Positions 1 to 64,000 of a stretch of 64,000 nt of DNA are shown here, piece by piece. The notes beneath the pieces were generated by a model. It was not told the DNA's origin and did not search any database. It saw only the letters and a list, made by a program, of their open reading frames with translations. Location of the stretch: positions 142,075 to 206,074 of the forward strand of contig CAWEXY010000021.1 in NCBI GenBank assembly GCA_963813135.1, read 5' to 3'. The position numbers were made by a program, and so were the translations under genes. Each line of letters begins with the position of its first letter. The first letter of the stretch is position 1. Source of the stretch: an uncultured Verrucomicrobiae bacterium (GTDB lineage Bacteria > Chlamydiota > Chlamydiia > Chlamydiales > Rhabdochlamydiaceae).

Positions 1-2820
1 ATGCTTCTTCCGCAATGTTTCTTGTGGAAGAAAGGCGACACAGTCTCTTTTGCCAAGCTCGATGAATTTTTAACTTCTTTGGGCTATCGCCGCAACGCCG
101 TCTGTTCCGATAAAGGAGAATTTGCCCTGCGCGGCGGCATCCTCGATATTTTTCCCCTCGCAGCGACCGATCCGTACCGCATCGATTTTTTTGGCGACAC
201 CATCGATTCCCTGCGCATCTTCGATCCTATCGGTCAAAAGACGATCGAAAAAACGGACCAAATATTCGTCTGCCCCGCCTCGGAATTTGATCTCCTCAAA
301 AAATCTCCTGCCTCCCTTCTCGACTACTTTCCGAAAGATACGCTGATCATCTTCGATGACCTCCTCGCGCTCGAAGATAAATACGTCTCCTTTTCTCGAC
401 TTCCTAAAGCCCATCTCGAGACGTTCGAAGAACTTCTTCAAAGAACCTCGTCTTATCCTCGCCAATTTTGGACGAAAGAGCGCATGGAGGAACTCTCGGA
501 CGTACATCTGCAAGGAAAAGTGGGGCGCGCCTTTTACTCCGGCAAAGCTCCTCTGCAGCCGCTGACGTTTGAACTCTCCCATCAAAAAATCGACACAAAA
601 CGTTGGCGCCATCCTTTTCTCGATGTGCAAGAACTCCTTCCCAATCTCCAAGCCGCGCATCCTACGTTCATTTGCTCTACCGAATCGGAAGAAAAAGCCC
701 TTTCTTCAAAAATCACGATTCCTCCCCACGCCAAATTTGTCCGCGGTTATTTATCCTCGGGCGTCGCCTTTGCCGATAGTACGACCGTTCTCGTTCCGAT
801 GGCCGAGTTCACCCACCAAACACGCCTCCGCCGCACCAAATGGCGCAGCACCTACCACACTCCCGCCGCAGAATTCCATCAACTCGCCCCCGGCGACCTC
901 GTCGTCCATTTCCACAACGGCATCGGCAAATACCTCGGCATGGAAAAACAAAAAAACCACCTCGGCGCCGAAACCGAATTCCTCGTCCTTGAATACGCCG
1001 AAGGCAGCAAACTCTTTGTTCCCCTCGCGCAGGCCTACCTCGTCAGCCGCTACATCGGCGCGCACGAAGAAATCCCCACCCTCCACACCATCGGCTCCAA
1101 ATCGTGGCAGACCGCCAAAAACCACGCCCAAAAAGCGATCGTCGGTTACGCCGAAGAACTCCTCAAACGGAACGCCGCACGCGTCATCCAGGGAGGATTT
1201 TCTTATCCCGACGACACCGAGCTCATGATCGCCTTTGAAAATGATTTTCCCTACGAAGAGACCGAAGACCAACTCTCCGCCATCGCCTCCCTCAAGGCCG
1301 ACATGACGTCGAACAAAGCGATGGACCGCCTCATCTGCGGCGACGTCGGCTACGGCAAAACGGAAGTTGCCATGCGCGCCGCCTTTAAAGCCGCCGCCGA
1401 AGGAAAAAAACAAGTCGCCGTCCTCGTTCCCACCACTGTCCTTGCCCTGCAGCACTACGAGTCGTTCTGCGCGCGCATGTCGAATTTTCCGCTGAACATC
1501 CGCGCCATCTCGCGTTTCCACACCCCCAAAGAAGTCAAAGAGACCCTCAAAGGCGTCGCCGATGGCACCGTCGATATTCTCATCGGCACCCACCGCCTCA
1601 TCAGCAAAGACGTCGTCTTCAAAGATCTTGGCCTCATCATCATCGATGAAGAGCAGCGCTTCGGCGTCCGCGCCAAAGAACACCTGAAAAATTTCAAAGT
1701 CGGCGTCGATTGCCTCACCCTCACGGCGACCCCCATCCCGCGCACGCTCTACCTCTCCCTCGTCGGCGCCCGCGAAATCTCCATCATCAACACGCCGCCC
1801 CAAGACCGCCTCCCCATCAAATCGATCATCGCCGAGCGCGATCCCGAAATCGTCCACACCGCGCTCCTGCGCGAACTCTCCCGCGACGGCCAAGCTTTCT
1901 TCATCCACAACCGCGTCGAGACCATCCATCTCGCCGCCGAAGAACTCCGTAAACTCCTTCCTGAAGCCCGCATCGTCGTCGGCCATGGCCAGATGTCATC
2001 CGATGAACTCGACTCAATTTTTCATGCCTTTAAAAGCGGACAGGCCGATATCCTCGTCTCCACCACCATCGTCGAAAACGGCATCGACATTCCCAACGCC
2101 AACACCATCCTCATCGACCGCGCCGATCAATTCGGCCTTGCCGACCTCTACCAGCTCCGCGGCCGCGTCGGCCGCTGGAACCGCCCCGCCTACGCCTACC
2201 TTCTCTACGCCAAAGGGAAACTTCTCCCAGAGATTGCTCGCAAGCGTCTCCACGCCCTCCTCGAAACAGCTGGCTACGGCGGCGGGATGAAGATCGCCAT
2301 GCGCGACCTCGAGATCCGCGGCGCCGGCGACATCCTGGGCACCCAGCAATCGGGCCAAATCGCCGCGATCGGCTTCCATCTCTATTGCAAACTCCTCAAG
2401 CGCACCATCGAAGCCCTCAAAAAACAAACCGCGCCCTCGTTCACTGAAACTAAAATGGAATTTACGTTCGATGCGCGCCTTCCCGACGATTACATCGCCG
2501 AAACCTCTCTTCGCCTCGAGATCTACCACCGCCTCGGCGAAGCGCTCACCCTCGCCGATGTCGATGACCTCCTTGCCGAGCTCAAAGACCGGTTCGGCCC
2601 CTATCCGACTCCCGTCCTCTGGCTCTACCACCTCACCCGCATCCGCGTCCTCGCCGCGCAGCACAAGATCACCTTCCTCAAGTTCCAAAAACACACGCTG
2701 GAAATGGAAATACCCAAAGGCAAGGAAGTTAAAAAACAAGTCTTTACGCTGCCTAAGATCACACAGCCCGCCGATGTAGAAAAAGAATTTGTAAAAATCT
2801 TGAGCCTCCCGCGTAAATAA
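1..2820 (+). CDS. mfd: Transcription-repair coupling factor (probably 5'-truncated by the window edge)
   Basis: UvrB-like GEFALRGGILDIFP, CarD/RID domain (PGDLVVHFHNGIGKY), helicase motifs CGDVGYGKT, DEEQRFG and QLRGRVGR, TRG motif DLEIRGAG. Confidence 0.97.
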   Translation: MLLPQCFLWKKGDTVSFAKLDEFLTSLGYRRNAVCSDKGEFALRGGILDIFPLAATDPYRIDFFGDTIDSLRIFDPIGQKTIEKTDQIFVCPASEFDLLKKSPASLLDYFPKDTLIIFDDLLALEDKYVSFSRLPKAHLETFEELLQRTSSYPRQFWTKERMEELSDVHLQGKVGRAFYSGKAPLQPLTFELSHQKIDTKRWRHPFLDVQELLPNLQAAHPTFICSTESEEKALSSKITIPPHAKFVRGYLSSGVAFADSTTVLVPMAEFTHQTRLRRTKWRSTYHTPAAEFHQLAPGDLVVHFHNGIGKYLGMEKQKNHLGAETEFLVLEYAEGSKLFVPLAQAYLVSRYIGAHEEIPTLHTIGSKSWQTAKNHAQKAIVGYAEELLKRNAARVIQGGFSYPDDTELMIAFENDFPYEETEDQLSAIASLKADMTSNKAMDRLICGDVGYGKTEVAMRAAFKAAAEGKKQVAVLVPTTVLALQHYESFCARMSNFPLNIRAISRFHTPKEVKETLKGVADGTVDILIGTHRLISKDVVFKDLGLIIIDEEQRFGVRAKEHLKNFKVGVDCLTLTATPIPRTLYLSLVGAREISIINTPPQDRLPIKSIIAERDPEIVHTALLRELSRDGQAFFIHNRVETIHLAAEELRKLLPEARIVVGHGQMSSDELDSIFHAFKSGQADILVSTTIVENGIDIPNANTILIDRADQFGLADLYQLRGRVGRWNRPAYAYLLYAKGKLLPEIARKRLHALLETAGYGGGMKIAMRDLEIRGAGDILGTQQSGQIAAIGFHLYCKLLKRTIEALKKQTAPSFTETKMEFTFDARLPDDYIAETSLRLEIYHRLGEALTLADVDDLLAELKDRFGPYPTPVLWLYHLTRIRVLAAQHKITFLKFQKHTLEMEIPKGKEVKKQVFTLPKITQPADVEKEFVKILSLPRK

Positions 2821-2831
2821 ATGTCTTGGTC

Positions 2832-2867
2832 TTGAACCTCCTTCGCCTAAAGGCGAAGGAGGTTCAA
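2832..2867. terminator. Perfect 36-bp inverted repeat after mfd; terminator-like, possibly an IS200/IS605-end derivative
   Basis: TTGAACCTCCTTCGCC-TAAA-GGCGAAGGAGGTTCAA, starting 12 nt after the mfd stop. Confidence 0.6.
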
Positions 2868-3774
2868 CCTCTTGTTCAAACAGTAGAAGATGAAGCACCA
2901 ACTGCTATTGAAGAAACAAAAGTTGAGAAGGTGGTACAAAGAGTCCTGCAAGCTGCGAGCTCATGGAGTAAAGAAGCGCTCGCACTCTAACAAAAAGGAA
3001 TAGATGCTAGATCTTTCGATTGGAACAATATCCGAAGCTATCAAGATTTTACGAACTTAAGCATCGCTGCAACAGCACCCGGCATTCCCGCAAATTTTGT
3101 TACTGCAATTCAGAATTTGCTCCAAAAGGGTTTTTATCACCTTGTCAACAATACGGTCTTTGAACGATTGCCATGCCGCAATCCCATCCCTTTAGGGGTG
3201 GGTTAGGCAGGCCTGTAGTTGGTCTATTCCTTAAATCCTCGAAGAATCCCTTCCATTTATGGGAGGGTTCTTCAATCTAACGAGGCAGGAATTGTGTTAG
3301 TTTTACCTAACCAACCGAACTTCACAGACCTCGCGGGCAGATTAGGAGCTGCAAAAATTACCTCATTAGATTTATCTGGAGCCTCTTTATTTCATGTTTC
3401 CCATCACATTTGTGCACAAAAACATATGGAATCTCTCGTTCTTAGCAATACCAAGTTGAGAACTCTTTTTCGACCAAGTAAATATTCTCGTCGCACACAA
3501 TTGCAAGAAAGCCTCATACATTTAAACATCAGTGACAACCCCGATTTAAAAAATATTGACGCCATCAAGAACCTCTCAAGATTAACCAGACTGGACATCA
3601 GCGGCACTGGAGTGACCTCCCTGCCTGCAGAGATTTGGAACAATATAAATATTACTGTAGTGATGTAGGGTTCATAACACCTCCAAGAAATCGTTCAACA
3701 TTTGGATAGGCATGCTTTTAGCAGGATTAGCGCTAGTGACAGCCGTTGTTTGGAGAAGATGGGCCCGGCCTTGA
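2868..3774 (+). pseudogene. Disrupted LRR protein with C-terminal TM anchor, paralog of 17299..18405
   Basis: Frame reads VEKVVQRVLQAASSW (paralog VDAVVQRVYKEARAW). Lesions: TAA at 2988, 111-bp insertion 3165-3275, frameshift near 3660 before the TM tail KKSFNIWIGMLLAGLALVTAVVWRRWARP*. LRRs (LDLSG, LNISDN, LDISGT) lie in ORF 3219..3668. Confidence 0.8.
3165..3275 (+). mobile_element. 111-bp non-autonomous IS200/IS605-type element (PATE-like), copy 1
   Basis: Identical to 55091..55201; two subterminal hairpins; inserted after TTGAA, ends TTCAA, no target duplication; removal restores the host frame VFE|SNE. Confidence 0.85.
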
Positions 3775-3780
3775 TCTCTA

Positions 3781-3843
3781 CATAGTCCCCCACGGCGACT
3801 GTTGTGGGGAAGCTACGGGCTCCGGCCCGTAGCACGTTTTTAA
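3781..3843 (+). repeat. Structured two-hairpin repeat, copy 1
   Basis: CATAGTCCCCCACGG..GTGGGGAA-GCTACGGGC-TCCG-GCCCGTAGC-ACGTTTTTAA; near copy of 3886..3948. Confidence 0.9.
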
Positions 3844-3850
3844 AGAAAAT

Positions 3851-3880
3851 TTGCAAAAAAATATCCCGTCTTTGTATAAT
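3851..3880 (+). promoter_or_regulatory. Sigma70/sigma66-type promoter
   Basis: TTGCAA (3851-3856), 18-nt spacer, TATAAT (3875-3880); predicted start coincides with the start of repeat copy 2. Confidence 0.7.
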
Positions 3881-3885
3881 TATGT

Positions 3886-3948
3886 CATAGTCCCCCATGG
3901 TGACCCCATGGGGAAGCCACGGGCTCCGGCCCGTGGCACGTTTTTTAA
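3886..3948 (+). ncRNA. Putative small structured RNA or leader (two hairpins plus U-tract) upstream of the NYN gene; repeat copy 2
   Basis: CCCCATGG-TGACC-CCATGGGG and GCCACGGGC-TCCG-GCCCGTGGC then ACGTTTTTT; compensatory T-A/C-G change versus copy 1. Confidence 0.6.
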
Positions 3949-3958
3949 TAGGAAGTCT

Positions 3959-4615
3959 GTGAATCGTCAACGTGTCACCTCCTTTATAGATGGACTTAAT
4001 CTTTATCATGCAATAGCAAGCCTTCATCGCCCAGAATTGAAATGGACCGACTTAAGAGCCCTTTCAAAAGTATTTCTAAAATCACATTCTGAGGAACTTT
4101 CCCACGTATATTATTTTTCGGCTCAAGCAGAACATGTCGCGGAACAAACGCAAAAAAATCAAAAAGCTTATATTCAAGCTTTGAAACTTAGAGGTATAAC
4201 ACCTGTTCTCGGTTATTTCAAAAAAAGACATCGATGTTGTCCTTCCTGTGACCATCGATGGTTTGGACATGAAGAAAAAGAAACTGATGTCAACATAGCC
4301 CTTTTTCTTTTAGACCTTGCTTATCAGGATGCATTCGATCGAGCTCTTGTCATTTCAAATGATTCTGACCTTGCCCCTGCTATACAGATGGTTAGGAAGC
4401 GCTTTCCTAAAAAACGCATCACTACGATTGCCCCTCTCCGTTACTATCATAGTATCGAACTCATCAATGCTTCTTCTGATAAAAGTAAGATCCGTGTTGA
4501 ACATCTTGAGCGTTGTCCTCTACCTCTTGTTGTGGCTGATCCATCCGGCTTAATCTCCGTATCTCGACCCCATGAATATATGCCCTCTAACACCGCCTTC
4601 GCTTCAACACTATGA
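3959..4615 (+). CDS. NYN domain (LabA/DUF88 PIN-like) ribonuclease with a CxxC insert
   Basis: FIDGLNLYH, EEKETDVNIA and ISNDSDLAPAI acidic motifs; CPSC; GTG start at 3959 after AGGAAG. Confidence 0.9.
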   Translation: MNRQRVTSFIDGLNLYHAIASLHRPELKWTDLRALSKVFLKSHSEELSHVYYFSAQAEHVAEQTQKNQKAYIQALKLRGITPVLGYFKKRHRCCPSCDHRWFGHEEKETDVNIALFLLDLAYQDAFDRALVISNDSDLAPAIQMVRKRFPKKRITTIAPLRYYHSIELINASSDKSKIRVEHLERCPLPLVVADPSGLISVSRPHEYMPSNTAFASTL

Positions 4616-4686
4616 TTAAATTTTTACATTCTTGACGAGAAGAGGAACATCTGCCATCCTTAAGTCCTTTTATATAGAGGAATAAC

Positions 4687-5250
4687 ATGGCCCAAGTTAA
4701 TACGAATGAGTTTCGCAGCGGTTTAAAAGTCGAAGTCGACGGCGAACCCTATACGATGATCTCCAATGAGTTCATCAAACCCGGCAAAGCCCAACCATTC
4801 AACCGCGTTAAACTCAAACATCTCATGACAGGCCGTGTCATCGAACGCACCTATAAATCGGGCGACCGTCTCGAACTGGCCGACGTCATGGAGACCAAAT
4901 ACCGCCTCCTCTACAAAGATGCCGATAACGCCAATTTCATGGATGACGAGTCGTTCGAGCAGATCGCCGTTCCCCTCAAAACGATGGGCGACATCGCCCA
5001 ATGGCTGATGGACGAGGTCGTCTATACGATCGTCTTCTACAAAGGCCAACCCATCGAAGTGGTCCCTCCGACCTTCATGGAAATGAAGATTATCGAGTCT
5101 GCTCCGGGCCTGCGCGGCGATACATCAGGACGCGTGCTCAAGCCTGCCGTCACAGAAACCGGCGCAAAAGTGCAAGTTCCTCTCTTCGTCGAAGAAGGCG
5201 ATAAAATTAAAATAGATACGAGAACAGGTGACTACGTCTCCCGCGTCTGA
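4687..5250 (+). CDS. efp: Elongation factor P
   Basis: KPGK loop, PGLRGDT, KPAVTETGA, IDTRTGDYVSR. Confidence 0.97.
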   Translation: MAQVNTNEFRSGLKVEVDGEPYTMISNEFIKPGKAQPFNRVKLKHLMTGRVIERTYKSGDRLELADVMETKYRLLYKDADNANFMDDESFEQIAVPLKTMGDIAQWLMDEVVYTIVFYKGQPIEVVPPTFMEMKIIESAPGLRGDTSGRVLKPAVTETGAKVQVPLFVEEGDKIKIDTRTGDYVSRV

Positions 5251-6181
5251 GAAACTGAAAATCCTACGCGACCGTGCCAACATGTTCACGGCCGTGCGCG
5301 ATTTTTTTGCCAAACGCGGTGTCCTCGAAGTCGACGTCCCTGTCATGGGCAAAGGCGCCCCCATCGATCTCCATATCGATATCATGTCTATTCCCCTTCA
5401 AGGCGGGGAAAGAGGTTTTTTACACTCCTCCGTAGAATACGCCATGAAGCGGCTCATCGCGCTCGGCGCCGGCGATATTTATCAGATGAGCCACGTCTTC
5501 CGTGATGGCGAAGTCGGCCATCTGCACAATCCTGAATTTACCATGGTCGAATGGTACCGCATCGGTATGACCTTTTCCCAACTCATCGATGAAACTGTTG
5601 ACTTTGTCCGCCTTTTCATTGGAGATGCTCCCCTCCACACGCATACCTATCGCAGCGCGATCAAGGAGTTTGTAGGGGTCGATTACGTCACCGCTTCGCA
5701 CCAAGAGCTCATCGATGCTGCCCATCGCCACGGCACCCACCTCCCCGCAGACGCTGTTCGCTGGGACCTCGATACCCTTCTCAGTTTTATGATGGGATTT
5801 ATTGTGGAGCCTCATCTGCAAAATCTGACAGTGATCCGCGACTTTCCCGCATCCCAATCGGCCCTTGCCCAGACTAGTGTGCGCGAGGGGGCCCTCGTCG
5901 CCGAGCGGTTCGAAATTTATTTTCGCGGGACGGAACTCGCCAATGGCTTCCATGAACTTACCGATCCCATCGAACAAAGACGGAGATTTCATGAATCCAA
6001 TGCGCAGCGCCAGCAAGCAGGAAAATCTTCACTGCCCCTCGACGAACAGTTCCTAACTGCTCTAGAACGAGGCCTTCCCGATTGCTGCGGCGTCGCCGTC
6101 GGGTTCGACCGCCTCATGCTCCTGCGCCATAACAAAAAATCTCTCGAGGACGTTCTCCCCTTTTCTTGGAAGACGATCTAA
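5228..6181 (+). CDS. epmA: EF-P lysine aminoacylase
   Basis: LysRS-like catalytic domain only (EYAMKRL, HNPEFTMVEWY, ELANGFHELTD, GVAVGFDRL); adjacent to efp. Confidence 0.93.
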   Translation: MTTSPASEKLKILRDRANMFTAVRDFFAKRGVLEVDVPVMGKGAPIDLHIDIMSIPLQGGERGFLHSSVEYAMKRLIALGAGDIYQMSHVFRDGEVGHLHNPEFTMVEWYRIGMTFSQLIDETVDFVRLFIGDAPLHTHTYRSAIKEFVGVDYVTASHQELIDAAHRHGTHLPADAVRWDLDTLLSFMMGFIVEPHLQNLTVIRDFPASQSALAQTSVREGALVAERFEIYFRGTELANGFHELTDPIEQRRRFHESNAQRQQAGKSSLPLDEQFLTALERGLPDCCGVAVGFDRLMLLRHNKKSLEDVLPFSWKTI

Positions 6182-7812
6182 CGCGCCCATCCCTGCACGA
6201 TAGGATAACGGCGTCCGGCGCGGAAGGCTTTTTTGCTCACACGAATGGCAGGCGGCGCCTGGCGGCGCTTATATTCCGCGCGATGGATGCGCCGAATGAG
6301 ATCTGCAACGAGATCAAGCGTTAGATTTCTCTTCTTCACGATCTCTTCGGGTGATAAGAAATCCTCAACATAATCTTGGATCACCGCATCGAGCACCTCA
6401 TAGGGAGGAAGCGTGTCGGTATCTTTTTGATCAGGCCGCAGTTCGGCAGAAGGCGGTTTTTCGATCGTCGCTGTCGGAATGAGGCCGCGATGCCGATTGA
6501 GCCAGCGGCAAAGAGAAAACACTTGGACCTTGGTCACATCGGCGATGACAGCGAGGCCGCCTGCCATATCGCCATAAAGGGTGCAGTATCCCATCGCCAT
6601 CTCGCTTTTGTTCCCGGTGCTCAGCACCAGATAGCCATGTTTGTTGGAGAGCGCCATGAGGAGCATGCCGCGGATGCGCGCTTGGAGATTCTCTTCGGTC
6701 GTATCGGGTGGTTTATTTTTAAAATAAGGATCGAGAATTTTCAGATAATCAGTGAATGGCTGTTCGATCGAAATGATATCAAAAGGAATACCCAAATTTT
6801 TCGCGAGCTCTTCTGCATCCGTCACGCTGCCCGGCGAGCTGTAACGCGAAGGCATGCCAACACCGTATACGTTTTCCTTTCCCAGCGCATCGACAGCCAC
6901 ACATGCGACAAGCGCGGAGTCGATACCGCCGGAGAGTCCGATAATCGCTTTCTTAAATCCTTGCTTATAGAAATAATCGCGCGTGCCCAGCACCAGCGCC
7001 TTATACAGATCGCTTAAGGGATCAAACTTCACCGCCTGCGAGCAGAGAGCTTCGGTATCGACCATCATCCAGTCTTCTTCAAATCCTTTGGCGATTTGCC
7101 GCAGCTGGCTCTGGCCATCGACGCACATGCTGTAGCCATCGAAGACAAGCTCGTCGTTACCGCCGACCTGGCAGCAGAAAATGAGGGGGCATTTGAGCGT
7201 CTTGGTTGTCTTTTGACAGACCTTGAGGCGCAGCGCCGGTTTTTCGTACGCATAGGGAGAGGCGTTGATGTTAAGAACAATATCGGGCTTGAATTTGATG
7301 AGTTCATTCACAGGATCGCTGGGGTACTGCGTGTAGCCGACGTATCCGGCATGCTGCCAGATATCTTCGCAGATGAGGACGGCCACTTTTTTTCCTTTCC
7401 ATTCCCAAACGCGAAGGTCCTTGCCGGGCTCAAAGTACCGCCGCTCATCGAACACATCATAGGTCGGAAGAAGCCACTTGTCATGAAAGCCGATCAGCTT
7501 GCCGTTTTGGATGATAGCCGCGCTGTTCATGAGCGATTTTTCTCCCGCCGCGAGATTGCGGCGCACGAGACCGACGACCACCATCAGCCCCTTTGTTTCA
7601 GGGACGATCTCTTGCAAAGTGGCTTCTGCAGCCTTCACAAACGTATCATGGTAAACAAAATCTTCAGGCGGATAACCGCAAATGGCCATCTCTGCGCAAA
7701 GAATGATGTCCGCCCCTTCTTCACGGCCGCGCTGGATCGACAAAAGAATCTTTTGCTTATTCCCGGAAAAATCCCCTATCGTAGGGTCGAGCTGGGCAAC
7801 AAAAACTCGCAT
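6178..7812 (-). CDS. nadE: Glutamine-dependent NAD+ synthetase
   Basis: N-terminal nitrilase domain (ICEDIW), GLSGGIDS, ENLQARIRG, TGNKSE, PPSAELRPDQKD. Confidence 0.96.
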   Translation of the reverse strand: MRVFVAQLDPTIGDFSGNKQKILLSIQRGREEGADIILCAEMAICGYPPEDFVYHDTFVKAAEATLQEIVPETKGLMVVVGLVRRNLAAGEKSLMNSAAIIQNGKLIGFHDKWLLPTYDVFDERRYFEPGKDLRVWEWKGKKVAVLICEDIWQHAGYVGYTQYPSDPVNELIKFKPDIVLNINASPYAYEKPALRLKVCQKTTKTLKCPLIFCCQVGGNDELVFDGYSMCVDGQSQLRQIAKGFEEDWMMVDTEALCSQAVKFDPLSDLYKALVLGTRDYFYKQGFKKAIIGLSGGIDSALVACVAVDALGKENVYGVGMPSRYSSPGSVTDAEELAKNLGIPFDIISIEQPFTDYLKILDPYFKNKPPDTTEENLQARIRGMLLMALSNKHGYLVLSTGNKSEMAMGYCTLYGDMAGGLAVIADVTKVQVFSLCRWLNRHRGLIPTATIEKPPSAELRPDQKDTDTLPPYEVLDAVIQDYVEDFLSPEEIVKKRNLTLDLVADLIRRIHRAEYKRRQAPPAIRVSKKAFRAGRRYPIVQGWAR

Positions 7813-7829
7813 AGGTATAATATGTCCTT

Positions 7830-9551
7830 ATGACACAAAAAAATCTAAAAATCCATACCGAAAACATCCTTCCTATTATCAAGAAGTGGCTTTATAGCGA
7901 CAAAGATATCTTTGTCCGCGAGCTCGTCTCCAACTCCTGCGACGCGATGCGCAAACTCCAAATCTTAGGAAAACTAGACGACCCCCGCATCGATATTTCC
8001 ATCGACAAAACTGCCAAAACGATCACCTTTGCCGATAACGGCATCGGCATGACCGCCGATGAAGTGGAAAAATATATCGCCCAGATCGCCTTCTCCGGCG
8101 CTGAAGAGTTCGTTGCAAAGTACCAAGCGAAGGATTCGATCATCGGCCATTTTGGCCTCGGATTTTACTCTGCTTACATGGTAGCAGAGAATGTGACCCT
8201 CGACACGCTCTCCCACGAAGAAGGCTCTCAGGCGGCTCTTTGGACCTGCGACGGCTCCTCGACATATTCTTTGGGAAAAGGAACGCGCACTTCGCGCGGA
8301 ACTACCATCACTCTCCATGTGAACGATGACGAATATCTCGATGACCTTCACCTGCGCACGATCCTGAAAAAATACTGCTCATTCCTTCCCTATCCGATTT
8401 ATTTCAACGGCACGCGCATCAATCACGAAGACCCCCTCTGGCTTAAAAATCCTTCCGAGTGCGCCGATAAAGACTATCTCGATTTTTACCACACGCTTTA
8501 TCCCATGGAACCCGACCCAATTTTCTGGATCCACTTAAGCGTCGACTATCCGTTCCATCTTCAAGGCATCCTCTACTTTCCCAAAATCTCCCGCCGTTTC
8601 GACTGGGGAAAGTCCAACATCCAACTCTTTTGCAATCGCGTCTTCGTCTCCGACAACTGCAAAGATGTGCTCCCCGATTTTCTCATCTGCCTGCGCGGAG
8701 CCCTCGACAGTCCCGATATTCCCCTCAACGTCTCGCGCAGCACGCTGCAGATGGACCGCACCGTGCGCCAGCTCGCGACCCACATCACCAAAAAAGTCGC
8801 CGACCGCCTCTCTTCTCTCTATCAAAACGACAAGGACAAATTCCTCAACGCCTGGTCCGATATTGAACTCGTCATCAAGCTCGGCCTCCTCCAAGACGAA
8901 AAGTTTTATGAAAAGGCCAAAGACTTCCTCGTTTGGAAGACCACCACAGGGTCTTGGATCACCCTTTCCGATCAGAAGAAAGTCTTCTACACCGCCGATC
9001 CTCATGCTCCCCTCCTCGAGCTTTTCAAAGATAAAGAGGTCATCATCGCTGCCTCTCCTGTCGACTCGGCCGTGATGAACTATTTAGAGCATAAGCTGTC
9101 ATGCCAGTTCCAGCGCGTCGATGGCGCCCTCGATGAGACGATCCTCGATACGTCCCGCGAAAAGACCCTTCTAGACGCCGATGGGAAAACCGAAAGCGCC
9201 CGCATCGCCGATTATTTCCGCACGGTCCTTCCCTGCCCTGTCGAAGCGAAAAGCCTTGCATCGGATGCTCTTCCAGCCTTCCTCATGTTCGAAGAAAAAA
9301 GCCGGCGCCTGCGCGACCAGCTTGCTCTTTATGAAAAGGAGCTTCCTTCTGCGCAAAAAACTTTTGTCGTCAATACCAACTCTCCCCTCGTCGCCCAGCT
9401 CCTTGCTTTGAAAGACAAAAAGCCCGCTCTAGCCGAGCAGATAGCCAAACACCTCTACGATCTCTCTCTCATGACCCAAAAAGAATTAGATGGGGCAGAA
9501 GTTCCCCGTTTTGCGCAGCGCTCCAGTCAGCTTTTGCAAGCCCTGCTTTGA
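7830..9551 (+). CDS. htpG: Hsp90 family chaperone HtpG
   Basis: LYSDKDIFVRELVSN, DNGIGMT, IIGHFGLGFYS, IPLNVSRS. Confidence 0.96.
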   Translation: MTQKNLKIHTENILPIIKKWLYSDKDIFVRELVSNSCDAMRKLQILGKLDDPRIDISIDKTAKTITFADNGIGMTADEVEKYIAQIAFSGAEEFVAKYQAKDSIIGHFGLGFYSAYMVAENVTLDTLSHEEGSQAALWTCDGSSTYSLGKGTRTSRGTTITLHVNDDEYLDDLHLRTILKKYCSFLPYPIYFNGTRINHEDPLWLKNPSECADKDYLDFYHTLYPMEPDPIFWIHLSVDYPFHLQGILYFPKISRRFDWGKSNIQLFCNRVFVSDNCKDVLPDFLICLRGALDSPDIPLNVSRSTLQMDRTVRQLATHITKKVADRLSSLYQNDKDKFLNAWSDIELVIKLGLLQDEKFYEKAKDFLVWKTTTGSWITLSDQKKVFYTADPHAPLLELFKDKEVIIAASPVDSAVMNYLEHKLSCQFQRVDGALDETILDTSREKTLLDADGKTESARIADYFRTVLPCPVEAKSLASDALPAFLMFEEKSRRLRDQLALYEKELPSAQKTFVVNTNSPLVAQLLALKDKKPALAEQIAKHLYDLSLMTQKELDGAEVPRFAQRSSQLLQALL

Positions 9552-9590
9552 AGAACCCTCCCATAAATGGAAGGGATTCTTCGAGGATTT
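9548..9590 (-). mobile_element. Isolated right end (43 bp) of the 111-bp IS200/IS605-type element
   Basis: Exact reverse complement of AAATCCTCGAAGAATCCCTTCCATTTATGGGAGGGTTCTTCAA; contains the htpG TGA stop. Confidence 0.8.
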
Positions 9591-9645
9591 TTTGCTACCC
9601 ACTCTTCCAAATTGCAGCGCAAAACGGAAGATTGGGTAGCAAAAT

Positions 9646-10830
9646 TCATCTATTTAAGGAAAAAGTTATGGGATTTTCGATCGCTTTTCCACTATGTGTG
9701 AAAGGAGCGACCGTGCACGCCTCCTGCCCCACGGTCACCAAATAACATCCGTCGATCGAAGCATCGTGAGCAATATAAGGAAGTCTCTTCTTAAACTTCC
9801 GCGGAGGCACGCCCCAGCTTCCATCTCCAAAATAGACAATGCCCGTTTCATCCACCTTGCCCCCCTTGAGAGGAAAGGTTCGCTTATAGCAGTGATTATG
9901 GTGTTCGAATACAAATTTCACTCCATTTTGTTCAAATAAAGGCACCCACCATTTACGGACCTTCTTTGATGTATCCGTATCGAAGGGATAATACGAGGGA
10001 TAAGCCGCCACATGATAGATCGGAATTTTCCATGCGGCCTTGCTCGTTAGCGCTTGGCCTAGCCATTCGGTCTGCTCTCCTTTCACGGGCGAGGTGTGAT
10101 TGGTGTCGAGGAGAATGAGCCTTAAGTATTTCCCAAAATCCATCGTTCGATAAGCCTTTCCCTCCATCGGAAAAGCAAAAATCTCATAGAACATGATAGG
10201 AGTCTTGGACGGATCGGCAAGTCCGCGCGGCACATCGTGATTTCCCACGACAGGAACCATCGGGATCAGCCGCCCATCTTTTGTTCGCATGGTTTGTTTC
10301 CACTCCGCAAAAAACTTGCGCCAACGATCGAGTTCCCACCATTTTCCCCGCGTGATCTTATTTTCATTTGAATAAGCGATATCTCCCCCGATGACGACAA
10401 AATCGGGATTTTTTTTGGCGATGGCGGCATTCATTTCATGGAAAAGGCTCTCGAAATAATAGGCATCGCCCCCCACCACAAATTGGACGGGCTCCTTCGC
10501 CGTGCGGGGCAGCGTTTTAAATCGATAGACCTCCATCTCCTGCCCGATCCGAAATAGATACTCTGTATTAGGCTCAAGCCCCTTAACTTCTACCCTCCTG
10601 ACCCAAGTCTCCGTGCCCGCGATCTCCACACCAGACCCCTGCACCGGCCTCCAATTGGCCTCGCCCCGCCTCTGTAATAAGAGCGAACTGCCCCCTTCTT
10701 TGCCCGTATGCCAGGAAACGACCATCGTCGTTGTTGGATCATCTAGCCAGGTTAAATAGAGAACTTCCGGATCCTTGCCCCATAGGCCGACCCATCCCAA
10801 CACAAACAGTATCAAATACTTACGCAACAT
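9646..10830 (-). CDS. Secreted purple acid phosphatase-like metallophosphoesterase with FN3 domain
   Basis: Signal peptide; GGDA, GGDIAY, VGNHD and EHHNHCY motifs. Confidence 0.88.
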   Translation of the reverse strand: MLRKYLILFVLGWVGLWGKDPEVLYLTWLDDPTTTMVVSWHTGKEGGSSLLLQRRGEANWRPVQGSGVEIAGTETWVRRVEVKGLEPNTEYLFRIGQEMEVYRFKTLPRTAKEPVQFVVGGDAYYFESLFHEMNAAIAKKNPDFVVIGGDIAYSNENKITRGKWWELDRWRKFFAEWKQTMRTKDGRLIPMVPVVGNHDVPRGLADPSKTPIMFYEIFAFPMEGKAYRTMDFGKYLRLILLDTNHTSPVKGEQTEWLGQALTSKAAWKIPIYHVAAYPSYYPFDTDTSKKVRKWWVPLFEQNGVKFVFEHHNHCYKRTFPLKGGKVDETGIVYFGDGSWGVPPRKFKKRLPYIAHDASIDGCYLVTVGQEACTVAPFTHSGKAIENPITFSLNR

Positions 10831-10980
10831 GCTCATCCTCAATAACTCTCTTCATTCTACAGACTCCTCTTCTTAGCGCAAGGTGAAAAACGAATACCCC
10901 TCAAACTAAGCTGTTTAGGATTCTAATTGTATTATTATATAAATTATTTTATAATTAATACTAAACATGAAGGATTAATT

Positions 10981-12054
10981 ATGGAAGAAACAAAACTTAA
11001 GCCTATTTTACATGCATCCTATTGTAATGGGAAGGACCCTGCCCTGATTGTTTGCGATACGCACCTTAATGACTTAAACGACAATGACGATTTTAACAGG
11101 GCCGTTGCTGAAATTGTGCAAAGGTCTATGGGCATCGCGGCGGACGCGGATTTCAAGATGCATCTTGCAGACAAAGATCACGTCCGCGTAACTGTTCTCA
11201 ATAAAGATGGAAAAGCACAAGATCCAGAAATTAAGCTCGCTAAGGATGGGAAAGGCATTTGGTCGGATGAAGGCGGCACTCTTAAGCTCGACGCTAAAGC
11301 AATCACTGAAAGCGTAACTCTAATTTACGACAAGGTAGTGAGACAAGCCAATGGCTGTAAATCTCATACGACAAGCGACAAAAAAAAACAAAAGACCTCT
11401 AAGACTTATGATACACCTCAACCTCTGAATGAAAATTCCTCATCGTCCTCCTCTTCCAATTCGGAAGAAAGCGATAGCGAAACCGAAGAAGAATCTTCTG
11501 AATCAACAATCAAAGAGATGGCGACAACGAATCCAACAAATCTTCCTAAAAATAAAGGAGAACACCCAAATTCTGTCAAGCCAATGAAAACTGCCCCTAA
11601 TACACCCTGCGATAGCGAAGATGAAGATGAAGAAGAACAGACTGCTCCCATTGCATCTCCAACGACACCCGAGCCTCTTACAGAAGCTCCACCTGGCCCT
11701 GGACAATCCTCGGTTACCGAAGAAGAATCTTCTGAACCAATCATAGAGATGGCGACAACGAATCCAACAAATCTTCCTAAAAATAAAGAAGAGCAGCCAA
11801 ATTCTGACAAGCCAATGAAAACTGCCCCTAATACACCCTGCGATAGCGAAGATGAAGATGAAGAAGAACAGACTGCTCCCATTGCATCTCCAACGACACC
11901 CAAGCTTCCTACAGAAGCTCCAGCTGGCCCTGGACAATCCTCGGTTACTGATTCTGTTTTAAAAGCTGTGAACTCTTCTCCCATGGATAAATCCTTCTTA
12001 GGCAATAAAATTCCTAAACCTTCCAATGGAGTGGCTAAAGGCCACAGTAATTAG
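10981..12054 (+). CDS. Hypothetical acidic, S/T/P/E-rich protein with an internal 77-aa tandem repeat
   Basis: Long ORF, ATG after GAAGG; low-complexity C-terminal half. Confidence 0.75.
   Translation: MEETKLKPILHASYCNGKDPALIVCDTHLNDLNDNDDFNRAVAEIVQRSMGIAADADFKMHLADKDHVRVTVLNKDGKAQDPEIKLAKDGKGIWSDEGGTLKLDAKAITESVTLIYDKVVRQANGCKSHTTSDKKKQKTSKTYDTPQPLNENSSSSSSSNSEESDSETEEESSESTIKEMATTNPTNLPKNKGEHPNSVKPMKTAPNTPCDSEDEDEEEQTAPIASPTTPEPLTEAPPGPGQSSVTEEESSEPIIEMATTNPTNLPKNKEEQPNSDKPMKTAPNTPCDSEDEDEEEQTAPIASPTTPKLPTEAPAGPGQSSVTDSVLKAVNSSPMDKSFLGNKIPKPSNGVAKGHSN
11482..11948 (+). repeat. Intragenic tandem duplication, about 231 bp x2
   Basis: GAGATGGCGACAACGAATCCAACAAATCTTCC...GGACAATCCTCGGTTAC occurs twice, 231 bp apart, near identical. 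Confidence 0.95.
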
Positions 12055-12065
12055 CATCAATGGAT

Positions 12066-13340
12066 TTACATTTTTCGAATGAGCTGAACAAGCGTTTCAA
12101 CGTGGGCTGTTTGAGGAAACATATCGAACGGCTGCACTTCCTTGATCTGATACCCTCTCTCATGCAAAACACTTAAATCCCGCGCTAGCGTTGCAGGATC
12201 GCAAGAAATGTAAACGATGCGCTCGGGCGCAAGCTCGGCCAAACGAAGCAAAAACTCTTTGTCGCATCCTTTTCGGGGAGGATTTAAAACCGCAACATCG
12301 AGCGATGGGAGCGAAAGCTTTTCAGCGGCCATTGCATGGAATGTCACGTTGGCGATGTTGTTTTTTTGGGCATTTTCTTTGGCGTCGGCGATCGCTTCAG
12401 GAACACACTCCACGCCGATAACATGTTGGGCTTTTTGGGCGAGAAGAAGGGAAAGCGTTCCCACACCGCAATAGGCGTCGAGGACGGTCTCTGCGCCGGT
12501 TAACGCGGCAAACTCCAGTGTTTTTTGATAGAGCTTCTGGGCTTGAGCCGGATTCACTTGGAAAAAGGAAGCGGGAGAGACTTTAAAGGTGAGGCCGCAG
12601 AGGATCTCTTCGATATGGCCTTGCCCGGCAAGGAGATGGTAATTTTTGCTGAGGACGGTGTTGGTAGGATCGGGTTGGATATTCTGCACGACTCCTTTGA
12701 TTTCGGGCATCGCTGCCATGATTTTCTCAGCGAGCGCCGTTTGGAGGGCGGCGTCTTTAGTGACGAGAATGATGAGAACTTGGTTTGTATGGACCGCGGT
12801 CTTGATGAGGACGTGGCGTACATCGGCAGTCATAAGAGGGCGGAGGGACTGAAAGACTTTTTCTCCAAGGCCGCAGTGGATGTAACATTTGTCTATTTCG
12901 ACTAGGTCATGCGAATTTTTCGCATAAAGGCCGAGCTTGCCTTGAGGCGAGACGGGAAGTTGGATTTTGTTGCGGTACGCGAGGGGCTGAGGAGAGGGTA
13001 TGCACGGAGAGACGGCGGCATCGAGCTTGCCGATGCGGATAAGGGCATCTTGCACGCGGGTCTGTTTGGCGATGAGCTGCTGGGGATAGGAAAGGTGCAT
13101 GAGCTGGCATCCTCCACATTTGCCAAAAAGCGGGCAAGGGGGATCAACGCGGTGGGAAGAGGAAGAAAGTATTTGGAGGAGTTTGGCGCGGCCAAAAGTT
13201 TTGCGCCGTTCCGTTATCTCAATTTCAGCTGTTTCGGTAGGAAGGGCCCCCTCCACAAAAATGGTGAAGCCCTCAAGAGATCCAACGCCTTCGCCATCGA
13301 TGCCAAGGCGCTGGATTTTTATATTAGGTGGCAGCTTCAA
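12066..13340 (-). CDS. rlmD: 23S rRNA (uracil-5)-methyltransferase, RlmD/TrmA family
   Basis: TRAM domain, CxxxxxCGGC, SFFQVN, DAYCGVG, NPPRKG, YISCDP, DMFPQTAHVE; TTG start inferred. Confidence 0.92.
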   Translation of the reverse strand: MKLPPNIKIQRLGIDGEGVGSLEGFTIFVEGALPTETAEIEITERRKTFGRAKLLQILSSSSHRVDPPCPLFGKCGGCQLMHLSYPQQLIAKQTRVQDALIRIGKLDAAVSPCIPSPQPLAYRNKIQLPVSPQGKLGLYAKNSHDLVEIDKCYIHCGLGEKVFQSLRPLMTADVRHVLIKTAVHTNQVLIILVTKDAALQTALAEKIMAAMPEIKGVVQNIQPDPTNTVLSKNYHLLAGQGHIEEILCGLTFKVSPASFFQVNPAQAQKLYQKTLEFAALTGAETVLDAYCGVGTLSLLLAQKAQHVIGVECVPEAIADAKENAQKNNIANVTFHAMAAEKLSLPSLDVAVLNPPRKGCDKEFLLRLAELAPERIVYISCDPATLARDLSVLHERGYQIKEVQPFDMFPQTAHVETLVQLIRKM

Positions 13341-13719
13341 CTGTTTTGGAGTCTTCTTCGGTGCCGGGCTGGACATCGGTGATGGCAGCTTTGAGCATCT
13401 CAATTTTCGAGCCATCGACCATTTTTAAAATAACGCTATTGTCTTGAACGCGGACAACAGTTCCGATAATGCCCATGGCTGTCGCACGGTCGCCTTTTTT
13501 GAGGGAATTGCGAGTGGCCTCAAGGGTTTTGCGGCGTTTTTGCTCGGGGCGCCACAGGATGAAGTAGAAGAACATGACGGCGATACCGATCATCATGAGG
13601 GTTTGGTAAAGGCTGTTTTGGGGAGCGGCTGCTGCCGTGGCAGCTGGAGCATCATCCGCAAAGAGGAATGTTCCGAGTAAGCTGCTTGCGAGACATAGAC
13701 CTAAGATCACTTTTTTCAT
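13324..13719 (-). CDS. yajC: Preprotein translocase subunit YajC
   Basis: FYFILWRPEQKRRK, LKKGDRATAMGIIGTV. Confidence 0.93.
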   Translation of the reverse strand: MKKVILGLCLASSLLGTFLFADDAPAATAAAAPQNSLYQTLMMIGIAVMFFYFILWRPEQKRRKTLEATRNSLKKGDRATAMGIIGTVVRVQDNSVILKMVDGSKIEMLKAAITDVQPGTEEDSKTVEAAT

Positions 13720-13793
13720 AAAAACCTTCCTTTAATATTCCTCCCATTTTGCCTGAATTGAGGGGGAGAAGCAAGGGTAAACTTTTAACAAAT

Positions 13794-14933
13794 TTAAATT
13801 TTAATTCGACGAAGGTGCACAATATTTTCAATATGGTGCGTATGCGGGAACTGATCGACGGGCTGCACGGCTTCGATGGCATAATCGGTAAGAGCTGCAA
13901 CATTCTGAGCCTGAGTCGTGGGGTTGCAAGCGATATAAAGTATTTGAGGGGGTTTTAGGGCTTGAAGGCCCTCTAAGGCAGGGGCGTCGAGGCCAGGACG
14001 CGGAGGGTCGATGATGACGAGATCGGGCGGGGAAAGCGTCGCAATGAGCTTACCGACATCGCCTCGAAGGATCGTAAAATTGGTGATAGCATTGAGGACG
14101 GCGTTTTCCTTGGCGTCGAACACGGCGTAAGGGTTGAGCTCGATGCCGGTGACATGCGCCGCATAAGGGGCAAAGGTGAGTCCGATGGTGGCCGTTCCGC
14201 AATAAAGGTCGAGGATGTGCATATGGGGAGCGGGGGCGGCAAGGCGGAGGGCGGCCATATAGAGTTTTTGCGCTTGGAGCGTGTTGGGCTGGAAGAAGGA
14301 GCTGGGGCTGATTTTAAAGCGAAGGACGCGATCGTGGATATGGAGCTGCTCCTCAATATGTGTAGGGCCCCCGAGGTGCATTTCAAAGAACTGGGTCGGC
14401 TGTTTGGGTATGCACTGCTGAATGCGTAAAAAAAGGCTGACGGAAGGATCTGCGACGGCCGCAATAAAACAGTCTAGTTGCGCTTTTGTGAGAGCAAAAC
14501 GGGGATCCCCTGAAACGGTGAGCATCACCATCTTTTGACCTGTATGGCGCCCTTCTCGAATCGTGAGGGTGCGGAGCGTGCCCGTTCCTTGATGAAAATG
14601 GTAAGCGGAAAGATCAGAGCTTTCCCACCATTTTCTTATAGAGGCGAGCATGCGCGAAAACCACGGCGGAGAAATGAGGCATTCTTGAAGATGGAAGACC
14701 TTGCCGCGGCTTTTGCGAAGGATGAGGCCTAAGAATTTCTCGCCGGCTTTATTTTGCGAAAACGAAAACTCCATCTTGTTGCGGTAGTGCCAAGGGTCGT
14801 CGCACGGAAGGATGGGCAAAGCGGATGGAAATAAAGATTCTATAGCTTGTTGTTTTTGAACTAGCTGCTCCGAGTAAGGGATATTTTGAAGCGTGCACCC
14901 CCCGCAAGAGGGAAAATGGATACAAGTAGGCAT
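13794..14933 (-). CDS. Second RlmD/TrmA family RNA methyltransferase (no TRAM domain)
   Basis: CIHFPSCGGC, YRNKMEFSF, SFFQPN, DLYCGTA, DPPRPG, DQFPHTHHIE. Confidence 0.92.
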   Translation of the reverse strand: MPTCIHFPSCGGCTLQNIPYSEQLVQKQQAIESLFPSALPILPCDDPWHYRNKMEFSFSQNKAGEKFLGLILRKSRGKVFHLQECLISPPWFSRMLASIRKWWESSDLSAYHFHQGTGTLRTLTIREGRHTGQKMVMLTVSGDPRFALTKAQLDCFIAAVADPSVSLFLRIQQCIPKQPTQFFEMHLGGPTHIEEQLHIHDRVLRFKISPSSFFQPNTLQAQKLYMAALRLAAPAPHMHILDLYCGTATIGLTFAPYAAHVTGIELNPYAVFDAKENAVLNAITNFTILRGDVGKLIATLSPPDLVIIDPPRPGLDAPALEGLQALKPPQILYIACNPTTQAQNVAALTDYAIEAVQPVDQFPHTHHIENIVHLRRIKI

Positions 14934-14949
14934 GGGGCACTAGGATATA

Positions 14950-15147
14950 CTATCGGCGTCTTTTTTGGGGCTTTTCTGCAGCGACCGATTCTTTGCGATA
15001 GAGCTTGGCCAGTTTGGCCAGCTTAATGGTCCCTGTGCGCACCCGCTGAGCGGCCGATTTGTTTCCTTTGATATCGGCCCGTTCGAGGTTGCTTTGCACC
15101 TCGGCAAGAAGTTTTTTGAGCTGCGCTGTCGTGTTTTTCAGTGCCAT
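14950..15147 (-). CDS. hctA: Histone H1-like protein Hc1, short form (65 aa)
   Basis: MALKNT...KGNKSAAQRVRTGTIKLAKLAKLYRKES matches the chlamydial Hc1 N-terminal domain; next to the RlmD-family gene and yajC. Confidence 0.9.
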   Translation of the reverse strand: MALKNTTAQLKKLLAEVQSNLERADIKGNKSAAQRVRTGTIKLAKLAKLYRKESVAAEKPQKRRR

Positions 15148-15346
15148 ATTCCTTTTCAATATGAACAAACGAATTTCTTAGCAAATAATTTTTTGAATCG
15201 TACGCAAATGAAAGAGATGCAAGAAATTCTAGATATGCTATAATCAACACTGTTGATCCCGTGTCTGGTTTCCTGGAGTGTCGATCGAGTGTCTTCGCCA
15301 AGAAAGAGTCCGAGTCAACCTAAACCAAAATAAACCTGGAGAAGGT

Positions 15347-15676
15347 ATGAACAATAAATTGTATGTAGGGAGCCTTCCTTACAATACTTCCGAGCAACAG
15401 CTCCATGAGCTTTTTGCTCAATTTGGCGAGATCACTTCGGTCCGCATCATCATGGACAAATTCACTGGCCAATCAAAAGGCTTTGGATTCGTCGAGATGG
15501 CAAACGATGCAGACGCGCAAACAGCGATTGCACAGCTGAACGGCACCGAATTCGGTGGACGCACGCTGGTTGTAAACGTTGCACGTCCTCCGCAAGAGCG
15601 TGAGCGCGGCGGCGGCGGCAGAGACCGCGATCGTGGTGGAAGAGACCGCGAGCCTCGTCATTCCCGTCACGGTTAA
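15347..15676 (+). CDS. RRM RNA-binding protein with G/R-rich tail
   Basis: RNP2 KLYVGSL, RNP1 KGFGFVEM. Confidence 0.95.
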   Translation: MNNKLYVGSLPYNTSEQQLHELFAQFGEITSVRIIMDKFTGQSKGFGFVEMANDADAQTAIAQLNGTEFGGRTLVVNVARPPQERERGGGGRDRDRGGRDREPRHSRHG

Positions 15677-15693
15677 TCTAACAACGTGATTTG

Positions 15694-15729
15694 AAGCCCA
15701 TGCGATGAAAATTGCATGGGCTTTTTTTT
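15694..15729 (+). terminator. Intrinsic terminator
   Basis: AAGCCCATGCGA-TGAAAA-TTGCATGGGCTT followed by a T-run, between convergent genes. Confidence 0.85.
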
Positions 15730-17149
15730 ATCCCGCAGACTTAGTATTTGTGTTTTTTAACGCTTCATATTTCGCATACTTGATGAAATCCTGGTAGGGC
15801 GAATCGCTCTTTTGCGAGTAGACTTTATCCCATAGATCTTCATCAGGAAGCGCCGCCGGCTCCTGAAATGTATAGAGCGATGCGGCAGGCTGCACTACGA
15901 CATCGTTCGACACGTCTTTTCCTTCGATGAACCGAGAGTACGCTTTATAAAACAGCGCTTCGATTTCATCAAAAAGAGGGCGTGCGTAATGGCACTCATC
16001 AAGATCGATGCGTTTGAGCTCCCCATCGCGCCAGTGCCCTAATTGTTGTTGATACCCTTGATAGTGCATTTTGATGGGAGTGATCGCTATTTCGTAGAGC
16101 GTTCTATAAACCGCGATTGCTCGGTCTTTTTCGGCTGCGAGCACGGCCTTGTCGGGATCGCCGGCTTTATGCTGAGCGATTTTCTTTTCGTAGTCTATAA
16201 TTGCCTCAGCTACTTTATAGCGATAAGCTGCCTGAAAAGGAGCCTTAGCAAGCTCCAAACGGTGATTACTTTCTTCGGTCAATCGATCGTAATGCTTACG
16301 AACTTGGGTGCGCAGCTCGCTGTACCATTCTTTGATGTTGAGAATTTTGGACTCCATTCTCTCATATTCAGAACTAAATACTTGCGAGGGAGCATCATCA
16401 TAGGCATAACTCCAAGCGGTAAGAGAAAGAGGATTTTTGTGCGCAAAACGTAAAGCGCATTGTCCTTTGGCGACATCGGGAAGGTCTCGCGCTTTATCGA
16501 TATCTCTTTTCATGGTTTGGAAGCTTTCACGATAGAGGTAATCGAGTTCTTGGGGATGCAGCAGTCCATGTCCATGGTAGGTTTGGTGATATTGGCCCTT
16601 CATTTTTAATCGCATCGCGCTGAAAAAACCAACGCCGAAGGCTTCTTGCCTTTGCGCTGCAACGACATTAGCCGGCACGACTTTCCATTTGGCGATCTGA
16701 TCATTAGCTTGCCCCCACTTTTTCGAGGCATTCACTAAGAACCAGAATTCAGCTAATCCGGCTACAACATAAGCACCCCCCCATAATTGGCCCAAATAGG
16801 GAATACCAGCATAAGCCGTACCCACAATAACGACTGCGGCTGCGACAGCCCCGACAATCATCCATACGCGCTTCCCGCTCCAGAAGTTGATATGCTGCTG
16901 ACGATCTTGTGCAGAATTTTGCTCCACGTTGACGGCCCCATCGACTAGGACGCGCTCTTTTTTCCCCTTCGTTTCGACCAACACGATTCGATCGGCGATA
17001 GCTTTTGTTTTAACCTCTTGCTCAACAACTTTGGGATCTTTGTGGTAGGGCGGAAGGACTAGAGAAGTATCGAAGGTGTAGTCTTTTTCGTTCCATGCAT
17101 CGAACGCGTCTCCATCGGCCCCACTGGTGATTAAATCAATTGCTGACAT
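15728..17149 (-). CDS. Hypothetical protein with a bilobed hydrophobic domain and coiled coil (Inc-like)
   Basis: VWMIVGAVAAAVVIVGTAYAGIPYLGQLWGGAYVVAGLAEFWFLV followed by charged helical sequence. Confidence 0.7.
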   Translation of the reverse strand: MSAIDLITSGADGDAFDAWNEKDYTFDTSLVLPPYHKDPKVVEQEVKTKAIADRIVLVETKGKKERVLVDGAVNVEQNSAQDRQQHINFWSGKRVWMIVGAVAAAVVIVGTAYAGIPYLGQLWGGAYVVAGLAEFWFLVNASKKWGQANDQIAKWKVVPANVVAAQRQEAFGVGFFSAMRLKMKGQYHQTYHGHGLLHPQELDYLYRESFQTMKRDIDKARDLPDVAKGQCALRFAHKNPLSLTAWSYAYDDAPSQVFSSEYERMESKILNIKEWYSELRTQVRKHYDRLTEESNHRLELAKAPFQAAYRYKVAEAIIDYEKKIAQHKAGDPDKAVLAAEKDRAIAVYRTLYEIAITPIKMHYQGYQQQLGHWRDGELKRIDLDECHYARPLFDEIEALFYKAYSRFIEGKDVSNDVVVQPAASLYTFQEPAALPDEDLWDKVYSQKSDSPYQDFIKYAKYEALKNTNTKSAG

Positions 17150-17298
17150 AGTCAATCTCCATTTTTGAAGAATGGATCTTATAGAGAATTCAAATTTTGA
17201 AATAGAAAAAATTGCCAAAAACAGCTTGGTTTTATCTCTTGGCCTAAGCTAGAGTTTTGGTACTCATCCAAAAAGATAACAGCAACGGAGCTTAGACG

Positions 17299-18405
17299 AT
17301 GGAAGCAACTTCATCAGGCCTTAAAATAAACCATTCTTCAGCAGCAGCGGCTGGAAATCTATTTAACGAGTATAATGACGACCCTAATTTACGTGCCCTT
17401 TGTATAGAGGCGGAAGCCAATATTCCGCGAGGAACTCCTAATCGCTCGATTGCTTTAGTTGACGCTGTCGTCCAACGCGTCTACAAAGAAGCACGTGCTT
17501 GGCGTAATGCCATTCCTACACAACTTTACAATAGACAGCAGAATACAGACGACGGTTTATGCGCAGGGCTATATGCAACGCAAAAAGCCAACAATGCCTT
17601 TCATAACCTCACGCGCACATTCGAAAGGGATCCCGCTGTTGGTGAATTTAAAAGTAAGAAATTCAAAAATGCAGATGAGATGTATAAGTTTTTTGCCCAG
17701 AAAGATCTTATTACATCTTGTTTCACTAATGACACCTTGGATCCGGTGAAAACTATCATGACCTATAGGGGACCTAAGCCGGTTCATTTAAGCCTGCAAG
17801 GTTTAGGTATTGAAACATTGCATTCTAATTGGTTATCTGAAGGTTTAATCAGCCTCAACCTCAGTTCCAACTCGATCAAGAGCATTGATGAGGTGAAACT
17901 CCCTCAGAATTTGGCGACATTAGACTTAAGCTACAACTTATTGGAATCAGCTCCTCACAACTTGGCACATGAGGTTACGAATCTTTCTCTTAGAGGAAAT
18001 CCCATAGAAAAATTGACCTCATTTGATGGTCTAGAGAGACTTACAGAGTTGGATATTGCGTATGTGGGAAAAAATGGCCGTCCGGTAGATTTGCTAAACA
18101 GCTTTTGGATAAACTTCGGTGCTAAGAAAACAATTACTATTTCTCCTGGCATGGAATTCATGGTCCCTCAAGAGATACAAAACCGCGTGACTTTCCTGAA
18201 TGCTCAGAATAACGAGGCATTACCCATTATTAATGGGCTAGTTGAATGTAAAGCTGCGCAACTAATAAAAGATCCAGATCCTTCACCAAAAGCGGCAAAA
18301 AGCCGCAGCTTTGCAAGTTTCGTCTTAAAATGCTTGGGCATTTCTGCGGTGCTGGCCTTGATTGGCTATTTGGGTTGGAAATTGTGGACGCGAGCCAGAG
18401 CCTAA
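17299..18405 (+). CDS. Leucine-rich repeat protein with C-terminal TM anchor
   Basis: LNLSSNSI, LDLSYNLL, LSLRGNPI, LDIAY; C-terminal hydrophobic helix plus basic tail. Confidence 0.85.
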   Translation: MEATSSGLKINHSSAAAAGNLFNEYNDDPNLRALCIEAEANIPRGTPNRSIALVDAVVQRVYKEARAWRNAIPTQLYNRQQNTDDGLCAGLYATQKANNAFHNLTRTFERDPAVGEFKSKKFKNADEMYKFFAQKDLITSCFTNDTLDPVKTIMTYRGPKPVHLSLQGLGIETLHSNWLSEGLISLNLSSNSIKSIDEVKLPQNLATLDLSYNLLESAPHNLAHEVTNLSLRGNPIEKLTSFDGLERLTELDIAYVGKNGRPVDLLNSFWINFGAKKTITISPGMEFMVPQEIQNRVTFLNAQNNEALPIINGLVECKAAQLIKDPDPSPKAAKSRSFASFVLKCLGISAVLALIGYLGWKLWTRARA

Positions 18406-18434
18406 GCTTCACTGCTTGCAAGGGATTGGAAGAG

Positions 18435-19820
18435 TTATTCAAGAGAACTTTGGATTTCCCAGACTAAGGCCCTTCCTTTTCCCAGGGAAGAGAGAAGGCC
18501 TTTGCGCTTGAGCTGTGCCAGGTAGTAACGGACAGATCGCTCTGAATGCAATTTTGACAAATACCTAAAAATGTCGCGGAAAGCAAGTCTTTTTCCTGCT
18601 TCGAATAGGCGCAATATCGCTTTTTCATGGTCCAATAATACAATGGAAGCGCTCGCTGTTTCTCTAAGCCGCATGGGGGCGTAGGGATAAAACGTCACAC
18701 GAATCGCTGAGCCTAATTCTTCCCATGTCGGTGCAGGATATCCCCCCTTTTCGCAAGCATCGATAATTCTTTTGTAACCGCTTCCCCACTCTTCCATGAG
18801 ATGCAAGTCGCGAAAGACGCGGGTCAATACCCGATTGCGGATATGACTGACTCCCGCTTTGAAGTTATCTAAAGTGTAGCCAAAAGGGAACATGCCAGGA
18901 CTTTGTATTTCAAGACGGTTATCGAAAATCGCCACTTGAATGCAGCTGCTGCCAGAAGAATAGTCCGCGTGGACAAGAGCATTAATCAACACTTCGCGGA
19001 CAGCCAAGGCTGAATATTCAGGGACATCTTTTCGTTGCATAGTAGAAAATTCGGCATGGAGGCGCGTGTTGCGTGCGATAAATTTAGGGACTTCGGTTAC
19101 GGCATCTAAAATGGTGCCTTCGACATCATATCGATCTAAAAAGCGGGCTTTATCTTCGCCTTGAAACCGCGCGCAAGCCACCCGGGCTTGAGGAAAAAAT
19201 CGTTCGCGCTCCAAAGATTTTCCAAGCAATATCAATCCTCCAATGGTAGGGACTAATCGATGGGCAACATGGGTCAGAATGCCTAAAGATTGGAGTTTTT
19301 TATCATCGATCTTCTTCTTTATTTTTTTAAAAAAAAGCACCAAAGGTTCAATTTCTAAATCTTCCTCGGATAAATCCGGAAGCGCTTGGCTGTCAAACGA
19401 GACGTTCAATATGGACCGTTGCATTTCGGCTACAAGCTCAGGCCCAGCGGGCCTGCTTGTTGAACCAAGGCGAATGTAAACGCCTCGAGGAATCCCTTCA
19501 TTTTTAATATAAAATGGCCCTTTGAAATAAGAGACGCGTATAAGAATTAGATTTTTCCCGGCGACTGTTGCAATTTCTATATCAGGCCGCACTGAGGGAA
19601 AAATAGCATCCGAAATCGCATTGGCTATTGTCTCTTCGGCCTTAAAGATATCAGGAACTCCGATAATTTCACCTGGAGCGGATTGGCCGATAATAAGCGT
19701 TCCGCCCGCTGTATTTGTAAACGCAACGATTGTTTTAAGAATAGGGCCTAGAGAAGAAATATCTCTCTTGAATTCTAGCGTCTTGGACTCAGGCGATAAT
19801 AAAAGAGCTTGCAAATCCAT
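18435..19820 (-). CDS. Schlafen/AlbA_2 + HATPase_c_4 + wHTH protein
   Basis: ESKTLEFK, VAFTNTAGGTLIIG, REVLINALVHADY, DNRLEIQSPG, MEEWGSG, C-terminal HTH. Confidence 0.9.
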   Translation of the reverse strand: MDLQALLLSPESKTLEFKRDISSLGPILKTIVAFTNTAGGTLIIGQSAPGEIIGVPDIFKAEETIANAISDAIFPSVRPDIEIATVAGKNLILIRVSYFKGPFYIKNEGIPRGVYIRLGSTSRPAGPELVAEMQRSILNVSFDSQALPDLSEEDLEIEPLVLFFKKIKKKIDDKKLQSLGILTHVAHRLVPTIGGLILLGKSLERERFFPQARVACARFQGEDKARFLDRYDVEGTILDAVTEVPKFIARNTRLHAEFSTMQRKDVPEYSALAVREVLINALVHADYSSGSSCIQVAIFDNRLEIQSPGMFPFGYTLDNFKAGVSHIRNRVLTRVFRDLHLMEEWGSGYKRIIDACEKGGYPAPTWEELGSAIRVTFYPYAPMRLRETASASIVLLDHEKAILRLFEAGKRLAFRDIFRYLSKLHSERSVRYYLAQLKRKGLLSSLGKGRALVWEIQSSLE

Positions 19821-19919
19821 ACGCTAGCTAATCATGCAAAAAGCTGCAAAATCCTGCAAGAAGTATTGCAGGATTGCGTGGCTTAACAGAGAATGTATGT
19901 GAAATACAGAATGTAATGA

Positions 19920-20018
19920 AACGCGAGTTTTGTTTAAAGCCTCCAAGGAGAAACCTCAAATGAAGGATGAGGTTTTCTGAAAATCAATATCATGGAGGAG
20001 TTAAAGAAAACTCGCGTT
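19920..20018. repeat. About 100-bp imperfect palindrome downstream of 5S rRNA
   Basis: AACGCGAGTTTT...AAAACTCGCGTT ends, inner CTCCA/TGGAG and AAACCTCA/TGAGGTTT. Confidence 0.75.
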
Positions 20019-20028
20019 GAAAGAAAAA

Positions 20029-20144
20029 GCCTGGCGACGACCTACTCTACCACACTCTTGAGTGCAGTACCATCGGCGAGGAAGGGCTTGACTTCTGAGT
20101 TCGGGATGGGATCAGGTATGTCCCCTTCTCTATGGTCACCAGGC
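20029..20144 (-). rRNA. rrf: 5S rRNA
   Basis: Reverse complement GCCTGGTGACCATAG...CCCATCCCGAACTCAGAAG...GTAGGTCGTCGCCAGGC. Confidence 0.95.
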
Positions 20145-20628
20145 AAAAACTTTAAAATATGGAGCGAAACACTATACATCTACTAAGAGATGTACTACTA
20201 AATTGAAATGGCGCCTGAAAGCGTTTGTAAAAAACGCGGCGTTCTTCATCAAAGCTTTTCGATGAAGAAAAATAAGATTAAGTCGATGGACCTATTAGTA
20301 TTGGTTAGCTAAACACATTACTGTGCGTACACACCCAACCTATCAACCCGGTAATCTTCCGGAGGTCTCATTGGGATACCTTATCTTGAGGGAGGCTTGG
20401 CGTTTAGATGCTTTCAACGCTTATCCTTTCCGAACATAGCTACCCGGCGATGCACTTGGCAGTACAACCGGAACACCATCGGTCCGTCCACTTCGGTCCT
20501 CTCGTACTAGAAGCAGCTCCTCTCAGGTATCCTACGCCCACAACAGATAGGGACCAAACTGTCTCACGACGTTTTGAACCCAACTCGCGTACCGCTTTAA
20601 TTGGCGAACAGCCAAACCCTTGGGACCT

Positions 20629-21041
20629 CTATCCGTTTTCCGATATTACTATCGGTGTCAGACTATTCCTTCACCGTATTCTACATTGTCACCAATGAGA
20701 AGTTAGGTGCGGGCCGTGTGATAGGAATCTTTGTAGATATCTCTATCTCACGTTGTCTCTGAAAAGACAACGCTCAGTCGTTAGGGGAGGCAATTTTCTT
20801 GGATCTTGATTCCATAGTTGAACACAGATTTTCAGATCGTATGTTAAACCGAAACCAAGTATCTGCTAGATGAGTGATTTACAAGCAGTACCAGAAGTAC
20901 CAACTTGTAAGCTCACGTAACTTCAGAAAATTCCTTTCCCACGGCGTTAACCTCTTACGAGGCATTCACCGTTTTGAGCCCGTTTATTACTCTAGAGTTT
21001 CCTCTAGAGAGAGAAGATTTTAACCTGAATGGTTATTGTTT
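20629..21041 (-). ncRNA. ORF-less group I intron (IA-like) at ~L2533, 413 nt
   Basis: Interrupts GGGGCUGGAGA|AGGUCCC; ends in G; P3 CGGGC/GCCCG; R AACGACUGA and S AAUAGUCUGA; extension between P7 and P3'. Confidence 0.85.
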
Positions 21042-21113
21042 TCTCCAGCCCCAGGATGCGATGAGTCGACATCGAGGTGCCAAACCGCCACGTCGATATG
21101 AACTCTTGGTGGC

Positions 21114-21150
<37 letters not shown>

Positions 21151-21293
21151 AAGCGACGGCGATTCCACTTTCTACCGCCGGATCACTAAGTCCTACTTTC
21201 GTACCTGCTTGACTTGTTGGTCTCGCAGTTAACCTGCCTTATACCTTTACGCTCTTTTCGTGATTGCCAACCACGATGAGGCAAGCTTTGAAC

Positions 21294-21328
<35 letters not shown>

Positions 21329-21601
21329 CAAACTACCCGTCTGGCACTGTCCATCATCCGGATTCACGGACCGATGTTAGATTTCCGACTCTTCAAGACT
21401 AGTATTTCAACGTTGACTCCAGAAGCCCTGACGAGCCTCCTTCAAAGTCTCCTAGTTATCCTACACATGAAAAGTCAGAAGCCCATACCAAAGTATAGTA
21501 AAGGTTCACGGGGTCTTTCCGTCTTGTTGCGGGTAAACAGCATCTTCACTGCTACTACAATTTCACCGAGTCTCTCGTTGAGACAGTGCCCAGATCGTTA
21601 G

Positions 21602-21652
<51 letters not shown>

Positions 21653-22323
21653 CATTTATGTTAGCTACCTATCGCTAGGTAGATCGGACTATATCATATC
21701 CCCCTGAAGCGGAGGATTCTGGCGTATAGTCTCTGAGGATTCTATCTATTACTTCTTGCAAAGTTCTTTTATGTTCTTTTCCTTTAGAGTTCGGATTCAT
21801 CCGATACGCTAGCGTGAACAACCGTATCAAACCTTCACGTGAGTGATGTTCTTTACGCTCTTCCATCGCTTTAACGATTTCTCTAAACATGAGAAAAGTT
21901 TCCCACTTTGCTGAGAAGATCATATACTTCTCAAAAAATGGTATCACTTTCTCATATAGTGACCGCCTTGATGTTATTGAAAACACTAAGACATTTTCAC
22001 TACCGGATTTCGGAACTATTCTTCCTGTTCCGAAAACATCTTTAGCAAGCTCCAAGAGCTTTATTCCGGCTTTATGTTGGTATAAGAAAAATTCAGGATC
22101 GAGATGCATCCCATACCTTACGGTGGGGTGCTCTTTTATCGATACTGTGAGAGATCCTTCTCCCTCGATAAAACCAGCCAAGTAATACTTGAGCTCTTGG
22201 GTAACAGATAGCCTTTCCTGCTGATTGTCTGCGTTCATAGATTGTCACCTTGCTAGGTACTATGACATACTCAGATGTTCCAGCATATAGCCAGATTTTC
22301 TAACGGCCATATCTAAGGATTTA
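21653..22323 (-). ncRNA. Group I intron (IB-like) at L1923, 671 nt
   Basis: Interrupts UAACGGU|CCUAAGGUAGCGAA; IGS GCCGUU gives the U-G pair; AUGCUGG/AAUCAGCAGG, CAGAGACUA/AUAUAGUCC; terminal G. Confidence 0.93.
21675..22238 (-). CDS. Single-motif LAGLIDADG homing endonuclease, I-CeuI-like
   Basis: YLAGFIEGEGS; DPEF, GRIxxKSGS and SLxEKVIPF segments as recalled for I-CeuI; same insertion site. Confidence 0.92.
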   Translation of the reverse strand: MNADNQQERLSVTQELKYYLAGFIEGEGSLTVSIKEHPTVRYGMHLDPEFFLYQHKAGIKLLELAKDVFGTGRIVPKSGSENVLVFSITSRRSLYEKVIPFFEKYMIFSAKWETFLMFREIVKAMEERKEHHSREGLIRLFTLAYRMNPNSKGKEHKRTLQEVIDRILRDYTPESSASGGYDIVRST

Positions 22324-24651
22324 ACCGTTATAGTTACGGCCGCCATTCACCAGGGCTTAAATTCAATGCTTCGCCTTGCGGCTGACATCTCCTTTTGACC
22401 TTTTGGCATTGGGCAGGCATCACACCATATACATCCCCTTAGACGGCTTTGCATAGTGCTGTGTTTTTGTTAAACAGTCGCCTGGGCCATTTCTCTGCGA
22501 CCGCCTTCGCTTCTTGACGCGAAGTCAATAACGACACAGGGCTCCTCTTCTCCCGAAGTTACGAGGGTAATTTGCAGAGTTCCTTAACGAGAGTTATCTC
22601 GCGCGCCTGAGAATATTCTTCCCACCCACCTGTGTCGGTTTTGGTACGGTCACCTTCGAACGACTAGAAATTATTTCTTGGAAGCATCGCGCTTCGTCAT
22701 CGGTTCCCCCGAGGGTTCCCCTTGTCCAATACCGGGTATTATGCCTGCCGGACTTACCTATCAGCCCTCCCCATACTCAAACGGACATTTCCAATCGTCC
22801 GCACGCTTAACTTACTTCGTCACTTCATTGCATAAATCTTACGGTGGCGCAGGAATATTTAACCTGCTTCCCATCGCCTACGCGTTTCCGCCTCGGCTTA
22901 GGGACCGGCTAACCCAGGGAAGACGAGCTTTACCCTGGAAACCTTAGGTTTTCGGCGAGAAGGATTTTCACCTTCTTTATCGTTTACTCATGCCATGCAT
23001 TATCACTTGTATGCGCTCCAACGCTCCTTACGGTACATCTTCACCGCACATACAACGCTCTCCTACCGCGCACTACTTACGTAGTGCACCCGAGATTTCG
23101 GCTCTATGCTTTAGTCCCGTATATTATAGGCGCAAAGTCTCTCGATTGGTGAGCTGTTACGCACTCTTTAAATGATGGCTGCCTCTAAGCCAACATCCCA
23201 ACTGTCTTTGAAACCTCACTTCCTTTCTCACTTAGCATAGAATTTGGGGCCTTAATCGTCGATCTGGGCTGTTCCCCTTTTGACAATGAAGCTTATCCCC
23301 CACAGTCTATCTCCCAGTGTCTTCCTGGTATTCGGAGTTTGATTTCCGTTGGTAGGCCGGTAAGCCCCCTAGTGAATTCAGTGCTCTACCCCCAAGAAGT
23401 TTTCATCTGAGGCTAACCCTAAAGTTATTTCGGAGAGAACAAGATATCTCCAAGTTTGATTAGCCTTTCACCCCTATCCACAGCTCATCCAAGACTTTTT
23501 CAACAGTCACTAGTTCGGTCCTCCACAAGGTGTTACCCTTGTTTCAACCTGGCCATGGATAGATCACTTGGTTTCGTGTCTAAATCATATGACTAAATCG
23601 CGCTTATTCACACTCGCTTTCGCTCCGGCTCCGGAACGTTGTCCCTTAACCTTGCCATATAACTTAACTCGCTGGCTCATCATGCAAAAGGCACGCCGTC
23701 AGCCATTCCCTCAAAGAGGGCATAGGCCTTCGACCGTTTGTAGGCTACTGGTTTCAGGTTCTATTTCACTCCCCTAACAGGGGTTCTTTTCACCTTTCCC
23801 TCGCGGTACTGGTTCACTATCGGTCATCGACTAGTATTTAGCCTTGGAGGGTGGTCCCCCCAGATTCAGACCGGGTTTCACGTGTCCGGTCCTACTCAGG
23901 TACCAATCGCGCCTCTTTGTCTTTCGTTTACGGGGCTCTCACCCTATATTGCTCACCTTTCCAGATGTATTCAACTAAGACTCTAAGTACGCATATGACT
24001 GGCCCTACAACCCCAGAGATACAAGATCTCTGGTTTGGGCTCTTCCCACTTCGCTCGCCGCTACTAAGGGAATCTCTTTAGATTTTTTTTCCTCTGCTTA
24101 CTGAGATGTGTCCCTTCAGCAGGTATCGCTTCTATCCCTATGGATTCAGGTATAATAATAGGAAATTACTCCTACTGGGTTCCCCCATTCGGACATCTCC
24201 GGTTCAAAACTTCTTTCCGGCTCCCCGAAGCTTATCGCAGGTTAGCGCGTCCTTCATCGCCTGTCGATGCCAAGGCATCCACCAATAGCCCTTAATAACT
24301 TAATCACAAAAATTTTCATCAAGTTAGCTAAAGTCTCACAAACATAAAATTTGTGGTAATTTAATCGCCGCTATTTTTACTTACTACAGAATTCACTTGC
24401 TAGAATTCCATACTCTCAAGCACCAATTTCATTTCAGTGAAATTTAGCTTTCCGCTATAAAATTGACTATTACTTAGAAATTTATTGACTTACCTGATCT
24501 ACATGATCTGTTCAGAGATATCTACTACTTCTCACTGAAAACGGAGAAATGATAATTCTATTAGTTTCGACTAGAGATAGGGAAGAATGAAGCAAAGCGT
24601 AAGCTTATCTCAACCTATGAAAGAATTGTGAGGTTCTTTTCAATTGTCCTT

Positions 24652-26208
<1,557 letters not shown>

Positions 26209-26543
26209 AATTAAGAATTTGAACACCTAGACTAAAAGTCTAGGATTTATCCAAAAAAATTTTAGGTAGCTCCTACAACTTACGTTGCAGAAGCCCCACA
26301 AGCTTACTTAAGTAAATCTTACGATTCACCTTACACTTGTTCATTGCTTCTCTACTCTTGTCGAATCAACTTGCAGACTTCGCGTCGCTATTCTCTCACG
26401 ATAAATTTCGCGAGGAAGCCACCAACATACTAAACTCCGCGAATTTTCTGCAAACGCTTTCTCCAAAAATCGAAATTTCCCTCTAATTAAATAAAATACT
26501 TGTCACAATAAGCCGGTACTTTTATGAAGAAGATGGAGGCAAT

Positions 26544-27983
26544 ATGCGCTCACTTTGCGTTCCCTTGCTGTTCATCTACACCTCGTTGCTCCTAGGGAAA
26601 CCGTCGCAGCCCTCGGTCGTGCACGGCTCAGTATCTATCGGCCCTTCTAACGGGCCCATGATTCTCCAAGCCAGCACTGACAGGTCCATTGTTCATTGGA
26701 AGGATTTTTCCATCGATCTTGGCGAACAGGTGCAATTTCAGCTCCCGAGCCAAACCTCCGCTATTTTGAACCGCGTCACAGGCAGATCCCCAAGCTTGAT
26801 CCACGGGCTTTTGCAGAGCAATGGCAGGGTCTATCTGATCAATCCCCATGGGATTGTCATTTCACCGGAAGGCGTCATAGACACTGCCGGCTTTGTTGCC
26901 TCAACGCTACAGCTTACCGACAAGAATTTCTTAGAAAACAACTTCCTTTTTGAAGGATCTTCTACACAGGGCATCGCCATCCACGGACAGGTCATCGCTT
27001 CGAATGGAGATGCGATCTTTATTGGATATTCCATCGACAAGACCGGATCGGTTCAAACTCCCCAAGGCACAGCAGCCTTTGGGGTAGGGCAAAGGGTCGT
27101 TGTTCATCCTGTTGGCGAGGAGCGCCTTGCCATCATTCCTACCGACAGCCCCCCGGCTGAAACAGGCCTATCGCATGCGGGCCCTATCCTAGCGCACCAT
27201 GTCGAGTTAAAAGCCGACGGCAACGTTTATGCCCTAGCGATCAACGACACAGGCGCGATCCGCGCAACGAAGCTCGAAGAACAGGCAGGGCGCATCATTT
27301 TAAAAGCAGTGGACGGCTTTGCTGCGACTAGCGGACATCTTGCCGCAGAAGGAGGAGAGATCCAGGTTCTGGGCAAAAATGCCTATGTCAATGGAACTCT
27401 CGATGTTTCCAGCCCAGAAGGCGGCGGCACCATTTATGTCGGCGGGGAACGCTCAGAAACAGCTTTTGTTGACAAGGCCGCAGTGCTGGCAGCCGATGCC
27501 ACCGGCAAGGGCCGCGGCGGACACGTATCCGTTTTTAGCGAGGAAGCGTATGTCCACGGCTCTGTCGCCGCCCGCGGCGGGCCCCATGGGGGCGCAGGCG
27601 GAGAAATCGACATCGCCGGCGTTAAAATCACCGACATCCTCGGACAGCTCGATAACAGCGCTCCAAAGGGCCTCGAAGATGCGGCTGTCCACATCGACAC
27701 GCCACCGCTCTTATCCCCAATACCTTTCCTTTCCCTTCCCCTAGGCGCTGCACCGACGCCTCTTCCAGAAGGCTTCTTTTACCTTATCGCCTTCTATTCC
27801 GCCGAGATGTCCAACAACCTCAAACTATTCGACACCTATGTCTGGCTCGATCCTTTCTCCTTGTGTCTGCAAGGAAAGAAGACGAAAACTATCCAGTCTA
27901 GCTTTGATTTTGACAATTGCCAAGAGCAGCCAGTGACGATCAAAAAAATTAACTATTATCAGGCAGATAGAAACGACTACTGA
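26544..27983 (+). CDS. TpsA-like filamentous haemagglutinin N-terminal domain protein (short)
   Basis: Signal peptide, WKDFSI, ILNRVTG, VYLINPHGI TPS motif, glycine-rich beta-helix repeats. Confidence 0.88.
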   Translation: MRSLCVPLLFIYTSLLLGKPSQPSVVHGSVSIGPSNGPMILQASTDRSIVHWKDFSIDLGEQVQFQLPSQTSAILNRVTGRSPSLIHGLLQSNGRVYLINPHGIVISPEGVIDTAGFVASTLQLTDKNFLENNFLFEGSSTQGIAIHGQVIASNGDAIFIGYSIDKTGSVQTPQGTAAFGVGQRVVVHPVGEERLAIIPTDSPPAETGLSHAGPILAHHVELKADGNVYALAINDTGAIRATKLEEQAGRIILKAVDGFAATSGHLAAEGGEIQVLGKNAYVNGTLDVSSPEGGGTIYVGGERSETAFVDKAAVLAADATGKGRGGHVSVFSEEAYVHGSVAARGGPHGGAGGEIDIAGVKITDILGQLDNSAPKGLEDAAVHIDTPPLLSPIPFLSLPLGAAPTPLPEGFFYLIAFYSAEMSNNLKLFDTYVWLDPFSLCLQGKKTKTIQSSFDFDNCQEQPVTIKKINYYQADRNDY

Positions 27984-29626
27984 TGCGCAAAAACATTCTA
28001 TTAGCAACCTTGTTGTTGGTCGGACCTCTCTCAGCAGATGCTCCTGCGGCCAAAGCCCCCGCGCAGACAGCCACGCCCATTTTAAAGGGAATCGTCCTCC
28101 TAGGGACCTATGATGATTTTGTTCCTGACACCTCTAAGATGTCGGGCATCGCGTTTCGCCACATCGACGTCCCAGGCAATCCAGCCGACCTCCAAGCGCG
28201 CCTGCAGATTTTTTTAGACACCCACAAAATAACGCAGGATACGCTGGCGGTCATCAAACGAGAGATCATCCTCTATTACCGCGCGCATAACCATCCTGTC
28301 ATCATGGTGCTGGCGCCCGAGCAAGATGTGACCAGCGGCGTCCTGCAATTCGTCGTGATGGAAAGCCGCGTTGGCAGCATTGAATTTTCCGGCAACAAGC
28401 ATTTTTCTACAGAGCTATTAGAAAAATATGTCCGCCTCAACCCCGGCGACACGATCGATTCCAGCCTGCTTTTCAGCGATGTCAATTGGATGAACCGCAA
28501 CCCCTTCCACCACACCAATGTCGTCCTGACGCCCGGTAAAACGAGCGGGACCACCGATGTTCGCTATGTCACCGAAGACCGCCGCCAGGCCCGCGTCTAT
28601 GCCGGCTGCGATAATACGGGCAACGACCACACTGGCAACGCCCGCTGGATGGCCGGGATCAATTGGGCAAACGCCTTCGGCCTCGATGAAATTATGACCT
28701 ACCAATACACGACATCGAGCGACTTCCATAAATTCCAGGCCCATACCCTCAATTACGTCATTCCCCTTCCCTGGCGCAATATCCTCACCATCTACGGGGG
28801 CTACTCGACAGTCCATCCCCATTTTCACCCTTTTAGAAGCCATGGCCAAGCAGGGCAAGGAAGCCTCCGCTACCAAATTCCTGTCGGGAAAACTTATACG
28901 ACCTTCCTCCAAAATGTCGATGTCGGTTTTGATTACAAGGGGACCAACAACGCCCTCGACTTTTTTGAAATCCCCATCGACTCCGCATCAGGAACCGTCA
29001 ATTTAACCCAACTCGTCCTCAGCTACAATTTAAACTACGCCTTCACTAAGCATAAGATCGGATTCCAAACAGAGCTATTCTGGTCTCCCGGTGTTTGGAT
29101 CCCCCATCAATCCCGCGAGGACTATGAGCGCCTGCGACAAGGCGCTACGCCTTACTACTTTTTTGGCCGCGTCCGTATCGACGATTACATTTCTTTTCCG
29201 GACTGGCTCCTCTTCACGGAAGGGAGAGCCCAAGTTTCCACAGCGAGCCTTCTCCCCTCGGAACAATTTGGCCTGGGCGGTTACAATACTGTTCGCGGGT
29301 ACCAAGAGCGTCTCGTGAACGTCGATACCGCCTTTTGCTTCAACGTCGAAGCTCGGTCCAACGACATTAAAATCCTCCAGCGATGGAAGCCGAGCTTTAA
29401 AGATTCTCTGATTTTCTTAGGATTTGTTGATTTTGGGACAGGCTATAACCACAATCCCATTCCTGGCATCGACGGATGGCAAAGCCTTCTCGGCATTGGC
29501 CCAGGGATGCGCTACCAGGTCGGCTCTTGGCTGACCGGCCGCCTCGATTGGGCATTCCCCTTGCTTAAGGTTGCCGATCATAAACGCGAGCAGCGCCTGC
29601 ACTTTTCTCTCATCGTCAGCTATTAG
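27983..29626 (+). CDS. ShlB/FhaC/HecB family (TpsB) outer-membrane transporter
   Basis: POTRA region (PEQDVTSGVL), LPSEQFGLGGYNTVRGY, FVDFG, C-terminal beta strand. Confidence 0.9.
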   Translation: MRKNILLATLLLVGPLSADAPAAKAPAQTATPILKGIVLLGTYDDFVPDTSKMSGIAFRHIDVPGNPADLQARLQIFLDTHKITQDTLAVIKREIILYYRAHNHPVIMVLAPEQDVTSGVLQFVVMESRVGSIEFSGNKHFSTELLEKYVRLNPGDTIDSSLLFSDVNWMNRNPFHHTNVVLTPGKTSGTTDVRYVTEDRRQARVYAGCDNTGNDHTGNARWMAGINWANAFGLDEIMTYQYTTSSDFHKFQAHTLNYVIPLPWRNILTIYGGYSTVHPHFHPFRSHGQAGQGSLRYQIPVGKTYTTFLQNVDVGFDYKGTNNALDFFEIPIDSASGTVNLTQLVLSYNLNYAFTKHKIGFQTELFWSPGVWIPHQSREDYERLRQGATPYYFFGRVRIDDYISFPDWLLFTEGRAQVSTASLLPSEQFGLGGYNTVRGYQERLVNVDTAFCFNVEARSNDIKILQRWKPSFKDSLIFLGFVDFGTGYNHNPIPGIDGWQSLLGIGPGMRYQVGSWLTGRLDWAFPLLKVADHKREQRLHFSLIVSY

Positions 29627-29631
29627 AGCTG

Positions 29632-30582
29632 TCAGGCTGGGGGGCAGAACGTATCGTTTTTTTCATCTTCTCGTGTCCAATTCCAGTGGAGCTTGCTGGC
29701 CTCGTACAATTCCTTTTCAGTCACGTACTTACGAACCCATTGGCAGTAACTGTTATATAACTTGCGAAAATTGACCTCGTTACCTACTACAGAGTAGAAT
29801 TTCTCTGCATATTCCTTGGGAATGTCTTGCAGGGGGTATAGACCCAGAGGGATCTGGGGACCAACAACATCGGGCAGTTTTTTTCCGGGCGTCCATCGAA
29901 GAAAGAAATCGTGGACTGTTTTATAAAAGTTTCCCCCACCTTCCGGTTTTTCGGGCCCATATTTTCCACGGATGATATGGTACATCAAGGGACAACAGAA
30001 AAATGTTTGCGACGCATAGGAATCGGGCATGGTTAGGCATTCGATGGTGGTTTTCTTAGACTGCTCTGTTAACTGAGGTAGATCATCTAATGTCCAGTAG
30101 CTAATGACAAAAGCAATCGACAAGCATGAATGGATTTTCTTTTGAAATTCTCCATCAGCCCATGGATCTCCTCCGGCTCTCAATCTCTGACAAATTTCTT
30201 CATAGCGGCTATTGTAAAGAGTTTGGAGTTTAGCAATCTTCTCATTCATCGGTTGATGAACCTGGACTCCAGTTTTTGAAGAAACGAATAAATAGGGGGC
30301 TACGTTGGTGTTCTCCGACAATAACTTCTCAACTCTCTGTATGCACCAACGCGCATCGTCCGAATAGCCCAAATTCCCTCTAACCAGTTCGGATGATAAC
30401 TTAGGCGCAGGAGAAGAATACGAAAAATACCGTCGCAAGGCAAACCCAACCCCGCATAGGAGGACCCCTGGAATGATCATGCGGACTGTCAACCTTGAAA
30501 TCCTTTCTAGAAAGGGTGCATTAGGTTGAAAAAAGAAGTTAAACAACCTTGGGGCAATTCCCCTATCGACACGTCCTAGCAT
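29632..30582 (-). CDS. Hypothetical membrane-anchored protein, paralog of 30782..31639
   Basis: Shared blocks IAKLxxLYxxRY, DPWAD, ECLTxxDSY, YHxxRGKY, YAEKFY; RBS CAGGAGG. Confidence 0.8.
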   Translation of the reverse strand: MLGRVDRGIAPRLFNFFFQPNAPFLERISRLTVRMIIPGVLLCGVGFALRRYFSYSSPAPKLSSELVRGNLGYSDDARWCIQRVEKLLSENTNVAPYLFVSSKTGVQVHQPMNEKIAKLQTLYNSRYEEICQRLRAGGDPWADGEFQKKIHSCLSIAFVISYWTLDDLPQLTEQSKKTTIECLTMPDSYASQTFFCCPLMYHIIRGKYGPEKPEGGGNFYKTVHDFFLRWTPGKKLPDVVGPQIPLGLYPLQDIPKEYAEKFYSVVGNEVNFRKLYNSYCQWVRKYVTEKELYEASKLHWNWTREDEKNDTFCPPA

Positions 30583-30619
30583 AAAAACCTCCTGAAAATT
30601 TTATTAACTGAGCCTTAAG

Positions 30620-30780
30620 GAAGCTCTGGACAAGTCATTCGCCAAATCTTGCCAGCGAATTTTCGTGAATGCTCGATTTTTCGAACTCGCTAACTTCAGC
30701 CAAGTTAGCTGCGTTCTGCAAAACCTTCGCATCCCAAAAATTCGCTGGCAATCTTTGACAAAGCACTTGTCCAGAGCTTC
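30620..30780. repeat. 161-bp palindromic MITE-like element
   Basis: 16-bp perfect terminal IR GAAGCTCTGGACAAGT; inner TGCCAGCGAATTTT/AAAATTCGCTGGCA and GCTAACTT/AAGTTAGC. Confidence 0.75.
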
Positions 30781-30781
30781 T

Positions 30782-31639
30782 TCAAGTAGGCAACGTACTT
30801 GGCTGACCAGTAAAGAAACCTCTACGTTCGTCTTTTTGAGACCATTTCACATATCGCGAATCGGCTTTCTCTAATTCTGCTTCATTGACATACATGCGGA
30901 CACGATCACAAAAATCATTATACAGATCTCTCCACTTGCCCTCTCGTCCTTGCTGATAGAACTTTTCGGCATATGCTTGAGAAATAGTTTCAGAAGGAGA
31001 TAAAATGGTCTTGCTTTCCATCTCTGGAACGAACTCAGGTTGGTATTTGCCTCGAGCGAAATGATACAAAATTGTGCAATAGTAAAAGGTGCGATATTGG
31101 TAGGAATCTTGGCAGGTGAGGCATTCCACAAAGCTTCTTTCGATACCTGCGCTTTTTAATTTTCCTTGAAAATTCTTCAAATCTTCCAACGTCAGGCAAC
31201 TGATCGAATACGCGATCCTCATGGCCTCATCCACCTTGTTAAGAAATACTTCATCCGCCCAGGGATCGGCCGAACCACTGCTATTTATCAAGATGTTGTG
31301 TAGGTCACGATAACGAGCATCATACAGTGCTTCCAACTTTGCGATTTCTGGGTTGATAGGCTGAGCTGTTTCGTCTGTGCCAAATTTATAAGGTACAATA
31401 TTTGGCTGCTTTTGCAACTCACTTCGAGCAAATTCCATTGCTTGGCGGCAGAACTCTGAATAAGGCTTAAATTTTGGAGGCTGAGAGTAGGAATAATAAC
31501 GATACAACCCCCAGCCAATCAACCCAGGAATGACAATCCAGGGCGTTAACTTGGCGATTTTACTCAAAAGCGATGCATTAGGATTGGAAAGGAAGCTAAA
31601 AAATCCGGCTGAAGTTCTTTGCCCAACTCGTTCTAACAT
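30782..31639 (-). CDS. Hypothetical membrane-anchored protein, paralog of 29632..30582
   Basis: Same shared blocks; N-terminal TM segment WIVIPGLIGWGLY. Confidence 0.8.
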   Translation of the reverse strand: MLERVGQRTSAGFFSFLSNPNASLLSKIAKLTPWIVIPGLIGWGLYRYYSYSQPPKFKPYSEFCRQAMEFARSELQKQPNIVPYKFGTDETAQPINPEIAKLEALYDARYRDLHNILINSSGSADPWADEVFLNKVDEAMRIAYSISCLTLEDLKNFQGKLKSAGIERSFVECLTCQDSYQYRTFYYCTILYHFARGKYQPEFVPEMESKTILSPSETISQAYAEKFYQQGREGKWRDLYNDFCDRVRMYVNEAELEKADSRYVKWSQKDERRGFFTGQPSTLPT

Positions 31640-31691
31640 AGCTGTCTCCTAAAAATTTTGCTAATGATCTTAGCTGAAAGGAAAAATAGAA

Positions 31692-32651
31692 TCAACTGAG
31701 TCCGGCATGGATGATGTCATGCATGCGCAAAAGTCCGATGACTTTCTGGTCGTTGAGGACGGGCAGCATCATGATCCATCTTTTCGGATCGCGCTGCATC
31801 ACCTTCACCGCATCGACCGCGCGCACTCCTTGCTGAATAAAAAGAGCGCTGCGGGTCATGAGATCTCCGATTTTTGATTCGAGAATAGAAGCGCCTTTGG
31901 ACTGCAGCGCACGGCGCAAATCGCCGTCGGTGAAAATCCCCAGAAAATTTTGGCTGTCATCGATGACGACTAAACACCCGCATTTTTTGCTCGATAGTTC
32001 ATGGAGCATGTCCACCAGCTTATCTTCCCTGCGGCACAGCGGCAATTGATCTCCTTGCATCATGAGGTCATCGACCTTCAGCAAGATTTTTTTGCCGATG
32101 AGCCCCGAGGGATGATTTTCCCCATACTCATCCAATGTGAATCCTTTTGCCTTCATCAGGGCAATCGCCAAAGCGTCGCCAAAAAGAAGCTGTACCTCTG
32201 TCGAGGTCGTGGGCGCTAAGTCGAAGGGACATAGCTCTTTTTCTACAGGAAGAACGATGGCAAGATCGCAGGATTGCGCTAGACGGCTTTTTTCTTCGGA
32301 CACGATCGCAATCGTTTTGGCTTTTCTTCGTTGAAAGAACGGGAGCAGATGGAGAAGCTCTTCCGTTTCCCCACTCTTACTAAGAAGAAGAATAGTATCA
32401 TTCTCGGTAACGATCCCGATATCGCCATGCAAGAAATTTGTGGCCGGCAGATAAAGCGCTTTCGTTCCCGTCGAGATCAATGTCATCGCAATTTTTTCTG
32501 CGATGAGACCGCTCTTGCCCACACCCGTCAAAATCAGCAGTCCTGATGTTTGTTGGCAGGCCTCAAAGACTTTCTCAGCATCACGAACATTGAGCGTGGC
32601 AAAGAAATGCTCAATGTGACTCCGCTGCTCATTAAAAAGTTCTTTTATCAT
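31692..32651 (-). CDS. kdsD: Arabinose-5-phosphate isomerase (KpsF/GutQ)
   Basis: TGVGKSG, HGDIG, SKSGET, APTTST, CBS pair with FTDGDLRR. Confidence 0.95.
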   Translation of the reverse strand: MIKELFNEQRSHIEHFFATLNVRDAEKVFEACQQTSGLLILTGVGKSGLIAEKIAMTLISTGTKALYLPATNFLHGDIGIVTENDTILLLSKSGETEELLHLLPFFQRRKAKTIAIVSEEKSRLAQSCDLAIVLPVEKELCPFDLAPTTSTEVQLLFGDALAIALMKAKGFTLDEYGENHPSGLIGKKILLKVDDLMMQGDQLPLCRREDKLVDMLHELSSKKCGCLVVIDDSQNFLGIFTDGDLRRALQSKGASILESKIGDLMTRSALFIQQGVRAVDAVKVMQRDPKRWIMMLPVLNDQKVIGLLRMHDIIHAGLS

Positions 32652-32687
32652 AGTTATCTATAACAGAATATCTTATAAGGGGTTTAT

Positions 32688-34115
32688 ATGAAACACCCTA
32701 TTGCAGTTGCCCGGGGCGATGGCATAGGCCCCGAAATTATGGCCGCCACCCTCCATATTCTCGAAGAGGCCGGAGCCCCCCTCGAGATCCACGAAATTGA
32801 AATTGGAGAAAAGGTTTACCAGCGAGGCATCCCCACTGGCATCGAGCCCAAGACCTGGGAAACGCTCCGCAAGACCAAAGCTTTCCTCAAGGCCCCTATC
32901 ACCACCCCCCAGGGCGGGGGCTTTAAAAGCCTCAATGTGACCGTCCGCACGACCCTGGGCCTCTACGCCAACGTCCGTCCCTGCGTCTCCTACCACCCTT
33001 ATGTTGCTACGAAACACCCCCAGATGGACGTCGTCATCGTCCGCGAGAATGAAGAAGACCTCTACGCTGGCATTGAATACCAACAAACCCCCGACGTCAT
33101 GTGCACCCTCAAAATCATCACCCGGCCCGGATGTGAAAAAATAATTCGCTATGCCTTTGAATACGCCCGCCACCATGGACGCAAAAAAGTGACGTGCTTC
33201 TCCAAAGACAACATCATGAAATTCACCGACGGGCTCTTTCACAAAATATTTGACGAAATCGCCAAAGAATACCCTGAAATTGAGAATGAACACTGGATCG
33301 TCGACATCGGGGCGGCCAAGCTGGCCACTGCTCCTGAGCTATTCGATGTGATCGTCATGCCCAACCTTTATGGAGATATCCTCTCCGACGTTGCCGCAGA
33401 AACCTCCGGCTCGGTCGGTCTCGCCGGCTCTGCCAATATTGGCGATCTAGGCGCGATGTTTGAGGCCATCCACGGCTCGGCCCCTCGCCGCGCGGGGCAA
33501 AATAGCGTAAATCCCTCCGGGCTATTGCTCGCCAGCATCATGATGCTTGCCTACCTCGGTGAAGCTGAGCTTGCCACCCGTATCCATGAAGCCTGGCTGG
33601 CCACCCTCGAAGAGGGCATCCACACCTACGATATTTTTAAAGAAGGGACCAGCAAAACTAAAGTGGGAACGAAAGAGTTTGCGCAGGCCGTCTGCCGTAA
33701 TCTAGGCAATAAACCTAAAAAACTGAAAGCCCCCGTCTATAAAGCTGCAACAAAAGTGACTCCTCTTCTCGCGCCGCACAAGACCAAAGTCGAGCGAAAG
33801 CTTCTCGGGGTCGACGTCTTTGTCTACAGCAAAGAAAAAGCCGCGGCGTTCCAGAAAAAAGTCTGCTCCCTCAACCCAACCCCATTCGAGCTCAAAATGA
33901 TCTCGAACCGCGGCGTGCGCATTTGGCCTGAAGGACATCCTGAAACGTTCTGTATTGAGCAATACCGGTGCCGCTTTTTGCATAAAACTAGCGCAACGAT
34001 GCACGACATCGTGACCCTGCTCGACAATCTCGCCAAATCGGGGTATGACATCATCAAGACAGAAAATCTGTATTCATTTGACGGGAAGAAAGGATTTTCC
34101 TCCGCAGAAGGTTAA
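32688..34115 (+). CDS. icd: Isocitrate dehydrogenase
   Basis: GDGIGPEI, KAPITTPQGGGFKSLNV, NLYGDILSD, EAIHGSAP. Confidence 0.96.
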   Translation: MKHPIAVARGDGIGPEIMAATLHILEEAGAPLEIHEIEIGEKVYQRGIPTGIEPKTWETLRKTKAFLKAPITTPQGGGFKSLNVTVRTTLGLYANVRPCVSYHPYVATKHPQMDVVIVRENEEDLYAGIEYQQTPDVMCTLKIITRPGCEKIIRYAFEYARHHGRKKVTCFSKDNIMKFTDGLFHKIFDEIAKEYPEIENEHWIVDIGAAKLATAPELFDVIVMPNLYGDILSDVAAETSGSVGLAGSANIGDLGAMFEAIHGSAPRRAGQNSVNPSGLLLASIMMLAYLGEAELATRIHEAWLATLEEGIHTYDIFKEGTSKTKVGTKEFAQAVCRNLGNKPKKLKAPVYKAATKVTPLLAPHKTKVERKLLGVDVFVYSKEKAAAFQKKVCSLNPTPFELKMISNRGVRIWPEGHPETFCIEQYRCRFLHKTSATMHDIVTLLDNLAKSGYDIIKTENLYSFDGKKGFSSAEG

Positions 34116-35077
34116 CGGCCGAAAATAAAACTGGATAACCAGCTGAGTAACGTTGGATTTTTTCTTTCTGTTGCCGCAGGTTGATCCCTGCAGGCACGAG
34201 GGATTGGCAAACGAAATTCCGCTCCTAAAGATAATAAGTAATCGGGGGCAGGACTATTCTTCGGAGCAAACTCTTGTAGAAGTTGGAATGCTGTTTCGTC
34301 TGAGTCATTTTCTTGTTCAAGATCTGCACCCATTCGAAGCAATTCAGGAATGATATCAAAGTTTTTTGCAAAGGCAGCTAAAAAAATAGCATTTACGTTG
34401 ACTAAAACGGGATAGATACGCCGAGCTACCAGGGCGCGGACGTGCGTCCTCGCTCGAGGATCGCTTTTCGCCATTTTTTGGACGATCTGGCATAGCATCT
34501 TTTTTTGATTTTCTGCAGGATTTACGATATGACATACGGAATGGATCGGTAAGTATCCGTCCTTATCTTTTGCATCTAAAAGCCCGAGAGAATATTTTTG
34601 GTTGATATCGAGTAAAAAAAAGACAAAAGCCCTCGATTGCACATCAAATTCTGTATTTATGTTCCAATGAAGAATGCTCGGGCATGTTTTCAATTTCTCC
34701 CATTTGTAATAAAAATATATCTTCCAGACATCCAAAAACCAGCCGCGGCTCGCACATTCTTGAACACAATCTAGTTCTTCTATTGCGCGTACAACTTTGT
34801 TCCCAAGGCGCAGCATTTCTATTTGGGCAATCATTCGACAAGTTTTATCGAGCCAAGAAAACTTCAACCAGGCAAACCACTCTTCAGCAATCATATGTGC
34901 AGAGCGCAGAGTAATTTGCTGCTCTTTGGATACACCCTCTAGGGGTACTGCTTGCCCAGTTCGAAGATCATATACACAGACTACGCGTGAAGATTTAGAA
35001 GATTGGACAATGGGCAGGAGGATTTCAACAGGAAGAAGAGGAAAAAGATGGGAGGCAGCTTGAGCAGAAACTGTCAT
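34112..35077 (-). CDS. Hypothetical protein with ankyrin-like repeats
   Basis: DAKDKDGYLPIH; LLRMGADLEQENDSDETAFQ. Confidence 0.6.
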   Translation of the reverse strand: MTVSAQAASHLFPLLPVEILLPIVQSSKSSRVVCVYDLRTGQAVPLEGVSKEQQITLRSAHMIAEEWFAWLKFSWLDKTCRMIAQIEMLRLGNKVVRAIEELDCVQECASRGWFLDVWKIYFYYKWEKLKTCPSILHWNINTEFDVQSRAFVFFLLDINQKYSLGLLDAKDKDGYLPIHSVCHIVNPAENQKKMLCQIVQKMAKSDPRARTHVRALVARRIYPVLVNVNAIFLAAFAKNFDIIPELLRMGADLEQENDSDETAFQLLQEFAPKNSPAPDYLLSLGAEFRLPIPRACRDQPAATERKNPTLLSWLSSFIFGR

Positions 35078-35098
35078 TTGCTATCCTTTTCTGAGCTA

Positions 35099-36274
35099 CT
35101 ATTGTTCTTCCTTATCATTAAAATGGTTCCCAGGCCATACATTGAAATGATCTCCCCCTGTATAGACCAGCGTGATCCAACCATTCTTACCATATTTGTC
35201 TTCATTGAAGTTAGGATAAAGCCCTTCCTTCAACTGGCCGTTTAGATCAACAACAATGCGAATGGCAACACCGTATAGTTCGCTCACAGCCCGCATTTCA
35301 GCCCCGCTTGCTTTTGCATTCAATTTGGCTACTTCGTCAAAATATTGATTTCGAGTTGGCAGCTCTAATTTTTCAAGTTTTTCCCGCTCTTCTTTTAATT
35401 GATCTGTAGCCAGCTCACCCAACAATTCATAAGAAGTGATATTTGTGGTAATTTTGTCCTTTTCTGCCTCATAGAGATCACTAATCGCACGAGTTACATC
35501 CGCTTGGAGCTCTTCATCTGAATCGATATGAGTTCTCATCCAATTCACGGCTTCTTCTCGCAGTTGTTCATGAGAAGGAACATCTCTTTTTTTCAATAAA
35601 ACCAGGCCTGTAATACACGCATGAAAAAGGCAATTACCATCATCGGGTTGGATGATAACTCCTCGCTCATCTACGCGGTAAGGCGAAGGCAAAGGCATAA
35701 TCTTCACTGGAATGCCTTGTAAAAATTTCAGATTTGTCTCGATTTCGTTGACAATCTTAAAATGATGATCGACCTCATAATTTTTATAGACTGCCTTAAA
35801 TCGTCTTATCTTCTCCCATATCGGATGAGAATTTCCTGCTTTTTGAAAGGCCTGAAGATCCTTGAAAATTGCATCATAATCCTGCCCTATCGACTTATTA
35901 TCCTCACCTAACTGCTTACCTTCGCTTACTCGTCTAAGATCTTCCTTCATTGCGGCTACTGCTTCAACATTTTCATTTTGTGGCGTATCCGCAAATCTCT
36001 TCATGAACATTTCAATCCGACCCAAAATTTTCGCACTATCAATGCCGTTTTTTAAGACCTCGTCATAATCTTTCTGAATTTGCTCTCTTTCAATGCGGCA
36101 GGCTCTTCCTTTTAAGATGGGTAAGATGCTTAGAAAAAGTGTCGCAAGCATGAAAGAAACAATACCTAAAGCAACAATGCCTGTACGCACCGTTAAAATC
36201 TGAGGATCTAGTCGTCCCCCTATTTCATGGATCCGCTGGGTTATGATTCCACTATCAAAACGATGTATTTTCAT
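35099..36274 (-). CDS. OTU-family deubiquitinase-like effector with N-terminal TM segment
   Basis: PDDGNCLFHA, LREEAVNWM, GAEMRAVSELYGVAI, LVYTGGDHFN. Confidence 0.85.
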   Translation of the reverse strand: MKIHRFDSGIITQRIHEIGGRLDPQILTVRTGIVALGIVSFMLATLFLSILPILKGRACRIEREQIQKDYDEVLKNGIDSAKILGRIEMFMKRFADTPQNENVEAVAAMKEDLRRVSEGKQLGEDNKSIGQDYDAIFKDLQAFQKAGNSHPIWEKIRRFKAVYKNYEVDHHFKIVNEIETNLKFLQGIPVKIMPLPSPYRVDERGVIIQPDDGNCLFHACITGLVLLKKRDVPSHEQLREEAVNWMRTHIDSDEELQADVTRAISDLYEAEKDKITTNITSYELLGELATDQLKEEREKLEKLELPTRNQYFDEVAKLNAKASGAEMRAVSELYGVAIRIVVDLNGQLKEGLYPNFNEDKYGKNGWITLVYTGGDHFNVWPGNHFNDKEEQ

Positions 36275-36331
36275 ATTTGTTGAATATAGTTTACCACGAT
36301 AGGAAATAAGCGTGGTAATCTAAAATATTTA

Positions 36332-37501
36332 CTATATAGAAACGTCGTTCTCGAGGTGGGTCTTAACGGCATTGAGGAACCCGCAGCCGTACATCCCATC
36401 GAGAACACGGTGGTCAAAGGTGAGGGATACATGCATCATCGACCGGACCCCAAAGAGATCGTCTTCGACGGCCACCACCCTCTTATGGATCGCGCCGATG
36501 CCGACGATCGCGACTTCAGGATAACGTATAATCGGAATGCCGATCTGCACGCCTGAAATACCAAAATTGGTGAGGGTAATGGTGCCGTCTTTAACTTCTT
36601 CAGGCTGGAGTTTTCCGCTGCGGGCCCTTAAAGACAGGTCGCTGAGGGCGTGGGCCAAGGCGGGCATATCGAGGGATTGGCAGTGCTTGATCACAGGGAC
36701 CATGATCCCTTGATCGACGCTAACAGCGATGCCGAGGTTGACAAAACGCTTGATGACGATGGTGTCGCCTTCTAACGATGAGTTAAGGAGAGGATATTCG
36801 CGAAGGGCTTTGGCTATGGCGCGTGCGACAAAGCTCGTTATCGTGAGCTTAACGCTATGGCGCGCTAAAAATGCTTCCTTTTCCCGCGCGATGACTTTCA
36901 TGACTTCGGTCACATCGACTTCGGTCACGAGGCTGGCATGCGGGGCTTCATAGAAAGAGCGGACCATGTTGTCCGCGATCGCTTTGCGCATGCCGCTCAT
37001 CTTGACGCGTTCCACATCAGGGCCGCTAAAAGTAGGAGCAGGGGCTTCTTTGCGCTGACTTAAGTAGATCTCGAGATCGCGCTTGGTGAGGCGTCCGCCC
37101 GTGCCTGAGGTGGGGATCTTTTGGAGCTCTTCCATTCCGATGCCTGATTCACGAGCAAGGCGCAGGAGCGCAGGGGAGAGAACTTCTTTAGCTGTATCGC
37201 ATGTCGGCATGGCAACGGCTGCGGCGACTTGGACGGGAGATGGCTGGGGCGCTCCAGCGTGAAGATGGATCACGGCCATGGCGTCGCCCACTTGGAGTTC
37301 TTGACCTGTTTCCGCGAGGATTTTTCCAAGGGTTCCAGCCACAGGCGAAGGAATTTCACTGTTGACTTTATCGGTGGAGACTTCGAGGAGGGGCTCATCC
37401 AAAGCAACGGTATCGCCCTCTTTTTTGAACCATTGGACGATGCTGGCGCTGACGATGCTCTCGCCGAGTTTAGGAAGGGTGACTTTGTATTCGTTTGTCA
37501 T
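36332..37501 (-). CDS. 2-oxoacid dehydrogenase E2 (dihydrolipoamide acyltransferase)
   Basis: Lipoyl motif STDKVNSE, E3-binding domain, FDHRVLDG. Confidence 0.95.
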   Translation of the reverse strand: MTNEYKVTLPKLGESIVSASIVQWFKKEGDTVALDEPLLEVSTDKVNSEIPSPVAGTLGKILAETGQELQVGDAMAVIHLHAGAPQPSPVQVAAAVAMPTCDTAKEVLSPALLRLARESGIGMEELQKIPTSGTGGRLTKRDLEIYLSQRKEAPAPTFSGPDVERVKMSGMRKAIADNMVRSFYEAPHASLVTEVDVTEVMKVIAREKEAFLARHSVKLTITSFVARAIAKALREYPLLNSSLEGDTIVIKRFVNLGIAVSVDQGIMVPVIKHCQSLDMPALAHALSDLSLRARSGKLQPEEVKDGTITLTNFGISGVQIGIPIIRYPEVAIVGIGAIHKRVVAVEDDLFGVRSMMHVSLTFDHRVLDGMYGCGFLNAVKTHLENDVSI

Positions 37502-38416
37502 ATAATTTTTTCCATTTTTCTTGGCCGGAAATAATAAAAAACTCCGCGGCGAGCACTTGGACTCCAAGAGAAGATTTTACCTCGGGAGGGATTTTCACGG
37601 CATCTTTTTCGGTGCAAACCAGCGTTGCGCCCGGGTTTTGTCTAGAAAATTCTTGAATTTCTCGCTGTGTAAAGGCGCGGTGGTCGTCTTTAAAGAAAGT
37701 ATCAACTACCTCCGCACCTGCTGCTTTCACCGATTGTACGAACCTCTCAGGCTTGCCGATAGCGCAGAAAAGGGCGACTTTTTTCCCTTTCAGATCGGCT
37801 GCGAGCCGCTGCTGAAATTGCAGTCCTTCACTGCCAGCGAGCAGATCGGCCGTCTTCAGGCGGCTGGGGGAATCGCGCAGCCAGCCGCGGGGAAGAAAAT
37901 ATTTTTCCGGGGGGCCGACCACAATGATCTCGATATCGCGATGCAGCCGACGATGCTGGAGCCCATCATCAAGAATGATGACCTCGGCGCCCTCGGCGAT
38001 CGCCTGCTGGCCCGATTGGACGCGGTCTTTGCCGACCCATACGGCGACCTGAGGAAGCTTTTGGGCCAGCCATAAAGGTTCGTCGCCGCAGAGTTCTACG
38101 GGGGTGCCGGGGTAAACGCGCAGGATTTGATGTTCGCTTTTAGATCGTAGCCTCGCGATAAGATCGCGACTTTATTAGTTTTTGAGACCTCTTCCGCAAG
38201 CCAGCGCGTCAAGGGGGTTTTTCCCATGGCGCCGACGGCGATATTGCCCACGCTGATGACGGGCACGGATAGATGATGGGCTTTAAAAAGGCCGAGATCA
38301 TAGGCCTTATTTCTTAAAAAAACACCTATGCCATAGAGAATACTTAAAAAGCGTAAAAGGGCGCGGATAATAATATTGCCCGACTGAAGACGGCGAAGCT
38401 TATGTTCCAGGGTCAA
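37470..38416 (-). pseudogene. lpxK: Tetraacyldisaccharide 4'-kinase with a single 1-nt deletion frameshift (possibly an assembly error)
   Basis: SVGNIAVGAMGKTP and LSRGY in one frame; GDEP, DDGLQH and LPRGWLRD in another; one C restores TAC CGA TCT near 38147. Confidence 0.85.
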
Positions 38417-38993
38417 GAATTTTCTCGATCGTTTCGATGATAATATGAATCGCTGCCATGTGGGCTTCTTGGATCCGATCGGAATAGGCAAATCCTTCAA
38501 CGATCCACTCCAAATCGCATATCCCTTTGAGGGCGCCGCCTGTTTTGCCCAGGAACGCGACAGTAGCCATGCCTTTGCATAAAGCCGACTGAACTGCGCG
38601 GACCAAATTGGCAGAGTTTCCACTGGTGGTGAGGACGATAAAAATATCTTCAGGGCGGCCTAGAGCTTCGACGGACCTTGCAAAAACTTCCTCGAATCCC
38701 ATGTCATTGGAAACACATGTGAGATGGCCGGGATCAGAAAGGGCGATGGCCGGGAGCGCTTGCCGTCTGTGGCGGAATTGGCCGGTGAGCTCTTCGGCAA
38801 AGTGCATGGCGTCGCAGAGGCTTCCGCCATTGCCGGCAATGAGAAGCTTGCCCCCCTTCCTAAAGCGGTCCGCGCACAGATGGGCCACATCGCGGATGAA
38901 TTGAAGGCTCACAGGCTGCTTCAAAAATTCGATCGCACGGACTCCTTCTTCGACGGAGTGCAAAATATCTTTTTCAATCTCTATTGTCGGCAT
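38400..38993 (-). CDS. gmhA: Phosphoheptose isomerase
   Basis: GNGGSLCDAMHFAEELTG, TTSGNSAN, DRIQEAH. Confidence 0.93.
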   Translation of the reverse strand: MPTIEIEKDILHSVEEGVRAIEFLKQPVSLQFIRDVAHLCADRFRKGGKLLIAGNGGSLCDAMHFAEELTGQFRHRRQALPAIALSDPGHLTCVSNDMGFEEVFARSVEALGRPEDIFIVLTTSGNSANLVRAVQSALCKGMATVAFLGKTGGALKGICDLEWIVEGFAYSDRIQEAHMAAIHIIIETIEKILDPGT

Positions 38994-39048
38994 GGGATCC
39001 ATCATAGCGGAAATCGTAGAATTGGAAGAGTAAAAAAATTTGTAATTC

Positions 39049-39672
39049 TTAGCATTTGAGGCCTTTCACTTCCAGGATCGTTGGGGCTTTGGTTACGGGA
39101 TGGGCAAATTCCATGCGCACATGGCGCAAGGCTATGCCCTCAGAACATGCTGCACGGCTGCCATATTTTTTGTCGCCAAGGATGGGACAGCCGATGGCGC
39201 TGAGCTGTGCGCGGATCTGATGGTAGCGCCCTGTTTCCAGAGAAATTTCCAGAAGCGTCTTATTTCCTTTTTTTGACAGGACGCGGTAGTGGAGTATCGC
39301 CTCTTTTCCTTTGGCATCGACGTGGGCGCGAAAGTCTCCATGCGTGAGATGGTGGCGCAATGTCCCCTCTTTTTCAGGAGGCGATCCTTCGATGATCGCT
39401 TGGTACGTTTTTTTAATTTCACGCTCGCGCATTTCTCCATGGAGGCGCGCAAGGGCTTTGCTGGTGCGGGCAAAGAGGACAATGCCGCTGACGGGTTTAT
39501 CGAGGCGGTGGACCGGCTCGAGAAAGACCGCGCCTTTTTTTTCAAAGCGGCGCTTGATCCACTCTTTAGCGGCCGTGAGAAACTCCCCCTGCGTCTCAAC
39601 CATGGGAGGCTTATCGACGGCAAAGAGGTGATTATCCAGGAAAACGATGCTTTCTTTGTCTAAGGACTTCAT
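39049..39672 (-). CDS. RluA family pseudouridine synthase
   Basis: VHRLDKPVSG, TGRYHQIR, PILGDKKYG. Confidence 0.92.
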   Translation of the reverse strand: MKSLDKESIVFLDNHLFAVDKPPMVETQGEFLTAAKEWIKRRFEKKGAVFLEPVHRLDKPVSGIVLFARTSKALARLHGEMREREIKKTYQAIIEGSPPEKEGTLRHHLTHGDFRAHVDAKGKEAILHYRVLSKKGNKTLLEISLETGRYHQIRAQLSAIGCPILGDKKYGSRAACSEGIALRHVRMEFAHPVTKAPTILEVKGLKC

Positions 39673-40432
39673 AAAGGATAAGAGTTGTGGCGGTAGCAAC
39701 ATTCAGGGAGTCGGCGACTCCGTTCATGGGAATGCGGATTTGAATATCGGCCGACTTCATCCAAACTTCCGACAGTCCCAGTTGTTCCGTGCCTACAGCG
39801 ATGGCGAGGGGGCCGGCAAGATCGGCGTCTGTATATTCCAAAGAGGCCGCGGGCGTAGCAGCCGCAATATCGATCTTATGGCCTTTCAGCCATTGAAATG
39901 TCTCAGCGCTTGTCGCTTCCACAACGGGCAGTGTGAAGAGAGTGCCGACGGATGCGCGTACGACGTTAGGGTTATAGATGTCGGTGCACCGATCGCAAAC
40001 GATGACGCCATCGACGCCCGCGGCATCGGCAGAGCGCAAAATAGTGCCCAGGTTGCCGGGCTTTTCGATCGCTTCCGCAACGACGAGAAAGGGAGTTTTG
40101 TTTTTGAACTGGATGTCTTTGAGCGTGTGCTTCATTTGGCGGGCGATCGCGATGAGCCCATCGGGACGGTCGCGGTAGGAGATTTTTTCAAAAAGATGGT
40201 TTGGAAGTTCGTGGGGTTTCAGAGGAATTTGGGCAAGAAGTGTATTTTCGTTTGTTCCTAAGAAAAGATCGGGGCAGATGAACACCGCAACAAATTGGAC
40301 GCCGCCTTTGACCGCGCGGCTGATCTCTCTGTAGCCTTCGATGAGAAAAAGGCCACTGCTATCGCGCTCTTTTCTGTCGCGTAAATGGAGGAGCTGTTTG
40401 ATCTTGGGGTTTTGCGCGCTACTAATCTGCAT
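39632..40432 (-). CDS. TrmH/SpoU family RNA methyltransferase
   Basis: PGNLGTILRSADAAG, GTEQLGL, IPMNGVADSLNV. Confidence 0.93.
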   Translation of the reverse strand: MQISSAQNPKIKQLLHLRDRKERDSSGLFLIEGYREISRAVKGGVQFVAVFICPDLFLGTNENTLLAQIPLKPHELPNHLFEKISYRDRPDGLIAIARQMKHTLKDIQFKNKTPFLVVAEAIEKPGNLGTILRSADAAGVDGVIVCDRCTDIYNPNVVRASVGTLFTLPVVEATSAETFQWLKGHKIDIAAATPAASLEYTDADLAGPLAIAVGTEQLGLSEVWMKSADIQIRIPMNGVADSLNVATATTLILYEVLRQRKHRFPG

Positions 40433-41243
40433 GCCACCTCGCGTAGGTGCCAGACGGCAGGTCGAGCTCCGTCGAGGGAATGATGAGCTCGCCGCTCGAG
40501 ATCGTTCCCTCGCGCTTCTTGAGGACCTGATGCAGAAGATGGTCGAGAACGAGCGGAGTGTAACCAGGGGTATGGCAGGTCAGGAGAAGAAAGCGGGCTT
40601 TTTTCGAGAGGAGCTGGACGCAAAGATCGAGGATGGGAATAAGATCGCGCTCGATTTTAAACACTTCGCCTTTGTTGCCGCGGCCGAATGTGGGAGGATC
40701 GAGAAGAATGCCCTCATAAGTCACGCCGCGGCGCACTTCGCGCGTTAGAAATTTCAGCACATCGTCGATGATCCAGCGGATCGGCGCCTTTTCTAAATCG
40801 TTGAGCGCGGCATTTTCGCGCGCCCACGTGATAATCCCTTTAGAGGCGTCGACGTGGCAGAGCTTGGCCCCTTTTTTTGCGAGGAACAGCGTGGCGCCGC
40901 CGGTGTAGGCGAAGAGGTTGAGGACATTGTCGTTTTTTTCGATGCGCTCGCCCATCCACTTCCATAGGAGGCCGTGCTCAGGGAAAAGCCCCACATGGCC
41001 AAAGTCCGTTGGAGCAATTTTAAAATCGATGCCTTGCCAGGACGTGACCCACGAAGCGGGAAGGTGGCGGGATTTTTTCCACTGGTTCGAAGGCAGTCGA
41101 GAAAATGTGGCGTCCGCTTTATCCCACGCAGTTTTGGGAAGCTGGGGCCTCCAAACAGCCTGCGCACTCGGACGCGAAAGGAGAACATCCCCAAAACGCT
41201 CCAACTTTTGCTCATCTCCGCTGTCGATTAGGGTGTAGGTCAT
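40422..41243 (-). CDS. Class I SAM-dependent (RlmI-like) methyltransferase
   Basis: HVGLFPEH, VLNLFAYTGG, LLDPPTFGRG. Confidence 0.9.
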   Translation of the reverse strand: MTYTLIDSGDEQKLERFGDVLLSRPSAQAVWRPQLPKTAWDKADATFSRLPSNQWKKSRHLPASWVTSWQGIDFKIAPTDFGHVGLFPEHGLLWKWMGERIEKNDNVLNLFAYTGGATLFLAKKGAKLCHVDASKGIITWARENAALNDLEKAPIRWIIDDVLKFLTREVRRGVTYEGILLDPPTFGRGNKGEVFKIERDLIPILDLCVQLLSKKARFLLLTCHTPGYTPLVLDHLLHQVLKKREGTISSGELIIPSTELDLPSGTYARWHAD

Positions 41244-42346
41244 AAATGCATCCACAAGAAAGAAAGAAGGCGTTTCGAGGTCATTTGAACGATGGACTCT
41301 CGATTTCCCTTGAGCACGAAGGTGTCGATAACAGGCGCCTTGCCGCGTTCTCCTAGCGCATACCAAATAGTGCCCACCGGTTTTTCAGCGGTGCCCCCGC
41401 TGGGGCCAGCGATGCCCGAGACGGCGATGCCGTAATCGGCATCGGTGGCTTTGAAAAGGCCTTGGAGCATTTCAGCAACCGTTGCACGGCTGACGGCGCC
41501 CTGTTTCTGCAGCGTTGCGGGAGAGACGTCGAGGAGTTTTGTTTTGAGCTCATTGGAATAGGTGACGAGCGACCCGAGAAAATACTGGGAGGCGCCGGGA
41601 AGCGCTGTCAAAAGTGTAGAGATCGTCCCGCCGGTGCAGGACTCCGCAAGGGCTAGTTTTTTTTTGTGGGAGATCATCCAGTTGTGGATCGCCTCTTCGA
41701 CGTTGCCGCTCTCGGCAGTAAATACATGCTTAGCAAATTTGGAAGAGATTTCCTCTGTAGCGGCGTCGATGGGATTTTTGGAAAGCGCGAAGAGAGCGAC
41801 GGAGAGTTTTCCGTAGCTGGGATAAATGCCGATGTCGAGCGAGGGATATTTTTGCTGCAGATTTCGCAGCAGCGGATCGATCTCTTGTTCGTTCAAAAAA
41901 CATAAGTGGATTTTTTTTCTAAAGCCGCGCGCGGGAAATATTTTTTGCAAGGCGGGAAGAACATGCAAGTCGAACATCGCGTGCATTTCTTGGGGAACGC
42001 CAGGAAGGAGGAAAAGATATTTGCCATTTTCAACGTACTGAAAACCAGGCGCCGATCCCACAGGGTTCGAGAGCTCTTTAGGAGCGCTTGTGCACACCTG
42101 CGCAGCAGCCGTGGCCGTCAGATCGTCGATGGTCGGGCCCAGACCGCCGGTGACAATGACGGCCGTGGACCTTTGCAGGGCCTCTTTGAGGCCTTGCACC
42201 ATGACCGGAATTTCGTCAGGGAGAACAGTGTGGCGGCTGATCATCCATCCCATTTCTGAAAATTTTCGGCCGATGTAGGACGCGTTTGTGTTTACGACCA
42301 TGCCGGAAAGGACTTCATTGCCGACCGCGACGACTTCAATAGACAT
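41240..42346 (-). CDS. cinA: CinA-like protein (MoCF domain + NMN deamidase)
   Basis: VGNEVLSG, TGGLGPT, LPGVP, AESCTGG, SGIAGPSGG. Confidence 0.93.
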   Translation of the reverse strand: MSIEVVAVGNEVLSGMVVNTNASYIGRKFSEMGWMISRHTVLPDEIPVMVQGLKEALQRSTAVIVTGGLGPTIDDLTATAAAQVCTSAPKELSNPVGSAPGFQYVENGKYLFLLPGVPQEMHAMFDLHVLPALQKIFPARGFRKKIHLCFLNEQEIDPLLRNLQQKYPSLDIGIYPSYGKLSVALFALSKNPIDAATEEISSKFAKHVFTAESGNVEEAIHNWMISHKKKLALAESCTGGTISTLLTALPGASQYFLGSLVTYSNELKTKLLDVSPATLQKQGAVSRATVAEMLQGLFKATDADYGIAVSGIAGPSGGTAEKPVGTIWYALGERGKAPVIDTFVLKGNRESIVQMTSKRLLSFLWMHL

Positions 42347-43013
42347 GAATTTTTAGTCCTTTTGAAAGAAGCTGTGGATGGCGATGGATCCACGAAAAGC
42401 AATTTTTCCCCAGCCGCAGAGGAGTGGCAACCTTCTGATCTTTCCATAGGAAGGTCGTCGGCACAGTGTGCGCCCGGATCCAGCGGCCCATCGTTTGGAA
42501 TAAAGTTGTGTTGGCAAATTGCGCGCCGACTTTTTCGAATTCGGCGTTTTGGAAGATTTGAGGATAAGCGATCTGGATCCCCCAAGCGACGCTCTCTTCG
42601 CTGAAGACGAGAGGGTAGATTTTTCCATCGACGGCAGAAGGTAGAAAGTAATGCGCCTGCAGCTGAATGACAGGCTGGCACGGTTTAACTAGGTAAGATC
42701 CTTCGCGGACCATTTGGAGATAAAGAGCATCGGGCGAGCAAGAGAGGGCGGAAGAAAAAAAGCGGCGCATCTCGCGCGGAAATTGCAAGGAGCCGCTTTG
42801 CAAAGCGGCGATATAGCCTCTATATACTTGCAAAAATGCTGAGAGGGAAAGCTCCGGCTCGCTCGTAACTTCTGCCACATTGTACAAGCGAAAATCGCTT
42901 AATGCGGAAAAGAACTCCTCCATCTCCATGGAATCGATCAACATTTGATGTTTGAGCCATTTGGAGACATTATAAGGCTCTGCGGCCTTATTAATTCTCA
43001 AGTGTTGGAGCAT
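42336..43013 (-). CDS. Hypothetical protein in the operon
   Basis: ORF overlaps lspA and cinA in operon fashion. Confidence 0.75.
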   Translation of the reverse strand: MLQHLRINKAAEPYNVSKWLKHQMLIDSMEMEEFFSALSDFRLYNVAEVTSEPELSLSAFLQVYRGYIAALQSGSLQFPREMRRFFSSALSCSPDALYLQMVREGSYLVKPCQPVIQLQAHYFLPSAVDGKIYPLVFSEESVAWGIQIAYPQIFQNAEFEKVGAQFANTTLFQTMGRWIRAHTVPTTFLWKDQKVATPLRLGKNCFSWIHRHPQLLSKGLKIHVY

Positions 43014-43506
43014 AAGAGCGCTTTTTAAAATAAGGGATAAGGATCATCCCGCAAATTCCGAGGAAAATCGAAGCATCCGCGATGTTGAAAACCGGATAGG
43101 AATATCCCCAAAAGATGAAATGAAAGATATCGACGACATGCCCGTAGAGGAAAAAATCGACGATGTTTCCGACAGCCCCGGTGACGATGAGCGTCAAAGG
43201 GATTTGAAAGGGCCGCGATTTGGGAGAAAAGACCATGTAACCAATGAGCGCTAAGACGATAAGGATACGGCCCGCGACGATCAAAAATGGCATCTCTCCA
43301 AATAATCCCCAAGCGATGCCGTGGTTCGCGACGTAGTTGAGGCAAAAATCGATGCCTAAAAAATTATGAAAGACAGCGACGCCGCCATAGGGAAAAGCAG
43401 GAGAATACTGCATGGGATGCAAGAAAAAGGATGCCAAGCCCTTGGCCACGTAGTCGAGGCAAAAGATTGGAATAGCAAGCGCGAGCAGTTTCAAAACGCC
43501 TTTCAC
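42991..43506 (-). CDS. lspA: Lipoprotein signal peptidase II
   Basis: NHGIAWG, GAVGNIVD, VVDIF, VFNIAD. Confidence 0.95.
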   Translation of the reverse strand: MKGVLKLLALAIPIFCLDYVAKGLASFFLHPMQYSPAFPYGGVAVFHNFLGIDFCLNYVANHGIAWGLFGEMPFLIVAGRILIVLALIGYMVFSPKSRPFQIPLTLIVTGAVGNIVDFFLYGHVVDIFHFIFWGYSYPVFNIADASIFLGICGMILIPYFKKRSYAPTLEN

Positions 43507-43871
43507 TGGATTAGTCCCTTTTCAAGCATGTCTTGAGCTTTCACCGTCATCGTCGCGTATGGGATCGCCTCCAGCCTGGGAAGAGGAATTTCTTCGCCGC
43601 TGATATCGCAGATTCCATAAGTATTATCCTCGATTTTTTCGAGAGCGCGATCGATTTGGCGAAGGATTTTAAATTCTTCGTCGGAGACTTGAAGGCTGAT
43701 GCTGCGATCAAAGTCGTCGGTGCCTTCATCCGCCTGATGCTGGGAATATCCCTTAGCTTCTTCAGGAGTTTTGACTTCTTCCGTTGTGTTGCGCGCCAGC
43801 TGCATCATCTGAGCTTTCATCTCTTCCAAGCGCTTTTTAAATCTAGCTATATCACTCTTTTTTAGCGGCAT
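43503..43871 (-). CDS. dksA: DksA/TraR family protein
   Basis: HQADEGTD, IDRALEKI, YGICDISGEEIPLPRLEAIPYA. Confidence 0.9.
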   Translation of the reverse strand: MPLKKSDIARFKKRLEEMKAQMMQLARNTTEEVKTPEEAKGYSQHQADEGTDDFDRSISLQVSDEEFKILRQIDRALEKIEDNTYGICDISGEEIPLPRLEAIPYATMTVKAQDMLEKGLIQ

Positions 43872-44331
43872 ATTCTGTTTCCTCTGCAGGAGTTATACTT
43901 TGAATTTCATCCATTAGTTCATCAACATCGTTAAACCGGCGATATACACAAGCAAATCGTATATATGCGATCGAATCGAGTTCCTTGAGATGCCTTATGA
44001 CGATCTCTCCTAGTTCCGTTGTTTCGATCTCCCGCACCTGCCGTTCCGTCAAATCGGCAGCAATTTGCGATGCGATCGCCCGCACTTGATCGTGGCTGAT
44101 CCTCGTGTGGCGGCAAGCCGCATCCATTCCGCGGATGAGCTTTTCTTGGTTAAAATCTTCATAGCGTCCATCGCGCTTATGGACCTGAATCGTTAAATCC
44201 AGCGTTTCAAACGTCGTAAAGCGCTTAGCGCATTGCAAGCACTCTCGGCGGCGGCGGATCGCGTTTTGATCTACGGCATTACGCGAATCCGTCACCTTCG
44301 ATTCTTCAAAACTGCAAAAAGGGCAGCGCAT
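43852..44331 (-). CDS. nrdR: Transcriptional repressor NrdR
   Basis: MRCPFC, IRRRREC, RFTTFE, ATP cone, AYIRFACVY. Confidence 0.97.
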   Translation of the reverse strand: MRCPFCSFEESKVTDSRNAVDQNAIRRRRECLQCAKRFTTFETLDLTIQVHKRDGRYEDFNQEKLIRGMDAACRHTRISHDQVRAIASQIAADLTERQVREIETTELGEIVIRHLKELDSIAYIRFACVYRRFNDVDELMDEIQSITPAEETEYAAKKE

Positions 44332-44391
44332 CTTATTTCCTTAAGATTCCACTTTTAGCCGTGCGAAAGATTATTTTCAAACCTTAAAAAT

Positions 44392-44485
44392 TTCGGAGGA
44401 GGTGGGATGGACTTCGGCCCTAAGGCCTTCGCCCCTTCGGGGTGGCCCTTTCGGGCCATCTTCCCACCTCTCTCCTCACTACGTT
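44392..44485 (-). repeat. tRNA-Ser 3'-end duplication enclosing a GC-rich multi-hairpin
   Basis: TTCGGAGGAGGTGGGAT at 44392-44408 and 44484-44500. Confidence 0.8.
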
Positions 44486-44573
44486 CGGAGGAGGTGGGAT
44501 TCGAACCCACGAAACGTTTATCACGTTTACACGCTTTCCAAGCGTGCTCCATCGGCCACTCGGACACTCCTCC
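44486..44573 (-). tRNA. tRNA-Ser(GGA), CCA not encoded
   Basis: GGAGGAG acceptor stem, CACGC-TTGGAAA-GCGTG anticodon arm, long variable arm, GGTTCGAATCC. Confidence 0.96.
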
Positions 44574-44660
44574 AGGAGCAGAATAGAATATCTGCTTGCT
44601 GGATATGCGACAAGCGGAATTTTAGTTGCTAACAATAGGCGAAAGAAGGATATTTCATAT

Positions 44661-45488
44661 GTGAAATCGTGTTATTTTTTATTTGCACTTTTGTTCGCTT
44701 TATGGGGATGCCAGCCTTCCGAGCCCTCCGCAAATGTCCTTGTCACAGTACCCCCTTATGCCGCGTTTGTCGAAAGAATCGCTGGCGACAAATTGCGCGT
44801 GGATGTACTTGTGCCGCCAGGAACAAATCCTCACATCTATGAACCTACCCCCAGACAGGTAGAGAAAATTTTAAATGTTCACATCTGGTTTCGCTTGGGG
44901 GAAAGCATTGAATCGCGTGTATTAGAGGCGATGCAAGAACGCAACTCCGAATTGATCGTTGTGGACCTGACAAAGGGCTTTGGCCTGCGGTATGAAGGAG
45001 AAGAAGGCCTCGATCGCCATTTATGGATGAGTCCCCTGCTCGCTATAGAGCAATGCAAAATCATAGCCCAGTCGCTCGAGGAAGCCTATCCGCAGTATAA
45101 AGAAACTTTTCAAACGGGACTCAACTCCCTAGTGAAAGACCTAGAAGCTCTCGATGTAGAGCTAAAGAAAGAGTTGGCTCCGATAAAAGGGCAGGCGATG
45201 ATTGTCTCCCATCCGGCCTTCGGATATTTTTGCGATGAGTTCGGACTGCAGCAACTGTCTATTGAGGTTGAAGGAAAAGACCCCCTCCCTAAAGACATAC
45301 AAAATATTTTGGAAGCGGCTAAAAAAACGAGCGTAAGAGCTGTTTTTATTCTTCCTCAGTATAATAATAAGGGAGCTCTCCTTATCGCGAAAAACCTCCA
45401 TTTGCCCGTCTTTGAGATCGACCCCATTTCGAAAGATTATTTTGAAACTATGCGTAAATTAGGAAACTTTCTTGCCAAAAGCGATTGA
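44661..45488 (+). CDS. znuA: Zn/Mn ABC transporter substrate-binding lipoprotein
   Basis: Lipobox LWGC, NPHIYEPTP, DRHLWMSP, HPAFGYF; GTG start inferred. Confidence 0.88.
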   Translation: MKSCYFLFALLFALWGCQPSEPSANVLVTVPPYAAFVERIAGDKLRVDVLVPPGTNPHIYEPTPRQVEKILNVHIWFRLGESIESRVLEAMQERNSELIVVDLTKGFGLRYEGEEGLDRHLWMSPLLAIEQCKIIAQSLEEAYPQYKETFQTGLNSLVKDLEALDVELKKELAPIKGQAMIVSHPAFGYFCDEFGLQQLSIEVEGKDPLPKDIQNILEAAKKTSVRAVFILPQYNNKGALLIAKNLHLPVFEIDPISKDYFETMRKLGNFLAKSD

Positions 45489-46176
45489 AACGACCAGTGT
45501 CACATTTGGCTATGACACGCACCTTCCTGTGATTGAAAATGCCACCATCTCTGTTGAAGAGGGAGAGTTCATCGCTCTTTTTGGGCCTAACGGCGGCGGC
45601 AAGACAACCTTGCTGAAGCTCCTCATGGGTTTTTGCAAGCCGCAGCAGGGAACTATCGCTGTTTTGGGAAAGACCCCCGAGCAAGCCCGCTCCCACATCG
45701 GTTATGTCCCGCAATTTGCTTCCTTTGACAAGCAATTTCCGATTTCAGCCCTCGAAGTTGTCATGATGGGAGCTCTGTCCATGCCCCGAAAAGTGGCTAA
45801 ACAACGGGCCATAGAAGCTTTAACGCAAGTGCGATTACAAGACTTGGCGCAGCAGCCTTTCGGGACCTTATCCGGCGGCCAGGCGCAGCGCGTCCTCATC
45901 GCTCGGGCCTTGACGGCAGCGCCGCAGCTCCTTCTGCTCGATGAGCCGACCGCTAGCATCGATAGAGAGACCGAAGAAGAAATTTACGCCCTGCTTGAAC
46001 AACTCAGAAAGAAAATGACCATTTTGATGGTCACGCATGATCTGCACACGGTCCTTGAGCGCGTAGACCGGTTCATATCGGTCCATCGGGCCGTCCATGC
46101 TTTTTCTCCGGCAGAAGTCTGCCATCACTTCGTCCATGGCCTATATCACCCACCCCAAGATGCGAGGCTGCGATGA
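45472..46176 (+). CDS. znuC: Metal ABC transporter ATPase
   Basis: GPNGGGKTT, GYVPQ, LSGGQAQR, LLDEP. Confidence 0.9.
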   Translation: MPKAIETTSVTFGYDTHLPVIENATISVEEGEFIALFGPNGGGKTTLLKLLMGFCKPQQGTIAVLGKTPEQARSHIGYVPQFASFDKQFPISALEVVMMGALSMPRKVAKQRAIEALTQVRLQDLAQQPFGTLSGGQAQRVLIARALTAAPQLLLLDEPTASIDRETEEEIYALLEQLRKKMTILMVTHDLHTVLERVDRFISVHRAVHAFSPAEVCHHFVHGLYHPPQDARLR

Positions 46177-46985
46177 ACCCTTTTCTTCCTATGGCTTTGC
46201 TCGCAGGGTGCGTGGCGGCTGTCACTAGCGGCATCATGGGTTCCTACATCGTCGTCAAACGCATTGTTTTTCTTAGCGGCAGCATTGCGCATAGCGTACT
46301 CGGCGGTATGGGGCTTTTCTTATGGCTCAAAAGAGTCCATGGAGTCACTTGCATCACCCCTCTCCAAGGAGCGCTTGTAGCGGCGATCCTTTCGGCGTTT
46401 GTGATTGGGTGGATCCACCTGCGCTATCGCGAGAGGGAAGACACGGTCATCGCCGCGATTTGGTCGACAGGAATGGCCATCGGAGTGATTTTTATTTCCC
46501 TCACGCCTGGATATAATGTCGAGCTGATGAACTTTCTCTTTGGGAATATCCTATGGGTGACAAAGAGCGATATTTATCTTCTGATCGGGCTCGATTTCCT
46601 CGTCATCCTATCCACCCTTCTTTGCTACCGCAAATTTCTCGCTGTCTCTTTCGATGAAGAACAGACAGCGCTCCAGGGCATTTCCGTTCATGGGTATTAT
46701 CTATTTTTGCTCTGTCTTGTTGCGATTTCAGTGGTTGTTCTCATTGAAGTGGTCGGAGCGATTTTAGTCATCACAATGCTCGCCATCCCCGCGGCGATCG
46801 CCGGAAGCTGGACGAAGAATCTAAAAAAGATGATGGGAATAGCCGTGCTCCTAGGCTGCCTATTCACAGGAGTGGGCTTGGGAGCCTCCTTCCAATTGAA
46901 TTGGCCGCCAGGAGCTACGATAGCTTTGGTCGCTGCCCTATTTTATATAGGAAATTTTCTTAGAGCGAGCAATAGCGGTCGATAA
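46173..46985 (+). CDS. znuB: Metal ABC transporter permease
   Basis: IAHSVLGG, FLFGNIL, multiple TM helices. Confidence 0.9.
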   Translation: MNPFLPMALLAGCVAAVTSGIMGSYIVVKRIVFLSGSIAHSVLGGMGLFLWLKRVHGVTCITPLQGALVAAILSAFVIGWIHLRYREREDTVIAAIWSTGMAIGVIFISLTPGYNVELMNFLFGNILWVTKSDIYLLIGLDFLVILSTLLCYRKFLAVSFDEEQTALQGISVHGYYLFLLCLVAISVVVLIEVVGAILVITMLAIPAAIAGSWTKNLKKMMGIAVLLGCLFTGVGLGASFQLNWPPGATIALVAALFYIGNFLRASNSGR

Positions 46986-47100
46986 ATGTACGCCAGCCGC
47001 TTTTCTTTTGTTGAGGTTGATTTTTTTCTGGTCTAGGATGTTTTCTAGCTTTTGGCATAGCTTTCATGGGCATTTCTTGTTCTTTTTGTCGTCTTTTCAT
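46960..47100 (-). CDS. Small basic hypothetical protein (46 aa)
   Basis: MKRRQKEQEMPMKAMPKARKHPRPEKNQPQQKKSGWRTFIDRYCSL; RBS GGAGAG. Confidence 0.45.
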   Translation of the reverse strand: MKRRQKEQEMPMKAMPKARKHPRPEKNQPQQKKSGWRTFIDRYCSL

Positions 47101-47117
47101 ACATCTCTCCGCTTTGT

Positions 47118-47258
47118 TTATTTATTGAGAAGGTCCTCGGGTTTCATCCCTGAAATATTTCCTTGAGGAAGTTTCTTTTCTTCTTCCTTGGGAAGCCGAT
47201 GCTTTCGGTGCGTTTTGAACGTCACTTTAGAAGCTTTCTTTTTCCCAAATGGTTTCAC
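47118..47258 (-). CDS. Small basic hypothetical protein (46 aa)
   Basis: GTG start, MKPFGKKKASKVTFKTHRKHRLPKEEEKKLPQGNISGMKPEDLLNK; RBS GGGAG. Confidence 0.45.
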   Translation of the reverse strand: MKPFGKKKASKVTFKTHRKHRLPKEEEKKLPQGNISGMKPEDLLNK

Positions 47259-47393
47259 GAGAAATCTCCCTGAGGTATGTCCCACCCTCGTAGCTTCATG
47301 TTAAGAAATTATTTTATTTTTTGCAATGAGAATGAACGTTGTTGATGAGAAACAGTGTTTCCTCTATGATGTTTATTTAAACGAGGTAATTCC

Positions 47394-47705
47394 ATGTACG
47401 CGATTATTGAAACCGGCGGTAAACAATACCGTGTCGCAGAAGGCGATGTGATTGATGTTGAACTATTTGAGTCCAAAAAAGGCGAGGCCGTTGAGTTCAA
47501 AAACGTCCTTCTTTTGAGCAGCGGAGAGACAGTCAAAGTCGGGGCTCCCAACGTAGCAAATGCCCTTGTTAAGGGTGAGCTCGTGAACGAAGTCAAAGGA
47601 CCTAAAGTCGTTTCCTTTAAGTTCAAGCAGCGCAAAGGTATCCGCCGTAAAGTCGGCCACCGCCAACGCTATAATCGCGTCAAAATTACGGAGATCGTAG
47701 GATAA
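47394..47705 (+). CDS. rplU: 50S ribosomal protein L21
   Basis: MYAIIETGGKQYRV, GHRQ. Confidence 0.98.
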   Translation: MYAIIETGGKQYRVAEGDVIDVELFESKKGEAVEFKNVLLLSSGETVKVGAPNVANALVKGELVNEVKGPKVVSFKFKQRKGIRRKVGHRQRYNRVKITEIVG

Positions 47706-47872
47706 TAGACCTCTTTCTAAATTCGCTTTGGCTGGAAAAAACGAAGATTTTTCCATAGTTTTAAATACAGCCAACGAGACATACACGAAGTGTGTAGGCG
47801 AGGAGGCAGGATTTAAAACTATGGGAAAAGAACGTTTTTAACAGGTAAATGGAATTTTGAAATAGGTCTAAT

Positions 47873-48127
47873 ATGGCACATAAGAAAGGTCAGGGCGCCT
47901 CACGTAACGGGCGCGATTCACACTCTAAGAGACTCGGCGTCAAGGCGACGCATGGCACATTTGTCACCGCCGGCAGCATTCTTGTGCGCCAGCGCGGGAC
48001 CAAATGGCACCCCGCTAAAAACGTAGGACTCGGCCGCGATGACACCATCTTCGCGCTGATCGATGGGCTTGTCTCTTTCCGCAAAGGGGCACGCACCTAC
48101 GTATCTGTGCTTCCCGAAAGTGTATAA
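47873..48127 (+). CDS. rpmA: 50S ribosomal protein L27
   Basis: [25 protein letters not shown]. Confidence 0.98.
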
Positions 48128-48130
48128 TCT

Positions 48131-49138
48131 ATGTTTGTCGACCGCGTTCGTTTAACCCTTACGGCAGGACGAGGCGGTAATGGGATCGTTGCTTGGCGGA
48201 GGGAAAAGTATATCCCCAAAGGGGGCCCCGCGGGAGGCGATGGAGGCAAAGGCGGCTCCATCTATTTCGAAACAAACCCCGAAAGCGTTTCTCTTGAAGG
48301 CCTGCGCAATAGACGTCTGATCAAAGCCCAAAACGGCGCCTCTGGCGGACCCAATTGCCGCACCGGCAAAAACGGCGAAGATCTCATCCTCACTATCCCC
48401 TGCGGAACCCTCATCAAAGATGCCCTCACCGGCGAAGTGTTATTTGACATCACCGATCAGCGCCAAGAGCTCATGTGCCGCGGCGGCAAAGGGGGCAAAG
48501 GAAACGACCGATTCAAATCGCCCACCAATCAAGCGCCCAATATTTGCACCGAAGGCCTTCCCGGCGAAGAGCGCGAAATCGAGCTCGAACTCAAGCTCAT
48601 CGCTGATATCGGCCTCATCGGCATGCCCAATGCCGGTAAATCCTCCATTATGCGCCAAGTCACCCACCTTCCCGTCAAAATCGGCGCCTATCCTTTCACC
48701 ACACTCTTCCCCAACCTCAGTTATATCCAATATCCCGACCAATCCCGCGTCCTCATCGCCGATATCCCCGGCATCATCGAAGGAGCTCACGACGATAAAG
48801 GCCTTGGCCTTGCCTTCCTGCGCCACATCGAGCGCACCTCCGCCCTGGTCTTCGTCATCGATATCTCCGGCTTCGAAGGCCGCGATCCCTTGGATGACTT
48901 TGCCGTCCTCCGCAGAGAATTAGAATCCTATGACCCCCAGCTCCTGGAAAAACCTTGCCTCGTCGTTCTCAACAAGATCGACGTCGAAGGCGCTCAAGAA
49001 AATGTTGAAAGATTCAGAGAAAAATACTCTTCGTTCGAAATCATGGAAATTTCTGCGCTGCAAGGAATTGGTCTTGAGCCCCTGGTGGGGCGATTAAGAG
49101 AATTGAAAGAGGGCTTTCATTCCTCAGTTCACATTTGA
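48131..49138 (+). CDS. obgE: GTPase Obg
   Basis: Gly-rich Obg domain, GMPNAGKS, YPFTT, DIPG, NKID. Confidence 0.97.
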   Translation: MFVDRVRLTLTAGRGGNGIVAWRREKYIPKGGPAGGDGGKGGSIYFETNPESVSLEGLRNRRLIKAQNGASGGPNCRTGKNGEDLILTIPCGTLIKDALTGEVLFDITDQRQELMCRGGKGGKGNDRFKSPTNQAPNICTEGLPGEEREIELELKLIADIGLIGMPNAGKSSIMRQVTHLPVKIGAYPFTTLFPNLSYIQYPDQSRVLIADIPGIIEGAHDDKGLGLAFLRHIERTSALVFVIDISGFEGRDPLDDFAVLRRELESYDPQLLEKPCLVVLNKIDVEGAQENVERFREKYSSFEIMEISALQGIGLEPLVGRLRELKEGFHSSVHI

Positions 49139-49206
49139 CTTTTCGTGCAAAATTACGAAGTCTCTTTAATTTTCGCTAATATTTGAGAGATATTTTCCTC
49201 TAGAAA

Positions 49207-49825
49207 TTGCTCTGCTGTCTTACAGATAATATCAGGAGCTTTTGGGACATCAAATGCCACATTCAAACCCGCAAGCAACACACTATCCCCGCTATTGTAT
49301 CGTCGATAAAGGGCCTTAACATCTCTCTTCATGCATGTCTCATCGCAACCTTAACTTTTTCTCTGAGATCCTCCCTAGGAGCAACAAATGCAGTTATGAC
49401 ATATCTCATTGATTTAAAATGCCTTATGGACAAATCAATGCACTTGGGCTGATGCAATACACTCGCCAGCCGAAGAAGACTTGCTTTCTCCCGCCGAACT
49501 GCAAAATATCGCCAATAGTCTTGCTTCTATTGCAAAAAATAAACTAGAAGCGGGCACGAGAGCTTTGTTGGAAGAAGGTGAAAAAATTTCTCCTTCAGAT
49601 GCCTACCTCTCTGTCTACCAACTTCTTTTGAATTTAGGAGAATCTATTGTCCGCTGTGAAGATAGAACCGCATTCCTTTCAACAAGTTTATTTATTTTTT
49701 GGGCGGCTGACACACTCATGCGCTTTGAAAAGAGCCCCGATGAACAAATCAAGGCTTTGGGAAAGCGTCTTTTGCAAAACTACATAGCAACAGCTGCGCT
49801 TGTTGAAAAACAAAGAGTGAATTAA
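49207..49825 (+). pseudogene. Probable degraded hypothetical gene (two ORF pieces in different frames)
   Basis: ORFs 49207..49452 and 49481..49825, no clear start or RBS. Confidence 0.3.
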
Positions 49826-50832
49826 AAATCAAAGCGAAGATCGAGAGTGAGGCCTTGTAAGATCAGGTCGGCGTTCTGCGTGCCCCCAACATTGGTAAAT
49901 ACTTGATAATGATTAAACCAATCTTGGAATTCATAACCCAATTTCATGGCAAAATGAGAGCGGTTTTTATCGAAATTGAAATCCCATCCAAGTCCCAATA
50001 ACGCTTGCACCATGAAAGCGCCAAAGTTCCGATCTTTCATCGGTATAGAAGTTTTAGTAAAAAACACATCGATGAATTCATCGCGCAGCTCCCAGTGCCC
50101 CCACATGTAGGCGCCTGCAAAATTGCCAATGATGCTGAAAGAGTGTCTATTGACATTTCCAAGAACCCACTTTCCATTCACTCCGCCTTTCGGCCCTGCT
50201 CCCCAAAAGTTATTTTTCACATTCTCTGTAGCAGAATATAAGAAGCCCAAACCGCCAAAATTCGGAGTGGACCATTTTGCCCGAATTTTCTGGTTAATCC
50301 ATCCAGCTTTTACCCCGATGAGAGGCCTCAAAGACAAGTATTTACTGACCAAAAAGCTTCTGCCTAAATCCCAATCGAACATGTTGTATTGGAGATGAAA
50401 GTTCACTTTCCCATTTTGAAACGGCTCTAATAAAGAAAGTCTGGCCGCTAGAAATGCAGATGTGACATCGCCGCTGGCGTGATCCGTTGCGCTTGTTTGG
50501 AACCAGGTATAGGCCAGTTGCGTGTCCCATTGGTCATGATGCATATTGTAGCCAAAGCCCACCCGATACCCAGGGTCCCACCCAAATGATATAATTTTGA
50601 AACGGCTTCGCTCAGAACTCAAACTTGGAGAGAGCGTAAACGCCCAGTCGACGGTTTCGCTGGCATGCCAGTACAGAGCAGCGGCAAACATATCGATATT
50701 CTTATCTTGCGATGCGGGCCGGTCAGAGAGGTTCGGCACTCCTGTATCCATAGAATTGGCGCAGAGGCTTCCACCTATCAGCAACAGCAAGACAACGCGC
50801 AGATAAACATTTCTCATTTTGCTTTCACTCAT
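49822..50832 (-). CDS. Lpg1974/Legionella MOMP-like outer-membrane beta-barrel protein
   Basis: Signal peptide; WDPGYRVG, FDWDLGR, NNFWGAGP, LQGLTLDLRFDF. Confidence 0.82.
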   Translation of the reverse strand: MSESKMRNVYLRVVLLLLIGGSLCANSMDTGVPNLSDRPASQDKNIDMFAAALYWHASETVDWAFTLSPSLSSERSRFKIISFGWDPGYRVGFGYNMHHDQWDTQLAYTWFQTSATDHASGDVTSAFLAARLSLLEPFQNGKVNFHLQYNMFDWDLGRSFLVSKYLSLRPLIGVKAGWINQKIRAKWSTPNFGGLGFLYSATENVKNNFWGAGPKGGVNGKWVLGNVNRHSFSIIGNFAGAYMWGHWELRDEFIDVFFTKTSIPMKDRNFGAFMVQALLGLGWDFNFDKNRSHFAMKLGYEFQDWFNHYQVFTNVGGTQNADLILQGLTLDLRFDF

Positions 50833-51851
50833 TAAAAATCGAACCGACAATTGAGGGTCACACCTTGGAGAGTTAAGTCGCCATGCAACGGCACCAACTG
50901 GGATGTAGCCACTCGGAGCTGGTTCACCCAAAGCTGCATTTCATAACCGATGCGCGCGGCAAAGTGCGATCGATCCTTATTAAAATTAACATCCCATCCC
51001 ACTCCCGCGAACCCCCTGAACATGAGGGCTCCTAGCGTCAACTTTTTGGCGCTCACAGTCACTTTTTCTCCGCTCGACTTGTTGTATACGTCGTGGCAAT
51101 TCCATGTCCCCCACATCGTAGCAGCCGAAAAATCTCCAAAAAGAGAGGGATAGTGCGTGCGAAAATTGCGCACTTTCCACTTCGTGTTCACACCCAAAGC
51201 CGGCCCCACGCCCCAAAAATTATTTTTCACGGTTTCTTTGGAGGAAAGGGTCGTCGGAGCGCTTGCGATAATCAGATGGTTATATTTCACATGAATGGTT
51301 TGATCGATCCATCCACCCTTGATACCAACAAACGGGCGCAGCGAAAGGGCTTTGCTGACCCAATAACAACGGCCTAATTCCCAATCGAACATATTGAAGC
51401 GAATGGTCCAGCGGATGCTTGCACCTGCCGAAAAATCGTCGCTTAGATCTGCAGCAAAAAACTCGGGATGAATTTGTTCGGTGACTAATCCACCAATGAA
51501 CTTCGGAGACAAGTCTTTGGTTTGATGGGCGGTAGTCCGAAACCACGTCCAATATAGTTGCGTATCCCACCCATCGTATTCGAGATTGCAACCAGCGCCC
51601 ACGCGAAACCCAAAATCCCAATCAAACGAAAGATTCTGTGCGCCAAAAGAGCTGGTATTATCCCCTATTTTAATAATGTCGGCCCAGACCGATGAAGCTT
51701 GCTGCGAGGCATGCCAAGCAAAAGCGTCAGCAAATAGATCCCATTTCCCCGAGGTGCGCGAAGAAACATTCGGCTGGCCGCGTGCATCTGCCGCATCTAA
51801 TCGAATGAGCACGAGCAGCAGCGCAGCTAAGTAGAAAAGCCGATGCAACAA
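50832..51851 (-). CDS. Lpg1974/MOMP-like outer-membrane protein, paralog 2
   Basis: Same motifs, ends LQGVTLNCRFDF; TTG start inferred. Confidence 0.82.
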   Translation of the reverse strand: MLHRLFYLAALLLVLIRLDAADARGQPNVSSRTSGKWDLFADAFAWHASQQASSVWADIIKIGDNTSSFGAQNLSFDWDFGFRVGAGCNLEYDGWDTQLYWTWFRTTAHQTKDLSPKFIGGLVTEQIHPEFFAADLSDDFSAGASIRWTIRFNMFDWELGRCYWVSKALSLRPFVGIKGGWIDQTIHVKYNHLIIASAPTTLSSKETVKNNFWGVGPALGVNTKWKVRNFRTHYPSLFGDFSAATMWGTWNCHDVYNKSSGEKVTVSAKKLTLGALMFRGFAGVGWDVNFNKDRSHFAARIGYEMQLWVNQLRVATSQLVPLHGDLTLQGVTLNCRFDF

Positions 51852-51852
51852 A

Positions 51853-52911
51853 TTAAAAATCAAAGCAGAACTCAAGAGTTCCTCCTTGCAATGTCAATTC
51901 GTTGCTTAAGCGGCCCGTATCGAATGAATAAAATTGGAGCTGATCCAACCAAAACTGCATTTCATATCCCAACTTCGTGGAAAAATGGTATCGATTCTGA
52001 TCAAAATCCCATCCTAGTCCCATAAATGTCCTCAGCATCGTCGCTGCGCTTTTGATAGAGGATGTGTCGATCGTCACTTTTTGCTGAGCATCATTTTTAT
52101 AGACATCTCCAAAAGTCCAATGACCCCACATGATCGCCCCTGAAACATCCCCAAAAAGGCTGAAGGAATGGTTCTGGCGCACGAGCAGATTCCATTTCGT
52201 GTTGAGACCAGCGGAGGGGCCAATGCCCCAAAAATTGTTCTTAAGATTTTCGGTTGCCTTGGTAAAAATTGCATCGCCCGCTTTAAGCTTTGGATTGTGC
52301 CATTTGGTGTCGATCGACTGATGGATCCATCCTCCCTTTAGACCTATGAAAGGGCGAAGAGAAAGCGCTTGACTGACCCAAAAAGCGCGGCCCAACTCCC
52401 AATCAAAAATATTAAAGCGGATCGTCCAGCGCATGCTTGCCTTCTGGTAAGCGATACCAGAGATGCCAGCGCCATCCGGATTATCGACATAAAAGTTCCC
52501 CGTAAAAGCAGAAAAGACCGAACCGGGGTTGCTAGAAACATGATCGGTCCCCCTCGTGCGGAACCAAGTATAATAGAACTGCGTATCAAACTGGTCATGC
52601 CTCATGCCATAACCAATGCCCACACGAAAACCGGCGTTCCAACCAAAGTCGACGCCTTCTATATCGCATGTCTCTTTAGAGCCCTTGGCGTTAATCACCT
52701 CGGCCCAGTTATCAGAGCCGCTTTCTTTCGCGCACCAAACAAGAAGATCAGCGAATGCCGTAAAACTCGTAGAATCGGGGTGAAATCGAGCCGACGTATT
52801 GGGCAGTCCATTGACATTTTGTACTTGGCTCTTATTTTCTTCGGCAGCAAGATCCGCTGCTTGCACATTCGACAAAACAGTGAACATTCCTAACAAAAAA
52901 CCGATTCGCAA
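51853..52911 (-). CDS. Lpg1974/MOMP-like outer-membrane protein, paralog 3
   Basis: Same motifs, ends LQGGTLEFCFDF. Confidence 0.82.
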   Translation of the reverse strand: MRIGFLLGMFTVLSNVQAADLAAEENKSQVQNVNGLPNTSARFHPDSTSFTAFADLLVWCAKESGSDNWAEVINAKGSKETCDIEGVDFGWNAGFRVGIGYGMRHDQFDTQFYYTWFRTRGTDHVSSNPGSVFSAFTGNFYVDNPDGAGISGIAYQKASMRWTIRFNIFDWELGRAFWVSQALSLRPFIGLKGGWIHQSIDTKWHNPKLKAGDAIFTKATENLKNNFWGIGPSAGLNTKWNLLVRQNHSFSLFGDVSGAIMWGHWTFGDVYKNDAQQKVTIDTSSIKSAATMLRTFMGLGWDFDQNRYHFSTKLGYEMQFWLDQLQFYSFDTGRLSNELTLQGGTLEFCFDF

Positions 52912-52994
52912 GTGCCAATCCTCCGTAATGGAACCTGCTATAATCGTGAAAATTTTAAATTTATGTCAATTCTATATTTTCGCGGAAAATGGAT

Positions 52995-53237
52995 TCAAAA
53001 AGCTATCAGAAGGGGATCTTGTTTTTCAGGAATACTCAGCCCCAGCATTTGATAAAGCAGTTTATTGGGATAGAGGGACAACGTCTTTAGAGCAATCCCA
53101 CACGCCGGGCTTTTTACGACCCTTGCATTACCCTCTTGCCCAAAAAGTTTTTTCTGATCTTCGACGTACTTGATAATGGCCGTTTTTTCATAGGTATAAC
53201 CATCTTCCAACAATATCCAGGGATGCTGGAACGGCAT
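52995..53237 (-). CDS. Stand-alone or truncated U-box domain protein
   Basis: HPWILLEDGYTYEKTAI...SPACGIAL...LYPNKLL fits U-box P-x-DGxTYERxAI...SP...L.PN. Confidence 0.6.
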   Translation of the reverse strand: MPFQHPWILLEDGYTYEKTAIIKYVEDQKKLFGQEGNARVVKSPACGIALKTLSLYPNKLLYQMLGLSIPEKQDPLLIAF

Positions 53238-53244
53238 TTGAGTA

Positions 53245-53290
53245 TTGCGCAACAAATACTTGCGCAATAAATGCAAAAAGTTGCGCAATA
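53245..53290. promoter_or_regulatory. Triple TTGCGCAA palindrome (operator-like)
   Basis: Copies at 53245, 53260 and 53281; equivalent array at 54877-54919. Confidence 0.6.
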
Positions 53291-53666
53291 AACCCACAAT
53301 TTAATTAACTTATTAAATTTCAGTTGCTTATATATCTGGTTGTTTTCGTGCGTAATAGAACATTATTTCTCATATCGAGCATTAATAATGCTCGTTTCCG
53401 GCTCGCAAGATATAGGCATGCCGGAAGATAACTCCAACCAGGGGAACCTCATCGCAACTCTACAAACTGTCAAGGTCAAGGTCCGTTTGGAAGGGCCCAC
53501 CGGCACTCTTACTGTGACCGTATCTAGCAGGAACAGGAACCAATGGAATCACTTACCTTTCGCTCAATGCAACCGTGACTGCAAAGTAAGTGTATCATCA
53601 CGTTGATTGCCGTAAACACAAAAGTTTAGTAAGTTGTTGTCCTCGACTAGAGATAGGAGCAAGCAA

Positions 53667-54476
53667 ATGCAACATGGAATAGGTTTGATAACCCGCGCTT
53701 TCTTTTTCCTTTCTGTTTTCCTTCTGCTGAATTTACAAGCGGATGGGCCGCGGGAAGATAGAGAGATAAAACTTCTGGTATTGATTACTGCATCTGACGA
53801 TCTTCCCGTGTATGAAAAAGAGCAACAAATATGGAGATCCTACATGCATTTGGATCCTTTGCATATCCAAGCTTTTTTCATGAAAGCAAACCCCGATTTG
53901 CCTTCTGCTTGCGAAATTCAAGGTGATATTATTTGGTGTAGAACAGCTGATACTTTGCTTCCGGGAGTATTAATCAAAACAATTTCATCTCTCGAATTGC
54001 TTTCTTCGGGAATAAATGGATTTGATTTTGATTATGTATTGAGAACTAATTTGTCTTCATTTTATTTTTTCCCTCTGTTATTGGAATTTCTAAAAACTCT
54101 TCCCAAAAGTGGGTGCTATTGTGCTCGCCCGGGTCAACTAGGACATGATGGAAAAGGGGAAATTAATTTTGGCTCCGGAGCAGGCTTTATTTTATCAAAA
54201 GACTTAGCACAAATGTTAGTGCAAGCAAAATCTGAACTTTTGGTCAGTAATGAATATGATGATGTGACGATTGGCGCTTTCTTTCATAGTAATAATATAG
54301 GTTTAATTCCTGCCGAAAATATCGAATTTAATTCCCTAGACTTGTGGCTAGACGCTAAAGATCGTATTCCGGTGGATATATTCCATTTTAGATGCAAAAA
54401 TAATAATCCAGATTTGCGCATAAGCCATGAAGTTTATATTCTCGATGAATTATTGAATCGATTTTATCCTCGTTAA
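53667..54476 (+). CDS. GT31/galactosyltransferase-like protein
   Basis: N-terminal anchor, FDYVLRTNLSS, FGSGAGFILSKD, DDVTIG. Confidence 0.65.
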   Translation: MQHGIGLITRAFFFLSVFLLLNLQADGPREDREIKLLVLITASDDLPVYEKEQQIWRSYMHLDPLHIQAFFMKANPDLPSACEIQGDIIWCRTADTLLPGVLIKTISSLELLSSGINGFDFDYVLRTNLSSFYFFPLLLEFLKTLPKSGCYCARPGQLGHDGKGEINFGSGAGFILSKDLAQMLVQAKSELLVSNEYDDVTIGAFFHSNNIGLIPAENIEFNSLDLWLDAKDRIPVDIFHFRCKNNNPDLRISHEVYILDELLNRFYPR

Positions 54477-54863
54477 ATCAAATAATTTTTTCCTCAATGA
54501 CTCTGAAAGATATTGCGTCTTATTAGGACGATATTGATCGAGCAATTCACGCGAATAACTCACAGGAATTCGGTCCTGAACTGGACGACTCACGACTAGA
54601 TTAATGGACTGAGCAACAGTTGATAAAGACAATTGCTCAGCCTCTCTTATTTTTACATGGGCAGGAAGGCGAAATCTGCGGCCTTTGGTTCTTCCTTCGG
54701 CAACCAGACGCCCGCTTTTTACAAGAGAAGCCAAGCGATACTGCAAGGTTCGTCGGGGAAGAGGTGGATCTAACCCTACGAGAATCTCCTCTATAGATGC
54801 ACCGCCTGGAAATCTACCAATGATTTCTAAAATGAGATCAATCTGTAAAACTCGTCTTGACAT
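54450..54863 (-). pseudogene. N-terminal wHTH fragment of a Fic-family protein, truncated
   Basis: GASIEEI...RRTLQYRLASLVKSGRLVAEG...PVSYSRELLDQYRPNKTQYL; ends abruptly against the GT gene, no Fic motif. Confidence 0.65.
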
Positions 54864-54876
54864 GCACCATGGCATA

Positions 54877-54919
54877 TTGCGCAACATATACTTGCGCAAT
54901 AAACACAAAAGTTGCGCGA
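54877..54919. promoter_or_regulatory. Triple TTGCGC(A/G)A array upstream of the wHTH fragment
   Basis: Copies at 54877, 54892 and 54912. Confidence 0.6.
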
Positions 54920-55090
54920 TAAATGGGTTTTTTATCTTAAGCATCTGAATTTAAGCTGGTTGACGAAAAGTCCTAAATTAGCTTGCAATCGAAAATTTCG
55001 CCAATTAAGCCTCAAAGCACGTCTAATTGGCGAAATAATCCACCCAGTATATTTATAACTTATTAGAAATCAGCAAATTGTGTTTTTGAA

Positions 55091-55201
55091 CGATTGCCAT
55101 GCCGCAATCCCATCCCTTTAGGGGTGGGTTAGGCAGGCCTGTAGTTGGTCTATTCCTTAAATCCTCGAAGAATCCCTTCCATTTATGGGAGGGTTCTTCA
55201 A
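55091..55201 (+). mobile_element. 111-bp IS200/IS605-type element, copy 2
   Basis: Identical to 3165..3275, again directly after TTGAA. Confidence 0.85.
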
Positions 55202-55358
55202 AATTTTTCGAGATACGTCGGGTGATTGAGCCTACAAAGAGCTTCAGCAAGCCCGGAAGATGACCCGGAAGCAACCCGGAAGTCAAGAGCTTCCGGGTTT
55301 AGACATCTGTAAGTTAGAGCTCGCTGTTCTCAGCCTTTAAGAAAAACCATAATTTGAT

Positions 55359-56549
55359 CTAACCTTTGCGTTTCTCCTCAGGGATGGCACGAATCATGAA
55401 TTCATCAAACAGGGGCACGGTAAATGCCATGTCTCCGTGTGATGGGCTATAAATCATTCCCTTTCTAATGAGCTGGGCTCGCATCGGCCCAAGACTAGCA
55501 ATTTTGATACCCAATGCATTCGCAATATCCGCAGTCCGATGAGGGCCAGGGCCTAATTGGGCCATTACTCTTAAAAACTTTTTCTCGCCAGGTGTAAGCC
55601 GATCAAAACGAACTCTAAAAAAACTGCCATCAAGCCGAATAATAGCTTGAGTTGTAGCTGCTTGAATCATCGCTAGAGTGATCGATTTTTTGGAAGCCAA
55701 ATTCCAAATTTGGTATCCCCATTCCTGAAGAAAATATGGATATCCCTTTGTCAGGCGAAATATTTCCTCCAACGCCGAAGGCTCGAAAATAATCCCTGCG
55801 TTTTGAGTCGGTTCTCGCAATGCTTTTGCTGCATCTTCTTCCGATAACTCACCAATATTCGGAAAATCAAACAGCCTCTCAGCATATGACTTTGATTCGC
55901 CAGCTAATTCAGGAAGTATTGGAAGTCCAGCTCCCAAAAGTACTATGGGCAGCTGATTTTGTTGAATCTTATGCATGGCCATAATTAATGCGCCCAATTC
56001 TTTCTTACTAAGATACTGAATTTCATCAATTAGAATCGCGATTGAACACTTTCGATCTTCAGCAGCTTCACCAATAGCAACAAATAGATTGGGCAAATCT
56101 ACTTCCAAATCGCCACTGTCAGCAGATCCACTTTCTGGCTCGATTTCAAAACCGACTGTAATGTTATCAACAGTAATCCGTAAAGAACCAACAAAACTCT
56201 TAAAAACAGCCCAGGACCGTTTAACTTTATCGCTTACCCCCGCGATGCGATTCAAAGCAAAAAGAAGAGTTCTCAGATGAGGAATAAGCATTGGACCTAA
56301 TTCTTTATCTTCATGGGCCTCGATAAATATTATTTGGTACCCATCTTTTTCTGCTAATCGCTTGATTTCATTAAGTAATACAGTTTTACCCACTCCGCGT
56401 AACCCCGTGAGCAACAAGCTCTTTTCAGGTCGCTTTTGCTTTATTCGACCGAGAAGAATGCGAGCTTGTTCAAGAACACGACCTCGTCCTACAAGCTCTG
56501 GGGGTCTAGAACCAGCTCCAGGTGAAAAGGGATTATTGATAGGATCCAT
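55359..56549 (-). CDS. AAA+/STAND-like ATPase with C-terminal wHTH
   Basis: NPFSPGAG, GLRGVGKT, ILIDEIQ, TKGYPYFLQ, FTVPLF. Confidence 0.88.
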   Translation of the reverse strand: MDPINNPFSPGAGSRPPELVGRGRVLEQARILLGRIKQKRPEKSLLLTGLRGVGKTVLLNEIKRLAEKDGYQIIFIEAHEDKELGPMLIPHLRTLLFALNRIAGVSDKVKRSWAVFKSFVGSLRITVDNITVGFEIEPESGSADSGDLEVDLPNLFVAIGEAAEDRKCSIAILIDEIQYLSKKELGALIMAMHKIQQNQLPIVLLGAGLPILPELAGESKSYAERLFDFPNIGELSEEDAAKALREPTQNAGIIFEPSALEEIFRLTKGYPYFLQEWGYQIWNLASKKSITLAMIQAATTQAIIRLDGSFFRVRFDRLTPGEKKFLRVMAQLGPGPHRTADIANALGIKIASLGPMRAQLIRKGMIYSPSHGDMAFTVPLFDEFMIRAIPEEKRKG

Positions 56550-56550
56550 A

Positions 56551-56600
56551 GCTTTTATACCAATTTATAGCTATTTATAGTGGCTTATAGCTATTTATAG
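56551..56600. repeat. Five 10-bp-period TTATA(G/C) repeats upstream of the ATPase
   Basis: GCTTTTATAC CAATTTATAG CTATTTATAG TGGCTTATAG CTATTTATAG. Confidence 0.8.
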
Positions 56601-56776
56601 CAATTCAATTTTTTGAACTTAGGTAAAGATCTCGATTTTTTCTAGAAATTCTTGGTGGTTGTGGACGACCCCTGTCAAGTTCAGGAAATGTGCAATTACG
56701 GCAATATTACGGCATTTTGGACGAACTACTTCGAATCCGCCTCCTGCCCTCTCCTGTTATATTTTGCCGCTTGACT

Positions 56777-57334
56777 TCAGCGCGATTCGAGAACTGGAGT
56801 TACAACCCATTTATTAAACATGCGAGCAACCGAAGGATTGTCTGTAAGCAATTCGTTTTTGTTTCTGGTTATCCACCTCAATTCTTTCGATTCGGAATTT
56901 CCAAAAACCTCTTCATCGCTTGTGATTTGCAACAAGAATCTTACATCGTAGTGATAATGAGCTTTTTGGCTTTTGTTTTCCGGAATAAGATGAATATCGA
57001 TATCGAAGATATCTTCGAATACGGGATGAATTTGAGCTACTCCTGACTCTTCGCGCGCTTCTTTAAGAGCAACCTCTAAAACATCGTGATTCCCATCGCA
57101 ATGTCCGCCGGGCTGAAACCATTCATTGAGCTTTGCATGATGCATAAGAAGCGCCTTCGACCCGTCCTTGTTTAGCAGCCATGCTGATGCGGTGACATGT
57201 CCTATTTCCAAGGATCTTTCAAAACAAGCCTCATTATCATTTATGAACTTGATCATCTGGGTCTTAAACACAATCTCTTCCTCCGTTGGCGCGCAGTAAT
57301 TGTGCAACAGATTAACAAGCTTGTTTCTTTTCAT
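56777..57334 (-). CDS. NUDIX hydrolase
   Basis: GHVTASA, Nudix box GGHCDG..ALKEAREESG, HYDVRF. Confidence 0.92.
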   Translation of the reverse strand: MKRNKLVNLLHNYCAPTEEEIVFKTQMIKFINDNEACFERSLEIGHVTASAWLLNKDGSKALLMHHAKLNEWFQPGGHCDGNHDVLEVALKEAREESGVAQIHPVFEDIFDIDIHLIPENKSQKAHYHYDVRFLLQITSDEEVFGNSESKELRWITRNKNELLTDNPSVARMFNKWVVTPVLESR

Positions 57335-57540
57335 TCGGCATCCTTTCCTAGTTTTGCCCGATTTTTTACGCTGAATGCATTATGCAAAATTTTTATGTTT
57401 TTGAAAACTTTAATACATTGAGTCAGAAAAAGAGAAACAAATCTAATAAAAATCTCAAGAGAGGAGCGAGTTGAAGACTTAATTGGCGAAACAATTCAAC
57501 GAGATTATTTACTATTTGCTAGAAATCAGCAAAATAAAAT

Positions 57541-57558
57541 TTGGCCAGAACTGGAATC
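57541..57558 (-). repeat. Second short copy of the tRNA-Phe 3' end
   Basis: TTGGCCAGAACTGGAATC identical to 57675-57692. Confidence 0.85.
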
Positions 57559-57675
57559 CTTGTCTGCGCCTGGGCCGTCGTCCCGAAAGCCGGTTCGCCC
57601 GCAAGCGGGCTTCACTTCGATTCTCAGACGGAAGCCAAACTATTGGCTTCCTTTCGTCCAATTTATTTTATAAAT

Positions 57676-57722
57676 TGGCCAGAACTGGAATCGAACCAGC
57701 GACACAAGGATTTTCAGTCCTC
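57676..57722 (-). other. tRNA-Phe(GAA) 3' fragment = att site
   Basis: GAGGA-CTGAAAA-TCCTT-GTGTC-GCTGGTTCGATTCCAGT-TCTGGCCA; D-arm and 5' acceptor strand missing. Confidence 0.88.
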
Positions 57723-57969
57723 ACAAAACACTTCCGTCCAGTTCCTTAAATGGCCTTAAATCAACCAATATCGCCAAAGTATATAGTGAGTGAAAGTTTT
57801 ATTGCTAGAAGCTTTCGACAGCCAAGATCAATCTCTTTCAAGGTCAGGCAAGTAGCAGCTACGGCTATATTACGGCACTTGCTACTACGGAAATGGGAAA
57901 AATTTCAATACCCCTTGTGCACATGACAACCAGAGTGTAAACTAAGGATTAATCGTAGGAGATAAGGAA

Positions 57970-58764
57970 ATGAAGCAAAAACTATCTAACGCTCCGGTTT
58001 ACTATGTGTTGGCTCAAGCGCAGTTCAATCCGATTGCCGCTATGGTAGACTATATCAATCAAATACAAGACAAACTACGCCAAGCGGGTTATACTTTATT
58101 TGAACTTCAGAAAATCACTCAACTTCGCTTTGAAACAACTGCATCCTCTCCTGCCAAAGCTGAAATGATAGACCTCCCAGTATGGTGCATTAAAAAACCT
58201 GACCAAACTGCTGGATTCACGTTGGGCCAGTCTTCTATAACTTACCAGACGACCCATTATCAAACCCACGAGCAATTGTTTGCCGAACTTTTATTTGGCT
58301 TGAAAATAGTTCATTCGATTATTCAACTTGAACATTTAAGTAGGCTTGGGTTACGCTATCTAAACGCCGTTCTACCTTTAAAAGGAGAGACGATCCATCA
58401 ATATTTGGTTGATGGACTACGAGGTGTTAGTTTAGGTGTAAAACCTCGTTATATTTTGAATGAATCTGTATTTGATACGAATGAACTATCCCCTCACAAA
58501 GGAACCTTAGTCAACCGAATTCACACTAGAACTGCGTTGTTGGGCCATCCTCCTGATATAATGCCAATTGGATTGTCTTTGAAGTCACAATTTATAAACG
58601 ACAAGGCCATTTCACATGCAGTGATCGACTTAGATCACTTTATTGATGGTCAAATGCCACTAGATTTTGAAATAATCGAAACTCAATTAGTGGGGTTGCA
58701 TAAATATATAAAAGAAGCATTTCAAGCGACTATTACCAACCATGCTAAAAAAATTTGGGATTAA
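57970..58764 (+). CDS. TIGR04255-like protein
   Basis: KLSNAPVYYVLAQAQFNP, TTHY, RLGLRYLN and IDLDHF patterns recalled for this family. Confidence 0.75.
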   Translation: MKQKLSNAPVYYVLAQAQFNPIAAMVDYINQIQDKLRQAGYTLFELQKITQLRFETTASSPAKAEMIDLPVWCIKKPDQTAGFTLGQSSITYQTTHYQTHEQLFAELLFGLKIVHSIIQLEHLSRLGLRYLNAVLPLKGETIHQYLVDGLRGVSLGVKPRYILNESVFDTNELSPHKGTLVNRIHTRTALLGHPPDIMPIGLSLKSQFINDKAISHAVIDLDHFIDGQMPLDFEIIETQLVGLHKYIKEAFQATITNHAKKIWD

Positions 58765-58788
58765 TTATTTAGGGGAAAACCATTATCA

Positions 58789-59382
58789 ATGGATACTATG
58801 GTAAATACAAAATCTAACCAACTTACGCTATCAACAATTTGTTTTCTGCTAACCGGTACAGGAAGCATCTATTCTCTTGATTCTGTCCAAAGTTGGCAAC
58901 CGCTTGTGAACCCGCGTGTTTCTCTTATTTTCTTTAACAGCCCTCGAAAACAAATTGATGTTCGCGAACCTATCGAACATCTTGAAAATGTCCGCGCAAT
59001 TTTAAATCCACCTATCGCTATGCAGGCCAATTTATTTGGTGTGTCTCGACAATCTATTTATAAATGGCTCGCGCAAACTGCATCTCCAGAACCAGACAAA
59101 CTTGAGCGCATTGTTAAGCTCAGCAAAATTGCCGATGCCTTTAAACTTGCAGGCATACATAGAGCTGGAAACTTACTCCACATGAAACTTTTCGATGGGC
59201 AATCGTTACTCGACCTCTTTAAAAAGGGGGAGCCTTATGATAGCCAGGTTAAAGAGCTTATTAAAGAAGCACAGATTATGGAAGCCGCCTATCAAAGATC
59301 AGGACTTGCACAATCAAATGCTAAGCCCAGCAATGATTGGCTATCTTCTGTGTCTATCCCTGCTTATCGTGAAGAAAATTAG
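58789..59382 (+). CDS. HTH-containing protein (putative antitoxin/regulator)
   Basis: ANLFGVSRQSIYKWL helix-turn-helix; hydrophobic N-terminal CFLLTGTG. Confidence 0.7.
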   Translation: MDTMVNTKSNQLTLSTICFLLTGTGSIYSLDSVQSWQPLVNPRVSLIFFNSPRKQIDVREPIEHLENVRAILNPPIAMQANLFGVSRQSIYKWLAQTASPEPDKLERIVKLSKIADAFKLAGIHRAGNLLHMKLFDGQSLLDLFKKGEPYDSQVKELIKEAQIMEAAYQRSGLAQSNAKPSNDWLSSVSIPAYREEN

Positions 59383-59393
59383 AGGAAGATTAA

Positions 59394-60233
59394 ATGCTTC
59401 CACGAAATACCGAATGGCGACAAGGAAGTGTGCTAACACTGGATAGCTCCTATGAATTTGGCCTGTTCGAAAAAACGATATCAGACAAATGTATTGTTGT
59501 TATTTCTCATGATTGTGATTTACCTAATGAAAATGAGGAGCATGTTGAAGTAATTTTGGGTTTAATAGTCGCTTCGGCTGAACCTAGCTATTCTCATGCT
59601 AAAAATATTCGTCGCTTGCATCTCACGTATGCTAACAACCAATCCTCTCTACCCGTTTATATTGAGTTAACACATCCACAACGACGCCTGATTTCTAAAA
59701 CACAATTCGCACGCAATGCAAGACTTGACACTCAACTTGTTTTGCCGCCTGAAGAAAAGCGTGTGTTAAAACAATGGCTTGCCGCCCGCTACGGCAGACC
59801 TGCTTTCCCTAACGCCTTCGAAGACAGGTTAAGAAAAGACAAAAAGTTTGAGCAAAAATTAGCCGATAAGCTGAAACCCTATGAAAACCATTTAATAGGT
59901 ATTTTTTTTGATTTAGGAGAAGAACGGTCTACGGAATTACCACCAGGTACTCCCTATTTCTTAGGCATATCGATGGTTTATAATGCCGAAGGAGGCTCTA
60001 TTTCACGAGAGGAAGTAGAGCAATGCGCCAGTAGCATAACTGCTCTGTTCCACAACACATTCGGGCCTCCACATACAGCCACTGAAATAGCCCTTGAAAG
60101 CTGCCTTGCAATCGCAGACACCCATTTTTCGGCTGCTGACATAAGAAAAGTCGATCAGTGGCGAGTTGATTACATTAGCCTTCGTAAAAATCCATTGGGA
60201 TCTTTTTTAGCTGCCGGACAAACCACTGCTTAA
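59394..60233 (+). CDS. Hypothetical protein with PemK/MazF-like N-terminal pattern
   Basis: WRQGSVL...IVVISHDCDL; WLAARYGRPAFP. Confidence 0.6.
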   Translation: MLPRNTEWRQGSVLTLDSSYEFGLFEKTISDKCIVVISHDCDLPNENEEHVEVILGLIVASAEPSYSHAKNIRRLHLTYANNQSSLPVYIELTHPQRRLISKTQFARNARLDTQLVLPPEEKRVLKQWLAARYGRPAFPNAFEDRLRKDKKFEQKLADKLKPYENHLIGIFFDLGEERSTELPPGTPYFLGISMVYNAEGGSISREEVEQCASSITALFHNTFGPPHTATEIALESCLAIADTHFSAADIRKVDQWRVDYISLRKNPLGSFLAAGQTTA

Positions 60234-60314
60234 AGCTTAAACTTTATGAAAGGCCTTTGTTACACAAGTCAAATAATATTTAACTGCTGGCTCGAAATAT
60301 AATTATCATGCTCC

Positions 60315-60548
60315 TTACTCAGGCATTAACTCTTTCGAAGAGCAACCCAAAGCTTTAGCTAAAGCTACGATGTTTTCTAAAGCGATATTTCTCTCACCGC
60401 GTTCGACCGATCCCACGTATGTAGGATGAAGATTAGCCCTCTCAGCTAGCCCCTCCTGGGTCAGTCCCACCTTGCAACGTCTTACTCTGACTTCTTTGCC
60501 AAATAGGACTCGAAGAGGTGTCTTTTTTCTATTGTGTGACCCAGCCAA
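60315..60548 (-). CDS. XRE-family HTH regulator, R-M controller (C protein)-like
   Basis: FGKEVRVRR..GLTQEGLAERANLHPTYVGSVERGERNIALENIVALAKAL. Confidence 0.88.
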   Translation of the reverse strand: MAGSHNRKKTPLRVLFGKEVRVRRCKVGLTQEGLAERANLHPTYVGSVERGERNIALENIVALAKALGCSSKELMPE

Positions 60549-60600
60549 GTTATACCTTCTTAAATGGAAAGTCTTAGACTAGATTCTCTAAACCCCTTAC

Positions 60601-60638
60601 TCCACAGACTATGAGTACTAAATAATGATTATGAGTAC
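60601..60638 (-). promoter_or_regulatory. C-box-like operator
   Basis: Minus strand GTACTCATAATC...GTACTCATAGTCTGTGGA upstream of the C-like gene. Confidence 0.5.
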
Positions 60639-60719
60639 ACATAATAAGCAAAATTAGATACAATTAATCAAAGTGTTAAACTTTTTTATTTAATTCTATA
60701 ATTAAAAACGAGGATAATT

Positions 60720-61082
60720 ATGAATTTTGGTTCGGATTTGGGTTTTGGAAAATCATTTGGGAAACTGTTTGCAGCAATTGGCTGGGGAATTGGAGCTATG
60801 GTTCTAGGAGGATTATTAGCCGGCTGGGAGGGGGCAACAATTGCTTTATGCGTAATGTGCTATTGGCGTATGTGCGTAATGACGATGGCAGCCCCGCTCA
60901 TAATTGGGTTTACAAAAACTATTGAGAAATTTGAGAAGAGGCAGACTATCAATCAAGCCCTCGTCCAAGATCTTGAAGAAATGAGAGAAAAATTTAATGG
61001 ATTAAGGGAAGAATTTGACGATTTTCAACTAGGCCTAGAAAGAAAAAACGAAAATAAGAAGAAAAAAAACAAAAAGAATTGA
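60720..61082 (+). CDS. Hypothetical membrane protein with coiled coil
   Basis: RBS GAGG, hydrophobic N-terminal half. Confidence 0.6.
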   Translation: MNFGSDLGFGKSFGKLFAAIGWGIGAMVLGGLLAGWEGATIALCVMCYWRMCVMTMAAPLIIGFTKTIEKFEKRQTINQALVQDLEEMREKFNGLREEFDDFQLGLERKNENKKKKNKKN

Positions 61083-61091
61083 TAAGTTAGT

Positions 61092-61493
61092 ATGAAGAAA
61101 ATTTTACAACTTTCCATTTCGCTGATCCTTTTGCTTTCATGCGGAACTGGCATATTTACACTCTGGCAAAACTCTACAAAAAGAGATGAAAAAAAGGCCA
61201 AGCTTGATAATTACTATTTTGAAAAATTAAAATCTGATTGCCGCACATCCAACTATCTTACAACTTCCGGTAGAGAGCAAAGCTTTAAAGCCTGGCAAGT
61301 TATGCGTTATCTAATGGAAAAAACTGAAATCAGTATGCTTGAAGATGGTTATGATAGGGCCGAAATCCAAGAATTGGAAAAGAAAGCTGAGGATGCAGAA
61401 TGTCGGATTGTGTGGGCACAGGAAGCATTCGATAAACGCAAAGCAGCAATTAATGCTCAAAAATCGATAGAACAAGACTCCTCAAAAAAATAA
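61092..61493 (+). CDS. Hypothetical lipoprotein/membrane-anchored protein
   Basis: MKK + hydrophobic stretch + LLSC. Confidence 0.6.
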   Translation: MKKILQLSISLILLLSCGTGIFTLWQNSTKRDEKKAKLDNYYFEKLKSDCRTSNYLTTSGREQSFKAWQVMRYLMEKTEISMLEDGYDRAEIQELEKKAEDAECRIVWAQEAFDKRKAAINAQKSIEQDSSKK

Positions 61494-61695
61494 AACCGTT
61501 CAGCACGCAACAACGATCAAGAAAATTGTAAAAGCATCTATTGCCGCAGCTTTCTTTGCTTCAATAACAACTATCATTCCTATTTGGAGATTAATGCCAA
61601 AATACGAGCCATTTCCTTGGATCATGGCGGGAATACTTTTTATTCTTATGTTTGCAGTCGTTTTTAACGATTGTCATAAATAAACAATCTTTGGT

Positions 61696-61932
61696 TCAAA
61701 AGGCCCTCTGCATAACTTTAATCATGCTTCTAACCCCTTTTCTTTCTGCTATTGCTTCAGCCGAATAAAATCCATGCTTGGTATTTGCTAGCTTTACCCT
61801 CATTTTCCCCTTTTTCGTTTTGGGGCCAGTACTTCGTCCACCATGGATTCTACATCGTCCGTTAGCCATGGCTGGTTGAGAGCATGGTTTGTCTTGATTG
61901 GTTCTTGCTTTCGCTCCGCACATTGCTGACAT
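61696..61932 (-). CDS. HGGxSTG domain protein
   Basis: CGAKAR..PC.QPAMANGRCRIHGGRSTGPKT..KHGFYS. Confidence 0.88.
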   Translation of the reverse strand: MSAMCGAKARTNQDKPCSQPAMANGRCRIHGGRSTGPKTKKGKMRVKLANTKHGFYSAEAIAERKGVRSMIKVMQRAF

Positions 61933-62530
61933 GGGGTATCTCCTCTTTTTCGGGCGGCACCCCCACCCCCTGAAAATTGTTAACGATAGCTTGATTTGTT
62001 AATACTGCATGGGAAACTGTTATTTTTTGCTCCCCTCCTCGGCGACAACGATAAAGAGCTTCAATCGTCTCATTGCAAACGCGAAATAGCTTCACAGCCA
62101 TATTAACTTGAGCTTCTGAATGAGTAATCAGCTCCGCACTTCCGGCTTTTGCTAATCGATTCATACCATGGTGATAGAGGGCAACTGCCTGCGTTAGCAG
62201 TCGTGCTTCAGTTGCATCTTTGGGTTGGAAATCATGTAAACTTTGCGCAATGATATTGAAACACTGATCCATATTATCAGAAGCACGCTCTTCCTTGGGC
62301 AAAATGGGTGAAATGGCCATCACAGCGGTGTAAAAAATATTACCGGCTATTTCTTTATCTTTTGTTCCTGTTATTTGCTTCACAACGTCACCTTTTGCAT
62401 ACTCTGGATCAAGGATAATTTTATTATTACCTTCCTCATCTTTCCATACCTTGAAAGGCGTGGATTCAACCAGTGGCGCCTCCTTGCATTTAACAGACTT
62501 CATTGTAACAACATTGTTTTCTTTAGACAT
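61862..62530 (-). CDS. Hypothetical mobile-element protein
   Basis: QPKDATEARLLTQ...RRGGEQKITVSH..QAIV; RBS GGATGG; overlaps the HGGxSTG gene. Confidence 0.7.
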   Translation of the reverse strand: MSKENNVVTMKSVKCKEAPLVESTPFKVWKDEEGNNKIILDPEYAKGDVVKQITGTKDKEIAGNIFYTAVMAISPILPKEERASDNMDQCFNIIAQSLHDFQPKDATEARLLTQAVALYHHGMNRLAKAGSAELITHSEAQVNMAVKLFRVCNETIEALYRCRRGGEQKITVSHAVLTNQAIVNNFQGVGVPPEKEEIPHVSNVRSESKNQSRQTMLSTSHG

Positions 62531-62567
62531 CTAAGACCATCCTTCTTTTCATCACTCCTAATTTTGG

Positions 62568-62722
62568 GTGTGTAACACGTGTAATTAGCTCTATGCAATG
62601 CAGAGCGGTATCATTGCGAAACAAGCGTGTGTCACGTCTGTACACTTGTTACACATGTTACGCATCGATTTTTTTGATGTGAAACATCTATTTCCCTCAA
62701 TCACGTTACACATGTTTACACC
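62568..62722. repeat. Iteron-like GTTACAC/GTGTAAC repeat cluster
   Basis: GTGTAACACGTGTAA, TGTACACTTGTTACACATGTTAC, GTTACACATGTTTACAC directly downstream of the helicase. Confidence 0.65.
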
Positions 62723-62749
62723 GATAAAGCAGCGAAGCAAGCCATGTGT

Positions 62750-63800
62750 TCATTCTGGATCTCCTAACACCTGTGAAGTAAACACATAACATCGAGCTGT
62801 TTTAGATCTACCTGGCAGCCGAACTGCGCATTGGGTCCGATCCTTTCCTGGTTTTAACAATCCATGCTCTATACAAATCTTTGCAACCAGCCTAGGGTCG
62901 AAACCCTTTGCAATGTCGGAATAAAAGGCTTCTGGTAAAACGTAAAACTCCGTTTCACCATACTCAAATCTCCGGAAACCTGCCCGATTCGTTGTTTTAG
63001 AGTCCTCCGGTCTATCGATCCAAAGACTAAACCGACTCTCTCCATGCTGTTGGAAGAAACGTTTCACTTGAGCAATAATCATCCGTTGTTCATTCGACTC
63101 AATACCTCCTCGTATGTCTAGCCAGCTTTGAAAACCTACCAATGCAGCTTCTAGGCATTGTCCCCGCTCGAATGGAATAATTCCAAATCGTGAAGCAGTC
63201 TTCCAGCAACGCCGACAAGCCCAAAACGGGCTAGAGCCCTGCCCACTATGGGATCGGCACCTTTTGGCAAGTTCTGTTAATAAAGTTTTTCAACATTTCC
63301 CTACCAGCACGAATTGTTCCATCAAGGTCCTTTACCAAAGAAGATATAAAAGCCCCTCCTGCAGTGCCGTAATATAGCCGACACTTCTCTATTAAGTTCT
63401 CTGCAAAATTCCTACCATCTTCGAATCCGTGTAAAGTCTCGAACATCCCATGCCGGCCCCGCTTGCGCAGAAATTTCCAAAAGTCGTACCTCTTGTCCAC
63501 CCTTCATTTTTTTCCCGGCGTCTTCCATGTGTTGCGCAAGACCAATTTCTCCAGAAGATAAAAATACAATTCGCCAAACAAGACTATCTTTTGCAAGACC
63601 GTTCTGATACGCCCGCCCCTTACCCAATCCCATTCGCCAACATATAGGCACAGTTACCAACTTCAGCAGAATCGCACTGTCCCATTTCATCTAGTACGAG
63701 AAGCCCATCATTATGCATATAAGCAGTGCCTTCAAGGCCATTTATTGTGCTTCGCCAGGAGCGCGCTTTTTGCTCAACAGGCCGGACTCACCCTCGGCGG
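62750..63800 (-). pseudogene. DUF927/Cch-like helicase with several frameshifts (5' extent uncertain)
   Basis: Fragments SWRSTINGLEG, HNDGLLVLDEMGQ, GKGRA, WRIVFLSSGE, GGQEVRLLEI, YGTAG and FFQQHGESRF in different frames. Confidence 0.8.
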
Positions 63801-64000
63801 ACACTTTGTCCCCAAAGACTCAATGTACGTCTTCCTGTTCTTTGGGAATTCGGTGATGTCGGGCAGAGACATCACCTCCAGACACGATTTCCAATAACTT
63901 CGCATGGAAATATGTCATGACAAACAACTACGGTCTTTGCACGGGGAACCTGTCCGCCGCATTATTGCTGGCAGCCTGGTATTGATCCGATGTGTTTCGA

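Follow-up and report, generated by a model that had tools for sequence, protein, structure and literature searches.

The locus at 3781–4615 of the window (the whole 64,000-nt stretch of DNA that was analysed) raises the question of whether a structured RNA encoded directly ahead of an NYN ribonuclease gene is only a leader of that gene or a small RNA that acts on its product. An initial annotation had described two ~63-nt copies of a two-hairpin unit, a TTGCAA-18-TATAAT promoter between them and an intact nuclease gene, and had proposed an RNA-regulated toxin of the type III kind or an attenuator. All of these elements were recovered (Table 1). The two copies (3781–3844 and 3886–3948) are 84% identical over 64 columns, and each folds into two adjacent hairpins (−36.2 kcal/mol for copy 1 and −37.5 kcal/mol for copy 2), with 0 of 200 shuffles equally stable; both begin with an unpaired leader of 7 nt, have an AA linker between hairpin 1 and hairpin 2 (the latter of 9 bp) and close with a U tract. 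As the annotation had noted, every stem difference between the copies preserves pairing, including two double changes (C-G/U-A in hairpin 1 and U-A/C-G in hairpin 2) and additionally two G-U/G-C changes. Hairpin 2 of both copies scores as a terminator, and the terminator pairs of copy 2 have probabilities of at least 0.99. The terminator-like end assigned to copy 2 therefore stands, while the 10-nt distance given for it does not: the GTG lies 12 nt beyond the end of the U tract and 21 nt beyond that of hairpin 2.

Table 1 Features of the RNA–NYN locus and of the adjoining insert (positions are those of the window)
Feature	Position	Strand	Remarks
36-nt near-perfect palindrome	2832..2867		3′ of mfd
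Leucine-rich-repeat (LRR) gene remnant	2862..3668		Pfam LRR_8
117-nt structured dispersed element	3160..3276		TTGAAC...TTCAA ends; inside the broken LRR gene
Copy 1 of the two-hairpin unit	3781..3844	+	Promoter-less; fold z −5.4; model R1 match E 5e-9
Copy 1, hairpin 1	3788..3809	+	
Copy 1, hairpin 2	3812..3833	+	
Copy 1, T tract	3837..3841	+	
Sigma70-type promoter	3851..3880	+	−35 TTGCAA 3851–3856, 18-nt spacer, −10 TATAAT 3875–3880
Predicted transcription start of copy 2 RNA	about 3886–3888	+	From promoter position
Copy 2, predicted ~60-nt small RNA	3886..3946	+	Fold z −6.1; covariation in 72 homologues
Copy 2, leader	3886..3892	+	Unpaired, ends in invariant C
Copy 2, hairpin 1	3893..3913	+	Followed by AA linker
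Copy 2, hairpin 2 / intrinsic terminator	3916..3937	+	
Copy 2, U tract	3941..3946	+	
Likely ribosome-binding site AGGA	3950..3953	+	5 nt 5′ of GTG; outside both hairpins
NYN gene, 218 aa, GTG start	3959..4615	+	Intact ORF

The promoter matches the consensus at 10 of 12 positions. Single promoter-consensus matches occur at chance level (5 found versus 4.1 expected), though the position of this one is conserved across homologues, and its −10 hexamer ends 11 nt before the invariant C of the leader, the modal distance among those homologues. Upstream of copy 1, no promoter-like site was found, and only read-through could yield RNA from this copy. That its stems are intact and covaried is a hint of selection, though not proof. 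Homologues carry ATG at the position equivalent to the window GTG. A longer in-frame start at 3851 (TTG, 254 aa) was rejected, as it would cross the promoter and the RNA and as homologues start at the 3959 position.

The duplication, which had been read as a feature of the system, is a local event. Most homologous loci have a single unit, copy 1 sits upstream of the promoter and outside its transcript, and a same-genus genome (G275) has one unit at the same site, in the order mfd, unit, NYN, efp, with mfd directly before the unit. The RNA of G275 joins a hairpin 1 of the copy 2 type to a hairpin 2 of the copy 1 type, and the neighbour’s mfd has a Pfam TRCF match. Reading the window copies as a ToxI-type array is likewise ruled out, because the promoter lies between them. 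In one other locus (L005), a tandem duplicate includes the promoter. From their translations, we take the genes of the window region to be, in order, mfd (1–2820), the insert, the RNA and NYN, efp and an EpmA-like gene; NYN adjoins efp in 2 of 20 related genomes. Compared with G275, the window holds about 1 kb extra, made up of the palindrome, the broken LRR gene, the dispersed 117-nt element and copy 1. The LRR remnant, whose ORF carries a stop near 2986 and is further split by the 117-nt element, is absent at the corresponding G275 site. The 117-nt element is MITE-like, with 21 near-full copies in the genome (1.83 Mb, 82% complete), many of them nearly identical, and the palindrome, with copies at three places in the genome, belongs to a small REP-like family.

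The product of the gene was confirmed as an intact protein of the NYN/PIN fold with a CxxC motif. It matches Pfam NYN PF01936 (E 7e-12, 46.6 bits versus a cut-off of 24.2) and, over 2–201 of 203 positions, the PADLOC model HEC-09 (PDLC04163; E 2e-49), while an NCBIfam search with it matched no family. The acidic residues D11, E106, D110, D135 and D137 do not vary across 62 diverse homologues and are all present in the window protein, and C94/C97, at the tip of a long β-hairpin, are at least 90% conserved among the same homologues. The best solved Foldseek matches of its AlphaFold model (pLDDT 95) are VPA0982 (2qip, E 1.5e-9) and the MARF1 NYN domain (E 3.5e-6); a sequence search of the PDB returned only 2qip (E 0.0045). 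The closest named homologues come from Chlamydiales/Rhabdochlamydiaceae and from Verrucomicrobia-labelled assemblies, which makes an environmental chlamydia the probable host. Taken together, these comparisons predict a LabA/DUF88-like, metal-dependent endoribonuclease of the HEC-09 clade. The reported absence of an adjacent protein antitoxin was borne out more widely, in that 233 flanking ORFs yielded no conserved protein partner (largest cluster, 4). Among the 99 of these 233 ORFs that were scanned, no defence-island context was found; most are housekeeping genes, and some encode transposases or integrases.

To describe the RNA across the family, we pooled 30 chlamydial loci, the best 80 of 566 loci from species genomes, 75 viral loci and 5 plasmid loci, removed 7 in which the protein or the flanks were short and clustered the rest at 90% identity into 146 non-redundant loci, which were scanned with a descriptor for two adjacent hairpins and a U tract ending at most 60 nt from the start codon. 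An NYN match is carried by 46 of 401 genomes of the phylum, in a patchy distribution. In all 30 of the best chlamydial loci, that of the window included, a promoter, a two-hairpin unit and a U tract lie directly 5′ of the start codon, and the descriptor was positive at 113 of the 146 loci, compared with 3 of 115 genes other than NYN from those loci, although its thresholds were chosen after the loci had been seen, so that the out-of-sample tests below weigh more. The outcome that was to count against the proposal, homologues without upstream structure, was thus not what we found. One of the 113 positives (L098) is actually an inverted locus; the 33 misses comprise 10 inverted loci, 4 with a covariance-model match and 19 others, most of which, by eye, have two hairpins with a weak tail or different spacing. 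Exceptions include a degenerate RNA (L070) and, ahead of genes that look intact, a single hairpin (L161) and no hairpin at all (L119). Record titles cover at least 12 phylum labels.

Out of sample, covariance model R1, built without viral loci, was run on the 75 viral loci (416 kb), where each of its 24 matches at E<0.01, several of them near-copies, lies just upstream of an NYN gene. Among 151 genomes of an alphaproteobacterial order, the unit was present at 9 of 10 full-length NYN genes (7 forward, 2 inverted; one of the ten is in the seed, and three partial matches lie outside the count), the remaining gene (L267) having no recognisable unit; of the 7 R1 matches in these genomes 5 precede NYN, and the 2 weakest resemble ordinary terminators. 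The unit is confined to the upstream side, a downstream scan giving 7 and 11 of 114 versus 98. RNA similarity tracks protein similarity (Mantel r 0.40, 0/999), as for a module inherited whole, and the RNA with its NYN gene is best explained, on these comparisons, as a self-contained, horizontally moving two-part module.

Several loci depart from the common form. A member of a more distant NYN subfamily (L272, G422:C10:5488) has a promoter, two hairpins and a U tract upstream of the gene, which may extend the RNA association beyond the HEC-09 clade. In a Campylobacterota clade (L089, L092, L106, L122), the unit lacks a U tract and ends 3–6 nt before the start codon, where it may act on translation. 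Two enterobacterial plasmids of 3.5–4.2 kb (L032:1340–1420 and L035) have NYN as their main cargo, with a longer variant hairpin and a terminator upstream, and this cargo is consistent with an addiction or defence role.

Covariation was assessed on the collected homologues. In an alignment of 72 copies made from sequence only, double changes occur at all 16 of 16 pairs, and 87.5% of cells pair, versus 68.9% when shuffled and 33–43% when slid, figures that are inflated by the selection of rows with the hairpin descriptor; RNAalifold recovered 11 of the 16 pairs from the homologues. G-U pairs are frequent in the stems, whose sequence is free, whereas the letters that are conserved lie in the leader, which is unpaired and has the consensus AUCAUCC with one invariant C, and at the base of hairpin 1. 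The distance from the end of a TAnnnT hexamer to the invariant C is 11 nt in 28 of 80 loci and 10–12 nt in 47 of 80, and the full −35/−10 pattern lies at the expected position in 40 of 80 loci, compared with 5–11 of 80 at shifted positions. This conserved promoter position places the predicted start 4–6 nt before the invariant C and implies an RNA of about 60 nt. No pseudoknot or kissing-loop signal was detected in 106 units (loop–loop complementarity 2.07 nt versus 1.96 nt shuffled), in which leader–loop and loop–tail complementarity were also at chance level.

The unit does not correspond to a catalogued RNA. Rfam gave no family for it in the window region at E≤5 (best overlap, a nematode sRNA at E 3.4) and only tRNAs at gathering score in 20 homologous loci. 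A literature search found no description of an RNA tied to NYN genes, which subscription papers or supplements could list, and no paper combining NYN with “RNA antitoxin”. NYN is not mentioned in the main texts of 10.64898/2026.09.22.753630, PMC12737573 or PMC8040213, the supplement of the last of which could list the motif, and its single mention in PMC10910872 is unrelated. On this comparative evidence, the RNA is a real, widespread and uncatalogued predicted small RNA, tightly tied to NYN ribonucleases of the HEC-09 clade.

How such an RNA might act is indicated by loci in which it is displaced from its usual place. In 11 of the 146 loci the entire promoter–RNA–terminator cassette is inverted, with both hairpins and the leader retained; most of these loci have, by eye, a reverse TTGAC/TTGAT-type −35 where NYN begins (a stricter scripted pattern overlooked the majority of the inverted promoters). 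A quick tree, with 24 rows uncounted, requires 5 changes of orientation, at least 2 of them forced by well-supported branches, in a final count made without five long-branch or frameshifted rows (L072, L028, L075, L176, L158). Seven of the 146 loci (L059, L067, L087, L107, L118, L120, L133) instead have, about 190 nt upstream of NYN, three units arrayed behind a single promoter, and fall in a clade with support 95 that also holds four single-unit loci. Read by eye, the units of an array differ in sequence and keep shape and leader, and only the last is U-tailed, so that the inner units retain hairpin 2 where termination is unnecessary.

The RNA also occurs apart from an intact gene. Across 91 genomes of the family, 43 RNA matches were found in 22 genomes, of which 29 precede NYN or a remnant of it (one judged by eye) and 14 are without NYN, several of these keeping the promoter. 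Metagenomes gave 21 pattern matches, 2 by chance and 19 true, the latter standing before an intact or contig-cut gene (10), a frameshifted gene (3), a remnant start (3) or nothing (3). Internal stops were seen in six of the loci up to L115, and some NYN frameshifts and internal stops may be assembly errors. In L070, a single anecdote, an intact NYN with a degenerate RNA is followed just downstream by an intact RNA before a frameshifted paralogue. Two orphan copies lie in the source genome (C13:76288–76350 and C18:55629–55694), one with a promoter before what we take to be a putA-like gene and one directly behind what is presumably a GNAT toxin–antitoxin-like pair. Inversion, arrays, orphan RNAs and L070 together point to action of the RNA in trans, and the arrays are candidates for processing by the NYN nuclease.

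We therefore favour, at a probability of roughly 0.6, a trans-acting RNA that binds and inhibits the NYN RNase, a type III toxin–antitoxin-like arrangement in the style of AbiF and not a pure attenuator; the pair is probably a new variant of RNA-antitoxin system. From the promoter, a ~60-nt RNA would be made in abundance, consisting of a leader with (A/G)UCC at its end, hairpins 1 and 2 joined by a 1–3-nt linker, and a U tail, while NYN mRNA, judging by the anatomy of the locus, would form only through leaky read-through of hairpin 2, leaving the RNA in excess. The shape of the RNA and its conserved unpaired leader would bind the RNase and keep it inactive until transcription stops upon phage takeover, stress or loss of the element, when, by analogy with AbiF and ToxIN, the RNA would decay and the freed RNase cut cellular RNA. 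Where relatives carry arrays, the precursor is probably cleaved by the RNase at each repeat of the leader, releasing single units. One member of HEC-09, an Hma-embedded candidate defence gene described as a lone NYN protein, is reported to have given no protection against any phage tested (10.1101/2024.01.29.577857); as this result stands beside neighbours that are mostly housekeeping genes, addiction is as plausible as defence. What speaks against an inhibited toxin is that the one characterised bacterial NYN we found described is CRISPR-linked and reported to be an Asp-dependent processing RNase, not a toxin (10.1101/2024.04.08.588522). A bolder extension, which we consider quite improbable, is that NYN and its RNA make up a widespread ribonucleoprotein family, so far unrecognised, whose PIN fold has independently followed the path from AbiF to Cas13; single units would serve as antitoxins, and NYN would process the arrays into separate RNAs that respond to different triggers or guide cleavage, as a primitive array-programmed RNase.

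The inhibitor reading has to be weighed against a leader that works only in cis, in which hairpin 1 shields the 5′ end, hairpin 2 is a leaky terminator limiting a mildly harmful RNase (perhaps with NYN cutting its own leader as feedback) and the short RNA itself does nothing. An ordinary terminator indeed makes up half of the RNA, so that some of its conservation would be seen at any attenuated gene; the forward layout is more frequent than any other, and hairpin 2 forms a strong terminator at a median of 19 nt (3–42 nt, 107 units) before the inferred start. With the terminator blocked, 61 of 107 units can adopt a different pairing that is more than 3 kcal/mol better than hairpin 1 alone, but in none of the 107 does another fold approach the terminated one to within 5 kcal/mol, so that no switch is apparent and a riboswitch-like antiterminator was rejected. 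Inverted cassettes, moreover, are unable to attenuate an NYN message and yet keep their hairpins and leader, as inner array units keep hairpin 2. These forms disfavour the pure attenuator that the annotation had offered as an option, and we regard a cis-only leader as unlikely. We are similarly doubtful that the RNA is a cofactor, sensor or guide, whether by activating NYN, by directing it to a target or by permitting its action once a phage molecule is met. Inversion and arrays are the same trans-acting signatures under this idea, hairpin 1 varies freely in sequence even within one array while leader and shape are kept, and the DUF3800 RNA motifs are reported to be likewise tied to one protein family in either orientation (PMC5737381), but the variable parts are base-paired stems with no long single-stranded guide, and orphan RNAs beside decayed genes suit an antidote better.

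Mechanisms that dispense with contact between RNA and protein fare worse. Interference by the strong RNA promoter, limiting NYN expression, would fit the reverse −35 that overlaps the NYN start or ribosome-binding region in inverted loci, whereas type I-like pairing with the NYN message sits badly with an RNA that in forward loci is sense to that message and closed in stable stems; since such DNA-level or antisense control leaves the invariant leader C and the arrays unexplained, we hold it to be very improbable. Least probable of all is a DNA element (a REP, an IS200/IS605-type end or a cassette attachment site) that mobilises the NYN gene, despite the orphan copies (two in the source genome), up to 7 matches per genome in the family, insertion sites that vary and a hairpin 2 that, as we take it, resembles IS200/IS605 ends. 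The unit is bounded exactly by promoter and U tract, it is found on one side of the gene only, its G-U pairs are frequent and no recombinase is linked to it. Copies are also few, with four in the 1.8-Mb source genome, one each in 4 of 5 distant genomes and none in the fifth. The genome-wide REP or IS-end repeat, which the annotation had named as an outcome that would undo its proposal, was therefore not observed, and with 29 of the 43 family-wide matches preceding NYN or a remnant we reject a genome-wide REP, MITE or IS end.

If the inhibitor reading is true, its consequences reach beyond this locus. In the literature found, toxins with an RNA antitoxin are of the MazF-like (ToxIN group; PMC3401426), HEPN (AbiF; 10.1101/2025.04.15.648962) and deaminase (AvcID) kinds, and PIN-fold toxins are described with protein antitoxins (PMC5499597), so that a PIN/NYN RNase held by a 60-nt RNA would constitute a new type III class, whose range takes in at least 12 phyla as well as prophages and small plasmids. 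A testable function would follow for a large family (4241 clusters match the window NYN at E≤0.001) in which NYN.COG1432 (LabA-like) is listed as “function unknown” (PMC5499597), and there would be a hint as to why the lone-gene HEC-09 assay was uninformative. The terms “non-coding” and “ncRNA” do not occur in the main text of the HEC-09 paper (10.1101/2024.01.29.577857). Cultured hosts carry forward, inverted and variant forms, the module being present in Paracoccus (L050, L055), Chelativorans (L054), Methylobacterium nodulans (L031) and, inverted, Methylorubrum extorquens AM1 (L034), and the RNA is tiny and the protein 218 aa.

Among known systems, the window NYN shares its fold and acidic active site with LabA-like NYN.COG1432, the CRISPR-associated NYN of Bacteroides fragilis and the MARF1 NYN. 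VapBC and other PIN-domain type II systems also share both, but VapC has a protein antitoxin, whereas NYN has none conserved. The DUF3800-I to XI, drum and skipping-rope motifs are described as terminator-ended RNAs that accompany one protein family in either orientation, with function unknown (PMC5737381); theirs is a protein family other than NYN, the window RNA matches no Rfam family, and NYN, LabA, DUF88 and COG1432 are absent from the main text of that report, the supplement of which could list the motif. With respect to toxin–antitoxin systems of type III, the window locus has a promoter, a non-coding RNA and a terminator before the gene and, in keeping with the 233 flanking ORFs, no protein antitoxin.

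The type III-like core of the initial proposal survives every comparative test, its closest counterpart being AbiF/RCd22 and not, as had been suggested, ToxIN, CptIN or TenpIN. The latter are reported to have tandem repeats that fold as pseudoknots and a Kid/MazF-related toxin (PMC3401426). The NYN loci share with them RNA unit(s) and a terminator before an RNase gene, a patchy and mobile distribution and, in one NYN clade, arrays; they differ in that most have one unit of two plain hairpins, in which no sign of a pseudoknot was seen, and in that the cassette has been inverted repeatedly. A tandem array before a separate terminator is absent from the window and confined to the 7 array loci of the 146, and the window fold is NYN/PIN instead of Kid/MazF-related. 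AbiF/RCd22 of Clostridioides difficile is described as a promoter, a short hairpin RNA, an intrinsic terminator and an RNase gene reached by read-through (10.1101/2025.04.15.648962; PMC12737573), in which RCd22 neutralises the AbiF toxin in cis and in trans by RNA–protein binding (10.1101/2025.04.15.648962). This layout (abiF motif RF03085; AbiF–AbiFr) is the same as the one predicted for the NYN module. The AbiF toxin is a HEPN (Abi_2) protein, however, whereas the window toxin candidate has an NYN/PIN fold without such a Pfam match, and the window RNA matches neither RF03085 nor any other Rfam family. We thus regard AbiF/RCd22 as the best analogue of the putative NYN–RNA module, which would work like AbiF and the ToxIN group and, because of its NYN/PIN fold, the lack of a pseudoknot and the exceptional nature of its arrays, is a member of neither.

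Follow-up and report, generated by a model that had tools for sequence, protein, structure and literature searches.

A group I intron family in helix 91 of bacterial 23S rRNA with a predominantly A-U pair at its probable 5' splice site

The 23S rRNA gene of the chlamydial genome studied here is interrupted after nucleotide 2533 by a group I intron that is probably spliced with an A-U pair at its 5' splice site. The U·G wobble is the near-universal mark of group I 5' splice sites, with known exceptions, and to our knowledge no natural A-U group I family has been described. The initial annotation had read a group I intron with an A-U pair from this DNA, and this reading is borne out by 120 relatives, by co-variation at that very pair and by the geometry of the guide region. 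A survey of 23S inserts at 2533, which the annotation had proposed as a check, returned at least 120 distinct relatives and identified A-U as the majority state of a widespread family.

The intron and its host gene

The analyzed stretch of 64,000 nt (the window) carries one rRNA operon on the minus strand, which according to Rfam and BLAST is the sole rRNA operon of the 1.83-Mb assembly, and the 23S gene is present in a single copy (one BLAST match in the assembly). The source genome is a metagenome assembly of 82% completeness. The 413-nt insert occupies positions 20629-21041 on the minus strand and interrupts the 23S gene after nucleotide 2533, a site number obtained by comparison with E. 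coli K-12 rrlB, in which the base at this position is U. The exon half GGAGA ends at 21042, AGGU restarts at 20628, and the final intron base at 20629 is G. A search with a group I model, also proposed at the outset, gave an Rfam RF00028 match that spans the whole model, with an E-value of 8.3e-6 and 30 bits, which is below the gathering score of 50. The fold of the insert has a stability z-score of -8.7 versus 100 shuffles. The operon and the intron consist of the following parts.

24653-26208, minus strand: 16S rRNA (Rfam)
20274-24305, minus strand: 23S rRNA gene, 4032 nt, with two group I introns (Rfam RF02541)
20029-20143, minus strand: 5S rRNA
20629-21041, minus strand: the L2533 group I intron of 413 nt, an IA type that has P7.1 and P7.2 (RF00028; boundaries from 86 complete relatives)
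21042-21046, minus strand: exon strand of P1, G2529-A2533, with the final exon base A2533 at 21042
21021-21035, minus strand: optional P1-loop hairpin, variable or absent in relatives
21010-21018, minus strand: internal guide sequence, 21010-21014 pairing with 2529-2533 (P1) and 21015-21018 with 2534-2537 (P10)
20990-21009, minus strand: P2, 8 bp with a GAAA tetraloop, directly after the guide
20977-20982, minus strand: 5' strand of P3, with its partner at 20710-20715
20941-20972, minus strand: P4, J4/5 (AAU), P5 hairpin and J5/4 (UAA), with the tandem A·A wobble-receptor motif kept
20784-20940, minus strand: P6 with the decayed ends of an internally deleted single-motif LAGLIDADG gene (alignment to relatives)
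20775-20781, minus strand: 5' strand of P7, G-binding site, with its partner at 20660-20665
20720-20772, minus strand: P7.1 (20751-20772) and P7.2 (20720-20747)
20666-20709, minus strand: P8 with an internal loop resembling the 11-nt receptor, then J8/7
20640-20655, minus strand: P9 hairpin with a GUAA loop
20629, minus strand: terminal guanosine (omega G), conserved as G in all 86 complete relatives
20625-20628, minus strand: start of the 3' exon, 2534-2537, P10 strand

All helices from P1 to P9 can be placed in the window intron. The guide (21018-21010) forms nine pairs with the ligated exons 2529-2537, of which seven are Watson-Crick and two are G·U, and U21014 of the guide faces A2533; this 9-bp pairing, the coordinates, the motifs and the terminal G are as initially described. 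P7.1 and P7.2 lie between P7 and P3, P5 is short, P2 is present and the gene resides in P6. Such a layout defines subgroup IA3, and by its layout alone the window intron may be regarded as IA3-like. Every sequence-level group I feature that was tested is found, except that the 5' splice site lacks the U·G wobble. The insert does not match an RNase III-type intervening sequence: it has a ribozyme core, and its ends do not form the single long closing stem that characterizes such a sequence. The segment GGGCUC after P2, considered as a canonical guide for U2528, was rejected; it is the 5' strand of P3. The base pair of P1 that adjoins P2 is G2529·U in 117 of the 120 members and G-C in the remaining three, though G-C would be possible, and this conserved reversed wobble may matter for the stacking of P1 on P2.

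The same 23S gene contains a second intron, L1923, with a length of 671 nt (window positions 21653-22323, minus strand), a canonical U·G junction and a terminal G. Its ORF (21675-22238) encodes a LAGLIDADG_1 protein of 187 aa. This intron can serve as an internal canonical control within the same gene. Elsewhere in the window, positions 57676-57739 on the minus strand score weakly as a tRNA in Rfam (29.3 bits, E 0.051), but ARAGORN makes no call there.

A widespread family at position 2533

When 400 scored genomes of the phylum were searched at the DNA level (genome G005 was unscored), six strong matches were obtained besides that of the window. All six share its insertion site and belong to the same order as the window, and one of them shows the 3' junction only; ten short matches of 20-44 nt (E 6e-4 to 8e-3) were discarded as chance. 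Interrupted copies of helix 91 were found at 96 GTDB loci. The P7 3' motif terminates the insert at 66 of these, and in all 66 a G directly precedes 2534. The other 30, without this motif, were set aside because they represent variants of the exon or assemblies that are broken. Starting from the 5' side, a scan of metagenomes yielded at least 120 loci. Of 182 rows, 41 were discarded because they are not introns, are truncated or score low (L186, C-G by eye, is one of these), and 141 introns with 120 distinct 5' ends remained, 86 of which are complete; L066, a short duplication, was not counted.

The named hosts are mostly Patescibacteria, joined by Chlamydiota, Chloroflexota and Omnitrophota. 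On the tree, the nearest named relatives of the window are Chlamydiota records, which points to a chlamydial host, and the window sits in a ten-member A-U clade with a support of 100/99. As this clade lies among mostly Patescibacteria introns on the core tree, the topology suggests that the L2533 intron moved between phyla. No ancestral pair is claimed, because the outgroup root is unreliable, with a support of 82, long branches and no P2 in the outgroup rows.

Individual records deserve mention. In a record titled Gammaproteobacteria (L043), the L2533 intron groups with Patescibacteria introns, which may be due to transfer or to mis-binning. The same-family genome G189 (L005 and contig C36) contains the 3' part of an L2533 intron together with an intron-free allele, i.e. 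mixed rRNA copies or strains. Many loci have further introns at L2500, L2504, L2593 or L2604 (e.g. L043, L068, L080 and L098; L161, L173, L191 and L194 are also multi-intron loci), which leaves exons of only about 30-70 nt around helix 91.

The pair at the probable splice site

Among the 120 distinct members, 79 have A-U at 2533, 28 have C-G, 8 have C·A and 5 have U·G. The guide base opposite 2533 thus pairs in 120 of 120 members, as compared to a mean of 66.1 and a maximum of 86 in 10,000 shuffles. The guide register was set from the pairs 2529-2532 and from P2 without using 2533, so that the pairing of 2529-2532 is partly given by construction.

For the evolution of the pair, a tree was used that comprises 117 of the 120 members (L180, L163 and L212 were left out), and from which P1, the guide and J4/5 were excluded or in which they were masked. 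On this tree, the pair type switches 11 times. In the independent pairs marked by starred branches, an A or non-A exon base is matched by a U or non-U guide base in five of five cases, which at p 0.0625 are too few for significance. A single clade of all U·G members is rejected (p-AU 7.7e-5). Sister contrasts include U·G beside C·A (L175), C-G beside A-U (L061) and U·G beside C-G (L203 and L229). Beyond 2533, all 86 complete members have a guide base that pairs with 2534, one of them by a U-A swap, and pairing at 2535 is found in all 86 as well. Both P7 strand motifs are likewise present in all 86, and the core is intact in all ten short members that lack an intact ORF.

U·G and C·A are the two known splice-site wobbles (PMC11417360). 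Since both of them fall exactly at 2533, this position is marked as the cut site.

A possible ruler

What could take the place of the wobble? Michel and Westhof are said to have formulated a 12-bp rule in 1990. In the L2533 family, 116 of 120 members, including the window, keep a spacing of 12 nt between the guide base of the site and the P2 tetraloop. The canonical U·G neighbors, which come from the same loci and reside at L2593, L2500 and L2504, have 12 nt in 20 and 13 nt in 6 of the 26 scorable cases (21 were unscorable). Of the 120 members, 110 have GAAA as their P2 loop, and a receptor-like P8 occurs in 77 of the 78 complete GAAA members and in none of the five with GUAA or GCAA loops. 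Among the canonical neighbors, GAAA was found in 5 of 26 and the receptor pattern in 0 of 23, a contrast that is biased, as the pattern was written from the L2533 family. Three complete A-U members (L094, L191 and L194) have GUAA loops and no receptor, and as these manage without the device and the pattern is derived from the family itself, the ruler is likely an aid and not a requirement. Judged from the conserved sequences, the interaction of the P2 GAAA loop with the P8 receptor is likely to compensate for the missing recognition of a wobble.

The A-rich J4/5-J5/4 motif is kept in most members. Its third J4/5 base is G in 100 of 106 members with Watson-Crick pairs and U in the window, whereas A is found in 4 of these 106 and in 8 of 13 members with wobbles (one mis-parsed). 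On the tree, the association of this base with the pair type is not significant (four independent pairs, median p 0.25), and a tracking of the pair type by J4/5 is a lead only. Going one step further, the L2533 intron might be a natural, efficient and protein-independent ribozyme that is indifferent to the identity of the pair, owing to the P2-P8 ruler and a slightly remodeled J4/5; we hold this to be possible rather than probable.

Splicing and its alternatives

In group I introns, the cut is made at a P1 pair that is docked on J4/5, and ligation proceeds through P10 and the omega G (PMC3984707, PMC11417360). The wobble G was believed to matter for the choice of the site through its free amino group (PMC1920249), and in model ribozymes a replacement of U·G often reduces the efficiency and yields cryptic products (PMC11417360). 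The L2533 family would no longer depend on this wobble. According to our model, the guide of the transcript would pair with G2529-A2533 to form P1, which would stack onto the 8-bp P2, whose GAAA loop would dock into the P8 receptor and thereby act as ruler. The phosphate that follows the fifth P1 pair, A2533-U, would reach the active site regardless of the kind of pair, and free guanosine would cleave after A2533. The guide would then re-pair with 2534-2537 (P10), the terminal G would occupy the P7 site, and the joining of the exons would restore the H91 loop GGAGAA. Such an ordinary two-step group I splicing is the likely route, and the odds are about even that a host or maturase protein aids in it. 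That the window intron is probably spliced is concluded from the invariant omega G, from P10 and the P7 strands, from their retention in ORF-less copies and from the single copy of the 23S gene. Three RNA runs (X2, X5 and X6) gave short contigs typical of rRNA from other organisms, with 60-145 nt for the longest pieces listed, and the flanking genes are almost uncovered; the joints across both introns bear other letters and therefore stem from other, intron-free organisms, and they were not counted as evidence of splicing.

What alternatives exist for splicing after A2533? The intron might be left unligated, so that it either stays in the mature 23S rRNA as an insert of the H91 loop or is only cleaved and leaves a fragmented 23S rRNA, an option that had been raised already in the initial annotation. 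There is a claimed chlamydial precedent in that Everett is said to have reported in 1999 an unspliced L1931 23S intron of Simkania. Watson-Crick pairs at the site are moreover disfavored in model ribozymes (PMC11417360, and reportedly the kinetics literature). Against this, even copies without an ORF retain the omega G, P10 and the G-binding site, and as these elements serve ligation only, their conservation disfavors retention as well as mere cleavage. In addition, exon and guide co-vary across the 11 switches and the 23S gene is single-copy, and we therefore regard an unligated intron as unlikely.

Splicing could also take place one or two bases further on. In the first case, the cut would follow A2534 and the intron would end in A; in the other, the cut would follow the second intron A, with G2535 as terminal base. 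To compare registers, the junction was slid along the 86 complete members with the exon length held. A cut at 2533 results in a terminal G in 86 of 86 members and in only 6 forms of the ligated loop, and GGAGAA is found in 41 of the 46 intron-free same-family genomes that show the site (121 were searched). In favor of the register shifted by one base, most members have a first intron base identical to A2534, which leaves the product unchanged in 83 of 86, and the register shifted by two bases likewise ends in G in 86 of 86; a natural intron without omega G is moreover reportedly on record, and Coxiella L1917 reportedly has a terminal A. However, the first shift requires a terminal U in L070, and 2534 is altered in three members, whereas the second shift places A at 2535 in 73 of 86, a position at which the intron-free alleles seen all have G (by search pattern). 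Both shifts break the 12-nt spacing, and the wobbles U·G and C·A are found at 2533, not further on. We consider such shifts very unlikely, and as neither of them restores a U at the site, the junction would be non-canonical in either case.

Still less probable is that faulty assembly accounts for the insert or its junction, or that the insert is a decayed, non-functional relic. The sequence does come from a metagenome assembly, the ORF is deleted, and the third J4/5 base deviates from the G of nearly all Watson-Crick members. However, a related intron occupies the same site in the six same-order genomes, and all helices can form. A 467-nt contig from a separate sequencing run (X1) crosses the 5' junction with six differences; this run could be related to the source sample. 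It contains an intron-bearing close relative, and over the flanks it does not contain the window strain.

Finally, a canonical splice after U2528, using a G in the 5' region of the intron and producing the loop GAUAGA, had been named initially as the result that would overturn the A-U reading; it is hardly credible, for although the window copy alone has a G at the matching 3' position and the GG of the P1-loop hairpin could weakly pair with C2527 and U2528, this register is contradicted by the terminal bases (G in only 20 of 86), by the diversity of ligated loops (36 different ones) and by the intron-free alleles (GAUAGA was not found among the 46 same-family genomes with the site), and 52 of the 79 A-U members have no G at all from the junction to P2, which makes a U·G pair impossible there.

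Presumed homing and a decaying endonuclease gene

A LAGLIDADG motif (strict motif) with at least 120 codons after it is present in no fewer than 56 of the 86 complete relatives, and the one ORF that was scanned, that of the intact relative L054, is a LAGLIDADG_1 protein (E 6.8e-10). In case of the window, the insert had been called ORF-less, and indeed there is no intact ORF, but both ends of a deleted LAGLIDADG gene persist in P6, where they flank the internal deletion; an intact homing endonuclease gene is absent. The chlamydial clade contains a graded series of this decay, from the intact gene of L054 via frameshifted or damaged to deleted genes, which comprises L007, L046, L024, L002-L004, L006, L125 and the window.

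The homing target is a pseudo-palindrome centered near 2530-2533. LAGLIDADG homodimers read the central bases of their targets loosely, and homing could therefore land on A, C or U at 2533. We infer that homing is the origin of the spread: a single-motif LAGLIDADG endonuclease would have brought the family to hosts in which 2533 is A, C or U. After homing, the guide base would have followed the exon base, under selection for a working ribosome.

In 49 of the 86 complete introns, P5 contains the right half of the intron's own homing site (AGGTCCCA, then A or G). This copy usually lies just upstream of a TATAAT-like box ahead of the endonuclease gene. It is found for example in L040, L043, L063, L088 and L150, whereas the window has no copy, and it is present in none of the ten short members without an intact ORF. 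I-TevI reportedly has a self-repression operator at its own promoter, and by analogy the P5 copy is a candidate for a promoter with a self-repression operator. Alternatively, it could act at the RNA level as a decoy of the 3' exon.

Comparison with known introns

The L2533 family resembles the IA-type introns at L2593 and L2500 (PMC1995217, PMC6125680): both groups combine a short P5 with P7.1 and P7.2, house the endonuclease gene within P6, agree in the motifs of P7 and J8/7 and, by our count, have the 12-nt spacing. Single-motif LAGLIDADG genes in P6 are described for the L2593 intron of Synechococcus (PMC1995217) and for archaeal IA3 introns (PMC6125680). The L2533 family differs in its insertion after 2533, in that a wobble is found in only 13 of 120 members and in that most members combine GAAA with a receptor-like P8, whereas the scorable canonical neighbors mostly have GUAA. 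The Cr.LSU intron of Chlamydomonas is reportedly likewise an IA-type 23S intron with a single-motif LAGLIDADG gene in P6.

The 23S insertions of CPR/Patescibacteria (Tsurumaki et al. 2024, PMC11270868) occur in the same hosts as most L2533 members and share with them the group I core, the LAGLIDADG_1 genes and the clustering of sites in domain V. The text of that article names the sites 1917, 1931, 1952, 2593, 2604 and 2657, and 23IS9-11 are given only in its figures, in which 23IS11 is labeled by the 2500 tick. The list of bacterial 23S sites in the initial annotation was thus incomplete, as 2604, 2657 and the three figure-only sites have to be added. The number 2533 is absent from the main and supplement text of PMC11270868, and the site may be plotted in its figures; in contrast to the present analysis, the sections of the article on which we draw contain no discussion of splice-site pairs. 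Our literature search, with a thin coverage of older and subscription literature, found no publications on L2533 or on natural A-U sites.

Hur and Waring reportedly described in 1995 a 5' splice site with a C-G pair for an intron in Aspergillus nidulans cox1 and for a relative. Like the L2533 family, these introns exchange U·G for a Watson-Crick pair, but they are isolated cases in a protein gene, whereas L2533 is an rRNA family with a majority of A-U and four interconverting pairs. Like those at L2533, the introns of Simkania and Coxiella belong to group I and interrupt the 23S gene in bacteria that are associated with hosts; they lie at other sites, and in Coxiella it is reportedly the “universal” omega G that is lost, whereas L2533 introns keep it and deviate at the 5' pair. 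The Simkania negevensis L1931 and Coxiella burnetii L1917/L1951 introns are tabulated in PMC1995217. Engineered Tetrahymena and Pneumocystis ribozymes accept C·A (PMC11417360), the pair that is used by eight natural L2533 members; however, according to the same article, these ribozymes work best with U·G and their alternatives are wobbles, whereas the L2533 family mostly uses Watson-Crick pairs.

Implications

The site in helix 91 is an apparently unlisted position of 23S introns. U·G is commonly used for calling intron boundaries, and a U-based calling would misannotate the L2533 introns. The wobble also restricts engineered ribozymes to targets that end in U or, less well, in C. With at least 120 natural introns, mostly A-U, and about 11 switches, the family constitutes a natural series on the weight of the wobble and on what may substitute for it, and close relatives with different pairs permit a direct comparison in vitro. 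If the reading as a pair-indifferent ribozyme is true, the family would offer a ready ribozyme for trans-splicing or circularization after A, C or U as well as a natural test of the contribution that the wobble makes to catalysis. If splicing is confirmed, one of the strictest rules of group I ribozymes would turn out to have been relaxed in nature.
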